Assembly (NCBI GenBank): GCA_038870455.1
Contig: JAWCPB010000014.1
Coordinates: 1-27,554 of the forward strand
Source of the DNA: Candidatus Micrarchaeia archaeon
GTDB lineage: Archaea > Micrarchaeota > Micrarchaeia > Burarchaeales > JACRGF01
Length of the DNA stretch: 27,554 nt
Reading direction: 5' to 3'
The notes beneath the pieces were generated by a model, which saw only the letters and a program-made list of their open reading frames with translations, did not search any database and was not told where the DNA came from. Position 1 is the stretch's first letter. Each line of letters starts with the position of its first letter. Positions 1 through 27,554 of the stretch are shown here, piece after piece. The translations under genes were made by a program, and so were the position numbers.

Positions 1-2
1 GG

Positions 3-557
3 GTCGACCAAAAGGCACCAGACTTCGAACTGAAAGCGTTTCACCTGACAAAGGAGAAGAACATCAAACTGTCGGGCTACAGAGGAAAGTGGGTTGTGCT
101 GATTTTCTATCCGGCGGACTTCACTTTCATCTGCCCCACCGAGCTCGAGGAGGCCGCGCATTACTATGACGAGTTCAAAAAGCTGGGGGCCGAGGTGTTG
201 AGCATCAGCACCGATACGGTCTTCGTGCACAAAGCCTGGCACGATACTTCCCCGGCCATAAAGAAAGTCAGGTTCCCAATGCTCGCAGACCCGGGTGGCA
301 GGGTGTGCAGGGAATACGGCACTTATATTGAGGAGGAAGGCATCTCGGTGCGCGCTACGTTCATTATCGATCCGGACGGCGTGATAAAGTCTTTTGAGAT
401 GCATTCCAACGCCATAGGCAGGAACACCGAAGAAATCCTGAGAAAGCTTCAGGCAGCGAGGTATGTCAGAGAGCACAAGGGAGAGGTATGTCCCGTTTCA
501 TGGAGGCCGGGCCAAAAAACTCTTAAACCTGGCCTGGAATTGGTGGGCAAGATATAG
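3..557 (+). CDS. ahpC: 2-Cys peroxiredoxin (AhpC), 5'-truncated by the window edge
   Basis: The frame is open from position 3 (VDQKAPDFELKAF...GKWVVLIFYPADFTFICPTE). It has the peroxidatic FTFxCPTE motif and the resolving GEVCP motif. Confidence 0.95.
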   Translation, partial: VDQKAPDFELKAFHLTKEKNIKLSGYRGKWVVLIFYPADFTFICPTELEEAAHYYDEFKKLGAEVLSISTDTVFVHKAWHDTSPAIKKVRFPMLADPGGRVCREYGTYIEEEGISVRATFIIDPDGVIKSFEMHSNAIGRNTEEILRKLQAARYVREHKGEVCPVSWRPGQKTLKPGLELVGKI

Positions 558-566
558 GGTGTGGCG

Positions 567-1142
567 ATGGCATACGAGGCAAAAAATTTTGAGCACCTGC
601 TTGGAACAAAGGGCTTCAGCGACGCCCTGCTAAAAAACCACTTCACTCTCTACCAGGGCTATGTGGCGAATGCCAACAAGCTGGCCGATGTGCTGGCCTC
701 GCTCGCGCCTGGCACGCCCGAGTATGCGGAGCTCAAGCGCAGGTTCGGCTGGGAGTTCAACGGCATGAGGCTGCACGAGCTGTACTTCGGGAACATGGCC
801 AAGGGGGGAAAGAAACTCGAGGCAGGCGCGAGGCTTGCCAAAAAAATTGTCGAAGACTTCGGTTCTCTCGAGAGCTGGGAGAAGGACTTCAAGGGCGTGG
901 GCGGCATGCGCGGCATCGGCTGGGCCATCCTGTATTACGACAGGGAGGCCGGCAGGCTCTTCAACACGTGGATAGGCGAGCACGACGTTGGGCATCTCGC
1001 GGGCTGCGCGCCCCTCCTCGTCATGGACGTTTTCGAGCACGCCTACATGCTCGACTATGGGCTGAGGCGAGCCGACTACATCGCCGCTTTCTTCGAGGCC
1101 ATTGACTGGAGCGCTGTCGAGAAAAGGTTCAGGGAGAGGTAG
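567..1142 (+). CDS. sod: Fe/Mn superoxide dismutase
   Basis: Metal-ligand motifs NHFTLYQGY, LHELYF and DVFEHAY. Directly downstream of the peroxiredoxin; ATG at 567, alternative GTG at 561. Confidence 0.93.
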   Translation: MAYEAKNFEHLLGTKGFSDALLKNHFTLYQGYVANANKLADVLASLAPGTPEYAELKRRFGWEFNGMRLHELYFGNMAKGGKKLEAGARLAKKIVEDFGSLESWEKDFKGVGGMRGIGWAILYYDREAGRLFNTWIGEHDVGHLAGCAPLLVMDVFEHAYMLDYGLRRADYIAAFFEAIDWSAVEKRFRER

Positions 1143-1148
1143 GGCAGG

Positions 1149-1574
1149 CTATGCCCTCTCCATGACATATCTCGGCTCGCTCTTCCTGTAGTAGCCTCTC
1201 TCCAGCCTCTTTATTCTGAAGCCGAATTTCTTGTAGAGGTGCACGGCGCCCGGAAAGCCCGGATAAACCGTGAGGAAAATCCTCTTCCCCCTCAGGGCGG
1301 GCAGCGCCTTGGCGAGCAGCGCGCTTCCAATCCCCCTGTGCCTATAGCGGGGGCGCACAAAAATCTTGTGGAGATGCCAGTCGCCGCGCTTTGTCGGAAA
1401 AAGCACTACCGCGCCGAGCAGCTTCCTCCCCCTTTCAGCAACCCACACTTCGGCGTGCGCTATCCACTCCCTCCAAGTGTGCTCGCCGTCGGCCAGCCGC
1501 ACGCCCTCGCACACAACATCGAGCGCGTGAATGCGCGGAAAATCCTTTTTCACCGCCTTTCTGACAGCGAACAT
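1149..1574 (-). CDS. GNAT family N-acetyltransferase (RimI-like)
   Basis: Acetyl-CoA motif A (FVRPRYRHRGIGSALL) and the AVHLYKKFGF...YY motif. Start placed at ATG 1574; 1595 is an alternative. Confidence 0.85.
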   Translation of the reverse strand: MFAVRKAVKKDFPRIHALDVVCEGVRLADGEHTWREWIAHAEVWVAERGRKLLGAVVLFPTKRGDWHLHKIFVRPRYRHRGIGSALLAKALPALRGKRIFLTVYPGFPGAVHLYKKFGFRIKRLERGYYRKSEPRYVMERA

Positions 1575-1578
1575 GTCG

Positions 1579-2169
1579 TCACTTCTTTCTCGCAAAAGAC
1601 AGGTAGCCCGTGTGCGTGATGCCCTTGTTCTCAGGCCTGAAGCCCGCTTCCCTCACGAGATACTCGCGCTCGATGCACTCGAGCGTAAAAGGCTCATCGA
1701 AAGCCCCACTTTCTCTCGCCGCCTTCACAAACGCGCTCACCTGCTCGGCGTGAGGAAGATATGCAACAACAAAGCCGCCTCGCTTCAGCGCACCGGCGGC
1801 GTGCGGCAGTGCCTTCTCTGGATTGGCCAGGTCGAGCGTGACGAGGTCGACCTCTCTTTCAGCGATGCCATCAAAAACACTGGCGTGCTTGAGCTCTATG
1901 TTTGCGAGCCCGCTTTTTTCAATGTTCTGCCTTGCCAGCCTAACGAACTCCTCCCTCCACTCATAGGTGACTACTCTGCTGCAGACATTGGCCAAGCTTA
2001 TGGCAAGAAAGCCGCTTCCCGTGCCGGCATCCACCGCAGTGCCCTCCCTTCCGACTCCCGTGTAGGCAAGGATGAGCCCAATGTCCTTCGGCAGCATTAC
2101 CTGCGGGCCCCTCCTCAGTCTATCGAGAAGCGGGTTCAGCCTCACGCGGATTTCGGGTGCTCTCGGCAT
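1579..2169 (-). CDS. trmI: tRNA (adenine-N1)-methyltransferase TrmI (m1A57/58), short form lacking the N-terminal domain
   Basis: RRGPQVMLPKD, SAM motif DAGTGSG, TLDL, and the C-terminal RP...HTGYLSFARK motif. Confidence 0.9.
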   Translation of the reverse strand: MPRAPEIRVRLNPLLDRLRRGPQVMLPKDIGLILAYTGVGREGTAVDAGTGSGFLAISLANVCSRVVTYEWREEFVRLARQNIEKSGLANIELKHASVFDGIAEREVDLVTLDLANPEKALPHAAGALKRGGFVVAYLPHAEQVSAFVKAARESGAFDEPFTLECIEREYLVREAGFRPENKGITHTGYLSFARKK

Positions 2170-2212
2170 GGCAATAGTTTAAAGCTTCAGCGTTAAAGCC
2201 TTTCGGGAGAGC

Positions 2213-3514
2213 ATGACCGGAGTCGTTGTTGTCGGTGCGCAGTGGGGCGATGAGGGAAAGGGCAAGATAGTCGACTACTACGCAGAGCGGGCGCACGTTG
2301 TCGTGCGGTTCAACGGCGGAAGCAACGCCGGCCATACCGTTGTTGTGGGCGGGCACGAGCACAAGTTCCACATCATGCCGAGCGGCGCGATCAGGGGAAA
2401 GCGCGTGGTCATCGGCAACGGGGTGGTGGTCGACCCAAAGCTCCTGCTCGAGGTCGAGATTGGCAAGCTGCGCGAGGAAGGCATCGAGCCCAATCTCCTC
2501 ATCAGCGAGCGCGCGCACGTCGTGCTTCCATTTCACAAGCAGCTCGATGGCATAGAGGAGAAGCTCAAGGGAAAGTGGCGCGCGGGAACGACGATGCGCG
2601 GCATAGGCCCTACCTACTCCGACAAGGCCGCGCGCCTCGGCATACGCATGGGCGAGCTGGTGGACAGGGAGGTGTTCAAGGAAAAGCTGGGCGCGCTTTA
2701 CGAGATAAAGAAGAGGGTGCTCGCTGCCTATGGCGAGAGCATGGCGGCGAGCGAGGAAGATATCTTTCAAGAATACGCGGCCATCGGGGAGAAACTGAAG
2801 AAATACGTCGGGGACGCGGGCGCCGAGGTGTGCGGCGCGCTCGCGCGAGGCCGGCGGGTGCTGTTCGAGGGAGCGCAGGGCACGATGCTCGACATCGACC
2901 ACGGCCTGTACCCTTTCGGCACTAGCAGCAACACGACCGCGGGCGGGGCGTGCACGGGCGCCGGCGTTCCCCCCACTGCAATCGATGAGGTTGTGGGCGT
3001 TGCGAAAGCATACCTGTCAAGAGTCGGCGAGGGACCCGTCCCCACCGAGCTGACTGACGAGACTGGCGAGTGGATTCGCAGAAAGGGCGTTGAGTTCGGC
3101 ACGACGACAGGCAGGCCGCGCAGGTGCGGCTGGCTCGATATCGTGACGCTCCGCTACGCCGCTCGCGTGAATGGCCTCACCGGCCTCGCCATCATGAAGC
3201 TCGACGTGCTCGGCGGCCTCGAGAAAATAAAAATATGCACGGCTTACGAGCTTGACGGAAAGAGGGTGGGCAGCGCTCCATCAAGCCCGCGGGAATTCGC
3301 AAAGTGCAGGCCCGTCTATGAAGAGCTGCCGGGCTGGAAGGACCTCCCGCACGAGGAGTGGAAGCGGCTCGCCAGAAAAGGATTCAACGCGCTGCCAGCA
3401 GAGTTGCGCGCTTATGTAAAGCGCGTGGCCCGCCTCGTCCGCGTGCCGCTCTATGCGATTTCTGTCGGCAGGGACCGCAGTGCCACAATAGAATTCAAAA
3501 ACCCTCTTGAGTAA
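2213..3514 (+). CDS. purA: Adenylosuccinate synthetase
   Basis: GAQWGDEGKGK, GGSNAGHT, GIGPTYSDK, FEGAQG and EFGTTTGRPRRCGWLD motifs. Confidence 0.98.
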   Translation: MTGVVVVGAQWGDEGKGKIVDYYAERAHVVVRFNGGSNAGHTVVVGGHEHKFHIMPSGAIRGKRVVIGNGVVVDPKLLLEVEIGKLREEGIEPNLLISERAHVVLPFHKQLDGIEEKLKGKWRAGTTMRGIGPTYSDKAARLGIRMGELVDREVFKEKLGALYEIKKRVLAAYGESMAASEEDIFQEYAAIGEKLKKYVGDAGAEVCGALARGRRVLFEGAQGTMLDIDHGLYPFGTSSNTTAGGACTGAGVPPTAIDEVVGVAKAYLSRVGEGPVPTELTDETGEWIRRKGVEFGTTTGRPRRCGWLDIVTLRYAARVNGLTGLAIMKLDVLGGLEKIKICTAYELDGKRVGSAPSSPREFAKCRPVYEELPGWKDLPHEEWKRLARKGFNALPAELRAYVKRVARLVRVPLYAISVGRDRSATIEFKNPLE

Positions 3515-3522
3515 AATATCAC

Positions 3523-3705
3523 GCCCCTGTAGCTCAGTGGTAGAACCTTTTGCCGCGCGGCAGAAGCGTTTGCGGAAAAGTGTTCCGCGAAAGAGCGTGT
3601 GCATGGTAGAACCCTTTTTGCCTTTGGCAAAAAGCGTTGACGGAAGAACCGTCAACGGAAAAGCCATAGAGCACAAGGCCGCGAGTTCAATCCTCGCCAG
3701 GGGCT
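3523..3705 (+). tRNA. tRNA-Thr(GGT) with two introns: D-loop (about 3543-3590) and canonical 37/38 (3609-3669)
   Basis: Acceptor GCCCCTG/CAGGGGC, D-stem GCTC/GAGC, anticodon stem TGTGC/GCACA with GGT at 3605-3607, T-arm GCGAG-TTCAATC-CTCGC, discriminator T. A cloverleaf forms only after both insertions are removed. Confidence 0.9.
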
Positions 3706-3807
3706 TTAAACGAAGAGTGTTCTCAGGAGCAGGACGACCAGCAGAAAGAAGATGGCCATGGCGGCGGTGAAGGCCAGCGCGCCCGCGTCAGCCCTCGTTA
3801 ACAGCAT
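3706..3807 (-). CDS. Putative 33-aa single-pass membrane microprotein (MLLTRADAGALAFTAAMAIFFLLVVLLLRTLFV)
   Basis: Translated by hand. It fills the gap between the tRNA and a divergent promoter exactly, has a hydrophobic helix of about 20 aa, and has a TATA-like TAATAAA about 26 nt upstream on the minus strand. Confidence 0.55.
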   Translation of the reverse strand: MLLTRADAGALAFTAAMAIFFLLVVLLLRTLFV

Positions 3808-3816
3808 GAGACAGGT

Positions 3817-3853
3817 TTTTCTCCGAAAGAGCTTTATTAGCTTTCCGAGAAAA
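3817..3853. promoter_or_regulatory. Divergent promoter region: TATA-like core flanked by a 13-bp inverted repeat
   Basis: TTTTCTCCGAAAG-N11-CTTTCCGAGAAAA (12/13 symmetric) surrounds TTTATTA at 3833-3839. Confidence 0.45.
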
Positions 3854-3860
3854 TTTTCCC

Positions 3861-4559
3861 GTGAAGCTCCTGGTCGTCAGCGACGTTCACGGCAATTACG
3901 AGGCGCTCGAGGCCGTCGCGTCCGCCGTTCAGTACGACGAGGTCCTCTGCCTCGGCGACCTCGTTGATTTCGGCCCCGATCCCAGGGAGTGCGTGGAATG
4001 GGCAAGGCAGAGCGCGCGCTACATCGTCCGCGGCAACCACGATCACGCGCTCGCCAACAACGTGGCGTGCGGCTGCCCCTCGAAGAGAATGGAGCGGCTG
4101 GCGGAGGCCACGCGCGGCTACTCACACAGCGTGCTCGACGCCGCGGAAATCGATTTTCTCAAGGGCCTTCCGCTCAAGCTCGCCGCAAGCATTGGCGGAA
4201 GGAGCTTCTATGCGGTGCACGGGGGGCCCAGGGATCCTCTCTATCAGCTCATCATGGCGCGCAGCGACAGAGCGCTGGGGGAAGAGCTCGCCGGGATAGA
4301 CGCGGAATTCATCCTACTCGGCCACACCCACCACCCTTTCGTGAATTCCACCGCCATCGACGGGAAGGTCGTAATCAATCCCGGCAGCGTGGGCCAGCCG
4401 CGCGACGGGGACAACAGGGCGAGCGCCGCTGTGCTCGACCTCGACAGCGGCGCGGCCAGAATACTGCGCGTCAAATATGATGTCGACATCGTGTGCAGGA
4501 AGATGGCGCACGCCGGCTTTCCGAGCGAGCTCGCCGGCATTCTGAAGACAGGAAGGTAG
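3861..4559 (+). CDS. Calcineurin-like metallophosphoesterase (YfcE/MJ0912-like)
   Basis: SDVHGN, LGDLVD, RGNHD, VHG, GHTH and NPGSVGQPRDG motifs. Confidence 0.92.
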   Translation: MKLLVVSDVHGNYEALEAVASAVQYDEVLCLGDLVDFGPDPRECVEWARQSARYIVRGNHDHALANNVACGCPSKRMERLAEATRGYSHSVLDAAEIDFLKGLPLKLAASIGGRSFYAVHGGPRDPLYQLIMARSDRALGEELAGIDAEFILLGHTHHPFVNSTAIDGKVVINPGSVGQPRDGDNRASAAVLDLDSGAARILRVKYDVDIVCRKMAHAGFPSELAGILKTGR

Positions 4560-4603
4560 GAATAAAAATCTAATTCGCGGAAGAGAACGAAAAAGGTGAG
4601 AAC

Positions 4604-4822
4604 ATGGCCGAGCTTACGCCGATAGAGCAGATCATCGTCAAGGCGCTCCAGGAGCTGGGGGCGACGGGCGAGGACAAGATGAAGACCGCGGACGACGTGC
4701 AGAAGAAGTGCAACCGCCCCAAGGGGCAGGTGGCCAACGCCCTCACGAGCCTCGTGCAGAAGGGCGTTGTGATCAGGAAGGCGAGGGAAAAGGCCGCGGG
4801 CTATTATCTCAAGCAGGCTTGA
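4604..4822 (+). CDS. Small basic winged-helix nucleic-acid-binding protein (72 aa)
   Basis: Three-helix plus wing pattern (EQIIVKALQELG...TADDV...PKGQVANALTSLVQKGVV...GYYL). SD-like AGGTGA upstream. Confidence 0.8.
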   Translation: MAELTPIEQIIVKALQELGATGEDKMKTADDVQKKCNRPKGQVANALTSLVQKGVVIRKAREKAAGYYLKQA

Positions 4823-4824
4823 CG

Positions 4825-5640
4825 ATGGAAGAAATCGCCTTTCAGGCCAGGGTGGGGAACTGGAGGGCGAACGCCCGCTTTGAAGCCGCCCAGGCCAAGA
4901 ACGAGGATATCGCGCTCTTCCTTTCAACCGTGTGCGCCGAGTGCATAGAAAAAGCGTTCGAGTTCCTGGAAATCAATGTGGCCGAAGTCGATGATTACGC
5001 CAGGAAAGCGCTCGGCGTCAAGAGAGGGCTTGAGGGGGTCGCGGCCGCCCTGAGGGAAATCAAGCCGTCCGAAGCCAGGGAAGTTTTTTCCCGGGCCGGC
5101 GGGAATGAAAAAGCCCCGGCGTGCGAGGCGCGTTTCCTCAAAAAGCTCTTTGAGGAAGCCGGCGCGGAGGCCAGCCTCACTCCCTCCCTAGTAAAATCTG
5201 TTTTCCCGTCCGCGCAGCTCTCCCCATCAAAGTGGGAGGATGACTTGGGCGAGGGCGTTTTCTTTTCGGCCAACTGCAGGGGATGGATCAGCATAAAGAA
5301 GACGAGCTTCGATGCCAGGACCAAGCCGGAGGAAAAGGCGGCGGCTTTCGCTGGCGTGGCCGAAAGCGCCCAGAGAAAGGGACTGGAGTTTCTCGGAGTG
5401 TTCGGCGAGGCGCAGGAAAAAGCCGACTCGCTTACTGCTGGAAAGAGAAAGGGCTTTGCGGCGCTCGCCCAAGTGCTCTCCGGAATCGACGAGTCCGATG
5501 CTGTCGTTAGGGCGGGCATAACGCACCTTGCGCTCTCCAACCTCGGCTACGCCACCTTCCCGACCGCAGAAATCCTTCAAAAAATCTACCCGGGCCTCAA
5601 GCTTCCCAAGCCGAGGGGAAGATTCGGCCGCGGCAAGTGA
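4825..5640 (+). CDS. DUF2666-like archaeal protein with an internal tandem duplication
   Basis: Two similar halves (IAFQARVGNW...EDIALFLS and VFFSANCRGW...EEKAAAFAG) and a basic tail YPGLKLPKPRGR. Real ATG at 4825; the upstream extension in the ORF track overlaps the previous gene. Confidence 0.7.
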   Translation: MEEIAFQARVGNWRANARFEAAQAKNEDIALFLSTVCAECIEKAFEFLEINVAEVDDYARKALGVKRGLEGVAAALREIKPSEAREVFSRAGGNEKAPACEARFLKKLFEEAGAEASLTPSLVKSVFPSAQLSPSKWEDDLGEGVFFSANCRGWISIKKTSFDARTKPEEKAAAFAGVAESAQRKGLEFLGVFGEAQEKADSLTAGKRKGFAALAQVLSGIDESDAVVRAGITHLALSNLGYATFPTAEILQKIYPGLKLPKPRGRFGRGK

Positions 5641-5687
5641 AAGTTTTTAAAAACCATCCTTTAACCTATTCGCCCCGGGGGAAGGGA

Positions 5688-5930
5688 ATGAGGGAACTCA
5701 ATCTTGTAAAAGAGATTCTCGAGAAGATACTCGACGAGGCGAGCGCGCAAAGAGTCAGAGCGATAAAGACGGCCGAAATAGCGATCGGTGAAACCTTCCC
5801 CATGCAGATCAAAGATCTCAAGTACTGGCTCACCGAGCTCGCGAGAGGAACGCCAGCTGAGAAAACAAAATTCAGGTTCAAGAAAGGCAGAATAAAAGGA
5901 AGCGCTTATATAATAACTGAAATATCCTAA
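5688..5930 (+). CDS. HypA/HybF-like protein, truncated or degenerate (80 aa)
   Basis: MRELNLVKEILE...IKTAEIAIGE...L...LARGTPAEKT follows the HypA N-terminal pattern but lacks His2 and both CxxC motifs. Confidence 0.6.
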   Translation: MRELNLVKEILEKILDEASAQRVRAIKTAEIAIGETFPMQIKDLKYWLTELARGTPAEKTKFRFKKGRIKGSAYIITEIS

Positions 5931-6022
5931 TACTAGCCTATAAGTACTTATAATCGCATTTTGCAGTAATTTTTCCACTGATTATATGCAAGCATTAATT
6001 GTCATTTTTACTAGCTTTAATA

Positions 6023-6499
6023 TTATCCTCGTATTTTCCTCGCGGGCACTCCCCCGTAGAAACCCTTTTTCGGGACATCCTTGTTCACGAGCGACAGCGC
6101 GCTCACCACAGCGCCTTCGCCCACCTCAACTCCTGGCAGCACCACAGAACACGCTCCGATGAGGGCGCCTTCGCCCACCCTCACTCGCCCGACCCTAAGC
6201 TCATCGATCAGAAACTCATGGGCGAGTATGGTCACATTGTAGCCGATGACAGCGTTGTTGCCTATCTCAATGAGTTCGGGAAAGAAGATGTCGAGTTGCA
6301 CCCCAAGCGCGAGCGCGGCGTTTTCGCCGACACGCACGCCAATCGCCCTGTAAAGGACATTCTTGAGGCTGAGGGAGGGCAGGTACTTGCAGAGCTGTAT
6401 GACGAGGAAGTTCAGCGCGACGACAAGCGGGTTTTTGACGCTCGGCCAGCTCCACAGGGAATTCCTTCCGCTAAAGGCAAAGCGCTTGAGCCGCCGCAT
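6023..6499 (-). CDS. Left-handed beta-helix (hexapeptide repeat) acyltransferase, YvoF-like
   Basis: IEIGNNAVIGYNVTILAHE, VRVGEGALIGACSVVLPGVEVGEGAVV and the terminal GGVPAR. Start placed at ATG 6499. Confidence 0.9.
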   Translation of the reverse strand: MRRLKRFAFSGRNSLWSWPSVKNPLVVALNFLVIQLCKYLPSLSLKNVLYRAIGVRVGENAALALGVQLDIFFPELIEIGNNAVIGYNVTILAHEFLIDELRVGRVRVGEGALIGACSVVLPGVEVGEGAVVSALSLVNKDVPKKGFYGGVPARKIRG

Positions 6500-6503
6500 G
6501 AGG

Positions 6504-6704
6504 TCACTTTTTCCTTGCCGGTTCATGCGCCGAGAGCTCGGCAAAAATGGCCACGAGCACGATGAATATGGCCAGCTGCGCGCCGAAAATGAGCTCGAGC
6601 ACGCTGAGCTCCGTCGGCGGCGTCGTGACGTACAAGCCTATGAGATACACGAGTATGACGAAAGTGAAAACGACCAGGTAGGTCAGCAGGTTTATCCTCG
6701 CCAT
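6504..6704 (-). CDS. Small two-TM membrane protein (66 aa)
   Basis: Two hydrophobic helices; packed in tandem between the nitroreductase and acyltransferase genes. Confidence 0.7.
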   Translation of the reverse strand: MARINLLTYLVVFTFVILVYLIGLYVTTPPTELSVLELIFGAQLAIFIVLVAIFAELSAHEPARKK

Positions 6705-6743
6705 CGCCTCACCGCCCCTAGTTCGCCTTCTCCATTTTTAAAC

Positions 6744-7466
6744 CTATGCAGGCCTGCCAACAATGTTGAGGTAGATGACCTCCTCTCCATCACTGAGGTT
6801 GAGCAGGCGCCCCCCCTCCCCCTCGTTGAATGCCCCGATGGGCGCAGCGCCGAGCCCCAGCGCGGCGGCCTGCAGCAGGAGGTTCTCGCTCGCGTGGCCT
6901 GCCTCGAGCCACACGTACTCCACGCCCCTCGCGCCGTATTTTGATGTCGTCCTCTCCTTGATCGCCGCAAACACTATCACGACTGCGGCGTTTCCCACCC
7001 AGGGCTGCCCGGCCGCCACGCTGGCGATTTTTTCCCTGTAGTCGCCCGCGGCCACCAGCTCGAGCGAGTTGTTCCTGTTGTTGTAATGGTAAGCGCCCGG
7101 GGCAATGCCCTCCACGCGCGATACGAGCACATACAGCTCGAGCGGGTAGAGGCCTCCGGCAGAAGGCGCTGTCCTTTTTCCGTCGCTTATTCCCTGCGCG
7201 GCGAACAAGAGCGCGGACAGCTCGCCAGGCGAAATGCTCTCGTTCGTGTAATCGCGGACAGACCTGCGGGCCAGCAGAGCGCTCTCAAAGGAAGCGTTCG
7301 AGGGAGCCGGCGGGGGAAGCGCGACGACCGGAGCTCCTGGGTAGTCCTTTGCCGGCAGGAAGGGCTTGGGCAGGAGAGCGGGCAGGAGGTACGCGGCCGC
7401 CAGTATTGCGAGAAAGGCGACCGCCGCGGGAACGAACCAGTCCGTTTTTTTAATCTCGCCGCGCAT
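6744..7466 (-). CDS. SagB/ThcOx-type nitroreductase family flavoprotein with an N-terminal membrane anchor
   Basis: RRSVRDY, RTAPSAGGLYPLELY, KYGARG..Y..LEAGH..ENLLL.A.ALGLG..IGAF motifs, plus an N-terminal hydrophobic helix. Confidence 0.92.
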   Translation of the reverse strand: MRGEIKKTDWFVPAAVAFLAILAAAYLLPALLPKPFLPAKDYPGAPVVALPPPAPSNASFESALLARRSVRDYTNESISPGELSALLFAAQGISDGKRTAPSAGGLYPLELYVLVSRVEGIAPGAYHYNNRNNSLELVAAGDYREKIASVAAGQPWVGNAAVVIVFAAIKERTTSKYGARGVEYVWLEAGHASENLLLQAAALGLGAAPIGAFNEGEGGRLLNLSDGEEVIYLNIVGRPA

Positions 7467-7475
7467 GAGCTGAGT

Positions 7476-7799
7476 ATGGCCGCCGCTCTTTTAAAGCTTC
7501 AGAGGCTGACCGGCTGGGTGCTGCTGCTTTTCATCCTCGCCTACTTCGCAACCGGCTACGGCATGGTGAGGGAAGTCATCGACCCAAAGCTCTCGCTGGA
7601 AATTCACACGACGATTGACCTTCCGCTCCTCGCCACCTTCCTCATCCATGCTTCCATCGGCGCGCGGTTCGCCCTGCAGAGGCGGGGAATAAGCGGAAAA
7701 GCAGTCGATGCGCTCATCCTCATTCTCGCGCTGTGCCTTTTTTCCCTCGCGCTGTACATAAAGCTCTTCAGGCCGGCGGCCAGGCTCATCGGAGTGTAA
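7476..7799 (+). CDS. Three-TM membrane protein, cytochrome-b-like (SdhC/DUF4405-like)
   Basis: LQRLTGWVLL...ATGYG, and two His 14 residues apart around TM2 (EIHTT...LIHASIG). ATG at 7476. Confidence 0.65.
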   Translation: MAAALLKLQRLTGWVLLLFILAYFATGYGMVREVIDPKLSLEIHTTIDLPLLATFLIHASIGARFALQRRGISGKAVDALILILALCLFSLALYIKLFRPAARLIGV

Positions 7800-7922
7800 A
7801 GCCCCAGGAGAGATTTGAACTCTCGACATCTCGCTTACAAGGCGAGCGCTCTTTCGCGGAACACTTTTCCGCAAACGCTTCTGCCGCGCGGCAAAAGGGT
7901 TCTACCGCTGAGCTACTGGGGC
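7800..7922 (-). tRNA. tRNA-Thr(TGT) with a D-loop intron (about 7854-7902)
   Basis: Reverse complement: GCCCCAG TA GCTC AGCGGTA[intron]..GAGC G CTCGC CT TGT AA GCGAG ATGTC GAGAG TTCAAAT CTCTC CTGGGGC T. Confidence 0.92.
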
Positions 7923-7976
7923 GTCAGCAGTTGTTATAAAACTTATTTGCTTAATTCCTTTTGCTTCGTGATTTTC

Positions 7977-8129
7977 ATGGGAAAGCACGCTCTCGCAGAC
8001 GCGGTCATCGCCCAGATCTGGATCTGCAGAAAGTGCAAGGCGCGCAACAAGCGGGGCGTGGAGAAATGCCGCAGGTGCGGCTATCAGTGGCTGCGGCCAA
8101 AGCGAAAGGAAATCCGCGCAAAAAAGTGA
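7977..8129 (+). CDS. rpl40e: 50S ribosomal protein L40e
   Basis: 50 aa with the zinc-finger signature ICRKCKARN...KCRRCGY..LRPK. Confidence 0.93.
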   Translation: MGKHALADAVIAQIWICRKCKARNKRGVEKCRRCGYQWLRPKRKEIRAKK

Positions 8130-8163
8130 GCGGTTAATTAAGTTCTTCTCCTCAATCGTCCTA

Positions 8164-8262
8164 GACCTTCCCCTCTCGAGGAGGGTCAGGAGGAACCTGG
8201 AACTGGGGAGGGGCGCAGCCCCTCCGCGGTTCGGCCCACTGGGGTTCGGTCCGCGGTTCGGT
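8164..8262 (+). ncRNA. Putative structured non-coding RNA or long structured leader of tRNA-Leu
   Basis: Non-coding and GC-rich with several stems (GACCTTC/GAGGGTC; GGAGGGGC-GCA-GCCCCTCC; GAACTG/CGGTTC; GAACC/GGTTC). Begins about 23 nt after TTAATTAA at 8134-8141. Confidence 0.4.
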
Positions 8263-8349
8263 GCGGGGGTGCCGGAGCATGGTCAATCGGGCAGGGCTTA
8301 GGACCCTGTGCGCTTAGGCGCTGCAAGAGTTCAAATCTCTTCCCCCGCA
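8263..8349 (+). tRNA. tRNA-Leu(TAG), intronless
   Basis: Acceptor GCGGGGG/CCCCCGC, anticodon arm CAGGG-CT TAG GA-CCCTG, long variable arm, T-arm AAGAG-TTCAAAT-CTCTT, discriminator A. Confidence 0.95.
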
Positions 8350-8387
8350 TGCGACAGTATTTAAAACAGGAATTCGATTGGACAGCG

Positions 8388-11300
8388 ATGCGAAAAGAAC
8401 TCGTGCTCGTCGTGCTGCTCGTGCTTCTATCGGGCTGTCTCGAGAGGCGCGAGCTCATCGCGCCCGAGAGGGAAGTGCTCGCGAACTGGACGAGCGGCGA
8501 TGCCGACGGGGACGGCGCGCCCGACTGGTTTTCCTTCTTTTTCGAGCCCTACAACATCACGCCGCAGATGAGCCTCGCGAGGAGGGTGCTCGTGGCGGGA
8601 GTCATTGAGCCGAGGAGGGAGGAGTTCAACTTCACCGAGTCTTTCTCCCTCGAGCCGGCAAGACTGGCTGAGACCAGGCGCCTTCTCGCGGCATTCAACG
8701 CCTCGCGCTTTTCCCCGACCCCGAACGGGCCGGCCGAGGCCGCCTGCAGGAGAGCCGGGGGCGTGGAACAGCCGTGCGCCGACCTCGCGGCCTGCAGGGC
8801 CGCCTGCTCGGCTTCCGGAGAGTGCGCCGCAAAGCTCGCGCTGTACGGCGATGTTCTCGCCCAGGCGCTGCTCGACTTTTCGCAGGCCTCGCACGGGCTT
8901 GACCGCGCTCTCGCCACGCTTTCCGCAGACCTTGACGCAGCGCAGGCGAGCCCGTCGCTCGCCAGGCTGAACAGGGTAGCGGGCGGTTTCGAGAGCGCGA
9001 AGGCTTTCGCCGCAGGGATTTCAACCACTTCGCTGGCCACCGCTTTCGGGCTGTGCGCGCCGGTTCCGGTGGGCCTCAACCTTCTTGAGGACGCCAGGAG
9101 GGCGTTCATCGCAAGCGTGCAGACAACAGGGGCTCTGCCGCCGCCTCCCACGCCCCGGCCTCCCGAGCGCTTTACTGTGCTCGTGCGCCTCACGCTCTCC
9201 ATGTCCGAGGGCTCTGCCTTCTCGGACCTCTCTCTCACCGAAGTCATTCCAAGGGAGTTTGCAGCAGACGCCTCTCAAATTGAATTCGGAGTGAATTACA
9301 CCGACATCTCGGCGCGGCCTCCCTTCGTGGTCACATGGAGGCACAGCAACGTCGGGGGGCGGGCGGGCGAGAGCGAGATCGCCTACCTCATCAAGAACGC
9401 GGGGGAGCCGAGGGAGGGCTGGCTGGAGTGGGCGCGGAGCCAGGCCAGCAGGCCCCAGCTCTCGCTCACGCGCCTGGAGCCCATGGCCTCGCCCGCGGTC
9501 GTTTTCGCCAAGGGCGTTTATTCGGGCGTGCTCTCCTTCTTCATTTCAGTCTCCAACTTTCACGTTGCCGTGGGCGTTGTCGCTGCACTCGCGCTGGTCG
9601 CGCTCTGGCTGCTGTGGAGCGGAGCCTCCTTCATTCTCGCCCTCGTGAATGCCGTGCGCACGAGGAAGGACCTCAAGGAGGCCGTTTACGCGTTCGCGGG
9701 CCACGGGAGCACGCAGACGCTCGCCTACCTGGCGATCGGCGTGGGCCTCACCCTGCTCGGGCTGGCTGTCATCCACCTCACCGCTCCGTTCCCGCAGCCT
9801 CTCACTGCAGAGAGCGACGTCCTGCAGGCGCTGAGCGCTGACTTCGCCAAGACGGCCGGCTCGCTCTCCATTTTCTTCGGCCTCATGTCCCTGTACTTCC
9901 TCATCGCCGACTTCTCCAAGGGCATTGTGCTGGGCAAGCGCTATTACGAGCGGCCGCTTCCGACTGGCGTGCGCGCCGTCATGTACGAGGCGCAGATTCT
10001 CGAGGCAGCCAAGGGCATGCGCGATTCCATCGAGCTGCTTCTCGAGCGGGCCCGGGAGCCGCGCAAGCAGGGTTTCGTCTTCGAGGCGGAGGAGAAGGCC
10101 GCGCGCAGCGCGCTCGCCATTCTCGACGCCTGCGAGGCCGCGTGCAAGGCGGCCAACCTCGCCCAGGCCAACATCGAGCTGCAGAGGGCGCGGGGCGCGG
10201 TCGAAAAGGCCAAGGCCGCGCTCGAGGCCAAGCTGGCCGCGCAGGAGAGGCTCTCAAGCCTTGCCGAGAAAGTGCAGAAGGCCGACAAGGCCGCGCGCTC
10301 GGCGCTCGAAGCGGCTGCAAAAATTGGCGTGGACATCCGAGAGGAGGAGAAGGCTCTCGGGGCCTCGCCTGCCAGCACCGCGCTCGAAGAGGCGAGAAGC
10401 GCATGGAGCGCGGACGACCTCGCCAAAGCAGAGAGGATTCTCGGAGAGAAGCTGGCCGAGCTGGAGGCGCTCTCAGAAGCCGCGGCGAAGAAGGGCGAAG
10501 AGCGCAAGCTTCTGCTGGGCAGGACGTTCCGCTGCCCGGAGTGCAGCCGCTCCATAAGCGTGGTGAGCGCCGTATGCCCCTACTGCAAGTCCGACGTGGC
10601 CGCCAAGATAAGGGAGAAGGCGGAGGAGCTGCGGAAGGCCATCGACAGGGACAGGAAGGAGCTCGAGCCGGCGCGCGCCTTCCTCGAGACGGCCGCGGAG
10701 GAAAAGACGCTGTCGGAAATAGAGGCCGCGCTGCCGGACATTCTCGACGCCGCCGGCCGCAGGGCCTTTGACGAGGCGACAAAGTCGCTCGAGGCCGAGG
10801 CCTCCCGCTACGACAAGGTCAAGCCTCTTCTGCGCGACAAGCTCGAGGCGTTCAAGGGCCTCACCGAGAGGCGCGGCATCCTCGAAAAGCGCGTTGACGT
10901 CATCCGGCACATGCTCGCCCAGGGAGCAAAACTGGGGCTGGACCTGAGCGCTGAGGAAAAAGAGTTCGGCTCGCTCGACCTCGAGGGCGCGGTGGCCAGG
11001 GTGCGCGAGCTGTTCAAGGCAGGAAAGTTCGCGGCCGCAGACGAGCTGCTCACCGCCACAGAAAACTCCTTCGAGAGGCTCGAGGCGCACACGGGCGACG
11101 TCATCGAGGACTTCCGCAACCAGTCGGACCGTCTCGCGCTCGCCGCAGCCTCGCTGAGCCGCATCGAGGAATCCGTCGCAAAGGCGAAGAAGGCCGGCCT
11201 CAGCGTGTGGAGGGAGGAGGCCGAGGCGAAGTCAATCAACCTCGAGAGGCTGCGCGCCGCGCTCAAGGCGCGCGAGCCGGTCGCAAAAGACATAGACGCC

Positions 11301-12170
11301 GCTGTCGAGAGGGTCGCCGCGATCGAGAAAAACACGGCGAGGAAGCTCGAGGCGTTTGAGGCGCTGGAGGCCAAGCTCGCCTCCCTGGAGAAGGAGATGA
11401 AGGAAGGCGATGTGCTGCTCAACAAGTGCCTTGTGGAGGGCATTGATGTGGGCGTCGAGCACGAGTCGCTGTACGCCATCGACCTGGACCGCCTGCGCGC
11501 ATCCCTCTCAGTCCTCGAGAGCGTCGAGGGCGTGCGCGCGCAGATAGAGGGCGCGCTCTCAGCTGCCGACGGCGCGCTGGCGAGCCTGCGTGAGAAGCTC
11601 GCCATGCTCGAGAACTGGAGCGCCTGGAGCGCGCACATCGCCTCCCTGCTGCGCAGGCAGGACACCATCACCGAGTCCATGCTCGTGGCCGTGCCCGAAA
11701 AGTGGAGGAAGTGGGCCATGGAGAAGTACCTGACAGAGCACCCTGCCGAAAGCTTTGTCATAGAGAACAATGCGCTCGTCCGCCTCAAGCCCGCGCCGGT
11801 GTCCAAGTTCCAGTTCGAGGTCATCCTACAGCGGCTCGTGGCCTCGCAGAAGATCGACGCCGCGGCTGTCGTGCGGCGGGACGGCCTCATGATAGCCAGC
11901 ACGCTGCCTCCTGCCATAAACTCAGAGACCATAGCGGCCATGGCCGCCCGCATCGCGTCGAAGTCCGAGATGGTCTCAGGCGAGCTCCGCCGCGGGCTCG
12001 TCAAGGACGTCATCATCGCCACGAAGGAGGGCAGGCTCGTGCTGCTCGCGGCCGGCCGCATGGCCATTCTCATAACATTGATAAAGCCGCAGGAAGACAT
12101 TGGGTTCGTGCTCATCACGATGGGCGAGGCGGCGAAGGAGATTGCCGCTCTGCTGGAGGGGAGGACCTGA
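8388..12170 (+). CDS. Giant (1260 aa) membrane protein: lipobox, Cys-rich ectodomain, 3-4 TM, helical-repeat rod with zinc ribbon, C-terminal Roadblock/LC7 (MglB-like) domain
   Basis: MRKELVLVVLLVLLSGC lipobox; DADGDGAPD Ca-binding-type motif; TM cluster at about 9500-9910; CPEC..CPYC; C-terminal AAAVVRRDGLMIAS.LP...ETIAAMAA is typical of Roadblock. TATTTAAA about 23 nt before ATG 8388. Confidence 0.9.
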   Translation: MRKELVLVVLLVLLSGCLERRELIAPEREVLANWTSGDADGDGAPDWFSFFFEPYNITPQMSLARRVLVAGVIEPRREEFNFTESFSLEPARLAETRRLLAAFNASRFSPTPNGPAEAACRRAGGVEQPCADLAACRAACSASGECAAKLALYGDVLAQALLDFSQASHGLDRALATLSADLDAAQASPSLARLNRVAGGFESAKAFAAGISTTSLATAFGLCAPVPVGLNLLEDARRAFIASVQTTGALPPPPTPRPPERFTVLVRLTLSMSEGSAFSDLSLTEVIPREFAADASQIEFGVNYTDISARPPFVVTWRHSNVGGRAGESEIAYLIKNAGEPREGWLEWARSQASRPQLSLTRLEPMASPAVVFAKGVYSGVLSFFISVSNFHVAVGVVAALALVALWLLWSGASFILALVNAVRTRKDLKEAVYAFAGHGSTQTLAYLAIGVGLTLLGLAVIHLTAPFPQPLTAESDVLQALSADFAKTAGSLSIFFGLMSLYFLIADFSKGIVLGKRYYERPLPTGVRAVMYEAQILEAAKGMRDSIELLLERAREPRKQGFVFEAEEKAARSALAILDACEAACKAANLAQANIELQRARGAVEKAKAALEAKLAAQERLSSLAEKVQKADKAARSALEAAAKIGVDIREEEKALGASPASTALEEARSAWSADDLAKAERILGEKLAELEALSEAAAKKGEERKLLLGRTFRCPECSRSISVVSAVCPYCKSDVAAKIREKAEELRKAIDRDRKELEPARAFLETAAEEKTLSEIEAALPDILDAAGRRAFDEATKSLEAEASRYDKVKPLLRDKLEAFKGLTERRGILEKRVDVIRHMLAQGAKLGLDLSAEEKEFGSLDLEGAVARVRELFKAGKFAAADELLTATENSFERLEAHTGDVIEDFRNQSDRLALAAASLSRIEESVAKAKKAGLSVWREEAEAKSINLERLRAALKAREPVAKDIDAAVERVAAIEKNTARKLEAFEALEAKLASLEKEMKEGDVLLNKCLVEGIDVGVEHESLYAIDLDRLRASLSVLESVEGVRAQIEGALSAADGALASLREKLAMLENWSAWSAHIASLLRRQDTITESMLVAVPEKWRKWAMEKYLTEHPAESFVIENNALVRLKPAPVSKFQFEVILQRLVASQKIDAAAVVRRDGLMIASTLPPAINSETIAAMAARIASKSEMVSGELRRGLVKDVIIATKEGRLVLLAAGRMAILITLIKPQEDIGFVLITMGEAAKEIAALLEGRT

Positions 12171-12181
12171 CGACCGAGGAG

Positions 12182-12622
12182 ATGCGGCGTGCTGCTGAAA
12201 AGGGCGAGCGCGCGTTTGCTGACGAGGGCAGGCTCAAGAAGGCGCGCGTCGTTTTCGGCTCGCTGCTCGCTTTCATTGAAGAGCCCCCGCAGGAGGGCTG
12301 GGAGTCAAGGCGCGAGGTGGAGGCCGCGCTGAGGAAGCTCGCCCGCCTTGCACCAGCCTCGGTTGAGGTGGCCAAGGAACTCATCCGCTCGGGCGGGCCG
12401 CGCGAGCGCCTCGCCGCCTGTCACGCCCTCGGCGAGCTGCGCGCGCCCGCAGGCGTGGCCGCGCTCATTCTCGCGCTCGAGGATGAGAAGGAGTGGGTGA
12501 GGGTGTGCGCCGGCCGCGCGCTGCGCAAGATAGAGGACAAGGAGGGGCTCATCGCCGCGCTGCTCGCCAAGAACACCGAGCTGCTGGCGCGCCTCGCGGC
12601 CTCGCTCGAAGGCAAAGGATAG
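12182..12622 (+). CDS. HEAT (PBS-lyase-type) repeat protein
   Basis: ERLAACHALGEL...GVAALILALEDEKEWVRVCAGRALRKI repeats; 11 nt downstream of the giant gene. Exact start uncertain. Confidence 0.8.
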   Translation: MRRAAEKGERAFADEGRLKKARVVFGSLLAFIEEPPQEGWESRREVEAALRKLARLAPASVEVAKELIRSGGPRERLAACHALGELRAPAGVAALILALEDEKEWVRVCAGRALRKIEDKEGLIAALLAKNTELLARLAASLEGKG

Positions 12623-12694
12623 CGGGGAGTGGATTTGAACCACCGATCTCTGGGTTATGAGCCCAGCGGGCACTCCAGGCTACCCTACCCCGCT
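12620..12694 (-). tRNA. Initiator tRNA-Met(CAT)
   Basis: Reverse complement AGCGGGGTAGGGTAGCCTGGAGTGCCCGCTGGGCTCATAACCCAGAGATCGGTGGTTCAAATCCACTCCCCGCTA. A1-U72 pair and three consecutive G-C pairs in the anticodon stem. Confidence 0.95.
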
Positions 12695-12753
12695 TTAATC
12701 AGGCGGTAATTAAGCTCACAAGCATTTTATATCTCTTTCCCGCCTAGCAGTGC

Positions 12754-13233
12754 GTGAAGGGTTTTTTCAGTTTTTTCCTCGTTGTCGTCGCGCTGGGCGC
12801 GTTGTTCGCCGGCTCCCAGGCCTATCTCAAGAACCTGCAGACCACGCGCTCCGCCGAGTCGGAGCTCCTGCTCGTCGAGCGCGCGCACGCCGCAGAGATG
12901 GACGCCAAGCACGCGCTGCTGGACGGAATTCGCGAGAATGCGCGCGGTAGTGATGGCAGGAACACTGAAGAAATTTCGTTTGGCCTGGCGGCAAGATTTC
13001 AAGCGCTCGAGGCCGAAGTGGGAAAAGGTGGTTTCCATGGCTTTAATGCGTCGCTGTGGTGTGGAGTCAAGGGCGCGTCCCTTGCCGTGTGCGCTAACCC
13101 TCTCTCAATCGCGGTCATAACCCAGCAACGCAGCGTATTCATCACGACAGACATCATCCTCAACCTCCGCGACGAGCGTGCAAACGCTTCCTTCACCTCC
13201 TTCATTCCGGCCGGAACGGTGGTGTGGTATTGA
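12754..13233 (+). CDS. Pilin-like protein with a class III signal peptide
   Basis: MKG-FFSFFLVVVALGALF: basic residue and Gly followed by a hydrophobic helix. First of four overlapping ORFs. Confidence 0.65.
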   Translation: MKGFFSFFLVVVALGALFAGSQAYLKNLQTTRSAESELLLVERAHAAEMDAKHALLDGIRENARGSDGRNTEEISFGLAARFQALEAEVGKGGFHGFNASLWCGVKGASLAVCANPLSIAVITQQRSVFITTDIILNLRDERANASFTSFIPAGTVVWY

Positions 13234-13553
13234 GAGGACAGGTTTCGGTCGAGGCTCTGGTTGTTCTTGCGGCCTATCTTGTCCTTCTCTTTCTCCTGGT
13301 GAGCGGCCTGAGCGCGAGCGCGGCAAGCCTTTCGGAAAAGCACGCTCTGCTGGAGGCGAAGGCCCTGTCCATCCGAGCCGCAGCCTTTCAGGACGCGCTG
13401 GCGGCCAACGCCCGCGAGGCCTCCCACTCGTTTGACTTCGGAAACTGCACGCTGCCAGTGACCGAGGTCAGCTGCTATGTAAGGGGACAGGCCGCCTCAA
13501 CAAGAGTGCTTGGTGTGCTGAATGCGAGCATGTACTTTCTTCAAAAAGTGTAA
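13224..13553 (+). CDS. Pilin-like protein with a class III signal peptide
   Basis: RG-QVSVEALVVL matches the archaeal (K/R)GQxSxE prepilin motif. Start is GTG 13224 or TTG 13230. Confidence 0.8.
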   Translation: MVLRGQVSVEALVVLAAYLVLLFLLVSGLSASAASLSEKHALLEAKALSIRAAAFQDALAANAREASHSFDFGNCTLPVTEVSCYVRGQAASTRVLGVLNASMYFLQKV

Positions 13554-13923
13554 GGGCGCGCTGTTCGCGAGCGACGCGCTGCTCGCCTGCCTAGCCGTCC
13601 TGCTGCTGCTCCACATCCTCTCCGCCGTTCTGTTTCTATTCTACGAGCGCTCGGCGGCGTCGATACAGAGCTGGGAGGAGGAGGCGCTGCTGCTGTCTAT
13701 CGCCGACCGCCTCGTCAAGGCAGAGGCTGTCGAGAGCGAGACGCTGCCGCCGGTCGTTCATCCCAACGTGATTGACAGGGCCAAGCTGGCCGCATTAAAG
13801 GACAGGCTCTCCGGTTTCAACGTCACCGCGGGCCTTGAAAGCGAAGGGAGAGCGAGCGGCCGCTGCATTCGCCGCATAGTCCTCGTTTCCGGTGAGGTGG
13901 ATGCGCTTGTCGTGTGCAGGTAA
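13522..13923 (+). CDS. Pilin-like protein with a class III signal peptide
   Basis: KG-ALFASDALLACLAVLLL followed by a long N-terminal helix. Confidence 0.7.
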   Translation: MRACTFFKKCKGALFASDALLACLAVLLLLHILSAVLFLFYERSAASIQSWEEEALLLSIADRLVKAEAVESETLPPVVHPNVIDRAKLAALKDRLSGFNVTAGLESEGRASGRCIRRIVLVSGEVDALVVCR

Positions 13924-14308
13924 GGGTTTCGCGCTCACGCTCGAAGCCCTGCTCAGCATTTTCCTGGCCACCGCGCTCGTCGTTCCCTTTCTTTCGCTCA
14001 CCCAGGGCGCGCTCGCACGGAAGCACGCCTTTCTCCACGACAGCCAGCTTCTTGATGACGCCGTTGAAGCCGCGCACGGGCTGGGCGTTTTTGAAGACCT
14101 CGCGGCCGGCAGAGGGGAGGATGCCGAGGCAAAGCTCGGCAAAATCTCGGACAGACTGGGCGCCTGCCTCCGTGTCAGCACGGGCGCGTGGTCGCGCGCG
14201 TTCCGGTGCGGGGGAAGTTCGACGCGGAAAATCACTACCACCCGCCTGCTCGCCCGCAACGGCACGGGCAGCGGGTACGAAACGATCTCGTTCGTTCTCG
14301 AGAGATGA
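13901..14308 (+). CDS. Pilin-like protein with a class III signal peptide
   Basis: KG-FALTLEALLSIFLA; SD-like GGTGAGGTG just before ATG 13901. Confidence 0.7.
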   Translation: MRLSCAGKGFALTLEALLSIFLATALVVPFLSLTQGALARKHAFLHDSQLLDDAVEAAHGLGVFEDLAAGRGEDAEAKLGKISDRLGACLRVSTGAWSRAFRCGGSSTRKITTTRLLARNGTGSGYETISFVLER

Positions 14309-14344
14309 GAGCCTATTTTAATTGTTAATTGTGAATTAGTCCGC

Positions 14345-14464
14345 GCCTAGGTAGCTCAGCCTGGTTAGAGCGCCAGACTCATATCGCACCGCGATCTGAG
14401 TGCCGAGCCTTCGGGCAATGACCGGGAAATCTGGAAGTCGCGAGTTCAAATCTCGCCCTAGGCA
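14345..14464 (+). tRNA. Elongator tRNA-Met(CAT) with a 45-nt intron at 37/38 (14384-14428)
   Basis: GCCTAGG/CCTAGGC acceptor, CCAGA-CT CAT A[intron]A-TCTGG, T-arm GCGAG-TTCAAAT-CTCGC. The GCC start and the intron favour elongator Met over Ile2. Confidence 0.9.
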
Positions 14465-14952
14465 CTCGGCAGCGCGAACGCCCCGCCTATCAGCTCGCAC
14501 CCTCCTTCGGCAAAAAGTTTCGCCGTGAGCGCCGCCAGCCAAGCGTCCCTCTCGTGCTCGTTTCTGCAGGCCGCGGGAAAGCGGACGCGCCTGCCAGCGC
14601 GCCGGATGGCCGACAGGGAAGAGCGCGGATGCACTTCGATGACATGCATCTTCAGGCCGGCGAGCCTCTTCTTCAGCCTCATTCCTCTTCTTGCCAGCGC
14701 ACGCATGGCTCCCCTGAGCGGAAGCACACGCAGGCCGCGTGCGGCCAATTCCCTCTCGATTCTCCGCATGCTCCCTTTTCTCGGGAGGGAGAGCGGCGCG
14801 TCGACAGCGATGAGCGCGGGCTTTGCAGCCGCGGCCCATGCGATTATCTCTCCATCGGAATGCAGCGTGGCGCACCGTGCCCTTCTTCCTGAGAGCAGGC
14901 AGGCTCCGGAAGGGTTTTTCTCCTTCGCCGCCAGGTCTATGCCCGCGAACAC
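14458..14952 (-). CDS. DUF429 family predicted nuclease (RNase H-like fold)
   Basis: AGIDLA, IAVDAPLSLP, IEVHP and HERDA acidic motifs. Confidence 0.8.
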   Translation of the reverse strand: MFAGIDLAAKEKNPSGACLLSGRRARCATLHSDGEIIAWAAAAKPALIAVDAPLSLPRKGSMRRIERELAARGLRVLPLRGAMRALARRGMRLKKRLAGLKMHVIEVHPRSSLSAIRRAGRRVRFPAACRNEHERDAWLAALTAKLFAEGGCELIGGAFALPSA

Positions 14953-14987
14953 GAACGTTTTTTAAGCAGGGCAAATAAAAAACAAGC

Positions 14988-15692
14988 GTGCTGAAAAGCC
15001 TTCTGCTCGCGCTGGGGATGAGCGTCGTGCTGTCTTCCGCAGAAGAAGTTTCTTTTTCTGTCACCGTGACCGACGCGCCCACGACGCTGTTCCAGCAGGC
15101 CGTGCCCTCCTCGCTGTCCTCGCCAGGCTGGGTTTCGCTCGCCTGCGGCTACCGGTACGAAGGCGGAACGGTGCCCAACGGAAGGTGCAGCATTCTCGTG
15201 GATTCCTCTTCCTACGACGCAGCCCCGCCGGCCTTCGCGCGCTCTGTGTTCCTGTCCGCGGGCAACCACTCGTGGAGGTGTGATTGTAGCGCCGATGGCT
15301 TCGCCCCGCAGTCCGGTCAGCCGCAGAGGATTGAGGTGGGGAGCGCCCAGCCCTCTCCCTCTCCTGAAGAGCGCGCGCTGGCGCTCCAGCTCGTCGCTGA
15401 GGCGAACGACAGCGTGGCGAGGGCGAGGGAGAGCGGGCTCGACACAGAGGAGGCTGAGGGTTACGTGAGGCTCGCCGCGCTCGCTCTCGCCCAGAACGAC
15501 ACGGTCAGGGCGAGCTCGTTTGCGGTGAGCGCCAAGACGGTCGCGGCCGGCGCGCCCCCGAAGTCCGCGGTGTTTGTGCTCGAGTCCTTCAGCCGGGTGG
15601 CCGCGCCCGCCATAACCATCGCGGCCCTCGCCATCGTCATCGCCTCGCTGTACTTCTTCAGGACTTACTTGAGGAATAGAGAGGCGGGCTAG
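14988..15692 (+). CDS. Secreted, C-terminally anchored hypothetical protein
   Basis: Signal peptide, beta-rich domain with four Cys, helical bundle (ARARESGLDTEEAE) and a C-terminal TM with a basic tail. Confidence 0.75.
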   Translation: MLKSLLLALGMSVVLSSAEEVSFSVTVTDAPTTLFQQAVPSSLSSPGWVSLACGYRYEGGTVPNGRCSILVDSSSYDAAPPAFARSVFLSAGNHSWRCDCSADGFAPQSGQPQRIEVGSAQPSPSPEERALALQLVAEANDSVARARESGLDTEEAEGYVRLAALALAQNDTVRASSFAVSAKTVAAGAPPKSAVFVLESFSRVAAPAITIAALAIVIASLYFFRTYLRNREAG

Positions 15693-15991
15693 GCAAAAAC
15701 AGTGTTGCACACCGGGCACTGGTTCATCCTGTACTTGGCTTCATAGCCGCACACCGGGCACTTGAAAGTCTGCTCTGTCTCGGTGAAGCTCTTTCCGCAG
15801 TGCGGGCAGATTTTCGCGTTCCAGGGGATTTCCTTCTTGCAGTTCGGGCAGGTTATCTTGAACATCTCGCTGACTTTGGCGTGGCAGGTGGGGCACTCCT
15901 CGCTTCCTTCGGGGATGTAGCCCTTGCAGCGCAGGCACCACAGTCCCCTCGTCGTTTCCTTTTTCCCGAGCAGGAGGTCGAGTATTCCCAT
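15689..15991 (-). CDS. Triple zinc-ribbon (DZR-like) protein
   Basis: Six CxxC motifs in three repeats of about 29 aa; N-terminus MGILDLLLGKK. Confidence 0.85.
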   Translation of the reverse strand: MGILDLLLGKKETTRGLWCLRCKGYIPEGSEECPTCHAKVSEMFKITCPNCKKEIPWNAKICPHCGKSFTETEQTFKCPVCGYEAKYRMNQCPVCNTVFA

Positions 15992-15992
15992 G

Positions 15993-16940
15993 CTATCGCC
16001 TTAGTGCGGCGAAGAGAGCCAGCGCGAGGAGGGCGAACAGCCCGCACGGCCTCTGCGGAGCCGGGGGCGCGGTGGCGTTCGCGGTCGTGACGTTTCCGGT
16101 GATGTTTCCGCCTATGGCGATGTTCGCCACCCTCTTGACGCACGAGCAGTCTGGGAACGGCTTCTGTTCCTCGTCTGGAAGGCAGGCGTTCGCGCAGCTC
16201 ACGTTCTCGGTCACGTTCGGCGTTGTGACGGTGATGTTGTCGCTCGCACGGCAGTCAGCCAGCCTGGCTTCAGCGAGCGAGAGCGCGGCCTGCGCGTGCT
16301 GCGCTGCAAGGCCCGCTTGGCTCGTCGCGTTCGCCACCTCGCATGCGGCGAGCGCGCCCGCGGCTTTTGCCAGGGAGGAACTCACGGCGGCGAGCTCAGC
16401 CTCGCCGGCTCCGGCGCAGCAAGGGCCGCAGCCAGCGAGCACGGCCTTCGCCTGTTCGGCGGTCGCATTCGCGCCCGCCATGTTCAAAACAACCCCCTCC
16501 TCAACAGGGTCTGGCTGGTGAATTATTTTGAAAACGAATTCCTTCGCGTAGCTGATTCCCTGGCACTCGGAGGTCAGGCGGAGGAGCTTGACCTCGACCT
16601 CGCCTCTCCCAGTTCCGCCAAGCTTTACGGGCACAGTCGCCCTGCAGTTGGCGGCAGGCGGGACTATGCACAACTGTCCTCCGGGCACGAAACCCCTCTG
16701 GTCGAAGTCGTACCTCTCGTAATACACCACGAACGCTTCCGTGCACTGGGCCGGCCTGGCCACGTCGAACTCTATCCTGGGCGGCGCCTGGGTGGGCAGC
16801 CTGCAGTTGTACACGCTGAGCGCGTCGGTTCCACTCAGCGTGGCCGCCCCGCTCACGCCGATGACGACAGCATCGAACTCCTCGACTGCGAGGACTGGCA
16901 GGGCGAGGAGCGCAAGGGCAAAAAGCGCAAGCACTCGCAT
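15993..16940 (-). CDS. Cys-rich secreted glycoprotein with a C-terminal Cys/hydrophobic/RR sorting-like signal
   Basis: Signal peptide MRVLALFALALLALPVLA, many N-x-T/S sequons, and tail PCGLFALLALALFAALRR. Confidence 0.8.
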   Translation of the reverse strand: MRVLALFALALLALPVLAVEEFDAVVIGVSGAATLSGTDALSVYNCRLPTQAPPRIEFDVARPAQCTEAFVVYYERYDFDQRGFVPGGQLCIVPPAANCRATVPVKLGGTGRGEVEVKLLRLTSECQGISYAKEFVFKIIHQPDPVEEGVVLNMAGANATAEQAKAVLAGCGPCCAGAGEAELAAVSSSLAKAAGALAACEVANATSQAGLAAQHAQAALSLAEARLADCRASDNITVTTPNVTENVSCANACLPDEEQKPFPDCSCVKRVANIAIGGNITGNVTTANATAPPAPQRPCGLFALLALALFAALRR

Positions 16941-17001
16941 GCGCTTCCTTCTCCCTTCCCCTTAAAATATGTTTTTATGCGTTCGGCGGGAAAGCGTTGG
17001 C

Positions 17002-17502
17002 ATGGACGCGGTGACCGCGTGGCTCGCCTCGCTCGATCTCCCCCCGCTCACCCACCTCTCCATGCTCGTGCACGAGCACGTGTATCTGCTCACCCTGCTA
17101 CTTTTCATCGCCTCAATCCCGTTCTTCTCCCAGAAACGGCGCCTGCTCACCGTCTTCGTGGGGCTCGTGCTCCTGCTCTTCGCCACGCTCGCGCTGAAGA
17201 ACGGCTACGCCGAGCTCCGGCCTTGCGACGCGAGCGTTGCCGGCGCGGTTGCCTCGAAAGTCGCCTGCCCGCGACCGCCGGACTACTCGTTCCCCAGCGG
17301 CCACGCTGTGCTCGTTTTCTTCTTTCTCGCGGCCACGATAGGCACGGGCGCGTTCCTGCCTTACTACGCGCTCGCGCTCTTCACCGCCTTCTCGCGGCTT
17401 TATCTCGGCGTGCATTTCCTCGGCGACGTCACGGCGGGCATTGTGGTCGGCGTGCTCGGCTACGCGGTCGCGGAGAAGATCACCGACGCGTGGGTGAAGT
17501 GA
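17002..17502 (+). CDS. PAP2 family membrane phosphatase (lipid pyrophosphate phosphatase-like)
   Basis: C1 K...RP, C2 SFPSGH and C3 SRLYLGVHFLGDV motifs. ATG at 17002. Confidence 0.93.
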   Translation: MDAVTAWLASLDLPPLTHLSMLVHEHVYLLTLLLFIASIPFFSQKRRLLTVFVGLVLLLFATLALKNGYAELRPCDASVAGAVASKVACPRPPDYSFPSGHAVLVFFFLAATIGTGAFLPYYALALFTAFSRLYLGVHFLGDVTAGIVVGVLGYAVAEKITDAWVK

Positions 17503-18081
17503 ATGGCTGAGAATTCCTTTGAGCTGAGGCGGAAGCTCCTGCACATGGGCGCCGGGGCGGTCGTGCTCGCCCCCCTTTTCTTCGGCGGAGAGGCGGTGAG
17601 GGCGCCCCTCCTGCTGCTGCTGTCGCTCGCCTTCCTGGCCGGCGTGTATTTCGTGGACAGGAAGATGAAGGGAAGGCCGACGCCCCTGTTCGACCCGCTT
17701 CTGCGCCTCGTGGAGAGGCCGGGCCACCCGCCGGGCTACGGCGCCTTCTGGTACGGCGTCGGCCTTCTCCTCCTCTTCTCTTTCCTGAACAGCGCCAGGC
17801 AAATCGCTGCTGGAGTGTTCATACTCGCCTTCGCCGACGGCCTCGCCTCGGTGTTCGGCAGGGGAGGGCACCCGCTTCCGCACAATCCGGCAAAGAGCTG
17901 GGAGGGGCTGGCGACGTTCTTCATCGTGGCGTCGCTCACCCAGCTCTTCCTGCCTGTGGGTGAGGGCCCGCTTTTCCTCGCGGCATTCGCCGCGCTCGTG
18001 GAAAGCTTTAACTTGCACCTTGACGACAACATCACCGTGCCCCTCGCGTGCGCGGTTTTCTTCAGGCTGTGGGGCGGGTGA
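17503..18081 (+). CDS. Dolichol/phytol kinase family (SEC59-like, CTP-dependent)
   Basis: ELRRKLLH, ADGLAS.FG, KSWEG and LVES...DDNITVP motifs. Confidence 0.88.
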   Translation: MAENSFELRRKLLHMGAGAVVLAPLFFGGEAVRAPLLLLLSLAFLAGVYFVDRKMKGRPTPLFDPLLRLVERPGHPPGYGAFWYGVGLLLLFSFLNSARQIAAGVFILAFADGLASVFGRGGHPLPHNPAKSWEGLATFFIVASLTQLFLPVGEGPLFLAAFAALVESFNLHLDDNITVPLACAVFFRLWGG

Positions 18082-18085
18082 GGAC

Positions 18086-18760
18086 GTGGAGGAGGCGAAG
18101 GAGAGGGCGGCGCGTGAGGCCGCCAAGCTGGTCAAAAAAGGCATGGCGCTCGGGCTTGGCACGGGCAGCACGGCGGCGCGCTTCATCGAGGCGGTCGCCG
18201 CCAGAGAGAGGGCGGAGGGGCTGGGCCTGCGCTGCGTGGCCACTTCGCTGCGCTCCGAGGAGCTCGCCCGGCGGCTCGGCCTGCGCGTGCTGACGCTCGA
18301 GGAAGTCGAGGGCATAGACCTGGCGGTGGATGGCGCGGACCAGATTGACCCGCGCCTCAACCTGCTCAAGGGCCTCGGCGGCGGCGCCGTGACAAGGGAG
18401 AAGGTGGTGGATTACCTCGCAAAAAAATTCGTGGTCATCGCAGATGAGAGCAAGGCCGTGAAGAGGCTTGACGGCGTTGTCGCCGTGGAGGTCATCCGCT
18501 TCGCGGCGGGCGCGGTCGCGCGCGCGCTCAAGCGCATGGGCGCGTCCGTGAATTACAGGCTGAACGAGCGCGGCGAGCGCTTCACAACCGACAACGGCAA
18601 TTTTATGCTCGACGCGCGGTTCGGCGTGATTAAAAATCCGGCCAAGCTAGAGAGAGACATAAACGCCATTCCCGGCGTGGTGGAGAACGGAATTTTTGCG
18701 GGCAGGGCCTCCCTCGCAATCATCGGCTCTGAAAAGGGCGTGCGCGCGCTCAAGCGCTGA
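18086..18760 (+). CDS. rpiA: Ribose-5-phosphate isomerase A
   Basis: LGLGTGST, DLAVDGAD, KGLGGGAVTREK and IPGVVENGIF. GTG start at 18086. Confidence 0.96.
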   Translation: MEEAKERAAREAAKLVKKGMALGLGTGSTAARFIEAVAARERAEGLGLRCVATSLRSEELARRLGLRVLTLEEVEGIDLAVDGADQIDPRLNLLKGLGGGAVTREKVVDYLAKKFVVIADESKAVKRLDGVVAVEVIRFAAGAVARALKRMGASVNYRLNERGERFTTDNGNFMLDARFGVIKNPAKLERDINAIPGVVENGIFAGRASLAIIGSEKGVRALKR

Positions 18761-19534
18761 TCACCAGCTGCCGTACTTTTTCTCAAAACCAGCCGGAAAG
18801 GCGATGCCCCAGGCCGCCAGCACCTCGATGCTCCCCTGCACGGCGTTCCAGAAGAAAATCCTCTCCCAGGGGAGCGCGCGCATGATCTCCTGGGTGGCCT
18901 GCCCGAAGAACAGCGGGCCGGCGTAATAGTAATTCACCACAGTCATCACGAGCCCGCGCACGACAAGCGAAACCGCAAGCACTTCCAGAAGCACCTTTGC
19001 TTTCGCGAACTCGTCCGCCCTCAGCATCCTCTTCTGCCTGCTCCACAGGGCGTGCAGCGCCACCGAGTACAGCGCTATGGCGAGCACCGGCAGCACACCG
19101 AGGAGAAGCGGGTCGGTGATCTCCACCCACGCCTGGCTCGCCAGGTTCACCGCCCCGGACAGCACAAACGCCGTCAGCGAATAGGCCGTTCCTACCACGA
19201 GAATGGCCGCCAGCTTTCCCGCATCCAAGTTCTTCCTGTAAAGCGCGTAAGTGGCGGGCACGATTATCATGCTCATGGTTCCGGCGAACTTCGTGCTCGC
19301 ACCCAGCCAGGAGTCGGGCGCCGCAAAAGTTATGGCCAGCGCGGTGAGCACGCTCACATACAGCGCGTGCTCGAACCCGAAGAGGAAAAAAGCCAGCAGC
19401 GCGGGCACGCCGACCAGATCAACCCACATGAAGCCCGTGACCGACATCGGCAGGCCGATGAAATTGTGGGAGAACTGCAGCAGCACGGCGAGCGCTGCGA
19501 GGAAGGCGACCGCCACGACTTCAAAAACCCGCAT
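18761..19534 (-). CDS. ECF transporter S component-like membrane protein (extended)
   Basis: N-terminal AFLAALAVLL (AxxxA), D...VPALLAFFLFG, and C-terminal MTVVNYYYAGP...FFWNAVQG. Confidence 0.75.
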   Translation of the reverse strand: MRVFEVVAVAFLAALAVLLQFSHNFIGLPMSVTGFMWVDLVGVPALLAFFLFGFEHALYVSVLTALAITFAAPDSWLGASTKFAGTMSMIIVPATYALYRKNLDAGKLAAILVVGTAYSLTAFVLSGAVNLASQAWVEITDPLLLGVLPVLAIALYSVALHALWSRQKRMLRADEFAKAKVLLEVLAVSLVVRGLVMTVVNYYYAGPLFFGQATQEIMRALPWERIFFWNAVQGSIEVLAAWGIAFPAGFEKKYGSW

Positions 19535-19582
19535 GCGGGCGTTAAGCGCATCGAATATTTATTATGATTGCGAAAAAGGCGC

Positions 19583-20119
19583 ATGCCGCGCATTGACAAC
19601 AAGGCCCTCGCCTCCCTGCTCCTCTCGCTGGCCATAACCGCGCTCGCGCTGTGGCTGGGGCCGCAGCTTTCCCAGCAGCAGCTCGCCGCATGGGGCTACT
19701 TGGGCGTTTTTGTGATGATGCTCGTGTCGAGCGCCACAGTCATACTCCCTGTTCCGGGCCTCGCAGTCGTCTTCGTGCTCGGCCACTACACCAATCCGCT
19801 CCTGCTCGGCATCGCGGCGGGCTTGGGAAGTGGGCTCGGCGAGCTCACCGGCTACCTCGCGGGCTACGGCGCTGAAGGGCTTTTCAGGAAAAAAGAGGGA
19901 GCGCGCTATCGCGCGCTGCGCGACTGGATGTTCAAGCAGAACCACGGGGCGCTCGCGCTCTTCTTCCTCGCGCTCATCCCAAATCCCGCTTTCGACCTTG
20001 CAGGCATCGTTGCGGGCGCAACGCGCTACACCTGGTGGAAGTTCCTGGCAGCGGTCATCCTCGGCAAGACAATTCGTTCGATAGCGCTTGCTTGGCTCGG
20101 CAGCAAGCTCTGGTTTTAG
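19583..20119 (+). CDS. DedA/VTT domain membrane protein
   Basis: SATVILPVPG, GSGLGELTGYLAG, IPNPAFDLAGIVAG and GKTIR motifs. Confidence 0.9.
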   Translation: MPRIDNKALASLLLSLAITALALWLGPQLSQQQLAAWGYLGVFVMMLVSSATVILPVPGLAVVFVLGHYTNPLLLGIAAGLGSGLGELTGYLAGYGAEGLFRKKEGARYRALRDWMFKQNHGALALFFLALIPNPAFDLAGIVAGATRYTWWKFLAAVILGKTIRSIALAWLGSKLWF

Positions 20120-20283
20120 AGAAACCGGCCCGGGCCCCTTTCCCCGGGCGCCTTCCTCCCCCTCGCGTGGTCTTCGCACACCCCGCCCCTGATGTGCCTC
20201 TCGCATGTCGGAAGGCCGCACAGGCTGCAGCTCTGCACCGCCGGCCGCCCGCAGATGTGGCACAAGCCCACGAGCTCTGGCAT
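20116..20283 (-). CDS. Small 55-aa zinc-finger protein (MPELVGLCHICGRPAVQSCSLCGLPTCERHIRGGVCEDHARGRK...)
   Basis: Translated by hand (below the ORF-track cutoff). Eight ligands: CxxC, CxxC, CxxH, CxxH. It fills the gap between DedA and GT4, with TTTAAA about 24 nt upstream on the minus strand. Confidence 0.8.
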   Translation of the reverse strand: MPELVGLCHICGRPAVQSCSLCGLPTCERHIRGGVCEDHARGRKAPGERGPGRFL

Positions 20284-20333
20284 GGAAAGACTTTTGCACG
20301 CGGTTTTTTAAACTCCCACCCCCAAGCGCTGTC

Positions 20334-21554
20334 ATGCGGCTCGCCTACTTCGTGTGGGAATACCCGCCGCGCCTCATCGGCGGCCTCGGAACGTACGCGG
20401 CAGAGATGACGGCACAGCTGGCGGCCAAGGGCCACGACGTCACGGTCTTCACCATGAACGACGGAGCCAAGCTGCCGACTTTCGAGGAAATTGGCGAGAG
20501 AATAGAGGTGCATCGCCCGCTTGTCGCGGACGCCACGGCAGTGCTGCCCGTTTTTGTCGACGAGGAGCTGCGTCGGTGGGGCGAGGGCCTGCGCTTCTTC
20601 GGCGACGTGCTGACCTACAATTTCCTGAGCGCCAACCTTTTCGCCAACAAGATCGCGAAGAAGGAGGGCTTCGACCTCGTCGTGTGCCACGACTGGCTCT
20701 CGGCCATCGCCGGCGTGGTCGCGCAGAAGAACACGGGCAGGCCCATGGTTTTCCACGTGCACTCCACGGAGCACGGCAGGAGCGGGGGGCGGGGCTCCTC
20801 CACCATACGCAACCTGGAGTACACCACCGCGCAGAACGCCGACATGATAATAACGGTCAGCTACTCGATGCGCGAGGAGCTGCACGTGCTGAACTTCCCG
20901 GGCGCGCGCATTCGCGTGATGTGGAACGGCGTTGATGAGAAGAAGTACAACATCGCCAACTTTCCGGCAGAGGAGCGGGCCGCCTGCAGGAAGCGGCTCG
21001 GCTTCGCCGAAGACGACAAGGTCGTCCTATTCACGGGCAGGCTCACCTTCGTCAAGGGCGTCGACTCTCTCGTGCGCGCCCTTCCCCTCGTGCTCGCCAA
21101 GGTGCCGAAGGCCAGGCTCGTCATCCTCGGGCGGGGCGAGATGGCCGACGAGATTCGCGCGCTCATCGCGCGCCACGGGCTGAAGGACAAGGTCGTGCTC
21201 ATAGACAAGTGGGTGGAGGAGAGGGAGCGCCTGCTGCTGTACGCCTGCTGCGATGCCGTGTGCGCGCCCTCGCGCTACGAGCCGTTCGGCATCGTTCCGC
21301 TCGAGGGCATGGCCATGGGCAAGCCCGTCGTCGTCGGGCTGGGCGGCCTGCGCGAGACCGTGCTGGACGGCAAGAACGGCTTCTGGTGCGAGCCCGACAA
21401 GCCCGAGAGCATTGCCGCGGGCCTCATCCGCCTTCTCGGAGACGATGCGCTCGCCAAGGCCATGGGCGAGGCGGGCAGAAAGCGCGTTGAAAAGCTCTAC
21501 ACATGGGAAAAAATAGCCCACGAGACCATCGAGCTCTACGAGAGCGTCATCTAG
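20334..21554 (+). CDS. GT4 family glycosyltransferase (glycogen-synthase-like)
   Basis: WEYPP..IGGLG, HDW, HVHSTEHGR, GRL...KG and PSRYEPFGIVPLEGMA. ATG at 20334. Confidence 0.94.
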   Translation: MRLAYFVWEYPPRLIGGLGTYAAEMTAQLAAKGHDVTVFTMNDGAKLPTFEEIGERIEVHRPLVADATAVLPVFVDEELRRWGEGLRFFGDVLTYNFLSANLFANKIAKKEGFDLVVCHDWLSAIAGVVAQKNTGRPMVFHVHSTEHGRSGGRGSSTIRNLEYTTAQNADMIITVSYSMREELHVLNFPGARIRVMWNGVDEKKYNIANFPAEERAACRKRLGFAEDDKVVLFTGRLTFVKGVDSLVRALPLVLAKVPKARLVILGRGEMADEIRALIARHGLKDKVVLIDKWVEERERLLLYACCDAVCAPSRYEPFGIVPLEGMAMGKPVVVGLGGLRETVLDGKNGFWCEPDKPESIAAGLIRLLGDDALAKAMGEAGRKRVEKLYTWEKIAHETIELYESVI

Positions 21555-22186
21555 TCCCTTACGACAACCTCTGCCTTTTCCCCGTCCTTGAGCCCGAGCT
21601 TTTTCCTCAAGTAATATCCCGAGGCAATTTCTATCACGTCATTCCCGTAGTGAGAGCGCGCGGGAATGACCACCGCGCCCTCAACGCCGTTCACCCTCGC
21701 CCGGAATGCTTTGAGCCCGCCGAACACCCTCCCGTTGTGCTCGAACCCATTGATCTCTATTCCATTCCTCTGCGCGAGCAAAATCTTTTTCTCTGGCTCG
21801 CCCACCCTCAGGTTCAGCGTCCCGGGATAGGGGTCGAAGCCGAGCTTTTCCTTGAATTGCCTCCTGTAGCCGTCGAGCGACATGTAGTACCTGCCGTCGC
21901 GCAGGCCTGTGAACACATTGCCCTCGAAAGTGATGGCGGTGTGGGCGAAGAGCGCCTTAAGGCTCATGTGCGCGGCCCGCAGCCTTTCCATGCTCTTTTC
22001 GGTGAGCCTCACCGCCCCCCTGCGCCTCTCAACCAAGCCCGCCCTCTCCAGCTCGGCGAGCCGCCGCGAGGCAGTCTGCTGGCTCGCCCCGATGCGGCGG
22101 GCAATGGCAGCCGTGCTCAAGCGTGCCCAGCCATGACCGGCTCCCTCTGCCGCCAGCAGGATGAGCAGCTCCAGCTCCCCCCTCAT
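21551..22186 (-). CDS. ribK: CTP-dependent riboflavin kinase with N-terminal winged HTH (RbkR type)
   Basis: HTH SQQTASRRLAELE; kinase motifs GNVFTGLRDGRYY, GFDPYPGTLN and EIAS..YLR..L.LKDG. Confidence 0.93.
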   Translation of the reverse strand: MRGELELLILLAAEGAGHGWARLSTAAIARRIGASQQTASRRLAELERAGLVERRRGAVRLTEKSMERLRAAHMSLKALFAHTAITFEGNVFTGLRDGRYYMSLDGYRRQFKEKLGFDPYPGTLNLRVGEPEKKILLAQRNGIEINGFEHNGRVFGGLKAFRARVNGVEGAVVIPARSHYGNDVIEIASGYYLRKKLGLKDGEKAEVVVRD

Positions 22187-22222
22187 GCCAAGCTTTATAT
22201 CCGCCCAGACTTATAATATATT

Positions 22223-22290
22223 GCGTCGATGAAGACATGAACAACCGCGCAGCCGAAAGGCGATGACGAGGCTGACAGAGCCAGAGACGC
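22223..22290 (+). ncRNA. Box C/D 2'-O-methylation guide sRNA
   Basis: Terminal stem GCGTC/GACGC; box C ATGAAGA; 12-nt guide; degenerate D' CGCA; GCC-GAAA-GGC hairpin; C' ATGACGA; 12-nt guide; box D CAGA; then a T6 tract. TTTATAT about 23 nt upstream. Confidence 0.7.
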
Positions 22291-22296
22291 TTTTTT
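22291..22296 (+). terminator. Oligo-T terminator of the C/D sRNA
   Basis: TTTTTT immediately after the closing stem. Confidence 0.5.
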
Positions 22297-22302
22297 GAGG
22301 CA

Positions 22303-23301
22303 TCACGGGCGCCGCGCGACTACGAGCGCAAGCGAAAGCAGGAGAAACACCCCGAGGCACTTGAGGGGAACCTCGGGCGGCGACGTGACGTTCTGCGGCG
22401 GAGTGAGTGGGGCCATCTCGGGCGAAGGAGGAGTTGTTGGCGGGGTGATGTTTGGCGACACGGGCCGCGTGATGTTCGGAGCGGGCTGCTGGGTGGCGTT
22501 CGGCTGTGGCGCGGGTGCTGGAGGCTGTTGAGGCGGGGCAAGCGGCACGCACGCGGCATCCTCTTTAATCCCCCCGATTGGAATCATCATGTCGATGTCA
22601 ATATCCGCGCACGGCGGCGCGGCGTAGTAGGTCGCGCAGTAGCGGCCGCTTTTCTCTCCCTCCCCAAGCGACAAGTTGCTCTTGGCCGGCCCCCAGCTGA
22701 CCTCAAGCAGAGCAGTTTCCTCCCCGATCACGGCATCCCCTTCTCTCGTGCAGCTCACGCTCGCGTTGGCTGCCAGCAGCCGCACGCTCAAGTCCCTCAG
22801 GCTCGCGCTCTCGCCAGGCCTGAGAAAGTGCAGCGCGTAGCCGCTTGGGTTTCCGCTGGCATCGAGTTGCCTCAGCGATAGCGAGACTGAAAAGTTCTCG
22901 GCGACCGCGCTGTAGTTCTCTGCCGGTCCCTCGCACGCATAGCCCGGCGCGCACCCCCCGCACGTTTCGCCCGTGGGCTGCGCCACGCCCACATACAGCG
23001 TGGTCTGGTAGGTGATCAGCATCCTCATGTTGCACTTTGCAACGACAACCTGCCGCCCGTCAGCGCATCTCTCGATGACGTCCGCGGTGCAGCTGGCCGC
23101 CGGCACGCAGCCCGCGGCCTCTACGCTGCACGCCTTTCCTTCGGCAAAACAAGAGCGCTCGCGCGCGGCAAACGCGCCGGCCACACACTCCTTGTAATAG
23201 AGCGTGCCGTTCAGGTCGCACCTCACGCCGGCAATCTCCCCAGGCCTGCAGGCCGCAGCGGCCATGCCCGCAACCGCCAGCAGGAGCAGCAGCGCGCGCA
23301 T
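22303..23301 (-). CDS. Cys-rich secreted glycoprotein with Pro/Thr linker and a C-terminal Cys/hydrophobic/RR sorting-like signal
   Basis: Real start MRALLLLLAVAGMAAAA at 23301; the longer ORF is antisense to HDAC. About 16 Cys, PNAT/PNIT/QNVT sequons, tail KCLGVFLLLSLALVVARRP. Confidence 0.8.
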   Translation of the reverse strand: MRALLLLLAVAGMAAAACRPGEIAGVRCDLNGTLYYKECVAGAFAARERSCFAEGKACSVEAAGCVPAASCTADVIERCADGRQVVVAKCNMRMLITYQTTLYVGVAQPTGETCGGCAPGYACEGPAENYSAVAENFSVSLSLRQLDASGNPSGYALHFLRPGESASLRDLSVRLLAANASVSCTREGDAVIGEETALLEVSWGPAKSNLSLGEGEKSGRYCATYYAAPPCADIDIDMMIPIGGIKEDAACVPLAPPQQPPAPAPQPNATQQPAPNITRPVSPNITPPTTPPSPEMAPLTPPQNVTSPPEVPLKCLGVFLLLSLALVVARRP

Positions 23302-23343
23302 GCTAGGGTTTAAATTTGCCCCGAACTTAAACATTGCGTGCCA

Positions 23344-24237
23344 ATGAAAATATTCTACTCCCAGCGTTTTCTGCAGCATGACACGGGCTGGGGCCATCCC
23401 GAGTGCGCCATGCGGCTGGAAGTTATACTGCAGTATCTGCGCGACAGCGGCCTGTCCTTTGAGCTCGTCGAGCCCAAGCCTGCCACTGAGAAAGAGCTTT
23501 CGCTCGTGCACGACCCGCGGTACCTCGACCAGCTCGCCCACCCCTCGCTCATCCACACGTATTTCCCTGACAACCCCATTGACGACACAACTTACGGCAT
23601 TGCACGGCTCGCCGCGGGCGCTGCGCTGGGCGCGGCGCGCGCCTGCCTCACCGAAGGATTTGCTTTCGCGCTCGTGCGGCCGCCGGGCCACCACGCGAAA
23701 AAAGTTGAGTTCGGCGGCTTCTGCTACCTGAACAACATGGCGGTTGCCGTCGCAAACCTCCTCAAGGAAGGCAGGGCGCGGCGCGTGCTCATCATCGACT
23801 TCGACATTCACCACGGCAACGGCACGCAGGAGATTTTCTACAACGAGCCGCGCGTTTTCTACTTTTCTGTTCACCAGCGGTCTGACTCCATCTACCCGCG
23901 CACGGGCTTCGAGAGCGAGAACAACGAGCACATCTGTAACGTTGAGCTTCCCATCGGCGTGAGGGACAGCGAGTATTTGGAGTGCTTTGAGACGCGCTTA
24001 AGCAAGGTGGCGTTTGAGCCTGACGTGATCGGCGTGAGCGCGGGCTTCGACTCCTTCGGCAAGGACGACTGCTGCGGGCAGCTGACGAGAATAGCGGAAA
24101 GCAAAACATACAGGAGGGTGGGGGAGCTCATCCGGAAGAAGGCTGGCGGCACTCCAGTCTTTGCCACACTCGAGGGAGGCTATTACTTGGACACGCTTGG
24201 GGAAAACGTCTTTAACTTTCTCAGCGCTTTTGTTTGA
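23344..24237 (+). CDS. Histone deacetylase/AcuC-like Zn-dependent deacetylase
   Basis: HPE, RPPGHHA, GFCYLNN, DFDIHHGNGTQ, SAGFD and LEGGY. Confidence 0.95.
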   Translation: MKIFYSQRFLQHDTGWGHPECAMRLEVILQYLRDSGLSFELVEPKPATEKELSLVHDPRYLDQLAHPSLIHTYFPDNPIDDTTYGIARLAAGAALGAARACLTEGFAFALVRPPGHHAKKVEFGGFCYLNNMAVAVANLLKEGRARRVLIIDFDIHHGNGTQEIFYNEPRVFYFSVHQRSDSIYPRTGFESENNEHICNVELPIGVRDSEYLECFETRLSKVAFEPDVIGVSAGFDSFGKDDCCGQLTRIAESKTYRRVGELIRKKAGGTPVFATLEGGYYLDTLGENVFNFLSAFV

Positions 24238-24246
24238 GCTGAGCGC

Positions 24247-25464
24247 ATGGCAACGAAATTCATTCTCATCATAGGCGATGGCATGGCAGACCGCCCTCTC
24301 AGCCAGCTGGGGGGCCGCACGCCCCTTCAGTCAGCGCGCAAGCCCCACATCGACTCCATCGCGCGCAGGGGAAGGATTGGCCTCAACCAAACCGTCCCTC
24401 ACGGCATGGAGCCCGGCAGCGACGTCGCAACACTCGGCCTCCTTGGCTATGACGTTGCGGCCTGCTACACGGGCCGCGCGCCCATCGAGGCCGCGGCCAT
24501 GGGCGTTGCGATGGAGCCGCACGATGTTGCCGTTCGCACCAACCTCGTTTTTCTGAAAGACGGGCGCATGGCCGACTACAGCGCCGGCCACATACCAAGC
24601 GGGGATGGAAAAAGGCTCATCGCAGAGATAAACAAGCAGCTGGGCAAAAAGGGGGAGATCGAATTCTATCCGGGCGTGAGCTACCGCAACCTGCTTGTTC
24701 TCAGGAAGAGCTACAGCGACGAGGTTGTGCTCACCCCTCCCCACGACATTCCCGGAAAGGAAGTTGCGGCGCACCTTCCGCGAGCGCACTCGCCGGCAGG
24801 CCGGCGCACGGCCGAGCTGCTCAACAATCTCATCACAGCCTCCCAGCGCATCCTGCCCGCCCATCCGCTCAACGGGGAAAAGAGCGCGCGCGGCGAGCCT
24901 CACGCCAACAGCGTGTGGTTCTGGGGAATCGGCAGAAAGCCGGCGCTCGAGCCCTTCAAGGACAAGTGGGGGCTTCGGGCGGCTGTCATCAGCGCGGTCG
25001 ACCTCATCAAAGGCATAGGCGTGCTGACAGGCATGTCGGTCATCAGCGTGCCAGGCGCAACGGGCTACCTGGACACGAACTACGAGGGAAAGGCCAACGC
25101 CGCGCTGCTCGCGCTGGAGAGACACGACCTCGTTATCGTGCACATCGAGGCTACTGACGAGACGGGCCACGAGGGCGATGCGGGCAAGAAGGTCAGGGCG
25201 ATCGAGGAGCTCGACTCCCGCATCGTCAAGCCCCTCCTCGCCGGCCTTGAGAAGAAGGGCTTTGACTACGTGGTTGCGGTTTCGCCGGACCACGAGACTC
25301 CTGTCTCCCTGAAGACGCACGGCCCCTCCCCAGTCCCCTGGGCGGCCTGGCGTAAGGGGGAGGACAACGCCTCGCTTTCCTTCGATGAACAGAACGCGGC
25401 CAAGGGAGCGCACCTCAAGGGCGACGAGTTCATGCGGCTGTTTCTATCGCTTGGCAAGAATTAG
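24247..25464 (+). CDS. apgM: 2,3-bisphosphoglycerate-independent phosphoglycerate mutase (ApgM type)
   Basis: IGDGMAD, PGSDVA, YTGRAPIEA, HIEATDETGHEG and PDHETP. Confidence 0.95.
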   Translation: MATKFILIIGDGMADRPLSQLGGRTPLQSARKPHIDSIARRGRIGLNQTVPHGMEPGSDVATLGLLGYDVAACYTGRAPIEAAAMGVAMEPHDVAVRTNLVFLKDGRMADYSAGHIPSGDGKRLIAEINKQLGKKGEIEFYPGVSYRNLLVLRKSYSDEVVLTPPHDIPGKEVAAHLPRAHSPAGRRTAELLNNLITASQRILPAHPLNGEKSARGEPHANSVWFWGIGRKPALEPFKDKWGLRAAVISAVDLIKGIGVLTGMSVISVPGATGYLDTNYEGKANAALLALERHDLVIVHIEATDETGHEGDAGKKVRAIEELDSRIVKPLLAGLEKKGFDYVVAVSPDHETPVSLKTHGPSPVPWAAWRKGEDNASLSFDEQNAAKGAHLKGDEFMRLFLSLGKN

Positions 25465-26604
25465 CAGCGCGGCGGCTGCAACGGCAGCGCTCAAAGCGAA
25501 AGCCGCGCTCGCCCCCCACGCGCTCCACACCCAGCCCATCACCGCGCTCGCGGGAAGCGCTCCAATCCCAAGCAGGAAATGCAGCGCCCCCAGCGCGCTG
25601 CCCCTCCTGGCGGGCGCGACCATGAGCGACACGTGGCTTCTCACAACCGTCTCGTGCACCGCGCTGAAGCACCCGTAAAGCACAAACAGCGGCACGGCCT
25701 GCCACCACTCGCCAGCAAGCGCGAATCCAACCCCAACAGCTATGAAGGCCAGCCATCCCGCCGCCAGCACCCTTTTTCCGCCAATCCTGTCCGCCAGCGC
25801 GCCCGCAGGAGTTGCGAGCGACGCATACACAATGTTGTATAGAAGATAAAGTAGCGGAATGAACGCCGCGCCTACCCCCAGCTCGCCCGCCCTCAGCACG
25901 AGAAACGCGTACGAGTAGTTGGTGAGCGAGAACACGAAGACCGCGAGCATGAAGGCCCTGGCCTCTGTGCTCAGGAAAGAGAAGTCGAGCAGCCGCATCG
26001 CCCTCCCTCCCTTTGCTTTTTTCTCCTTCACAAAAAGCCACAGCAACAACAGGCTGGCCGCTCCCGGGATTGCAGTGAGCAGGAACATGTTCCGATAGCT
26101 CGCCTCGCTCGCCCCGAAATAATAGAGGAAGGCGAAGGCCAGCAGAGGGCCGGCAACAGCCCCCAGCGTGTCCATGGCCCTGTGAAAGCCGAAGGCCTTT
26201 CCCCTGAACCTCTCAGGCGTGCTGTCGGCCACCAGCGCGTCGCGGGGCGAGGTGCGCACGCCCTTTCCAATCCTGTCAAGCACGCGAATGGCTGCGACAT
26301 CGAGCGCGCCCGCCGCAAACGCAAAGAGCGGCTTGACGGCACTCGAAAGCGCATAGCCAGCCAGCGCGATGCCCTTCCTTTTCTTCATGCGGTCGCTCGC
26401 CCAGCCAGACGCCAGCTTGAGAAAGCTCGCCGCGCTCTCGGCAGCCCCCTCAATCACCCCGATGGTCGCATAATCAATGCGCAGCACGGCCGACATGAAA
26501 ACCGGAAGCACCGAGAAAATCGCCTCGCTGGCGGTGTCGTTGAGCAGGCTCACCAGCCCGAGGAAAAAAACGTTTGGCGGTATTCCCTTCAGCACGCGCT
26601 GCAT
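25444..26604 (-). CDS. MFS transporter
   Basis: SLLNDTASE, GWASDR..KRK, DRIGKGVRTSPRDAL, GKAFGFHRAMD; about 12 TM. Confidence 0.93.
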   Translation of the reverse strand: MQRVLKGIPPNVFFLGLVSLLNDTASEAIFSVLPVFMSAVLRIDYATIGVIEGAAESAASFLKLASGWASDRMKKRKGIALAGYALSSAVKPLFAFAAGALDVAAIRVLDRIGKGVRTSPRDALVADSTPERFRGKAFGFHRAMDTLGAVAGPLLAFAFLYYFGASEASYRNMFLLTAIPGAASLLLLWLFVKEKKAKGGRAMRLLDFSFLSTEARAFMLAVFVFSLTNYSYAFLVLRAGELGVGAAFIPLLYLLYNIVYASLATPAGALADRIGGKRVLAAGWLAFIAVGVGFALAGEWWQAVPLFVLYGCFSAVHETVVRSHVSLMVAPARRGSALGALHFLLGIGALPASAVMGWVWSAWGASAAFALSAAVAAAALLILAKR

Positions 26605-26625
26605 TCGCAGCAAGGAAATAAAACC

Positions 26626-26910
26626 TCACCGCAGGACAGGTCGAGGCTCTGCGGCGCGGTTGAGCGCGACCACAACGCCCCACACCACCACCGTGACCAC
26701 CGTGATGGCCACGCCCAGTAGCAGGTCGCTCGCAATGTCCGGGCCGATCAGGAACAGCTCGCCGTGCCACAGGTGATCCACCACCCCGAAAGTGGCCCCT
26801 CCGAGCAGGAGGAGCGAGAGCCAGCGGCCATGCTCGTCATTCTTGTGCACGGCTCTCCTCCCCAATTGCGTCAGCACCCATGCGGCCAGCGGTACGGTAT
26901 AACACACCAT
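26626..26910 (-). CDS. Small three-TM membrane protein, divergent from nikR
   Basis: LSLLLLGGATFGVVDHLWHGELF...DLLLGV; 94 aa with hydrophobic helices. Confidence 0.75.
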   Translation of the reverse strand: MVCYTVPLAAWVLTQLGRRAVHKNDEHGRWLSLLLLGGATFGVVDHLWHGELFLIGPDIASDLLLGVAITVVTVVVWGVVVALNRAAEPRPVLR

Positions 26911-26940
26911 TCAACCACCCACCACAATCATCCCAGCTCA

Positions 26941-26968
26941 GTAATAAAAACATGTTTTTCGTAATACC
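26941..26968. promoter_or_regulatory. Putative operator in the nikR divergent promoter
   Basis: Perfect palindrome AAAAACATGTTTTT (26946-26959) with GTAATA at 26941 and 26961. Confidence 0.4.
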
Positions 26969-26971
26969 ACC

Positions 26972-27364
26972 ATGGCCGTGGGCCGCATCGCCATCTCCCT
27001 GCCCGCCGAACAGCTCGCCAGGCTGGAGAAGTTTGTCAGGGAGAAGGCTTATGCAAGCCGTTCCAAGGCGGTTGCCGACATCCTGCGCGCGCACTTCATG
27101 AAAGAGGAGTGGAATGCTGGAAGGGCGGGGAGCGCGGCCATCGTGTTTCTCTTCAACCATCGCTCGCCCTCCATCCTGCATCCGCTCACCCACGTTCAAC
27201 ACAACTTTGCCGACGTCATCATCTCCACCACCCACGCCCACATAGAAAAGGAGCGCTGCATAGAAGTCATACTGGCGAAAGGAAAGCCCTCGCGCATCCG
27301 CGCGCTCGCGGACGCGCTCCAGCGCCTGCGCGGCATCGAGCTCGTCAGGCTCGCGGCATTGTAA
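26972..27364 (+). CDS. nikR: Nickel-responsive regulator NikR
   Basis: RHH N-terminus (RIAISLP...YASRSKAVADILR) and Ni-site ligands QH...STTHAHI...CIEVI. Confidence 0.88.
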   Translation: MAVGRIAISLPAEQLARLEKFVREKAYASRSKAVADILRAHFMKEEWNAGRAGSAAIVFLFNHRSPSILHPLTHVQHNFADVIISTTHAHIEKERCIEVILAKGKPSRIRALADALQRLRGIELVRLAAL

Positions 27365-27389
27365 TACCAATTTTCTTTTACGGTGTTAC
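27361..27389. promoter_or_regulatory. Putative NikR-type dyad operator downstream of nikR
   Basis: GTAATACC-N13-GGTGTTAC (7/8 symmetric) with an AT-rich spacer, followed by a TATA-like TTATTTAT. Confidence 0.45.
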
Positions 27390-27554
27390 CACAAGCGGGT
27401 AGATAAAATTATTTATGGCGGGTATGCTCTGAGGAGTTGGGCCATTGTTCTCTTTGGGATTCCAGCGATGAAAGCAGGCGTGCGCCGGTCAATGCTGCGG
27501 CATGGCCTTCTGAAGTTCTTCACGAAGAAGAACAGGGTGAAGAGAGCTCTCCGC

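Follow-up and report, generated by a model that had tools for sequence, protein, structure and literature searches.

Two divergent tRNA-Thr genes of a hot-spring archaeon carry D-loop introns that differ by a single C, and comparison with a sister species suggests that this near-identity most likely arose when one of two resident introns was replaced or homogenised by the other, not by the gain of a new one. The window analysed here comprises 27,554 nt of a 1-Mb, 90%-complete Micrarchaeota genome (G000). The explanation that we favour as a whole, and to which we assign a probability of roughly 0.6, is that both inserts are protein-spliced bulge-helix-bulge (BHB) introns at ancestral sites, that one of them was overwritten in this lineage, and that the cassette they contain is either ancient or horizontally spread. 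The two genes are oppositely oriented, lie 4.3 kb apart and comprise the following features:

3523..3705, + strand: tRNA-Thr(GGU) gene, 183 nt, with three exons (3523-3542, 3591-3608 and 3670-3705)
3543..3590, + strand: predicted D-loop intron of tRNA-Thr(GGU), 48 nt, after gene base 20; cassette core 3543-3579; model R1, 31.6 bits, E 5.8e-6
3609..3669, + strand: predicted anticodon intron of tRNA-Thr(GGU), 61 nt, at the canonical anticodon-loop site; cassette core 3610-3647; R1, 37.4 bits
7800..7922, - strand: tRNA-Thr(UGU) gene, 123 nt, with two exons (7903-7922 and 7800-7853)
7854..7902, - strand: predicted D-loop intron of tRNA-Thr(UGU), 49 nt; cassette core 7865-7901; R1, 40.5 bits
3546..3597 (+) = 7847-7898 (-): exact shared stretch of 52 nt, made up of 45 intron and 7 exon bases (AAGAGCG)

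When 3543-3590 and 3609-3669 were removed in silico, ARAGORN recognised a canonical 74-nt tRNA-Thr(ggt), and removal of 7854-7902 likewise left a canonical 74-nt tRNA-Thr(tgt); in unmodified form, both genes were missed or mis-called by ARAGORN and Rfam. The point is a practical one: standard tRNA finders miss or mis-call cassette-bearing tRNA genes. Rfam tRNA matches above cut-off number 15 in G000 and 29 in the genome of the sister species (G001), where orthologues of tRNA-Thr(GGU) and tRNA-Thr(UGU) are syntenic. The anticodon intron at 3609-3669, which had been absent from an earlier, sequence-only reading of this DNA, belongs to the same cassette family as the D-loop insert, and the anticodon-loop site of tRNA-Thr(GGU) also holds cassette introns in G016 and G025, two genomes from another taxonomic family.

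Using blastn-short, we found the two D-loop introns to be identical at 45/45 bases past the C-run, with CC versus CCC as the sole difference; the aligned pair shows 48/48 identical bases, one indel and zero substitutions. This bears out the claim of the sequence-only reading that the insertions differ by one C. The host exons had been described as clearly divergent, and the mature tRNA-Thr(GGU) and tRNA-Thr(UGU) indeed share 57/74 bases, distributed as 25/27 over positions 1-27 and 32/47 over positions 28-74. The introns, which are ORF-less as had been stated, are thus far more alike than the exons around them, and near-identical introns in tRNA genes with clearly different bodies are a feature of the Thermoproteales type. 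The Thr pair also forms the longest inverted repeat of the window (63 nt at 92%; the runner-up is 52 nt at 71%), and its hairpin, GCCGCGCGGC, is common to the two D-loop introns and found nowhere else in the G000 genome.

That the identity was produced by the assembly, either because the assembler collapsed or duplicated a single locus carrying the intron or because it cross-joined tRNA halves via the repeat, is very hard to credit. Logan contigs do break exactly at the 52-nt repeat, which exceeds the word length typical of de Bruijn assemblers, and many contigs of the G000 genome terminate in family copies. However, in the public run X1, which may be the same sample as the source of the window assembly, separate contigs enter the repeat from all four sides, and the repeat-to-unique junctions are without mismatches. 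A separate 52-nt contig spans 7847-7898, and the depth of this shared piece was 16.8 compared to 7.2-9.7 for its flanks, about the doubling expected for two copies. Furthermore, the assembled linkage gives paired acceptor stems (T6-A67 and A6-T67), whereas the swapped one would introduce mismatches, and G001 carries the same two genes in equal order and spacing.

The enzymes encoded in the genome support, and the folds are compatible with, the view that both inserts are ORF-less archaeal introns of the BHB kind, for which splicing and exact cut sites are predicted. A 3-4-3 BHB frame can be drawn from the D-stem, a GAA bulge, a GYGG-CCGC helix, a UAG bulge and an AAC-GUU helix. BHB-constrained folds reached -20.8 (3543-3590) and -22.6 kcal/mol (7854-7902) compared to MFE values of -24.8 and -26.7 kcal/mol; the forced fold, which needs an A-A mismatch beside the D-stem, is within about 4 kcal/mol of the MFE but is not the MFE itself. 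For 3609-3669, the MFE fold (z -5.8) consists of the anticodon stem, a 3-nt bulge (AGA) and the helix AUGGU/GCCAU, and its 5' site lies within a loop, as in the relaxed form. PF01974 is present at two loci in G000, including a 387-aa three-unit protein whose residues 3-387 align to PDB 4fz2 (E 3e-135) and which has kept the Lys equivalent to K161; in the text available of PMC3488258, 4FZ2 and K161 belong to the three-unit epsilon2 EndA of ARMAN-2. The endonuclease is thus of the ARMAN-2 epsilon2 type, the broad-specificity kind that the earlier reading had mentioned for ARMAN archaea, and the genome also encodes the ligase RtcB (PF01139). In the pre-tRNA, the D-stem would close a 3-nt bulge and the four exon bases GYGG would pair with intron CCGC, followed by a second 3-nt bulge (UA|G) and the intron's own helix (AAC.../...GUU), with the cassette located at its tip. 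Cleavage within the two bulges would fall to epsilon2 and exon ligation to RtcB.

The interior of both Thr D-loop introns is formed by a cassette, AACCCUUUU-variable hairpin-AAAAGCGUUNACGGAAAA, for which model R1 (E <= 2e-4) identified 52 sense copies in the G000 genome and 12 in G001. The Thr pair is accordingly no special case but one instance within a family of 52. Among these copies, 32 lie inside 20 tRNA genes, all in sense orientation, with 11 in the D-loop, 13 in the anticodon loop and 8 in the T-arm (tRNA identities and positions assigned by eye). The other 20 lie outside tRNA genes, where copies may stand singly, follow one another in tandem arrays or be embedded in other repeats. Compensatory changes affect 6/9 hairpin pairs, with 98.5% of cells paired in an alignment fitted to the model. 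The cassette-plus-linker units in the anticodon introns of tRNA-Val(CAC) and tRNA-Pro(GGG) are 98-100% identical, and the tandem arrays consist of 58-61 nt units joined by a constant linker, GAGCGCCTKCGGCGCC. Many single copies carry AACCCTTTT/AAAAGGGTT ends, but these do not extend across phyla.

Several established classes were tried and rejected. Group I and group II introns do not account for inserts of 48-61 nt that match no Rfam family at gathering score or E <= 0.1, with chance-level matches only at E <= 10, and no reverse transcriptase (PF00078) was found in the 90%-complete genome. A MITE or IS-derived repeat was discarded, as no target-site duplication accompanies the filled-versus-empty sites; Y1 transposase (PF01797) was not found in the 90%-complete genome, and TnpB appeared only below cut-off. 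A C/D-box guide intron of the tRNA-Trp type would have a C box (RUGAUGA) and a D box (CUGA), neither of which occurs in 3543-3590 or 7854-7902, and there was no Rfam match. Finally, the tandem copies do not form a CRISPR array, having a constant linker and no unique spacers.

The history of the Thr pair was read from G001, a sister species of the same genus in which the flanking genes show about 81% nucleotide identity. G001 carries introns at exactly both D-loop sites, of 16 nt (GAACGGCGTTCCGCCA) and 27 nt, which have homologous 3' ends and the same BHB frame, retained even in the mini-intron, and whose interiors are eroded and differ from each other. Since both sites are already filled in this close relative, replacement or homogenisation is the better reading, and the part of the proposed "recent intron transfer" that implied gain at a previously intron-less site does not hold. 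The part that made the identity recent does stand: the orthologous Thr(CGU) D-loop introns of G000 and G001 have diverged far more (48/54 aligned bases identical, plus 3 gaps), which indicates that the identity of the Thr pair is younger than the species split. Both species preserve the exon differences at position 6, at position 16 (which lies 4 nt upstream) and at 7 nt beyond the downstream end of the intron, which argues for homogenisation of resident, related introns. Near-identity by itself is a weak clock, given that cassette introns can stay almost unchanged between species, as for the tRNA-Val cassette intron (2 differences/107 nt; 98.9% over 188 nt). Beyond the genus, tRNA-Thr(UGU) had no D-loop intron among the 7 more distant genomes read, and tRNA-Thr(GGU) had none in 5/6, with G005 carrying an unrelated, AT-rich one.

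According to this scheme, related introns would have been present at both Thr sites before the species split, and in the G000 lineage one would have overwritten the other. The pattern suggests that this most likely happened through short-tract gene conversion that used the nearly identical sequence at the intron ends and in the adjoining exons. Copying probably ran from Thr(UGU) to Thr(GGU), since intron CCGC pairs perfectly with the GCGG of Thr(UGU) and forms a G-U wobble with the GUGG of Thr(GGU), while G001 has CCAC; this argument would not hold if CCGC was ancestral and G001 acquired CCAC afterwards. The converted tract would have to stop no farther from the intron than 4 nt upstream and 7 nt downstream, and an intron-specific mechanism predicts likewise.

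Such a mechanism would be transposition or homing, in line with the sequence-only reading, in which the 48-nt intron moved whole between the tRNA-Thr genes by an intron-specific route, either reverse splicing and copying into DNA or a DNA-level process targeting BHB-forming sites. We consider it unlikely, although the close limits of the identical tract would suit it, as would exon markers that stayed untouched, namely position 16 and those of the anticodon stem, and the sense orientation of tRNA-borne copies (32/32 here; 26 sense and 1 antisense in other archaea). In addition, intron gain is seen elsewhere in G000, where cassette introns occupy Leu(GAG), Gln(CUG) and Thr(CGU) T-loop sites that are empty in G001, and identical units occur in unrelated tRNAs; some insertion mechanism must therefore exist. 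At the Thr sites, however, related introns were already present in the common ancestor with G001, which leaves no empty target. The 90%-complete genome yielded no PF00078, PF01797 or above-cut-off TnpB match, and the filled-versus-empty sites show no target-site duplication. It is also improbable that nothing was transferred, with both introns inherited from an old tRNA-Thr duplication and every base kept by purifying selection. The three Thr isoacceptor genes do all have cassette introns at one common D-loop position, with the shared signature AAAAGTG(G)TT; the orthologous tRNA-Val cassette intron is 98% conserved between G000 and G001 at a gene identity of about 81%; and the cassette flanks are invariant across phyla. 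Yet hairpins vary freely among copies while the Thr pair has one that is unique to it. In G001, deletions have reduced the two orthologous introns to 16 and 27 nt, the remnants are unlike each other, and the counterparts of the Gln(UUG) and Pro(CGG) cassettes are decayed. Among the genomes read from beyond the genus, moreover, this intron is missing from both Thr(UGU) and Thr(GGU).

We also determined how widely the cassette is distributed. It occurs in 17/40 relatives and in 22/150 other genomes of the phylum, covering 13/20 families, and the exact flank pattern was found in at least 115 contig stretches; 79/80 among the matches listed bore archaeal titles, from more than 10 named groups. By record titles, identical flanks are present in DPANN archaea, ANME-1, methanogens and Thermoplasmata, although non-DPANN titles of metagenome bins could stem from mis-binned contigs. 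The cassette had no match in Rfam 15, and no description was found in the literature searched. It thus seems to be a previously undescribed, short and sharply conserved element that occupies tRNA introns and intergenic spacers in many archaeal phyla. Judged by these distributions, the core of the family is old and constrained, with flanks under strong constraint across phyla; the alternative of an old and constrained intron, against which the sequence-only reading had set recent movement, therefore applies to the family core, while this particular copy is not conserved at its site outside the genus. We tentatively raise a further idea, itself somewhat doubtful, that the cassette is an undescribed pan-archaeal RNA module, either a protein-read structured element or the first horizontally mobile ORF-less BHB intron element. 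If read by protein, it may act as a clamp, with two mirrored A-tracts on a U-tract helix; if mobile, one possibility is that it depends on the universal EndA/RtcB machinery and gives rise to both new tRNA introns and intergenic repeats. If either were true, the G000 genome would represent a burst of the element (52 copies), with the Thr pair among the latest copyings.

MITEs and bacterial REP/REPIN sequences are small non-autonomous repeats that are short, ORF-less, hairpin-bearing, multi-copy, intergenic and sometimes tandem. The cassette resembles them in all of these respects and in a copy number that differs strongly between sister genomes (52 vs 12). Unlike them, it has no transposase partner or target-site duplication that we could find, is strictly sense in tRNA genes and has most of its copies inside introns that are predicted to be spliced. 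To our knowledge, its primary-sequence conservation across phyla far exceeds that of MITE families. For the transposed tRNA introns of Thermoproteales, the available portion of PMC4090602 describes evidence for spread after speciation by a mechanism thought to act at the DNA level, and the underlying study (Fujishima et al. 2010, Mol Biol Evol 27:2233) is mentioned in the accessible text of PMC3239211. Here, in contrast, the similarity resides in a discrete core (about 39 nt) whose flanks are invariant and whose hairpin varies freely, and the Thr pair would represent replacement at occupied, homologous sites; as far as those excerpts go, the present core also differs in crossing archaeal phyla, not one order, and in occurring outside tRNA genes and in tandem arrays. 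Candidatus Micrarchaeum acidiphilum ARMAN-2, as portrayed in the available parts of PMC3239211 and PMC3488258, belongs to the same phylum, has the same endonuclease architecture and has heavily disrupted tRNAs with non-canonical sites and strict and relaxed motifs; those parts make no mention of a conserved intron sequence family.

How archaeal tRNA introns originate and move has been a question ever since the Thermoproteales work. The G000/G001 pair offers dated, base-precise comparisons of filled and empty sites, and also displays interiors swapped at fixed splice frames, erosion to mini-introns and what appears to be one fresh copy-over between neighbouring genes. In addition, the cassette provides a concrete sequence for tests of protein binding, structure and mobility, and its spread with identical flanks would make it one of the small non-coding elements with the broadest conservation among Archaea.

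The window's genome (G000; 1.04 Mb in 51 contigs, 60% G+C, completeness score 90%; the 27,554-nt window is its contig C14) carries two threonine tRNA genes that were missed or mis-called by both ARAGORN and Rfam. Their extents and those of their inserts are as follows.

3523-3705, + strand: tRNA-Thr(GGU) gene
3543-3590, + strand: D-loop insert of tRNA-Thr(GGU)
3609-3669, + strand: second intron of tRNA-Thr(GGU), at the canonical anticodon-loop site
7800-7922, - strand: tRNA-Thr(UGU) gene
7854-7902, - strand: D-loop insert of tRNA-Thr(UGU)

As the sequence-only reading had it, the two D-loop inserts differ solely by one C in a C-run. The 52 nt that the genes share exactly form the top inverted repeat of the window. 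Removing the inserts in silico yielded a canonical 74-nt tRNA-Thr(tgt) and tRNA-Thr(ggt), which have 57 of 74 bases in common (25 of 27 through position 27 and 32 of 47 beyond it). The second intron of tRNA-Thr(GGU) has the same architecture and belongs to the same family, which is defined by an interior cassette of conserved flanks around a variable hairpin; here the conserved motif GUUGACGG is paired with CCGUCAAC further downstream. Genes for a metallophosphoesterase, a DUF2666 protein and a nitroreductase lie between the pair, with adenylosuccinate synthetase upstream. The window additionally holds a CAU-anticodon tRNA with a 47-nt canonical intron outside the cassette family (14345-14464, +) and a 1273-aa ORF (8349-12170, +) whose sole Pfam match is a C-terminal Roadblock/LC7 domain.

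To assess the assembly of the pair, we used Logan contigs from four DNA runs of a single hot-spring study, one of which (X1) contained 96% of sampled words and may be the window's own source sample. Contigs from X1 reach the repeat from all four unique sides with zero mismatches, and the shared 52-nt piece forms a separate contig at a depth of 16.8, compared to 7.2-9.7 in adjoining contigs, which fits two copies. Since the repeats are inverted, mis-linkage would exchange tRNA halves between the Thr genes; the acceptor stems are complementary (T6-A67 and A6-T67) in the assembled linkage only. Both genes are also present in a sister species of the same genus (G001), 4.5 kb apart and in the same gene order.

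From the sequence, we infer that the Thr introns are spliced. The D-loop introns would adopt a 3-4-3 bulge-helix-bulge (BHB), in which the D-stem is followed by the bulge GA/A, a helix between GYGG of the exon and CCGC of the intron, the bulge UA/G, and an intron helix of AAC with GUU that is lengthened by CUUUU with AAAAG. This frame is plausible, although it is not the predicted optimum, since the forced folds (-22.6 and -20.8 kcal/mol) lie above the minimum free energies of -26.7 and -24.8. For the anticodon intron at 3609-3669, the predicted fold (z -5.8) runs from the anticodon stem through a 3-nt bulge into a helix of AUGGU with GCCAU and leaves the 5' site within a loop, which is a relaxed form of the motif.

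Two loci in the genome match PF01974. One, at 1210-2373 (-) of stretch L001, encodes a 387-aa EndA whose alignment with PDB 4fz2 is full-length (E 3e-135) and has a lysine opposite K161. According to passages in PMC3488258, 4FZ2 is the ARMAN-2 epsilon2 EndA and K161 is a substrate-recognition residue, and passages in PMC3239211 describe cleavage of both strict and relaxed motifs by this enzyme in vitro. By its match to 4fz2, the splicing endonuclease is of the broad-specificity epsilon2 type. A place of the genome in Micrarchaeota agrees with this enzyme and with the record titles of related cassette carriers. The other is a small, single-unit EndA-like ORF (PF02778 plus PF01974) at C2:67402-67941 (-), equivalent to 1468-2010 of stretch L002. 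We rejected it as a cassette-linked factor, given that it occurs in 14 of 40 relatives, including cassette-free genomes of family f6, and was not found in cassette-rich genomes of families f7 and f8. The RNA ligase RtcB is also encoded; its match on contig C16 (7577-10399, -) is divided between two segments, covering profile positions 1-74 and 47-426, with about 1.4 kb separating them inside a single open frame of 1087 aa, and it looks like an intein-bearing gene.

Comparison with the sister species, which is about 81% identical in the genes flanking the pair, divides the original proposal of a recent intron transfer. Recent exchange between the two genes stands in outline, but a new gain does not, because G001 has D-loop introns in both genes and both sites are therefore older than the species split. 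In its Thr(UGU) gene, a 16-nt intron, GAACGGCGTTCCGCCA, keeps the frame and ends with the interior gone, and its predicted fold is a mini BHB. In the Thr(GGU) gene of G001, GCGGAAA and GTTCC.CGA of the cassette persist in a 27-nt D-loop intron, and a 21-nt anticodon intron matches the final 20 nt of the 61-nt intron in G000. By their sequences, the Thr introns of G001 look eroded. For scale, the cassette introns in the Thr(CGU) D-loops of the two species, which are orthologous, differ at 6 of 54 aligned bases plus three gaps. The G000 Thr pair shows no substitutions, indicating that the copy-over postdates the G000/G001 split. The exon differences between the Thr genes at positions 6 and 16 have the identical pattern in G000 and G001, which means that the G000 copy-over stopped short of 4 nt upstream.

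CCGC in the intron is a perfect complement to the UGU gene's GCGG, but in the GGU gene it faces GUGG and needs a wobble to pair; the GGU-gene intron of G001 has CCAC in this place. These features point to the UGU gene as the donor, although the opposite history is possible. The event itself was most likely a gene conversion of a short tract between the related introns already resident in the two genes. The copied tract coincides very closely with the intron, as an intron-specific mechanism would give, and such a mechanism is possible, but we rank it below gene conversion. Outside the genus, none of seven genomes has a D-loop intron in Thr(UGU), and Thr(GGU) is without one in five of six; the exception is relative G005, where an unrelated, AT-rich intron occupies that site. 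As in G000, the Thr(GGU) anticodon site of G016 and G025 holds a cassette intron. We also noted that tRNA-Leu(UAG) in the window (8262-8350, +) is uninterrupted and that the aligned G001 stretch measures 110 nt versus 87, indicating an insert there.

Within the genome, short-word BLAST and a motif search showed parts of the intron recurring throughout. The core of the cassette consists of AACCCTTTT, then a hairpin variable in sequence and length, then AAAAGCGTT-N-ACGGAAAA. Using a covariance model of this 39-nt core (R1), with copies counted at E <= 2e-4, we found 52 sense-strand copies in G000. In the hairpin, 98.5% of cells were paired and six of nine pairs showed compensatory changes, compared to 2.3 in shuffled and at most 2 in slid controls, bearing in mind that the alignment itself was fitted to the model. 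By-eye assignment of tRNA identity and site at all loci placed 32 copies in 20 tRNA genes (D-loop, 11; anticodon loop, 13; T-arm or T-loop, 8), all 32 in tRNA sense orientation, with three to four cassettes per gene in some, for example tRNA-Pro(CGG), tRNA-Pro(GGG), tRNA-Lys(CUU) and tRNA-Thr(CGU). In these copies, the intron starts one base 5' of AACCC, and the cassette is followed by the AACC(C) partner, four bases pairing with the 5' exon and two further bases; this layout puts the cassette at the apex of the helix that the intron itself forms.

For the remaining 20 copies, no surrounding tRNA gene could be recognised. Some are arrayed in tandem, in units of 58-61 nt with a constant small hairpin linker in between, some cap another repeated stem module in 83-nt units, and others adjoin further repeat families, frequently at contig ends. 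Rfam gave no family match for the cassette or for these contexts. The copy at C8:13008 was considered as an mRNA intron and ruled out, as the stop codon of the ORF lies within its first bases. Other small repeats are interleaved with the cassette on contigs C1, C2, C9, C18, C32, C38 and C44 (e.g. C44:1-200): a hairpin GACAAAGGGGGG...CCCCCCTTCGTCC (21 matches), a stem module GGTATCGGAACC.../...GGTTGGTTCTGAT (20 and 14 matches) and GGGGGAACC...GGTTCCC (13 matches). Some of these double as tRNA introns and some touch Shine-Dalgarno-like sequences of genes. For tRNA-Arg(CCG), the sole 5' half (C11:9319-9360) stands before two cassettes and a unique gene, and the sole 3' half is on another contig (C38, about 135-176), where repeat modules fill the stretch between it and the contig end. 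This reflects a split tRNA gene, or else a very long, repeat-filled intron in which the assembly broke.

Cassettes differ widely between the two sister species, with 52 copies in G000 and 12 in G001, and 15 and 29 Rfam tRNA matches above cut-off, respectively. In tRNA-Val(CAC), an intron with two cassettes has hardly changed between them (98.9% over 188 nt). The cassette introns of Leu(GAG) and Gln(CUG) occur in G000 only, the G001 genes having no intron, and an extra anticodon intron and a two-cassette T-loop intron in Thr(CGU) are likewise specific to G000. Both species have an intron at the same site in Pro(CGG), Asp(GUC), Glu(UUC) and Gln(UUG), the interior in G001 being short, a member of a different family, or a cassette that has decayed. 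Within G000, the Val(CAC) and Pro(GGG) introns, although housed in unrelated tRNAs, share units of cassette plus linker at 98-100% identity. No target-site duplication was seen at the sites compared between the species; an apparent direct repeat at T-loop sites is actually the palindromic TTCGAA, and its complement TTGAA in the Thr(CGU) copy identifies it as a splice helix rather than a duplication. Searches of G000 returned no reverse transcriptase, Y1 transposase or TnpB above cut-off. On contig C14 of G001 (stretch L024), a 19-nt copy of a tRNA-Val 5' end, followed by another repeat, forms a stump about 95 nt upstream of a complete tRNA-Val(CAC).

In other genomes, R1 matched in 17 of 40 relatives and in 22 of a further 150 drawn from across the phylum (13 of 20 families), with G000 the richest by far. 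Cassette copies aligned from eleven other genomes have almost invariant flanks and hairpins that differ in length and sequence. The exact pattern AACCCTTTT-N(8-30)-AAAGCGTTNACGGAA occurred in at least 115 stretches of a species-representative genome collection, where about 0.4 matches in 596 Gb are expected by chance if equal base use is assumed, and it had no matches in a viral contig collection. Among the matches listed, 79 of 80 carry archaeal titles, and the one with a bacterial title has no hairpin.

Archaeal groups, by record title, among the matches listed
Micrarchaeota and kin: 16 rows
Aenigmatarchaeota: 12 rows
ANME-1/Methanophagales: 8 rows
Iainarchaeum: 5 rows
Parvarchaeota: 3 rows
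Methanosarcinales: 3 rows
Methanobacteriota: 3 rows
Nanoarchaeota: 2 rows
Altiarchaeota: 2 rows
Methanocellales: 2 rows
Thermoplasmata: 2 rows
Syntrophoarchaeum: 1 row
Halobacteriota: 1 row
Unnamed archaea: 19 rows

Bin contamination could inflate this list of phyla; the ANME-1 subtype recurs in several independent ANME-1 bins. Upstream flanks of many archaeal loci are recognisable D-, anticodon- or T-loop sequence, and single trial deletions followed by ARAGORN recovered a junction-spanning tRNA in sense at 25-26 of 84 loci and in antisense at one; the sense count is a minimum, since genes with several introns do not pass a single-deletion test. Cassettes of the ANME-1 type are located between protein genes. 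A further subtype, with a 26-nt hairpin containing CTCCAGATGGG, was seen in five stretches (L098, L132, L140, L147 and L176), and its words also occur in the tRNA-Pro(CGG) D-loop intron of G001, without the remaining cassette.

The cassette contains no C/D boxes and no ORF. Its motif is surrounded by mirrored A-tracts (AAAAG-CGUUNACG-GAAAA), both of which could lie on the U-tract helix. A mirror-repeat (triple-helix) structure was rejected as a general feature, as a longer mirror was found in the homopurine-hairpin subtype only; past the fixed A-tracts, mirror matches averaged 3.09 of 8 in other archaea compared to 2.12 when shuffled, and 1.87 compared to 2.33 in G000. Invariant flanks around a freely varying hairpin, and the restriction of tRNA-borne copies to sense orientation, speak for a conserved trans-acting factor that constrains the cassette as RNA. 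The same pattern would be expected of a selfish element dependent on such a factor, which is a possible alternative.

Near-identical introns in different tRNA genes are described for Thermoproteales, with intron transposition proposed, and position 20/21 is a known non-canonical intron site (both in passages of PMC4090602). Disrupted tRNAs and the epsilon2 enzyme were already known from ARMAN-2 (passages of PMC3239211 and PMC3488258), and passages of a 2026 preprint on Asgard tRNA introns mention neither DPANN nor intron families. In the article texts covered by our literature search, we found no description of the cassette. The part of these results worth pursuing extends beyond the Thr pair, to a pan-archaeal cassette of introns and spacers.

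Follow-up and report, generated by a model that had tools for sequence, protein, structure and literature searches.

A repeat module within tRNA introns of a Micrarchaeota-like genome that is also found outside introns and in other archaeal phyla

Transposing families of tRNA introns have been described in the Thermoproteales (Fujishima et al. 2010), and in the portions of the later accounts cited here their mechanism is given as unknown (PMC4090602; bioRxiv 10.64898/2026.10.13.758758). The introns reported in this work resemble those families, as these portions present them, in two respects: a bulge-helix-bulge motif is kept at each site, and similar introns recur across the tRNA types and positions of one genome. 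They differ in several others. Only a core of 36-39 nt is common to the introns here, and their tails differ; the core is also present outside introns, in intergenic arrays, so that confinement to tRNA introns fails; and it spans archaeal phyla, with a mirror pattern in three parts. In addition, the host is a Micrarchaeota-like member of the DPANN archaea with an epsilon2 splicing endonuclease, whereas the Thermoproteales are crenarchaea with an (alpha-beta)2 enzyme. What sets the present case apart is a repeat module smaller than an intron that is found in introns, outside introns and across archaeal phyla, and because this module is the repeated unit, the case is not simply a further member of the Thermoproteales kind.

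The second closely related system is that of ARMAN-2 (Candidatus Micrarchaeum acidiphilum). According to the main-text accounts, it is likewise a DPANN archaeon with a small genome, and many of its tRNAs are likewise interrupted at the D-, anticodon- and T-loops, with both strict and relaxed splice motifs (PMC3239211, PMC3488258). Its endonuclease, the epsilon2 EndA of structure 4FZ2, is described there as cleaving motifs of both kinds (PMC3488258, PMC3239211), and it is matched over its full length by the 387-aa EndA of the genome studied here. The cited parts of these accounts describe neither an intron module shared between sites nor copies outside tRNA genes (PMC3239211, PMC3488258). Literature searches over openly readable main texts returned no description of the module, and those for its sequence words only unrelated papers.

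The window, that is, the whole stretch of DNA that was analysed, is the 27,554-nt contig C14 of a genome of 1.04 Mb in 51 contigs, with 60% G+C and 90% completeness. It contains two interrupted tRNA-Thr genes (table 1), both of which were missed by ARAGORN without intron search. When the two introns of tRNA-Thr(GGU) are removed in silico, a 72-nt tRNA-Thr(ggt) that is accepted by aragorn is obtained, and this product matches the intron-less orthologues in five relatives (G022, G019, G003, G037 and G008). The 72-nt gene of these five is uninterrupted, with AGTGGTA-GAGC in the D-loop and ATGGTAA in the anticodon loop, and in three of them (G022, G019 and G008) the upstream coding sequence aligns too; in a DNA contig of another relative (run X1), GGTA is joined straight to AGCACA. 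Because the intron-less orthologues present the uninterrupted gene, the exon borders are fixed without any splice motif.

Table 1. Coordinates of the tRNA-Thr genes of the window, their introns and the module copies within them
Feature	Position	Strand	Support or description
tRNA-Thr(GGU) gene, 183 nt	3523..3705	+	Rfam tRNA model 40.4 bits over 3523-3705
tRNA-Thr(GGU) exons	3523-3541, 3592-3608, 3670-3705	+	72-nt mature tRNA
D-loop intron of tRNA-Thr(GGU), 50 nt	3542..3591	+	Sprinzl 20/21; predicted cut GGT↓A ... GAA↓A
Module copy in D-loop intron of tRNA-Thr(GGU), AACCTTTT-GCCGCGCGGC-AGAAGCGTTTGCGGAAAA	3544..3579	+	R1 30.7 bits, E 1.7e-5 genome-wide
37/38 intron of tRNA-Thr(GGU), 61 nt	3609..3669	+	canonical position; predicted relaxed bulge-helix-bulge motif
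Module copy in 37/38 intron	3610..3647	+	model R1 41.5 bits, E 1.5e-8 genome-wide
Second hairpin of 37/38 intron, perfect 9 bp, CGTTGACGG-AAGAA-CCGTCAACG	3635..3657	+	arms 3635-3643/3649-3657
tRNA-Thr(UGU) gene, 123 nt	7800..7922	-	72-nt tRNA-Thr(tgt) by aragorn after splicing
D-loop intron of tRNA-Thr(UGU), 51 nt	7853-7903	-	near-identical to tRNA-Thr(GGU) D-loop intron
Module copy in D-loop intron of tRNA-Thr(UGU)	7865-7901	-	R1 39.7 bits

The intron at 37/38 had been described earlier from the DNA letters of the window (hereafter, the sequence-only reading), and its sequence, its coordinates and both of its hairpins are exactly as claimed there. It starts with GAACCCTTTTTGCC-TTT-GGCAAAAAGCGTT and ends with GGAAAAG-CCATAG. 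The first hairpin is formed by TTTTTGCC/GGCAAAAA at 3615-3622/3626-3633. The second consists of the module's conserved GCGTTGACGG paired with a downstream CCGTCAACGG, which is similar to the module's GCGTCAACGG variant in its 3' portion; the GCGTCAACGGAAAA variant is present at three other loci (C12:21461, C32:7897 and C34:8038), and at the site of the second hairpin in a genome of the same genus (G001) only CAACGAGAAGCCATAC is kept. It is very probable, in our judgement, that 3609-3669 is an ordinary protein-spliced 37/38 intron, the first 38 nt of which are one copy of a repeat that is kept where it is harmless.

The predicted splice motif of this intron is built largely from its surroundings. 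Exon positions 32-35 (ATGG, 3603-3606) pair with CCAT (3664-3667) at all four central positions, also in the minimum-energy fold, which bears out the pairing that had been proposed; the outer helix is the 5-bp anticodon stem and the 3-nt 3' bulge is AGA. There is no inner helix, and both the fold and the motif scan leave the 5' cut in an open loop, because hairpin 1 occupies the bases that would otherwise form the inner helix. The motif is therefore a relaxed one. For the D-loop intron of the same gene the scan gives a central AGTG/CGCG with three of four pairs, an outer D-stem GCTC/GAGC of 4 bp and an inner helix of at least 4 bp (GAAC/GTTC), which in the fold is the 9-bp GAACCUUUU/AAAAG(U)GUUC. 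This intron has four sequence-equivalent registers, and only GGT↓A ... GAA↓A fits both the motif and the orthologues; it leaves the product GGTAGAGC of the intron-less orthologues and pairs (A)GTG/(A)GCG with CGCG. The complementarity of CCGC to GTGG/GCGG that had been put forward for the D-loop introns does exist in the sequence, but it lies one base off, and the standard cuts in that register leave two extra A's. As modelled, both tRNA-Thr(GGU) introns have relaxed motifs, the one at 37/38 for its missing inner helix and the one in the D-loop for its three of four central pairs. No target-site duplication was seen, 37/38 included; the AGA repeat at the borders of the D-loop intron amounts to register ambiguity only.

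Intron copies of the module typically end in ...GGAAAA-GGGTT, followed by 4 nt complementary to the exon and 2 nt more, and their inverted ends AACCCTTTT/AAAAGGGTT form the inner splice helix. All 12 module introns that were resolved have a tail complementary to the local exon at three or four of the four central positions, a count that is partly circular because the scan demanded at least three central pairs; the borders confirmed by orthologues (Thr and Cys) are the only ones free of this circularity. Within that limit, the earlier claim that each intron completes its splice helix with a site-specific 3' tail is upheld, and the site-specific tails are best modelled as the bulge-helix-bulge splice helix itself. 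The variable tail after the core would pair both with the beginning of its intron (AACCC/GGGTT) and with the last four bases of the exon ahead of the 5' cut, and therefore each tail looks tailored to its exon.

The enzymes needed for such splicing are encoded in the genome. EndA (387 aa) matches PDB 4fz2 (chain 4fz2_A) with an E of 3e-135, and an RtcB is matched with 477 bits; by these matches the endonuclease is of the ARMAN-2 epsilon2 type and the ligase is RtcB. In the proposed sequence of events, the last bases of the 37/38 intron (CCAT and AG) would pair with exon positions 32-35 (AUGG) and, together with the anticodon stem, make a relaxed bulge-helix-bulge; the broad-specificity endonuclease of the epsilon2 type would cut the pre-tRNA at GGU↓A...GAA↓A and GGUA↓G...AG↓A, after which the exons would be ligated by RtcB. 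The actual splicing of 3609-3669, cut sites included, is what we infer from these predictions. Over the tRNA, runs X1-X3 yielded contigs of DNA only; from the RNA run came a single piece of 36 nt, with a likeness below 90% and located in the upstream ORF.

The module itself is 36-39 nt long and consists of AACCCTTTT, a variable hairpin and AAAAGCGTTNNCGGAAAA. The regular expression AACCCTTTT-hairpin-AAAGCGTTGACGGAAAA recovers 50 copies in the genome. Covariance model R1, for which 19 copies from other parts of the genome (set A2) were used and the window copies left out, gives 53 sense matches over the whole genome at E <= 1.6e-4, all three window copies included, together with weaker antisense echoes of the sense hairpins. 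A MAFFT alignment (A1), in which the 5' arm was out of register, was replaced by A2, a set of copies of equal length, and by A4, an alignment made with the model. In A4 (57 rows, 40 of them distinct, including four antisense rows and one truncated row) 99.1% of the hairpin cells are paired, both sides have changed in 7 of the 12 pairs and none of 500 shuffles scores as high, a statistic that favours structure because the alignment was fitted to the model. The outermost pair of the hairpin covaries, from A-T to G-C, in four GACCC...GCGTC copies. Apart from tRNA, the introns matched no Rfam family, the weak hits to MIR1446 and L10_leader being due to chance. A coding reading of the module was rejected, as the copies differ in length by non-multiples of three.

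Thirty of the 50 copies found by regular expression belong to recognisable tRNA genes, where they occupy D-, anticodon- and T-loops and are all in the sense orientation, and at least 15 are part of composite arrays in which several types of hairpin repeat are combined; this sorting was made by inspection of flanks and from resolved gene models, and five copies are uncertain. The tRNAs concerned are Thr (three times), Ala, Cys, Val, Leu, Pro, Phe, Asp, Arg and others. Because the module-bearing introns interrupt tRNA genes, no more than 15-24 of these genes are recovered by standard tools; cmscan over 32 module loci gave only 10 tRNA matches. When the 32 clusters were run through the bulge-helix-bulge motif scan and aragorn, 17 were resolved and 15 remained without a solution, and only solutions with a sensible tRNA type and flanks were kept, those at C1:14112, C8, C18 and C32:27-115 being clearly spurious. 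A survey of orientation relative to T-loop motifs found most copies without such a motif nearby. Several introns contain two or three tandem units of 58-61 nt each, and the introns of tRNA-Val(CAC) and tRNA-Pro(GGG) have identical 39-nt cores.

The three arrays that were inspected (on C18, C1 and C9) lie between protein-coding genes, and several others lie at contig ends. A CRISPR array was considered for the hits with a period of about 60 nt and was rejected, the units being hairpin modules without unique spacers. REP/BIME elements and MITEs of bacteria are short hairpin repeats that form mosaic intergenic arrays and vary in copy number among relatives. The module is like them in its mosaic intergenic arrays and in a copy number that varies strongly among relatives. 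Unlike REP/BIME, it comes with no Y1/RAYT transposase match here and no visible target-site duplication, and it is strongly tied to tRNA introns in the sense orientation. The Y1 (HUH) transposase profile PF01797 (Y1_Tnp) had no match in the 90%-complete genome, in which control profiles were matched.

That the three introns of the window belong to one family, as the sequence-only reading had it, is confirmed by R1, which was built from copies outside the window and recovers all three (bit scores in table 1). Local alignment of the 37/38 intron with the Thr(TGT) D-loop intron scores 25 (dinucleotide shuffles: mean 14.1, sd 2.6; 5 of 2000 reach 25), and with the Thr(GGT) D-loop intron 21 (34 of 2000 shuffles reach 21). 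A failure against shuffled sequences had been named as grounds for giving up the family, and both scores are above chance; taken in pairs the similarity is modest, and judged through the family model it is decisive. It is likewise literally true that each window intron follows GGTA. As a target, however, GGTA falls, and it does so by a condition that the sequence-only reading had itself set, a lack of GGTA preference in further family members: 45 of the 50 copies are without it upstream, and within 6 nt it precedes only five, namely the three of the window and two more in D-loops. In 35 of the 50, AACC is preceded by C. At the window sites GGTA is a by-product, either of the D-loop consensus G18-G19-U-A or of the GGU anticodon followed by A37.

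The D-loop copies had also been treated as separate hits, which does not agree with their context. The tRNA-Thr(UGU) and tRNA-Thr(GGU) genes are 96% identical over the 5' 75 nt, and the third isoacceptor, Thr(CGT), carries the module at the equivalent D-loop place (C26/C28, and also in G001), so that each of the three Thr isoacceptors has a D-loop copy. Given the 5' halves and the position in Thr(CGT), the D-loop introns are paralogous or homogenised, and their copies go back to paralogy or gene conversion, not to independent hits. The family does occupy tRNA-Thr(GGU) at two positions, in the D-loop and at 37/38, as had been noted, and double occupancy is common in this genome, since one tRNA on C15 likewise has D-loop and T-loop introns with near-identical cores.

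Comparison with relatives shows what changes at these sites and what stays. At 37/38 of Thr(GGU) the module is present in G025 and in G016, each from another family, and the intron tail of G025 is GGAAAGCCATGA, with GCCATGA. In G001, of the same genus, both Thr(GGU) introns occupy the same sites, but their lengths are 29 and 21 nt and they have no hairpin; the D-loop intron looks like a decayed copy, and the module-less second intron of 21 nt ends in CAACGAGAAGCCATAC (GCCATAC). The proposal that the 37/38 intron had been freshly re-tailored is not supported in view of these two tails, and on this comparison the intron is not a fresh re-insertion. The 37/38 intron of tRNA-Cys(GCA) has the module here, an unrelated 17 nt in G001, where exon 1 is 100% identical, and a variant module in G002. 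For tRNA-Val and tRNA-Ala, by contrast, G001 has the same introns, with identities of 99% and 91%. What persists is the intron site with its splice tail, while the core turns over; the Thr core would either have entered old introns here or have been lost in G001.

The explanation given in the sequence-only reading was a mini-element aimed at GGTA, or an intron inserted by reverse splicing, with recent independent hits and a splice helix rebuilt each time. The GGTA before all three window copies, the conserved core with differing tails, the closely similar cores at different positions of other tRNAs and the exclusively sense orientation of the intron copies, as an RNA route predicts, are all in its favour. 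We nevertheless regard it as highly improbable. Against it stand the 45 of 50 copies without upstream GGTA, the 96% identical 5' halves around the D-loop copies, the module at the equivalent place in Thr(CGT), a 37/38 intron with a CCAT tail that is common to G025 and G001, the intergenic copies that are antisense to neighbouring genes, and a search for reverse transcriptase (RVT_1) that gave no match in the 90%-complete genome.

In our preferred explanation the repeat would accumulate where it is harmless, that is, in tRNA (and rRNA) introns, always in the sense orientation, and in hairpin arrays between genes. The module would accordingly be a repeat of a selfish or neutral kind, kept wherever splicing or a non-coding context removes the harm. 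It could instead be a functional intron RNA under selection, serving as a protein-binding platform, as a folding aid in splicing or as a stable circular RNA. On the one hand, the conservation across phyla of GCGTTNNCGGAAAA, which lies outside the hairpin, the strictly sense orientation in introns and the compensatory changes that keep the hairpin speak for such a function. On the other hand, the module is dispensable at orthologous sites, being absent from three G001 introns while the introns themselves are absent in five relatives; many copies lie outside any RNA gene and in either orientation relative to ORFs; two or three units have been amplified in tandem inside single introns; within a single phylum the genomes have anything between 0 and 43 copies; and no Rfam family is matched. 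A functional intron RNA is therefore considered improbable, and the reading as a harmless repeat is retained.

The module is not restricted to this genome. The model has matches in 21 of 151 genomes of the phylum, and under stricter filters the genome studied here has 43, followed by 15, 12, 11 and 9 in the next highest. A scan for the exact pattern over one genome per prokaryotic species gave at least 117 stretches, nearly all of them in archaeal MAGs. The titles among the matches listed include Methanophagales/ANME-1, Bathyarchaeia, Woesearchaeota, Aenigmatarchaeota and Micrarchaeota, and further Iainarchaeum, Altiarchaeota, Nitrosotalea, Thermoplasmata and others. Among the matches listed, the module is found in tRNA introns, in one 16S rRNA intron (L119) and behind the ends of ORFs, where 24 copies are sense and 29 antisense, 7 being counted in both; a role as RNA terminator behind genes was rejected, since copies follow ORF ends in either orientation. 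Also among these matches, GCGTTNNCGGAAAA, outside the hairpin of the model, is conserved across phyla.

A second property emerges from the diverse copies across phyla: the bases after CGG-AAAA repeat the purine strand of the hairpin in mirror order. Beyond the fixed AAAA, 143 of 189 positions match in 54 of 117 unique copies (matches listed, stems of more than 4 bp), many ANME-1 copies being interrelated, against a permutation mean of 80.4 (sd 7.8), and none of 2000 permutations reaches 143. At least seven different stems have matching tails, for example CTCTTTTT, CTTTCC, CTTTCTT and TCTT, and the tRNA-Cys intron of G002 gives a mirror example of 16 nt. A pyrimidine segment, a purine segment and a third in reverse-Hoogsteen order characterise the class II intrastrand triplex, whose purine motif is, in the cited part of the source, not formed in RNA (Holder et al. 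2015, PMC4666352). The pattern of pyrimidine, purine and mirror purine is accordingly the signature of a triple helix, here a predicted one. The copies of the window neither support nor contradict a triplex, because they have only TTTT/AAAA/AAAA and one C-G-G column there.

The bacterial class II triplex repeats PIT, BoxC and TMECO, as far as the cited part of their description goes, have the same 5' to 3' order of pyrimidine, purine and mirror purine as the module, and like it they are multi-copy, conserved and mostly non-coding (PMC4666352). The third segment that mirrors the hairpin on its 3' side, by which PIT and BoxC are recognised, was found across phyla (the 143 of 189 above). What distinguishes the module from these repeats, as described in that part, is its conserved linker of 10 nt, GCGTTNNCGG, its C-C mismatch and its place in spliced introns; no relation in sequence is evident, and the triplex here is putative.

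How the repeat moves is a separate matter, and we lean towards spread as DNA rather than towards the RNA route of reverse splicing. Spread as DNA, which we infer, is favoured because arrays lie between genes, copies outside genes occur in either orientation, units have been amplified in tandem, the triplex signature is of the DNA type and a reverse transcriptase match is missing, whereas the RNA route is kept alive by the strictly sense introns and the missing match to a transposase. The sense-only introns, contrary to random DNA insertion, could point to a role or a route at the RNA level. Spread by reverse splicing, or by recombination of a spliced product with the genome, with the intergenic copies as secondary, would fit this orientation and also the inner splice helix made by the inverted ends AACCCTTTT/AAAAGGGTT of intron copies, and in the cited part of a review it is a model discussed for the Thermoproteales families (PMC4090602). 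It is doubtful all the same: besides the missing reverse transcriptase match, the composite arrays between protein genes stand against it, the mirror pattern fits a DNA triplex whose purine motif, by the part of the source cited, is not formed in RNA (PMC4666352), and the same review itself supposes a DNA-level process (PMC4090602).

A more far-reaching version of DNA-level spread is offered tentatively, as a proposal that we think unlikely. The module may be a pan-archaeal mobile DNA repeat that forms an intrastrand triplex as single-stranded DNA, inserts by preference in the exposed non-template strand of highly transcribed RNA genes and survives only where its inverted ends, together with local bases, make a bulge-helix-bulge. 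If true, the sense-only orientation of the introns and their tailored 3' ends would both be explained, and in the DPANN and further archaea new introns of tRNA and rRNA would arise directly from a mobile triplex repeat.

The case bears on how archaeal tRNA genes gain introns, a question on which section 2.5 of the 2026 census of Asgard tRNA introns reports that no general arrival route was found (bioRxiv 10.64898/2026.10.13.758758). Here the intron cores are a recognisable and countable repeat that lives outside genes too, that is common to several phyla and that turns over within one genus while intron sites and splice tails stay. This makes it testable whether such a repeat is what brings introns in or only lodges in those already old, whether it moves as DNA or as RNA, and whether its three-part pattern is a real triple helix.

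Copies of the module, the 36-39 nt hairpin repeat that forms the core of many tRNA introns, are also found in hairpin arrays of the source genome (G000), many of which are sited at contig ends. Besides the module itself, these arrays hold two further types of repeat: a 44-nt G6/C6 hairpin (AGACAAAGGGGGGAAGTATCCCCCC...) and a long-stem unit of 83 nt with a copy of the module at its tip. On C44, the copies run antisense to the neighbouring tRNA-Pro(TGG). On C11 no 3' half of tRNA-Arg(CCG) was seen within about 150 nt; the tRNA gene here may be split or may contain a very long intron.

Features of the window, of G000 contigs (C) and of other stretches (L)
Feature	Location	Strand	Remark
tRNA-Leu(TAG)	window 8262-8350		no intron
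tRNA-Met(CAT)	window 12620-12694	-	no intron
tRNA, anticodon CAT	window 14345-14464	+	45-nt 37/38 intron
RtcB (RNA ligase)	C16:7577-10399	-	single 1087-aa open frame; Pfam match
Second EndA-like protein, 352 aa	L171:1468-2526 (on C2)	-	
Divergent module copy (AACCATTTT...)	C8:13008-13045	+	close to a match of archaeal RNase P RNA
Module copy closed by AAAAAGGGTT	L119 about 2055	-	within apparent 16S rRNA gene
tRNA-Cys 37/38 intron (G002)	L176 about 1535-1640		
tRNA-Arg(CCG) 5' half	C11:9310-9560		then two modules and 44-nt hairpin unit
Composite hairpin array	C18:7800-8270		between protein-coding genes
Composite hairpin array	C1:57290-57450	-	between protein-coding genes
Composite hairpin array	C9:30900-31300	-	between protein-coding genes
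Composite hairpin array	C32:1-560	-	several repeat types
Composite hairpin array	C44:1-208		several repeat types

The 45-nt intron in the window is without the module. A second intron family of G000, starting with CCGAACCGCG, was observed at C1:20732-20767 and C32:7953-8034 (minus strand), and is common to one T-loop intron and the tRNA-Asp 37/38 intron. In genome G002, the tRNA-Cys intron has a striking 16-nt three-part pattern (TTTTCTTTCTTTTCGG / CCGAAAAGAAAGAAAA / AAAAGAAAGAAAAAAGG); its linker is not the same as that of the G000 module.

The RtcB frame contains about 1.4 kb between the match to Pfam positions 1-74 and the match to positions 47-426, a gap suggestive of an intein or of some other insertion that keeps the frame. 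Because the 352-aa protein matches solved endonucleases only by its C-terminal catalytic-type domain, it is, judged by its sequence, a paralogue alongside the epsilon2 enzyme, the 387-aa ARMAN-2-type EndA of G000.

The 3' end of the RNase P RNA match on C8 is followed, 8 nt further on, by the divergent copy of the module, which is on the other strand. The copy in L119 lies within what we take to be the conserved GGGGCGCAGCAGGCGCGAAA region of a 16S rRNA gene, which would make it an intron of an rRNA gene, equivalent in kind to the module-bearing tRNA introns.

Follow-up and report, generated by a model that had tools for sequence, protein, structure and literature searches.

The 1260-residue protein encoded at 8388..12170 (+ strand) of the window, the 27,554-nucleotide stretch of DNA analysed here, is a genuine membrane protein from a very small symbiont among the archaea (Micrarchaeia, DPANN), and we read it, at a probability of roughly 40%, as a lineage-specific membrane adaptor of Micrarchaeia that works from the outside in and holds a Roadblock, as a platform for docking, a set distance below the membrane. 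From N- to C-terminus it carries a lipobox signal, a Cys-rich ectodomain, three transmembrane (TM) helices, a rod with a zinc ribbon, a Trp-rich domain and a Roadblock/LC7 domain (Table 1). Roadblock/MglB proteins are known as small soluble partners of small GTPases; here the Roadblock is permanently linked to both the membrane and an extracellular domain, in a type of organism whose cells attach to other archaea and which is very poor in signalling proteins. An earlier note, made from the letters alone, had proposed a one-chain membrane protein with lipobox, DxDxDG motif, Cys-rich ectodomain, 3-4 TM helices and a cytoplasmic part made up of helical rod, zinc ribbon, Trp-rich domain and Roadblock, an architecture it knew from no characterised protein. 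All of this is borne out below save the fourth TM helix, and full-text searches of the literature returned no paper describing the architecture.

Table 1. Features of the 1260-residue protein and genes downstream of it (window positions).
Feature	Residues	Position	Strand	Basis
Signal peptide ending in lipobox LLSGC (Cys17)		8388..8438	+	translation, hydropathy, conservation
Ectodomain	18-365	8439..9482	+	AF2 pLDDT 89.3
Four-helix, six-Cys insert in ectodomain	89-246	8652..9125	+	AF2
Membrane module: amphipathic helix 369-388 and three TM helices		9492..9932	+	AF2 helices, family hydropathy, loop charges
Cytoplasmic helical rod	526-1090	9963..11657	+	repeat alignment, iterated HMM
Zinc ribbon CPEC-x10-CPYC, within rod	716-733	10533..10586	+	motif; Pfam sub-threshold
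Trp-rich small alpha/beta domain	1077-1135	11616..11792	+	conservation, AF2
C-terminal MglB-type Roadblock/LC7 domain	1140-1257	11805..12158	+	Pfam, Foldseek, VIA
HEAT-repeat gene		12182..12622	+	Pfam HEAT_2 E 3.5e-7; start mapping
Four overlapping small pilin-like genes		12754..14308	+	class-III-signal-like N-termini, translations

Of 201 genomes sampled from the class, 73 have the same architecture, and the family is narrow, 1.84 billion proteins yielding 45 representative clusters; a word-indexed homolog search with the whole protein or with aa 1070-1260 retrieved, beyond the protein itself, a single 80% relative. Thirty-one homolog ORFs from other genomes align with it, over the full length or in separate modules, in a conserved domain order, which we count in favour of the adaptor reading. 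Robl_LC7 scores above the Pfam cut-off in 15 of 45 relatives of the ectodomain and TM module, and below it in one more. Against NCBIfam the 1260 residues gave nothing near the cut-offs, and neither Pfam nor NCBIfam revealed a kinase or ATPase domain in them.

A lipobox is a hydrophobic signal followed by [LVI][ASTG][GAS]C, a definition with which LLSG-C17 complies, the lipid attachment at Cys17 being a predicted one; among the 32 N-termini aligned, G16 and C17 are nearly invariant, the two f6 proteins being without the region. In the AF2 model, the ectodomain is a beta-sandwich (aa 19-88 and 244-363) bearing the DADGDG motif (aa 38-43; D38 nearly invariant), into which the four-helix domain is inserted. 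The six Cys of the insert (120, 130, 136, 140, 146 and 223) form a pattern found in 20/32 family members; short forms of the family lack the insert, and f6 members lack the ectodomain entirely. Foldseek gave no PDB match for the N-terminal model at E<=0.001, its top rows (TM ~0.1, rmsd ~20 A) being noise. In VIA-wide comparison of this model the four-helix insert alone was matched, with Z 10.2 for the McpZ ligand-binding domain and Z 10.0 for pectin methylesterase inhibitor, both below helical-bundle level, those of the beta-sandwich (Z ~7) not being interpretable, and ESM Atlas had no usable match for aa 18-545.

TM helices lie at about 391-424, 444-464 and 486-515. The candidate fourth, at 369-388, was rejected as weakly hydrophobic (family mean hydropathy 0.78) and only two residues away from TM1, leaving three of the 3-4 helices first proposed. 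Conserved motifs are AG.G in the cytoplasmic loop and D..KG..LG.RY after TM3, with G438, G498 and K511 nearly invariant across aligned relatives. Averaged over the family, loop 1 has 5.1 K+R versus 2.8 D+E, and loop 2 has 1.2 versus 3.0; moreover, five of seven sequons and the six conserved Cys sit in the N-terminal part. Together with the lipoprotein N-terminus, these features support a predicted N-out, C-in topology with rod and Roadblock in the cytoplasm, and this too counts for the adaptor reading. In that reading, the ectodomain would act at the cell surface, sensing or binding something there.

The rod resolves into a tandem repeat whose copy number varies between lineages, a feature not recognised before. 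HMM-detected copies span aa 615-671, 817-875, 905-958 and 985-1037, with two weaker ones near aa 561 and 753, and in relatives the number detected by iterated HMM runs from 0 to 7 and tracks protein length. The last repeat, the one copy modelled, has a three-helix arrangement in AF2 and matches a designed antiparallel three-helix bundle with Z 12.2 (rmsd 1.4 over 85 residues), under the helical-fold threshold of ~Z 13. Tandem units of ~85-100 aa in variable copy number, the one modelled here having three antiparallel helices, resemble spectrin-type rods, but these show no sequence relation to this rod, and the structural match to the single modelled repeat falls below the level of helical relatives. 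The rod may act as a spacer with its length set by repeat number, and would span an estimated ~20-27 nm if six 30-residue three-helix units were laid end to end. The zinc ribbon within it matches Pfam DZR/UPF0547 below threshold; its C..C-x10-C..C motif is kept in 17/32 relatives and occurs three times in one relative of 1763 aa.

Between rod and Roadblock lies a domain with the signature WSAW...IP..WR.WA...Y..EH, reading WSAW...VPEKWRKWAMEKYL at aa 1077-1115. At W1080, P1103, W1106 and R1107 conservation is 90% or higher, and the motif is present in 28 of 31 aligned relatives, including those with a degenerate Roadblock. AF2 predicts a strand-helix-strand-strand order (block pLDDT 82-96), for which there is no Pfam match and, with aa 1060-1145, no usable ESM Atlas match. 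It might serve as a coupling domain.

The C-terminal domain matches Robl_LC7 (PF03259) over aa 1144-1229 with E 1.9e-13 (50.4 bits, the gathering score being 23) and was also recovered by a whole-genome scan. The AF2 model comprising the last repeat, Trp-rich domain and Roadblock (pLDDT 91.9) contains the alpha-beta-beta-alpha-beta-beta-beta(-alpha) sandwich expected of this fold, as H156-168, E172-179, E184-187, H195-215, E223-227, E232-238, E242-248 and H254-273 in model numbering. It matches the Asgard Roadblock 9jue with a Foldseek E of 1.1e-12 (TMt 0.94) and a VIA Z of 22.1 (rmsd 1.0 over 119 residues), and MglB 6hjm with Z 19.2. This fold match and the confidence of both models (pLDDT 89.3 and 91.9) count for the adaptor reading. 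Roadblock domains form homo- or heterodimers, and the protein may act as a dimer, as they do. The domain also retains an Asp-Gly pair, D1165-G1166 (RRDGLMIAS), at least 90% conserved and kept in 25 of 31 aligned members. According to the pertinent passages of Wuichet and Sogaard-Andersen (2014; PMC4316618), such a pair facing MglA is the only feature conserved in MglBs coupled to GTPGQ-type MglA (groups 2-5). Fold and Asp-Gly pair thus support assignment to the MglB type.

The genome has a matching GTPase. Its only clear Ras-like GTPase is of MglA type, with the invariant GTPGQ, is fused to a KaiC-like domain, with its G domain as the last 170 aa, and lies on another contig, C8, adjoining a stand-alone Roadblock (C8 15415-15792), the one further Roadblock found in the genome, to which the fused Roadblock is 47% identical. 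The C8 operon runs KaiC-GTPase fusion, KaiC, Roadblock, KaiC; five pilin-like genes come next, and after these, on the opposite strand, a pilin-like gene with a class-III signal (Pfam sub-cut-off), a pair of T2SSF genes and one for a T2SSE ATPase. The GTPase/Roadblock module is hence encoded in or beside a type IV pilus (T4P) locus. Makarova et al. (2016) note that the T4P loci of archaea include Roadblock and KaiC proteins, and we count this, with the GTPGQ GTPase and its pilus-side operon, for the adaptor reading. In that reading, the terminal Roadblock would be a docking platform which, where the GTPase is present, may engage the KaiC-fused MglA-like GTPase, the stand-alone Roadblock or both, and through the protein a site on the surface would be connected with a pili-controlling switch. 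If so, there would be a path, open to testing, by which the cell surface reaches a G-protein/KaiC switch lying next to the pilus genes, and the stalk would illustrate how length can evolve as repeats are gained and lost.

Co-occurrence bears on this in both directions. All 20 genomes in which the GTPase was found are among the 78 matching the giant protein, and that the other 19 without exception belong to these 78 counts for the adaptor reading; for one of these 19, G189, a stand-alone Roadblock is the only one listed among the matches. The Asp-Gly pair is present in 18/18 aligned members with the GTPase in the genome and in 7/13 without it, also counted in favour. On the other side, 58 of the 78 genomes have no GTPase match at E<=1e-8, and none was found at this level in families f6, f22 and f25 or in seven of nine f12 genomes; in five GTPase-less genomes, Pfam Ras gave one 22-bit match just over the cut-off, in a 590-aa frame, and otherwise sub-cut-off matches, nearly all in long frames. 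Also counted against are the finding, in line with the earlier note, that no GTPase family matched among the 40 ORFs scanned with Pfam in the window, and the occurrence of the GTPase with its own adjacent Roadblock in 9/15 other loci fetched; the fused Roadblock gene itself does not adjoin any mglA-family gene, the sole MglA-like one being on C8. Found in 20/201 genomes versus 73/201 for the membrane protein (a single query at E<=1e-8, with many genomes incomplete), the GTPase cannot be the universal partner. The suggestion that the Roadblock is a GTPase-regulating module is therefore not upheld as a general role of the family, and the part in polarity, division or host contact that the earlier note suggested is a candidate one. 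Complex prediction for two Roadblock copies with the G domain scored 0.00 against a mark of 0.32, which is evidence neither way.

The same scarcity of the MglA-like GTPase among genomes that have the family favours a GTPase-independent tether, a somewhat less probable explanation, in which the Roadblock, like those of dynein LC7 and LAMTOR, would serve for dimerisation and docking and nothing else, and the rod would be a ruler holding another cytoplasmic partner at fixed depth under the membrane. The best-conserved cytoplasmic element is the Trp-rich domain rather than the Roadblock. Counted against the adaptor reading, in forms of ~760 aa the Roadblock is undetected by Pfam and the Asp-Gly pair is lost in part of them; since the Trp-rich domain persists there, what is conserved at the core of the family may work without a GTPase. 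A repeat number of 0-7 across lineages also suits a spacer, and the f6 members without ectodomain argue against an obligatory sensor. Against such a tether count the retention of the MglB-type Asp-Gly pair in every aligned member whose genome has the GTPase and the 47% identity of the fused Roadblock to the GTPase-linked stand-alone one, and the neighbourhood shows no conserved alternative partner.

A more ambitious version of the adaptor reading, which we consider unlikely as it stands, is that of a single-chain receptor of an episymbiotic archaeon, whose lipid-anchored ectodomain would report surface or host contact through a repeat-tuned stalk to the MglB-type Roadblock, which would recruit or regulate the KaiC-fused MglA-like GTPase and so position type IV pili. 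If true, it would parallel, on the archaeal side, the control of polarity by G proteins, with the membrane receptor already built in.

Downstream, the HEAT-repeat gene begins 11 nt past the stop codon of the 1260-aa gene, behind GAGGAG, and the two are probably co-transcribed; it is kept in this place in the same-genus relative only. Beyond it, the four pilin-like genes have N-termini resembling those of type IV pilins, RGQVSVEAL and KGFALTLEAL among them. Four-gene sets of this kind adjoin the homolog in 7/32 loci from three families, the window counted, lying directly downstream in four (window, G012, G036, G059) and convergent in three (G009, G021, G045), and two f14 loci have one or two pilin-like ORFs upstream. 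We count the seven sets for the adaptor reading, and against it that the neighbourhood is otherwise unconserved, clustering having revealed no partner conserved across the family. The same sets, and the upstream ORFs in f14, could point to a pilin-filament component, with the ectodomain anchoring or nucleating a fibre of the four adjacent gene products and the stalk linking it to the cell interior. This is improbable, more so than the receptor, given that only 7 of the 32 loci have a set, with none seen in f6, f22, f25 and most f14 loci (three of the 32 end too near the gene to judge), that the assembly ATPase and TadC are absent from the window locus, and that the pilin calls are N-terminal patterns with no Pfam match.

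Relative to known systems, the domain shares its fold, including the C-terminal helix, with MglB of Myxococcus and Thermus, the Roadblock GAP of MglA, and with archaeal/Asgard stand-alone Roadblocks (9jue, 7f8m, 7yh1), at Z 19-22, and has the Robl_LC7 match and Asp-Gly pair in common with the MglB type. Those proteins are soluble and of ~120-160 aa, whereas here the domain makes up the final 10% of a lipobox membrane protein of 1260 aa and is not encoded beside a GTPase. Roadblocks of arCOG02603 are found in T4P loci, and here a paralog sits by a GTPGQ-type GTPase in such a locus. Ragulator/LAMTOR and the C-terminal Roadblocks of Rag are membrane-held Roadblock dimers that dock GTPases and match structurally at Z 12-16.5, but LAMTOR is tethered by a separate lipidated subunit and has no ectodomain, TM helices or repeat rod. 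The Streptomyces conservon, as outlined in part of PMC4316618, shares the logic of membrane sensor, Roadblock and MglA-family GTPase; it comprises four proteins (sensor kinase CvnA, Roadblock CvnB, CvnC and GTPase CvnD), whereas here sensor and Roadblock form one chain, the GTPase has a KaiC-like domain as fusion partner and, in contrast to the histidine-kinase-like CvnA, the 1260-aa protein has no kinase domain in Pfam.

That the long ORF is an artefact of assembly or annotation joining separate genes is refuted for practical purposes, as no point was found in its support, homologs from independent genomes have the same architecture (G012, 81% identical over 1-1260; G036, 34% over 6-1256; f14 members likewise end to end), and a contig of 4297 bases, taken from a different assembly of a public run, spans 8205-12501 with zero differences, although this run may be the source sample and the contig hence a second assembly rather than second data. 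None of the sequencing runs listed as carrying the stretch is an RNA run, and short joints in the sequencing-run matches, with sides of 20-24 letters, were taken as stray matches. The ORF is single and uninterrupted, and the full open frame is 8349..12170 (+); ATG 8349 overlaps tRNA-Leu (8262-8350), and ATG 8388 is the likely start since the resulting N-terminus, MRKELVLVVLLVLLSGC, agrees with those of the orthologs.

The giant membrane-Roadblock protein (P0001) is encoded in a single open frame whose first ATG overlaps the upstream tRNA-Leu gene, and we placed its start at 8388 because the N-terminus from that ATG matches orthologs. The window averages ~62% G+C, and the host genome spans 1.04 Mb in 51 contigs with completeness rated 90%. 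Every element that an earlier note had listed from the sequence was recovered by translation, Pfam or hydropathic helices, including the C-terminal Robl_LC7 match (E 1.9e-13, 50.4 bits against a cut-off of 23); NCBIfam added nothing. The nearest database protein, with 80% identity, bears the source name roadblock/LC7 domain-containing protein, Candidatus Micrarchaeia. In a phyletic profile the giant matched 78 of 201 class genomes. In at least 73 of them a match, among those listed, falls within an open frame 385 aa or longer; the remaining five have a stand-alone Roadblock only or lie outside the matches listed. Of the families in the class, f1, f3-f9, f12, f14, f22 (27/27), f25 (6/6) and others have it, and it was not found in the genomes searched of f2 (0/10), f10 (0/8), f13 (0/31), f15 (0/21), f17 (0/20), f18 (0/8) and f24 (0/5). 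Residues 21-551 retrieved 45 representative clusters (E<=1e-3) in an exhaustive HMMER search of 1.84 billion proteins, with Robl_LC7 above the Pfam cut-off in 15, each time C-terminal, and below it in one more. A 4297-base contig in another assembly of a public run, which may be the source sample, covers 8205-12501 without difference; this and the recurrence among class genomes speak for a real fusion rather than an assembly artefact. The architecture is therefore genuine and confined to this lineage. The earlier note knew no characterised protein so built, nor did the extracts returned by full-text searching (Roadblock in Micrarchaeota, DPANN, archaeal MglB/type IV pili) yield a paper describing one.

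Coordinates of the giant, its neighbours, the C8 locus (another contig of the same genome) and selected relatives
Feature	Location	Strand	Remarks
tRNA-Leu(TAG)	window 8262-8350		directly upstream of giant gene
Giant, open frame	window 8349..12170	+	
Giant, coding sequence	window 8388-12170	+	1260 aa
Signal peptide	giant		ends in LLSGC
DADGDG motif	giant aa 38-43		
N-x-S/T sequons	giant aa 33-303		5 of 7 lie here
Six cysteines	giant aa 120-223		
Hydrophobic helices	giant aa 391-423, 442-469, 489-513		hydropathy
Rod repeats	giant aa 615-671, 817-875, 905-958, 985-1037		four copies, iterated HMM
Zinc ribbon	giant aa 713-746		sub-threshold Pfam matches only
Robl_LC7	giant aa 1144-1229		Pfam
HEAT-repeat gene	window 12182-12622	+	146 aa; starts 11 nt past giant's stop, preceded by GAGGAG
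tRNA-Met(CAT)	window 12620-12694	opposite	between HEAT and pilin-like genes
Four pilin-like genes	window 12754-14308	+	small, overlapping; type IV pilin-like N-termini
Predicted secreted protein	window 14988-15692	+	C-terminal hydrophobic anchor
Double zinc ribbon protein	window 15689-15991	-	100 aa
Predicted secreted protein	window 15993-16940	-	Cys-rich; C-terminal hydrophobic anchor
KaiC-GTPase/Roadblock/pilus gene locus	C8 13352-25265 (locus L035 4353-16266)		
KaiC-like domain fused to GTPase	C8 operon, first		419 aa
KaiC-like gene, then Roadblock gene	C8 operon		Roadblock 125 aa, 47% identical to giant's domain
Third KaiC-like gene, with five pilin-like genes following the operon	C8 operon		
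Pilin-like gene, amidohydrolase, two T2SSF, T2SSE ATPase	C8	opposite	pilin-like gene with class III signal (Pfam match below cut-off)
1763-aa relative	L017 4992-10283	-	
1720-aa relative (P0006)	L020 4983-10145	+	seven rod repeats
f6 members	L012 1483-4170; L013 1480-4185	-; -	

The N-terminal part (aa 1-560) was modelled by AF2 with pLDDT 89.3 and pTM 0.73 as a beta-sandwich (19-88 plus 244-363) with a helical domain inserted at 90-243, then four helices (369-388, 391-424, 444-464, 486-515), and after these the rod's first helix (526-556). The 32 aligned N-terminal parts hardly vary at D38 or at the Gly-Cys of the lipobox; the six cysteines sit in the insert, their pattern fixed in 20 members, and short forms lack the insert. 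Neither Foldseek nor VIA-wide found an interpretable relative for this model, the insert being a four-helix bundle of common type whose Z of 10.2 to a chemoreceptor ligand-binding domain is under the helical noise level. In family averages, TM1 is followed by a basic loop (K+R 5.1, D+E 2.8), TM2 by an acidic one (K+R 1.2, D+E 3.0) and TM3 by a mildly basic stretch (K+R 4.4, D+E 3.6). These charges, with the lipoprotein N-terminus, sequons and cysteine pattern, point to three TM helices, N-out and C-in, and the rod and Roadblock are thus predicted to be cytoplasmic, as the earlier note had supposed; of its three to four helices three stand, and a candidate fourth at 369-388 falls, with a mean hydropathy of just 0.78 (family average). 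Two f6 members (L012, L013) lack signal peptide and ectodomain, begin at the amphipathic helix preceding TM1 and carry RG rather than DG in the Roadblock.

When rod segments near aa 561, 647, 753, 850, 937 and 1018 are aligned, they have in common the pattern KL.EAF..L ... G[LIV]D[VL]..EE .... By iterated HMM, relatives of 895-1264 aa have three or four repeats, those of 1643-1763 aa three, those of 650-830 aa mostly one and those of ~600 aa mostly none, so length differences in the family reflect, in part at least, gain and loss of repeat units. A zinc ribbon (C..C-x10-C..C) occurs in 17 of 32 members, namely every form with at least three repeats except the 1720-aa one, which also has no Pfam Roadblock match. 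The 1763-aa relative has it thrice, at 679, 952 and 1226, a spacing of 273-274 aa that implies a putative super-repeat of ~273 aa in three copies. Modelled by AF2, aa 985-1260 reach pLDDT 91.9, and the last repeat takes the form of one helix spanning 2-32, a pair of short helices within 38-58 and another helix from 62 to 106. VIA superposes positions 2-86 of this model on a designed antiparallel three-helix bundle with Z 12.2 (85 residues, rmsd 1.4), a likeness that is no more than suggestive. Reckoned from 30-residue helices, the rod would measure an estimated 20-27 nm end to end.

Between rod and Roadblock lies a Trp-rich domain modelled as strand, helix and two strands, with no Pfam or Atlas match. 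It is retained in 28 of 31 aligned C-terminal modules, those with decayed Roadblocks included, and absent from three f8 proteins; W1080, P1103, W1106, R1107 and the D1165-G1166 (DG) pair of the Roadblock are at least 90% conserved. The Roadblock resembles 9jue, an Asgard Roadblock, in Foldseek (E 1.1e-12, TMt 0.94, 32% identity) and in VIA (Z 22.1); VIA also aligned it with MglB at Z 19.2 (6hjm) and 18.6 (3t1r), with Ragulator subunits at Z 12-16.5 and with dynein LC7 at Z 10-11. In a tree, one branch parts 22 fused from 13 stand-alone Roadblocks (support 78/98; recovered in 80% of bootstrap trees), a split that agrees with the domain having been captured once. The safest statement is that the giant is a membrane-spanning stalk presenting the Trp-rich domain and Roadblock at a distance beneath the membrane that varies with the lineage.

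No GTPase was found among the window ORFs, in agreement with the earlier note, and the genome search it had proposed yielded one further Roadblock and one clear Ras-like GTPase, both on C8. Read by eye, a canonical Walker A (GEAGCGKS) occurs only in the third of the three KaiC-like domains of C8 13352-16766, the fused (SGVPGIDAR) and second (GPPGTEKF) ones being presumably degenerate. In 19 other class genomes the fusion GTPase recurs with a G domain that is 54-95% identical, and a literature search (KaiC, MglA, archaea) found no paper on such a fusion. Two features of the G domain, an invariant GTPGQ and the paired TT of the G2 region, characterise MglA groups 2-5, whose coupled MglBs conserve little besides an Asp-Gly pair (PMC4316618); that pair is present in the giant's Roadblock. 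Archaeal T4P loci include Roadblock (arCOG02603) and KaiC proteins, according to Makarova et al. (2016). Of the 201 genomes, 20 gave a match to the fusion GTPase at E<=1e-8, and all 20 belong to the 78 matched by the giant. The DG pair is kept in 18/18 aligned members from GTPase-positive genomes and 7/13 from others, a trend and not a test because kin are non-independent. We favour, at a probability of about 0.4, that the giant would be an outside-in adaptor docking the KaiC-MglA-like module, or its Roadblock partner, where the module exists.

A GTPase-independent tether, somewhat unlikely, would suit families in which the fusion GTPase was not found in the same search (f6, f22, f25 and seven of nine f12 genomes). 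In five GTPase-negative genomes a frame of 590 aa gave the one Pfam Ras match barely over the cut-off (22 bits), the remainder being sub-cut-off and nearly all in long frames, and no Robl_LC7 was found in the f22 and f25 genomes scanned. A stand-alone Roadblock adjoins the fusion GTPase in 9 of 15 loci fetched (a second KaiC in 12), so the GTPase already has a cognate Roadblock. Improbable is an anchor for pilin filaments: pilin-like sets adjoin giant or homolog in 7/32 loci from three families (the window, G012, G036, G059, G009, G021 and G045), two f14 loci have one or two such ORFs upstream, none were seen in the remaining loci, three of which end too near the gene to tell, and no ATPase or TadC lies near the four genes in the window.

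Beyond these pilin-like sets, neighbourhood conservation around the giant is confined to sub-clades, and the HEAT gene downstream is conserved only within the same genus. Further along the window, the double zinc ribbon protein is flanked by the two anchored predicted secreted proteins.
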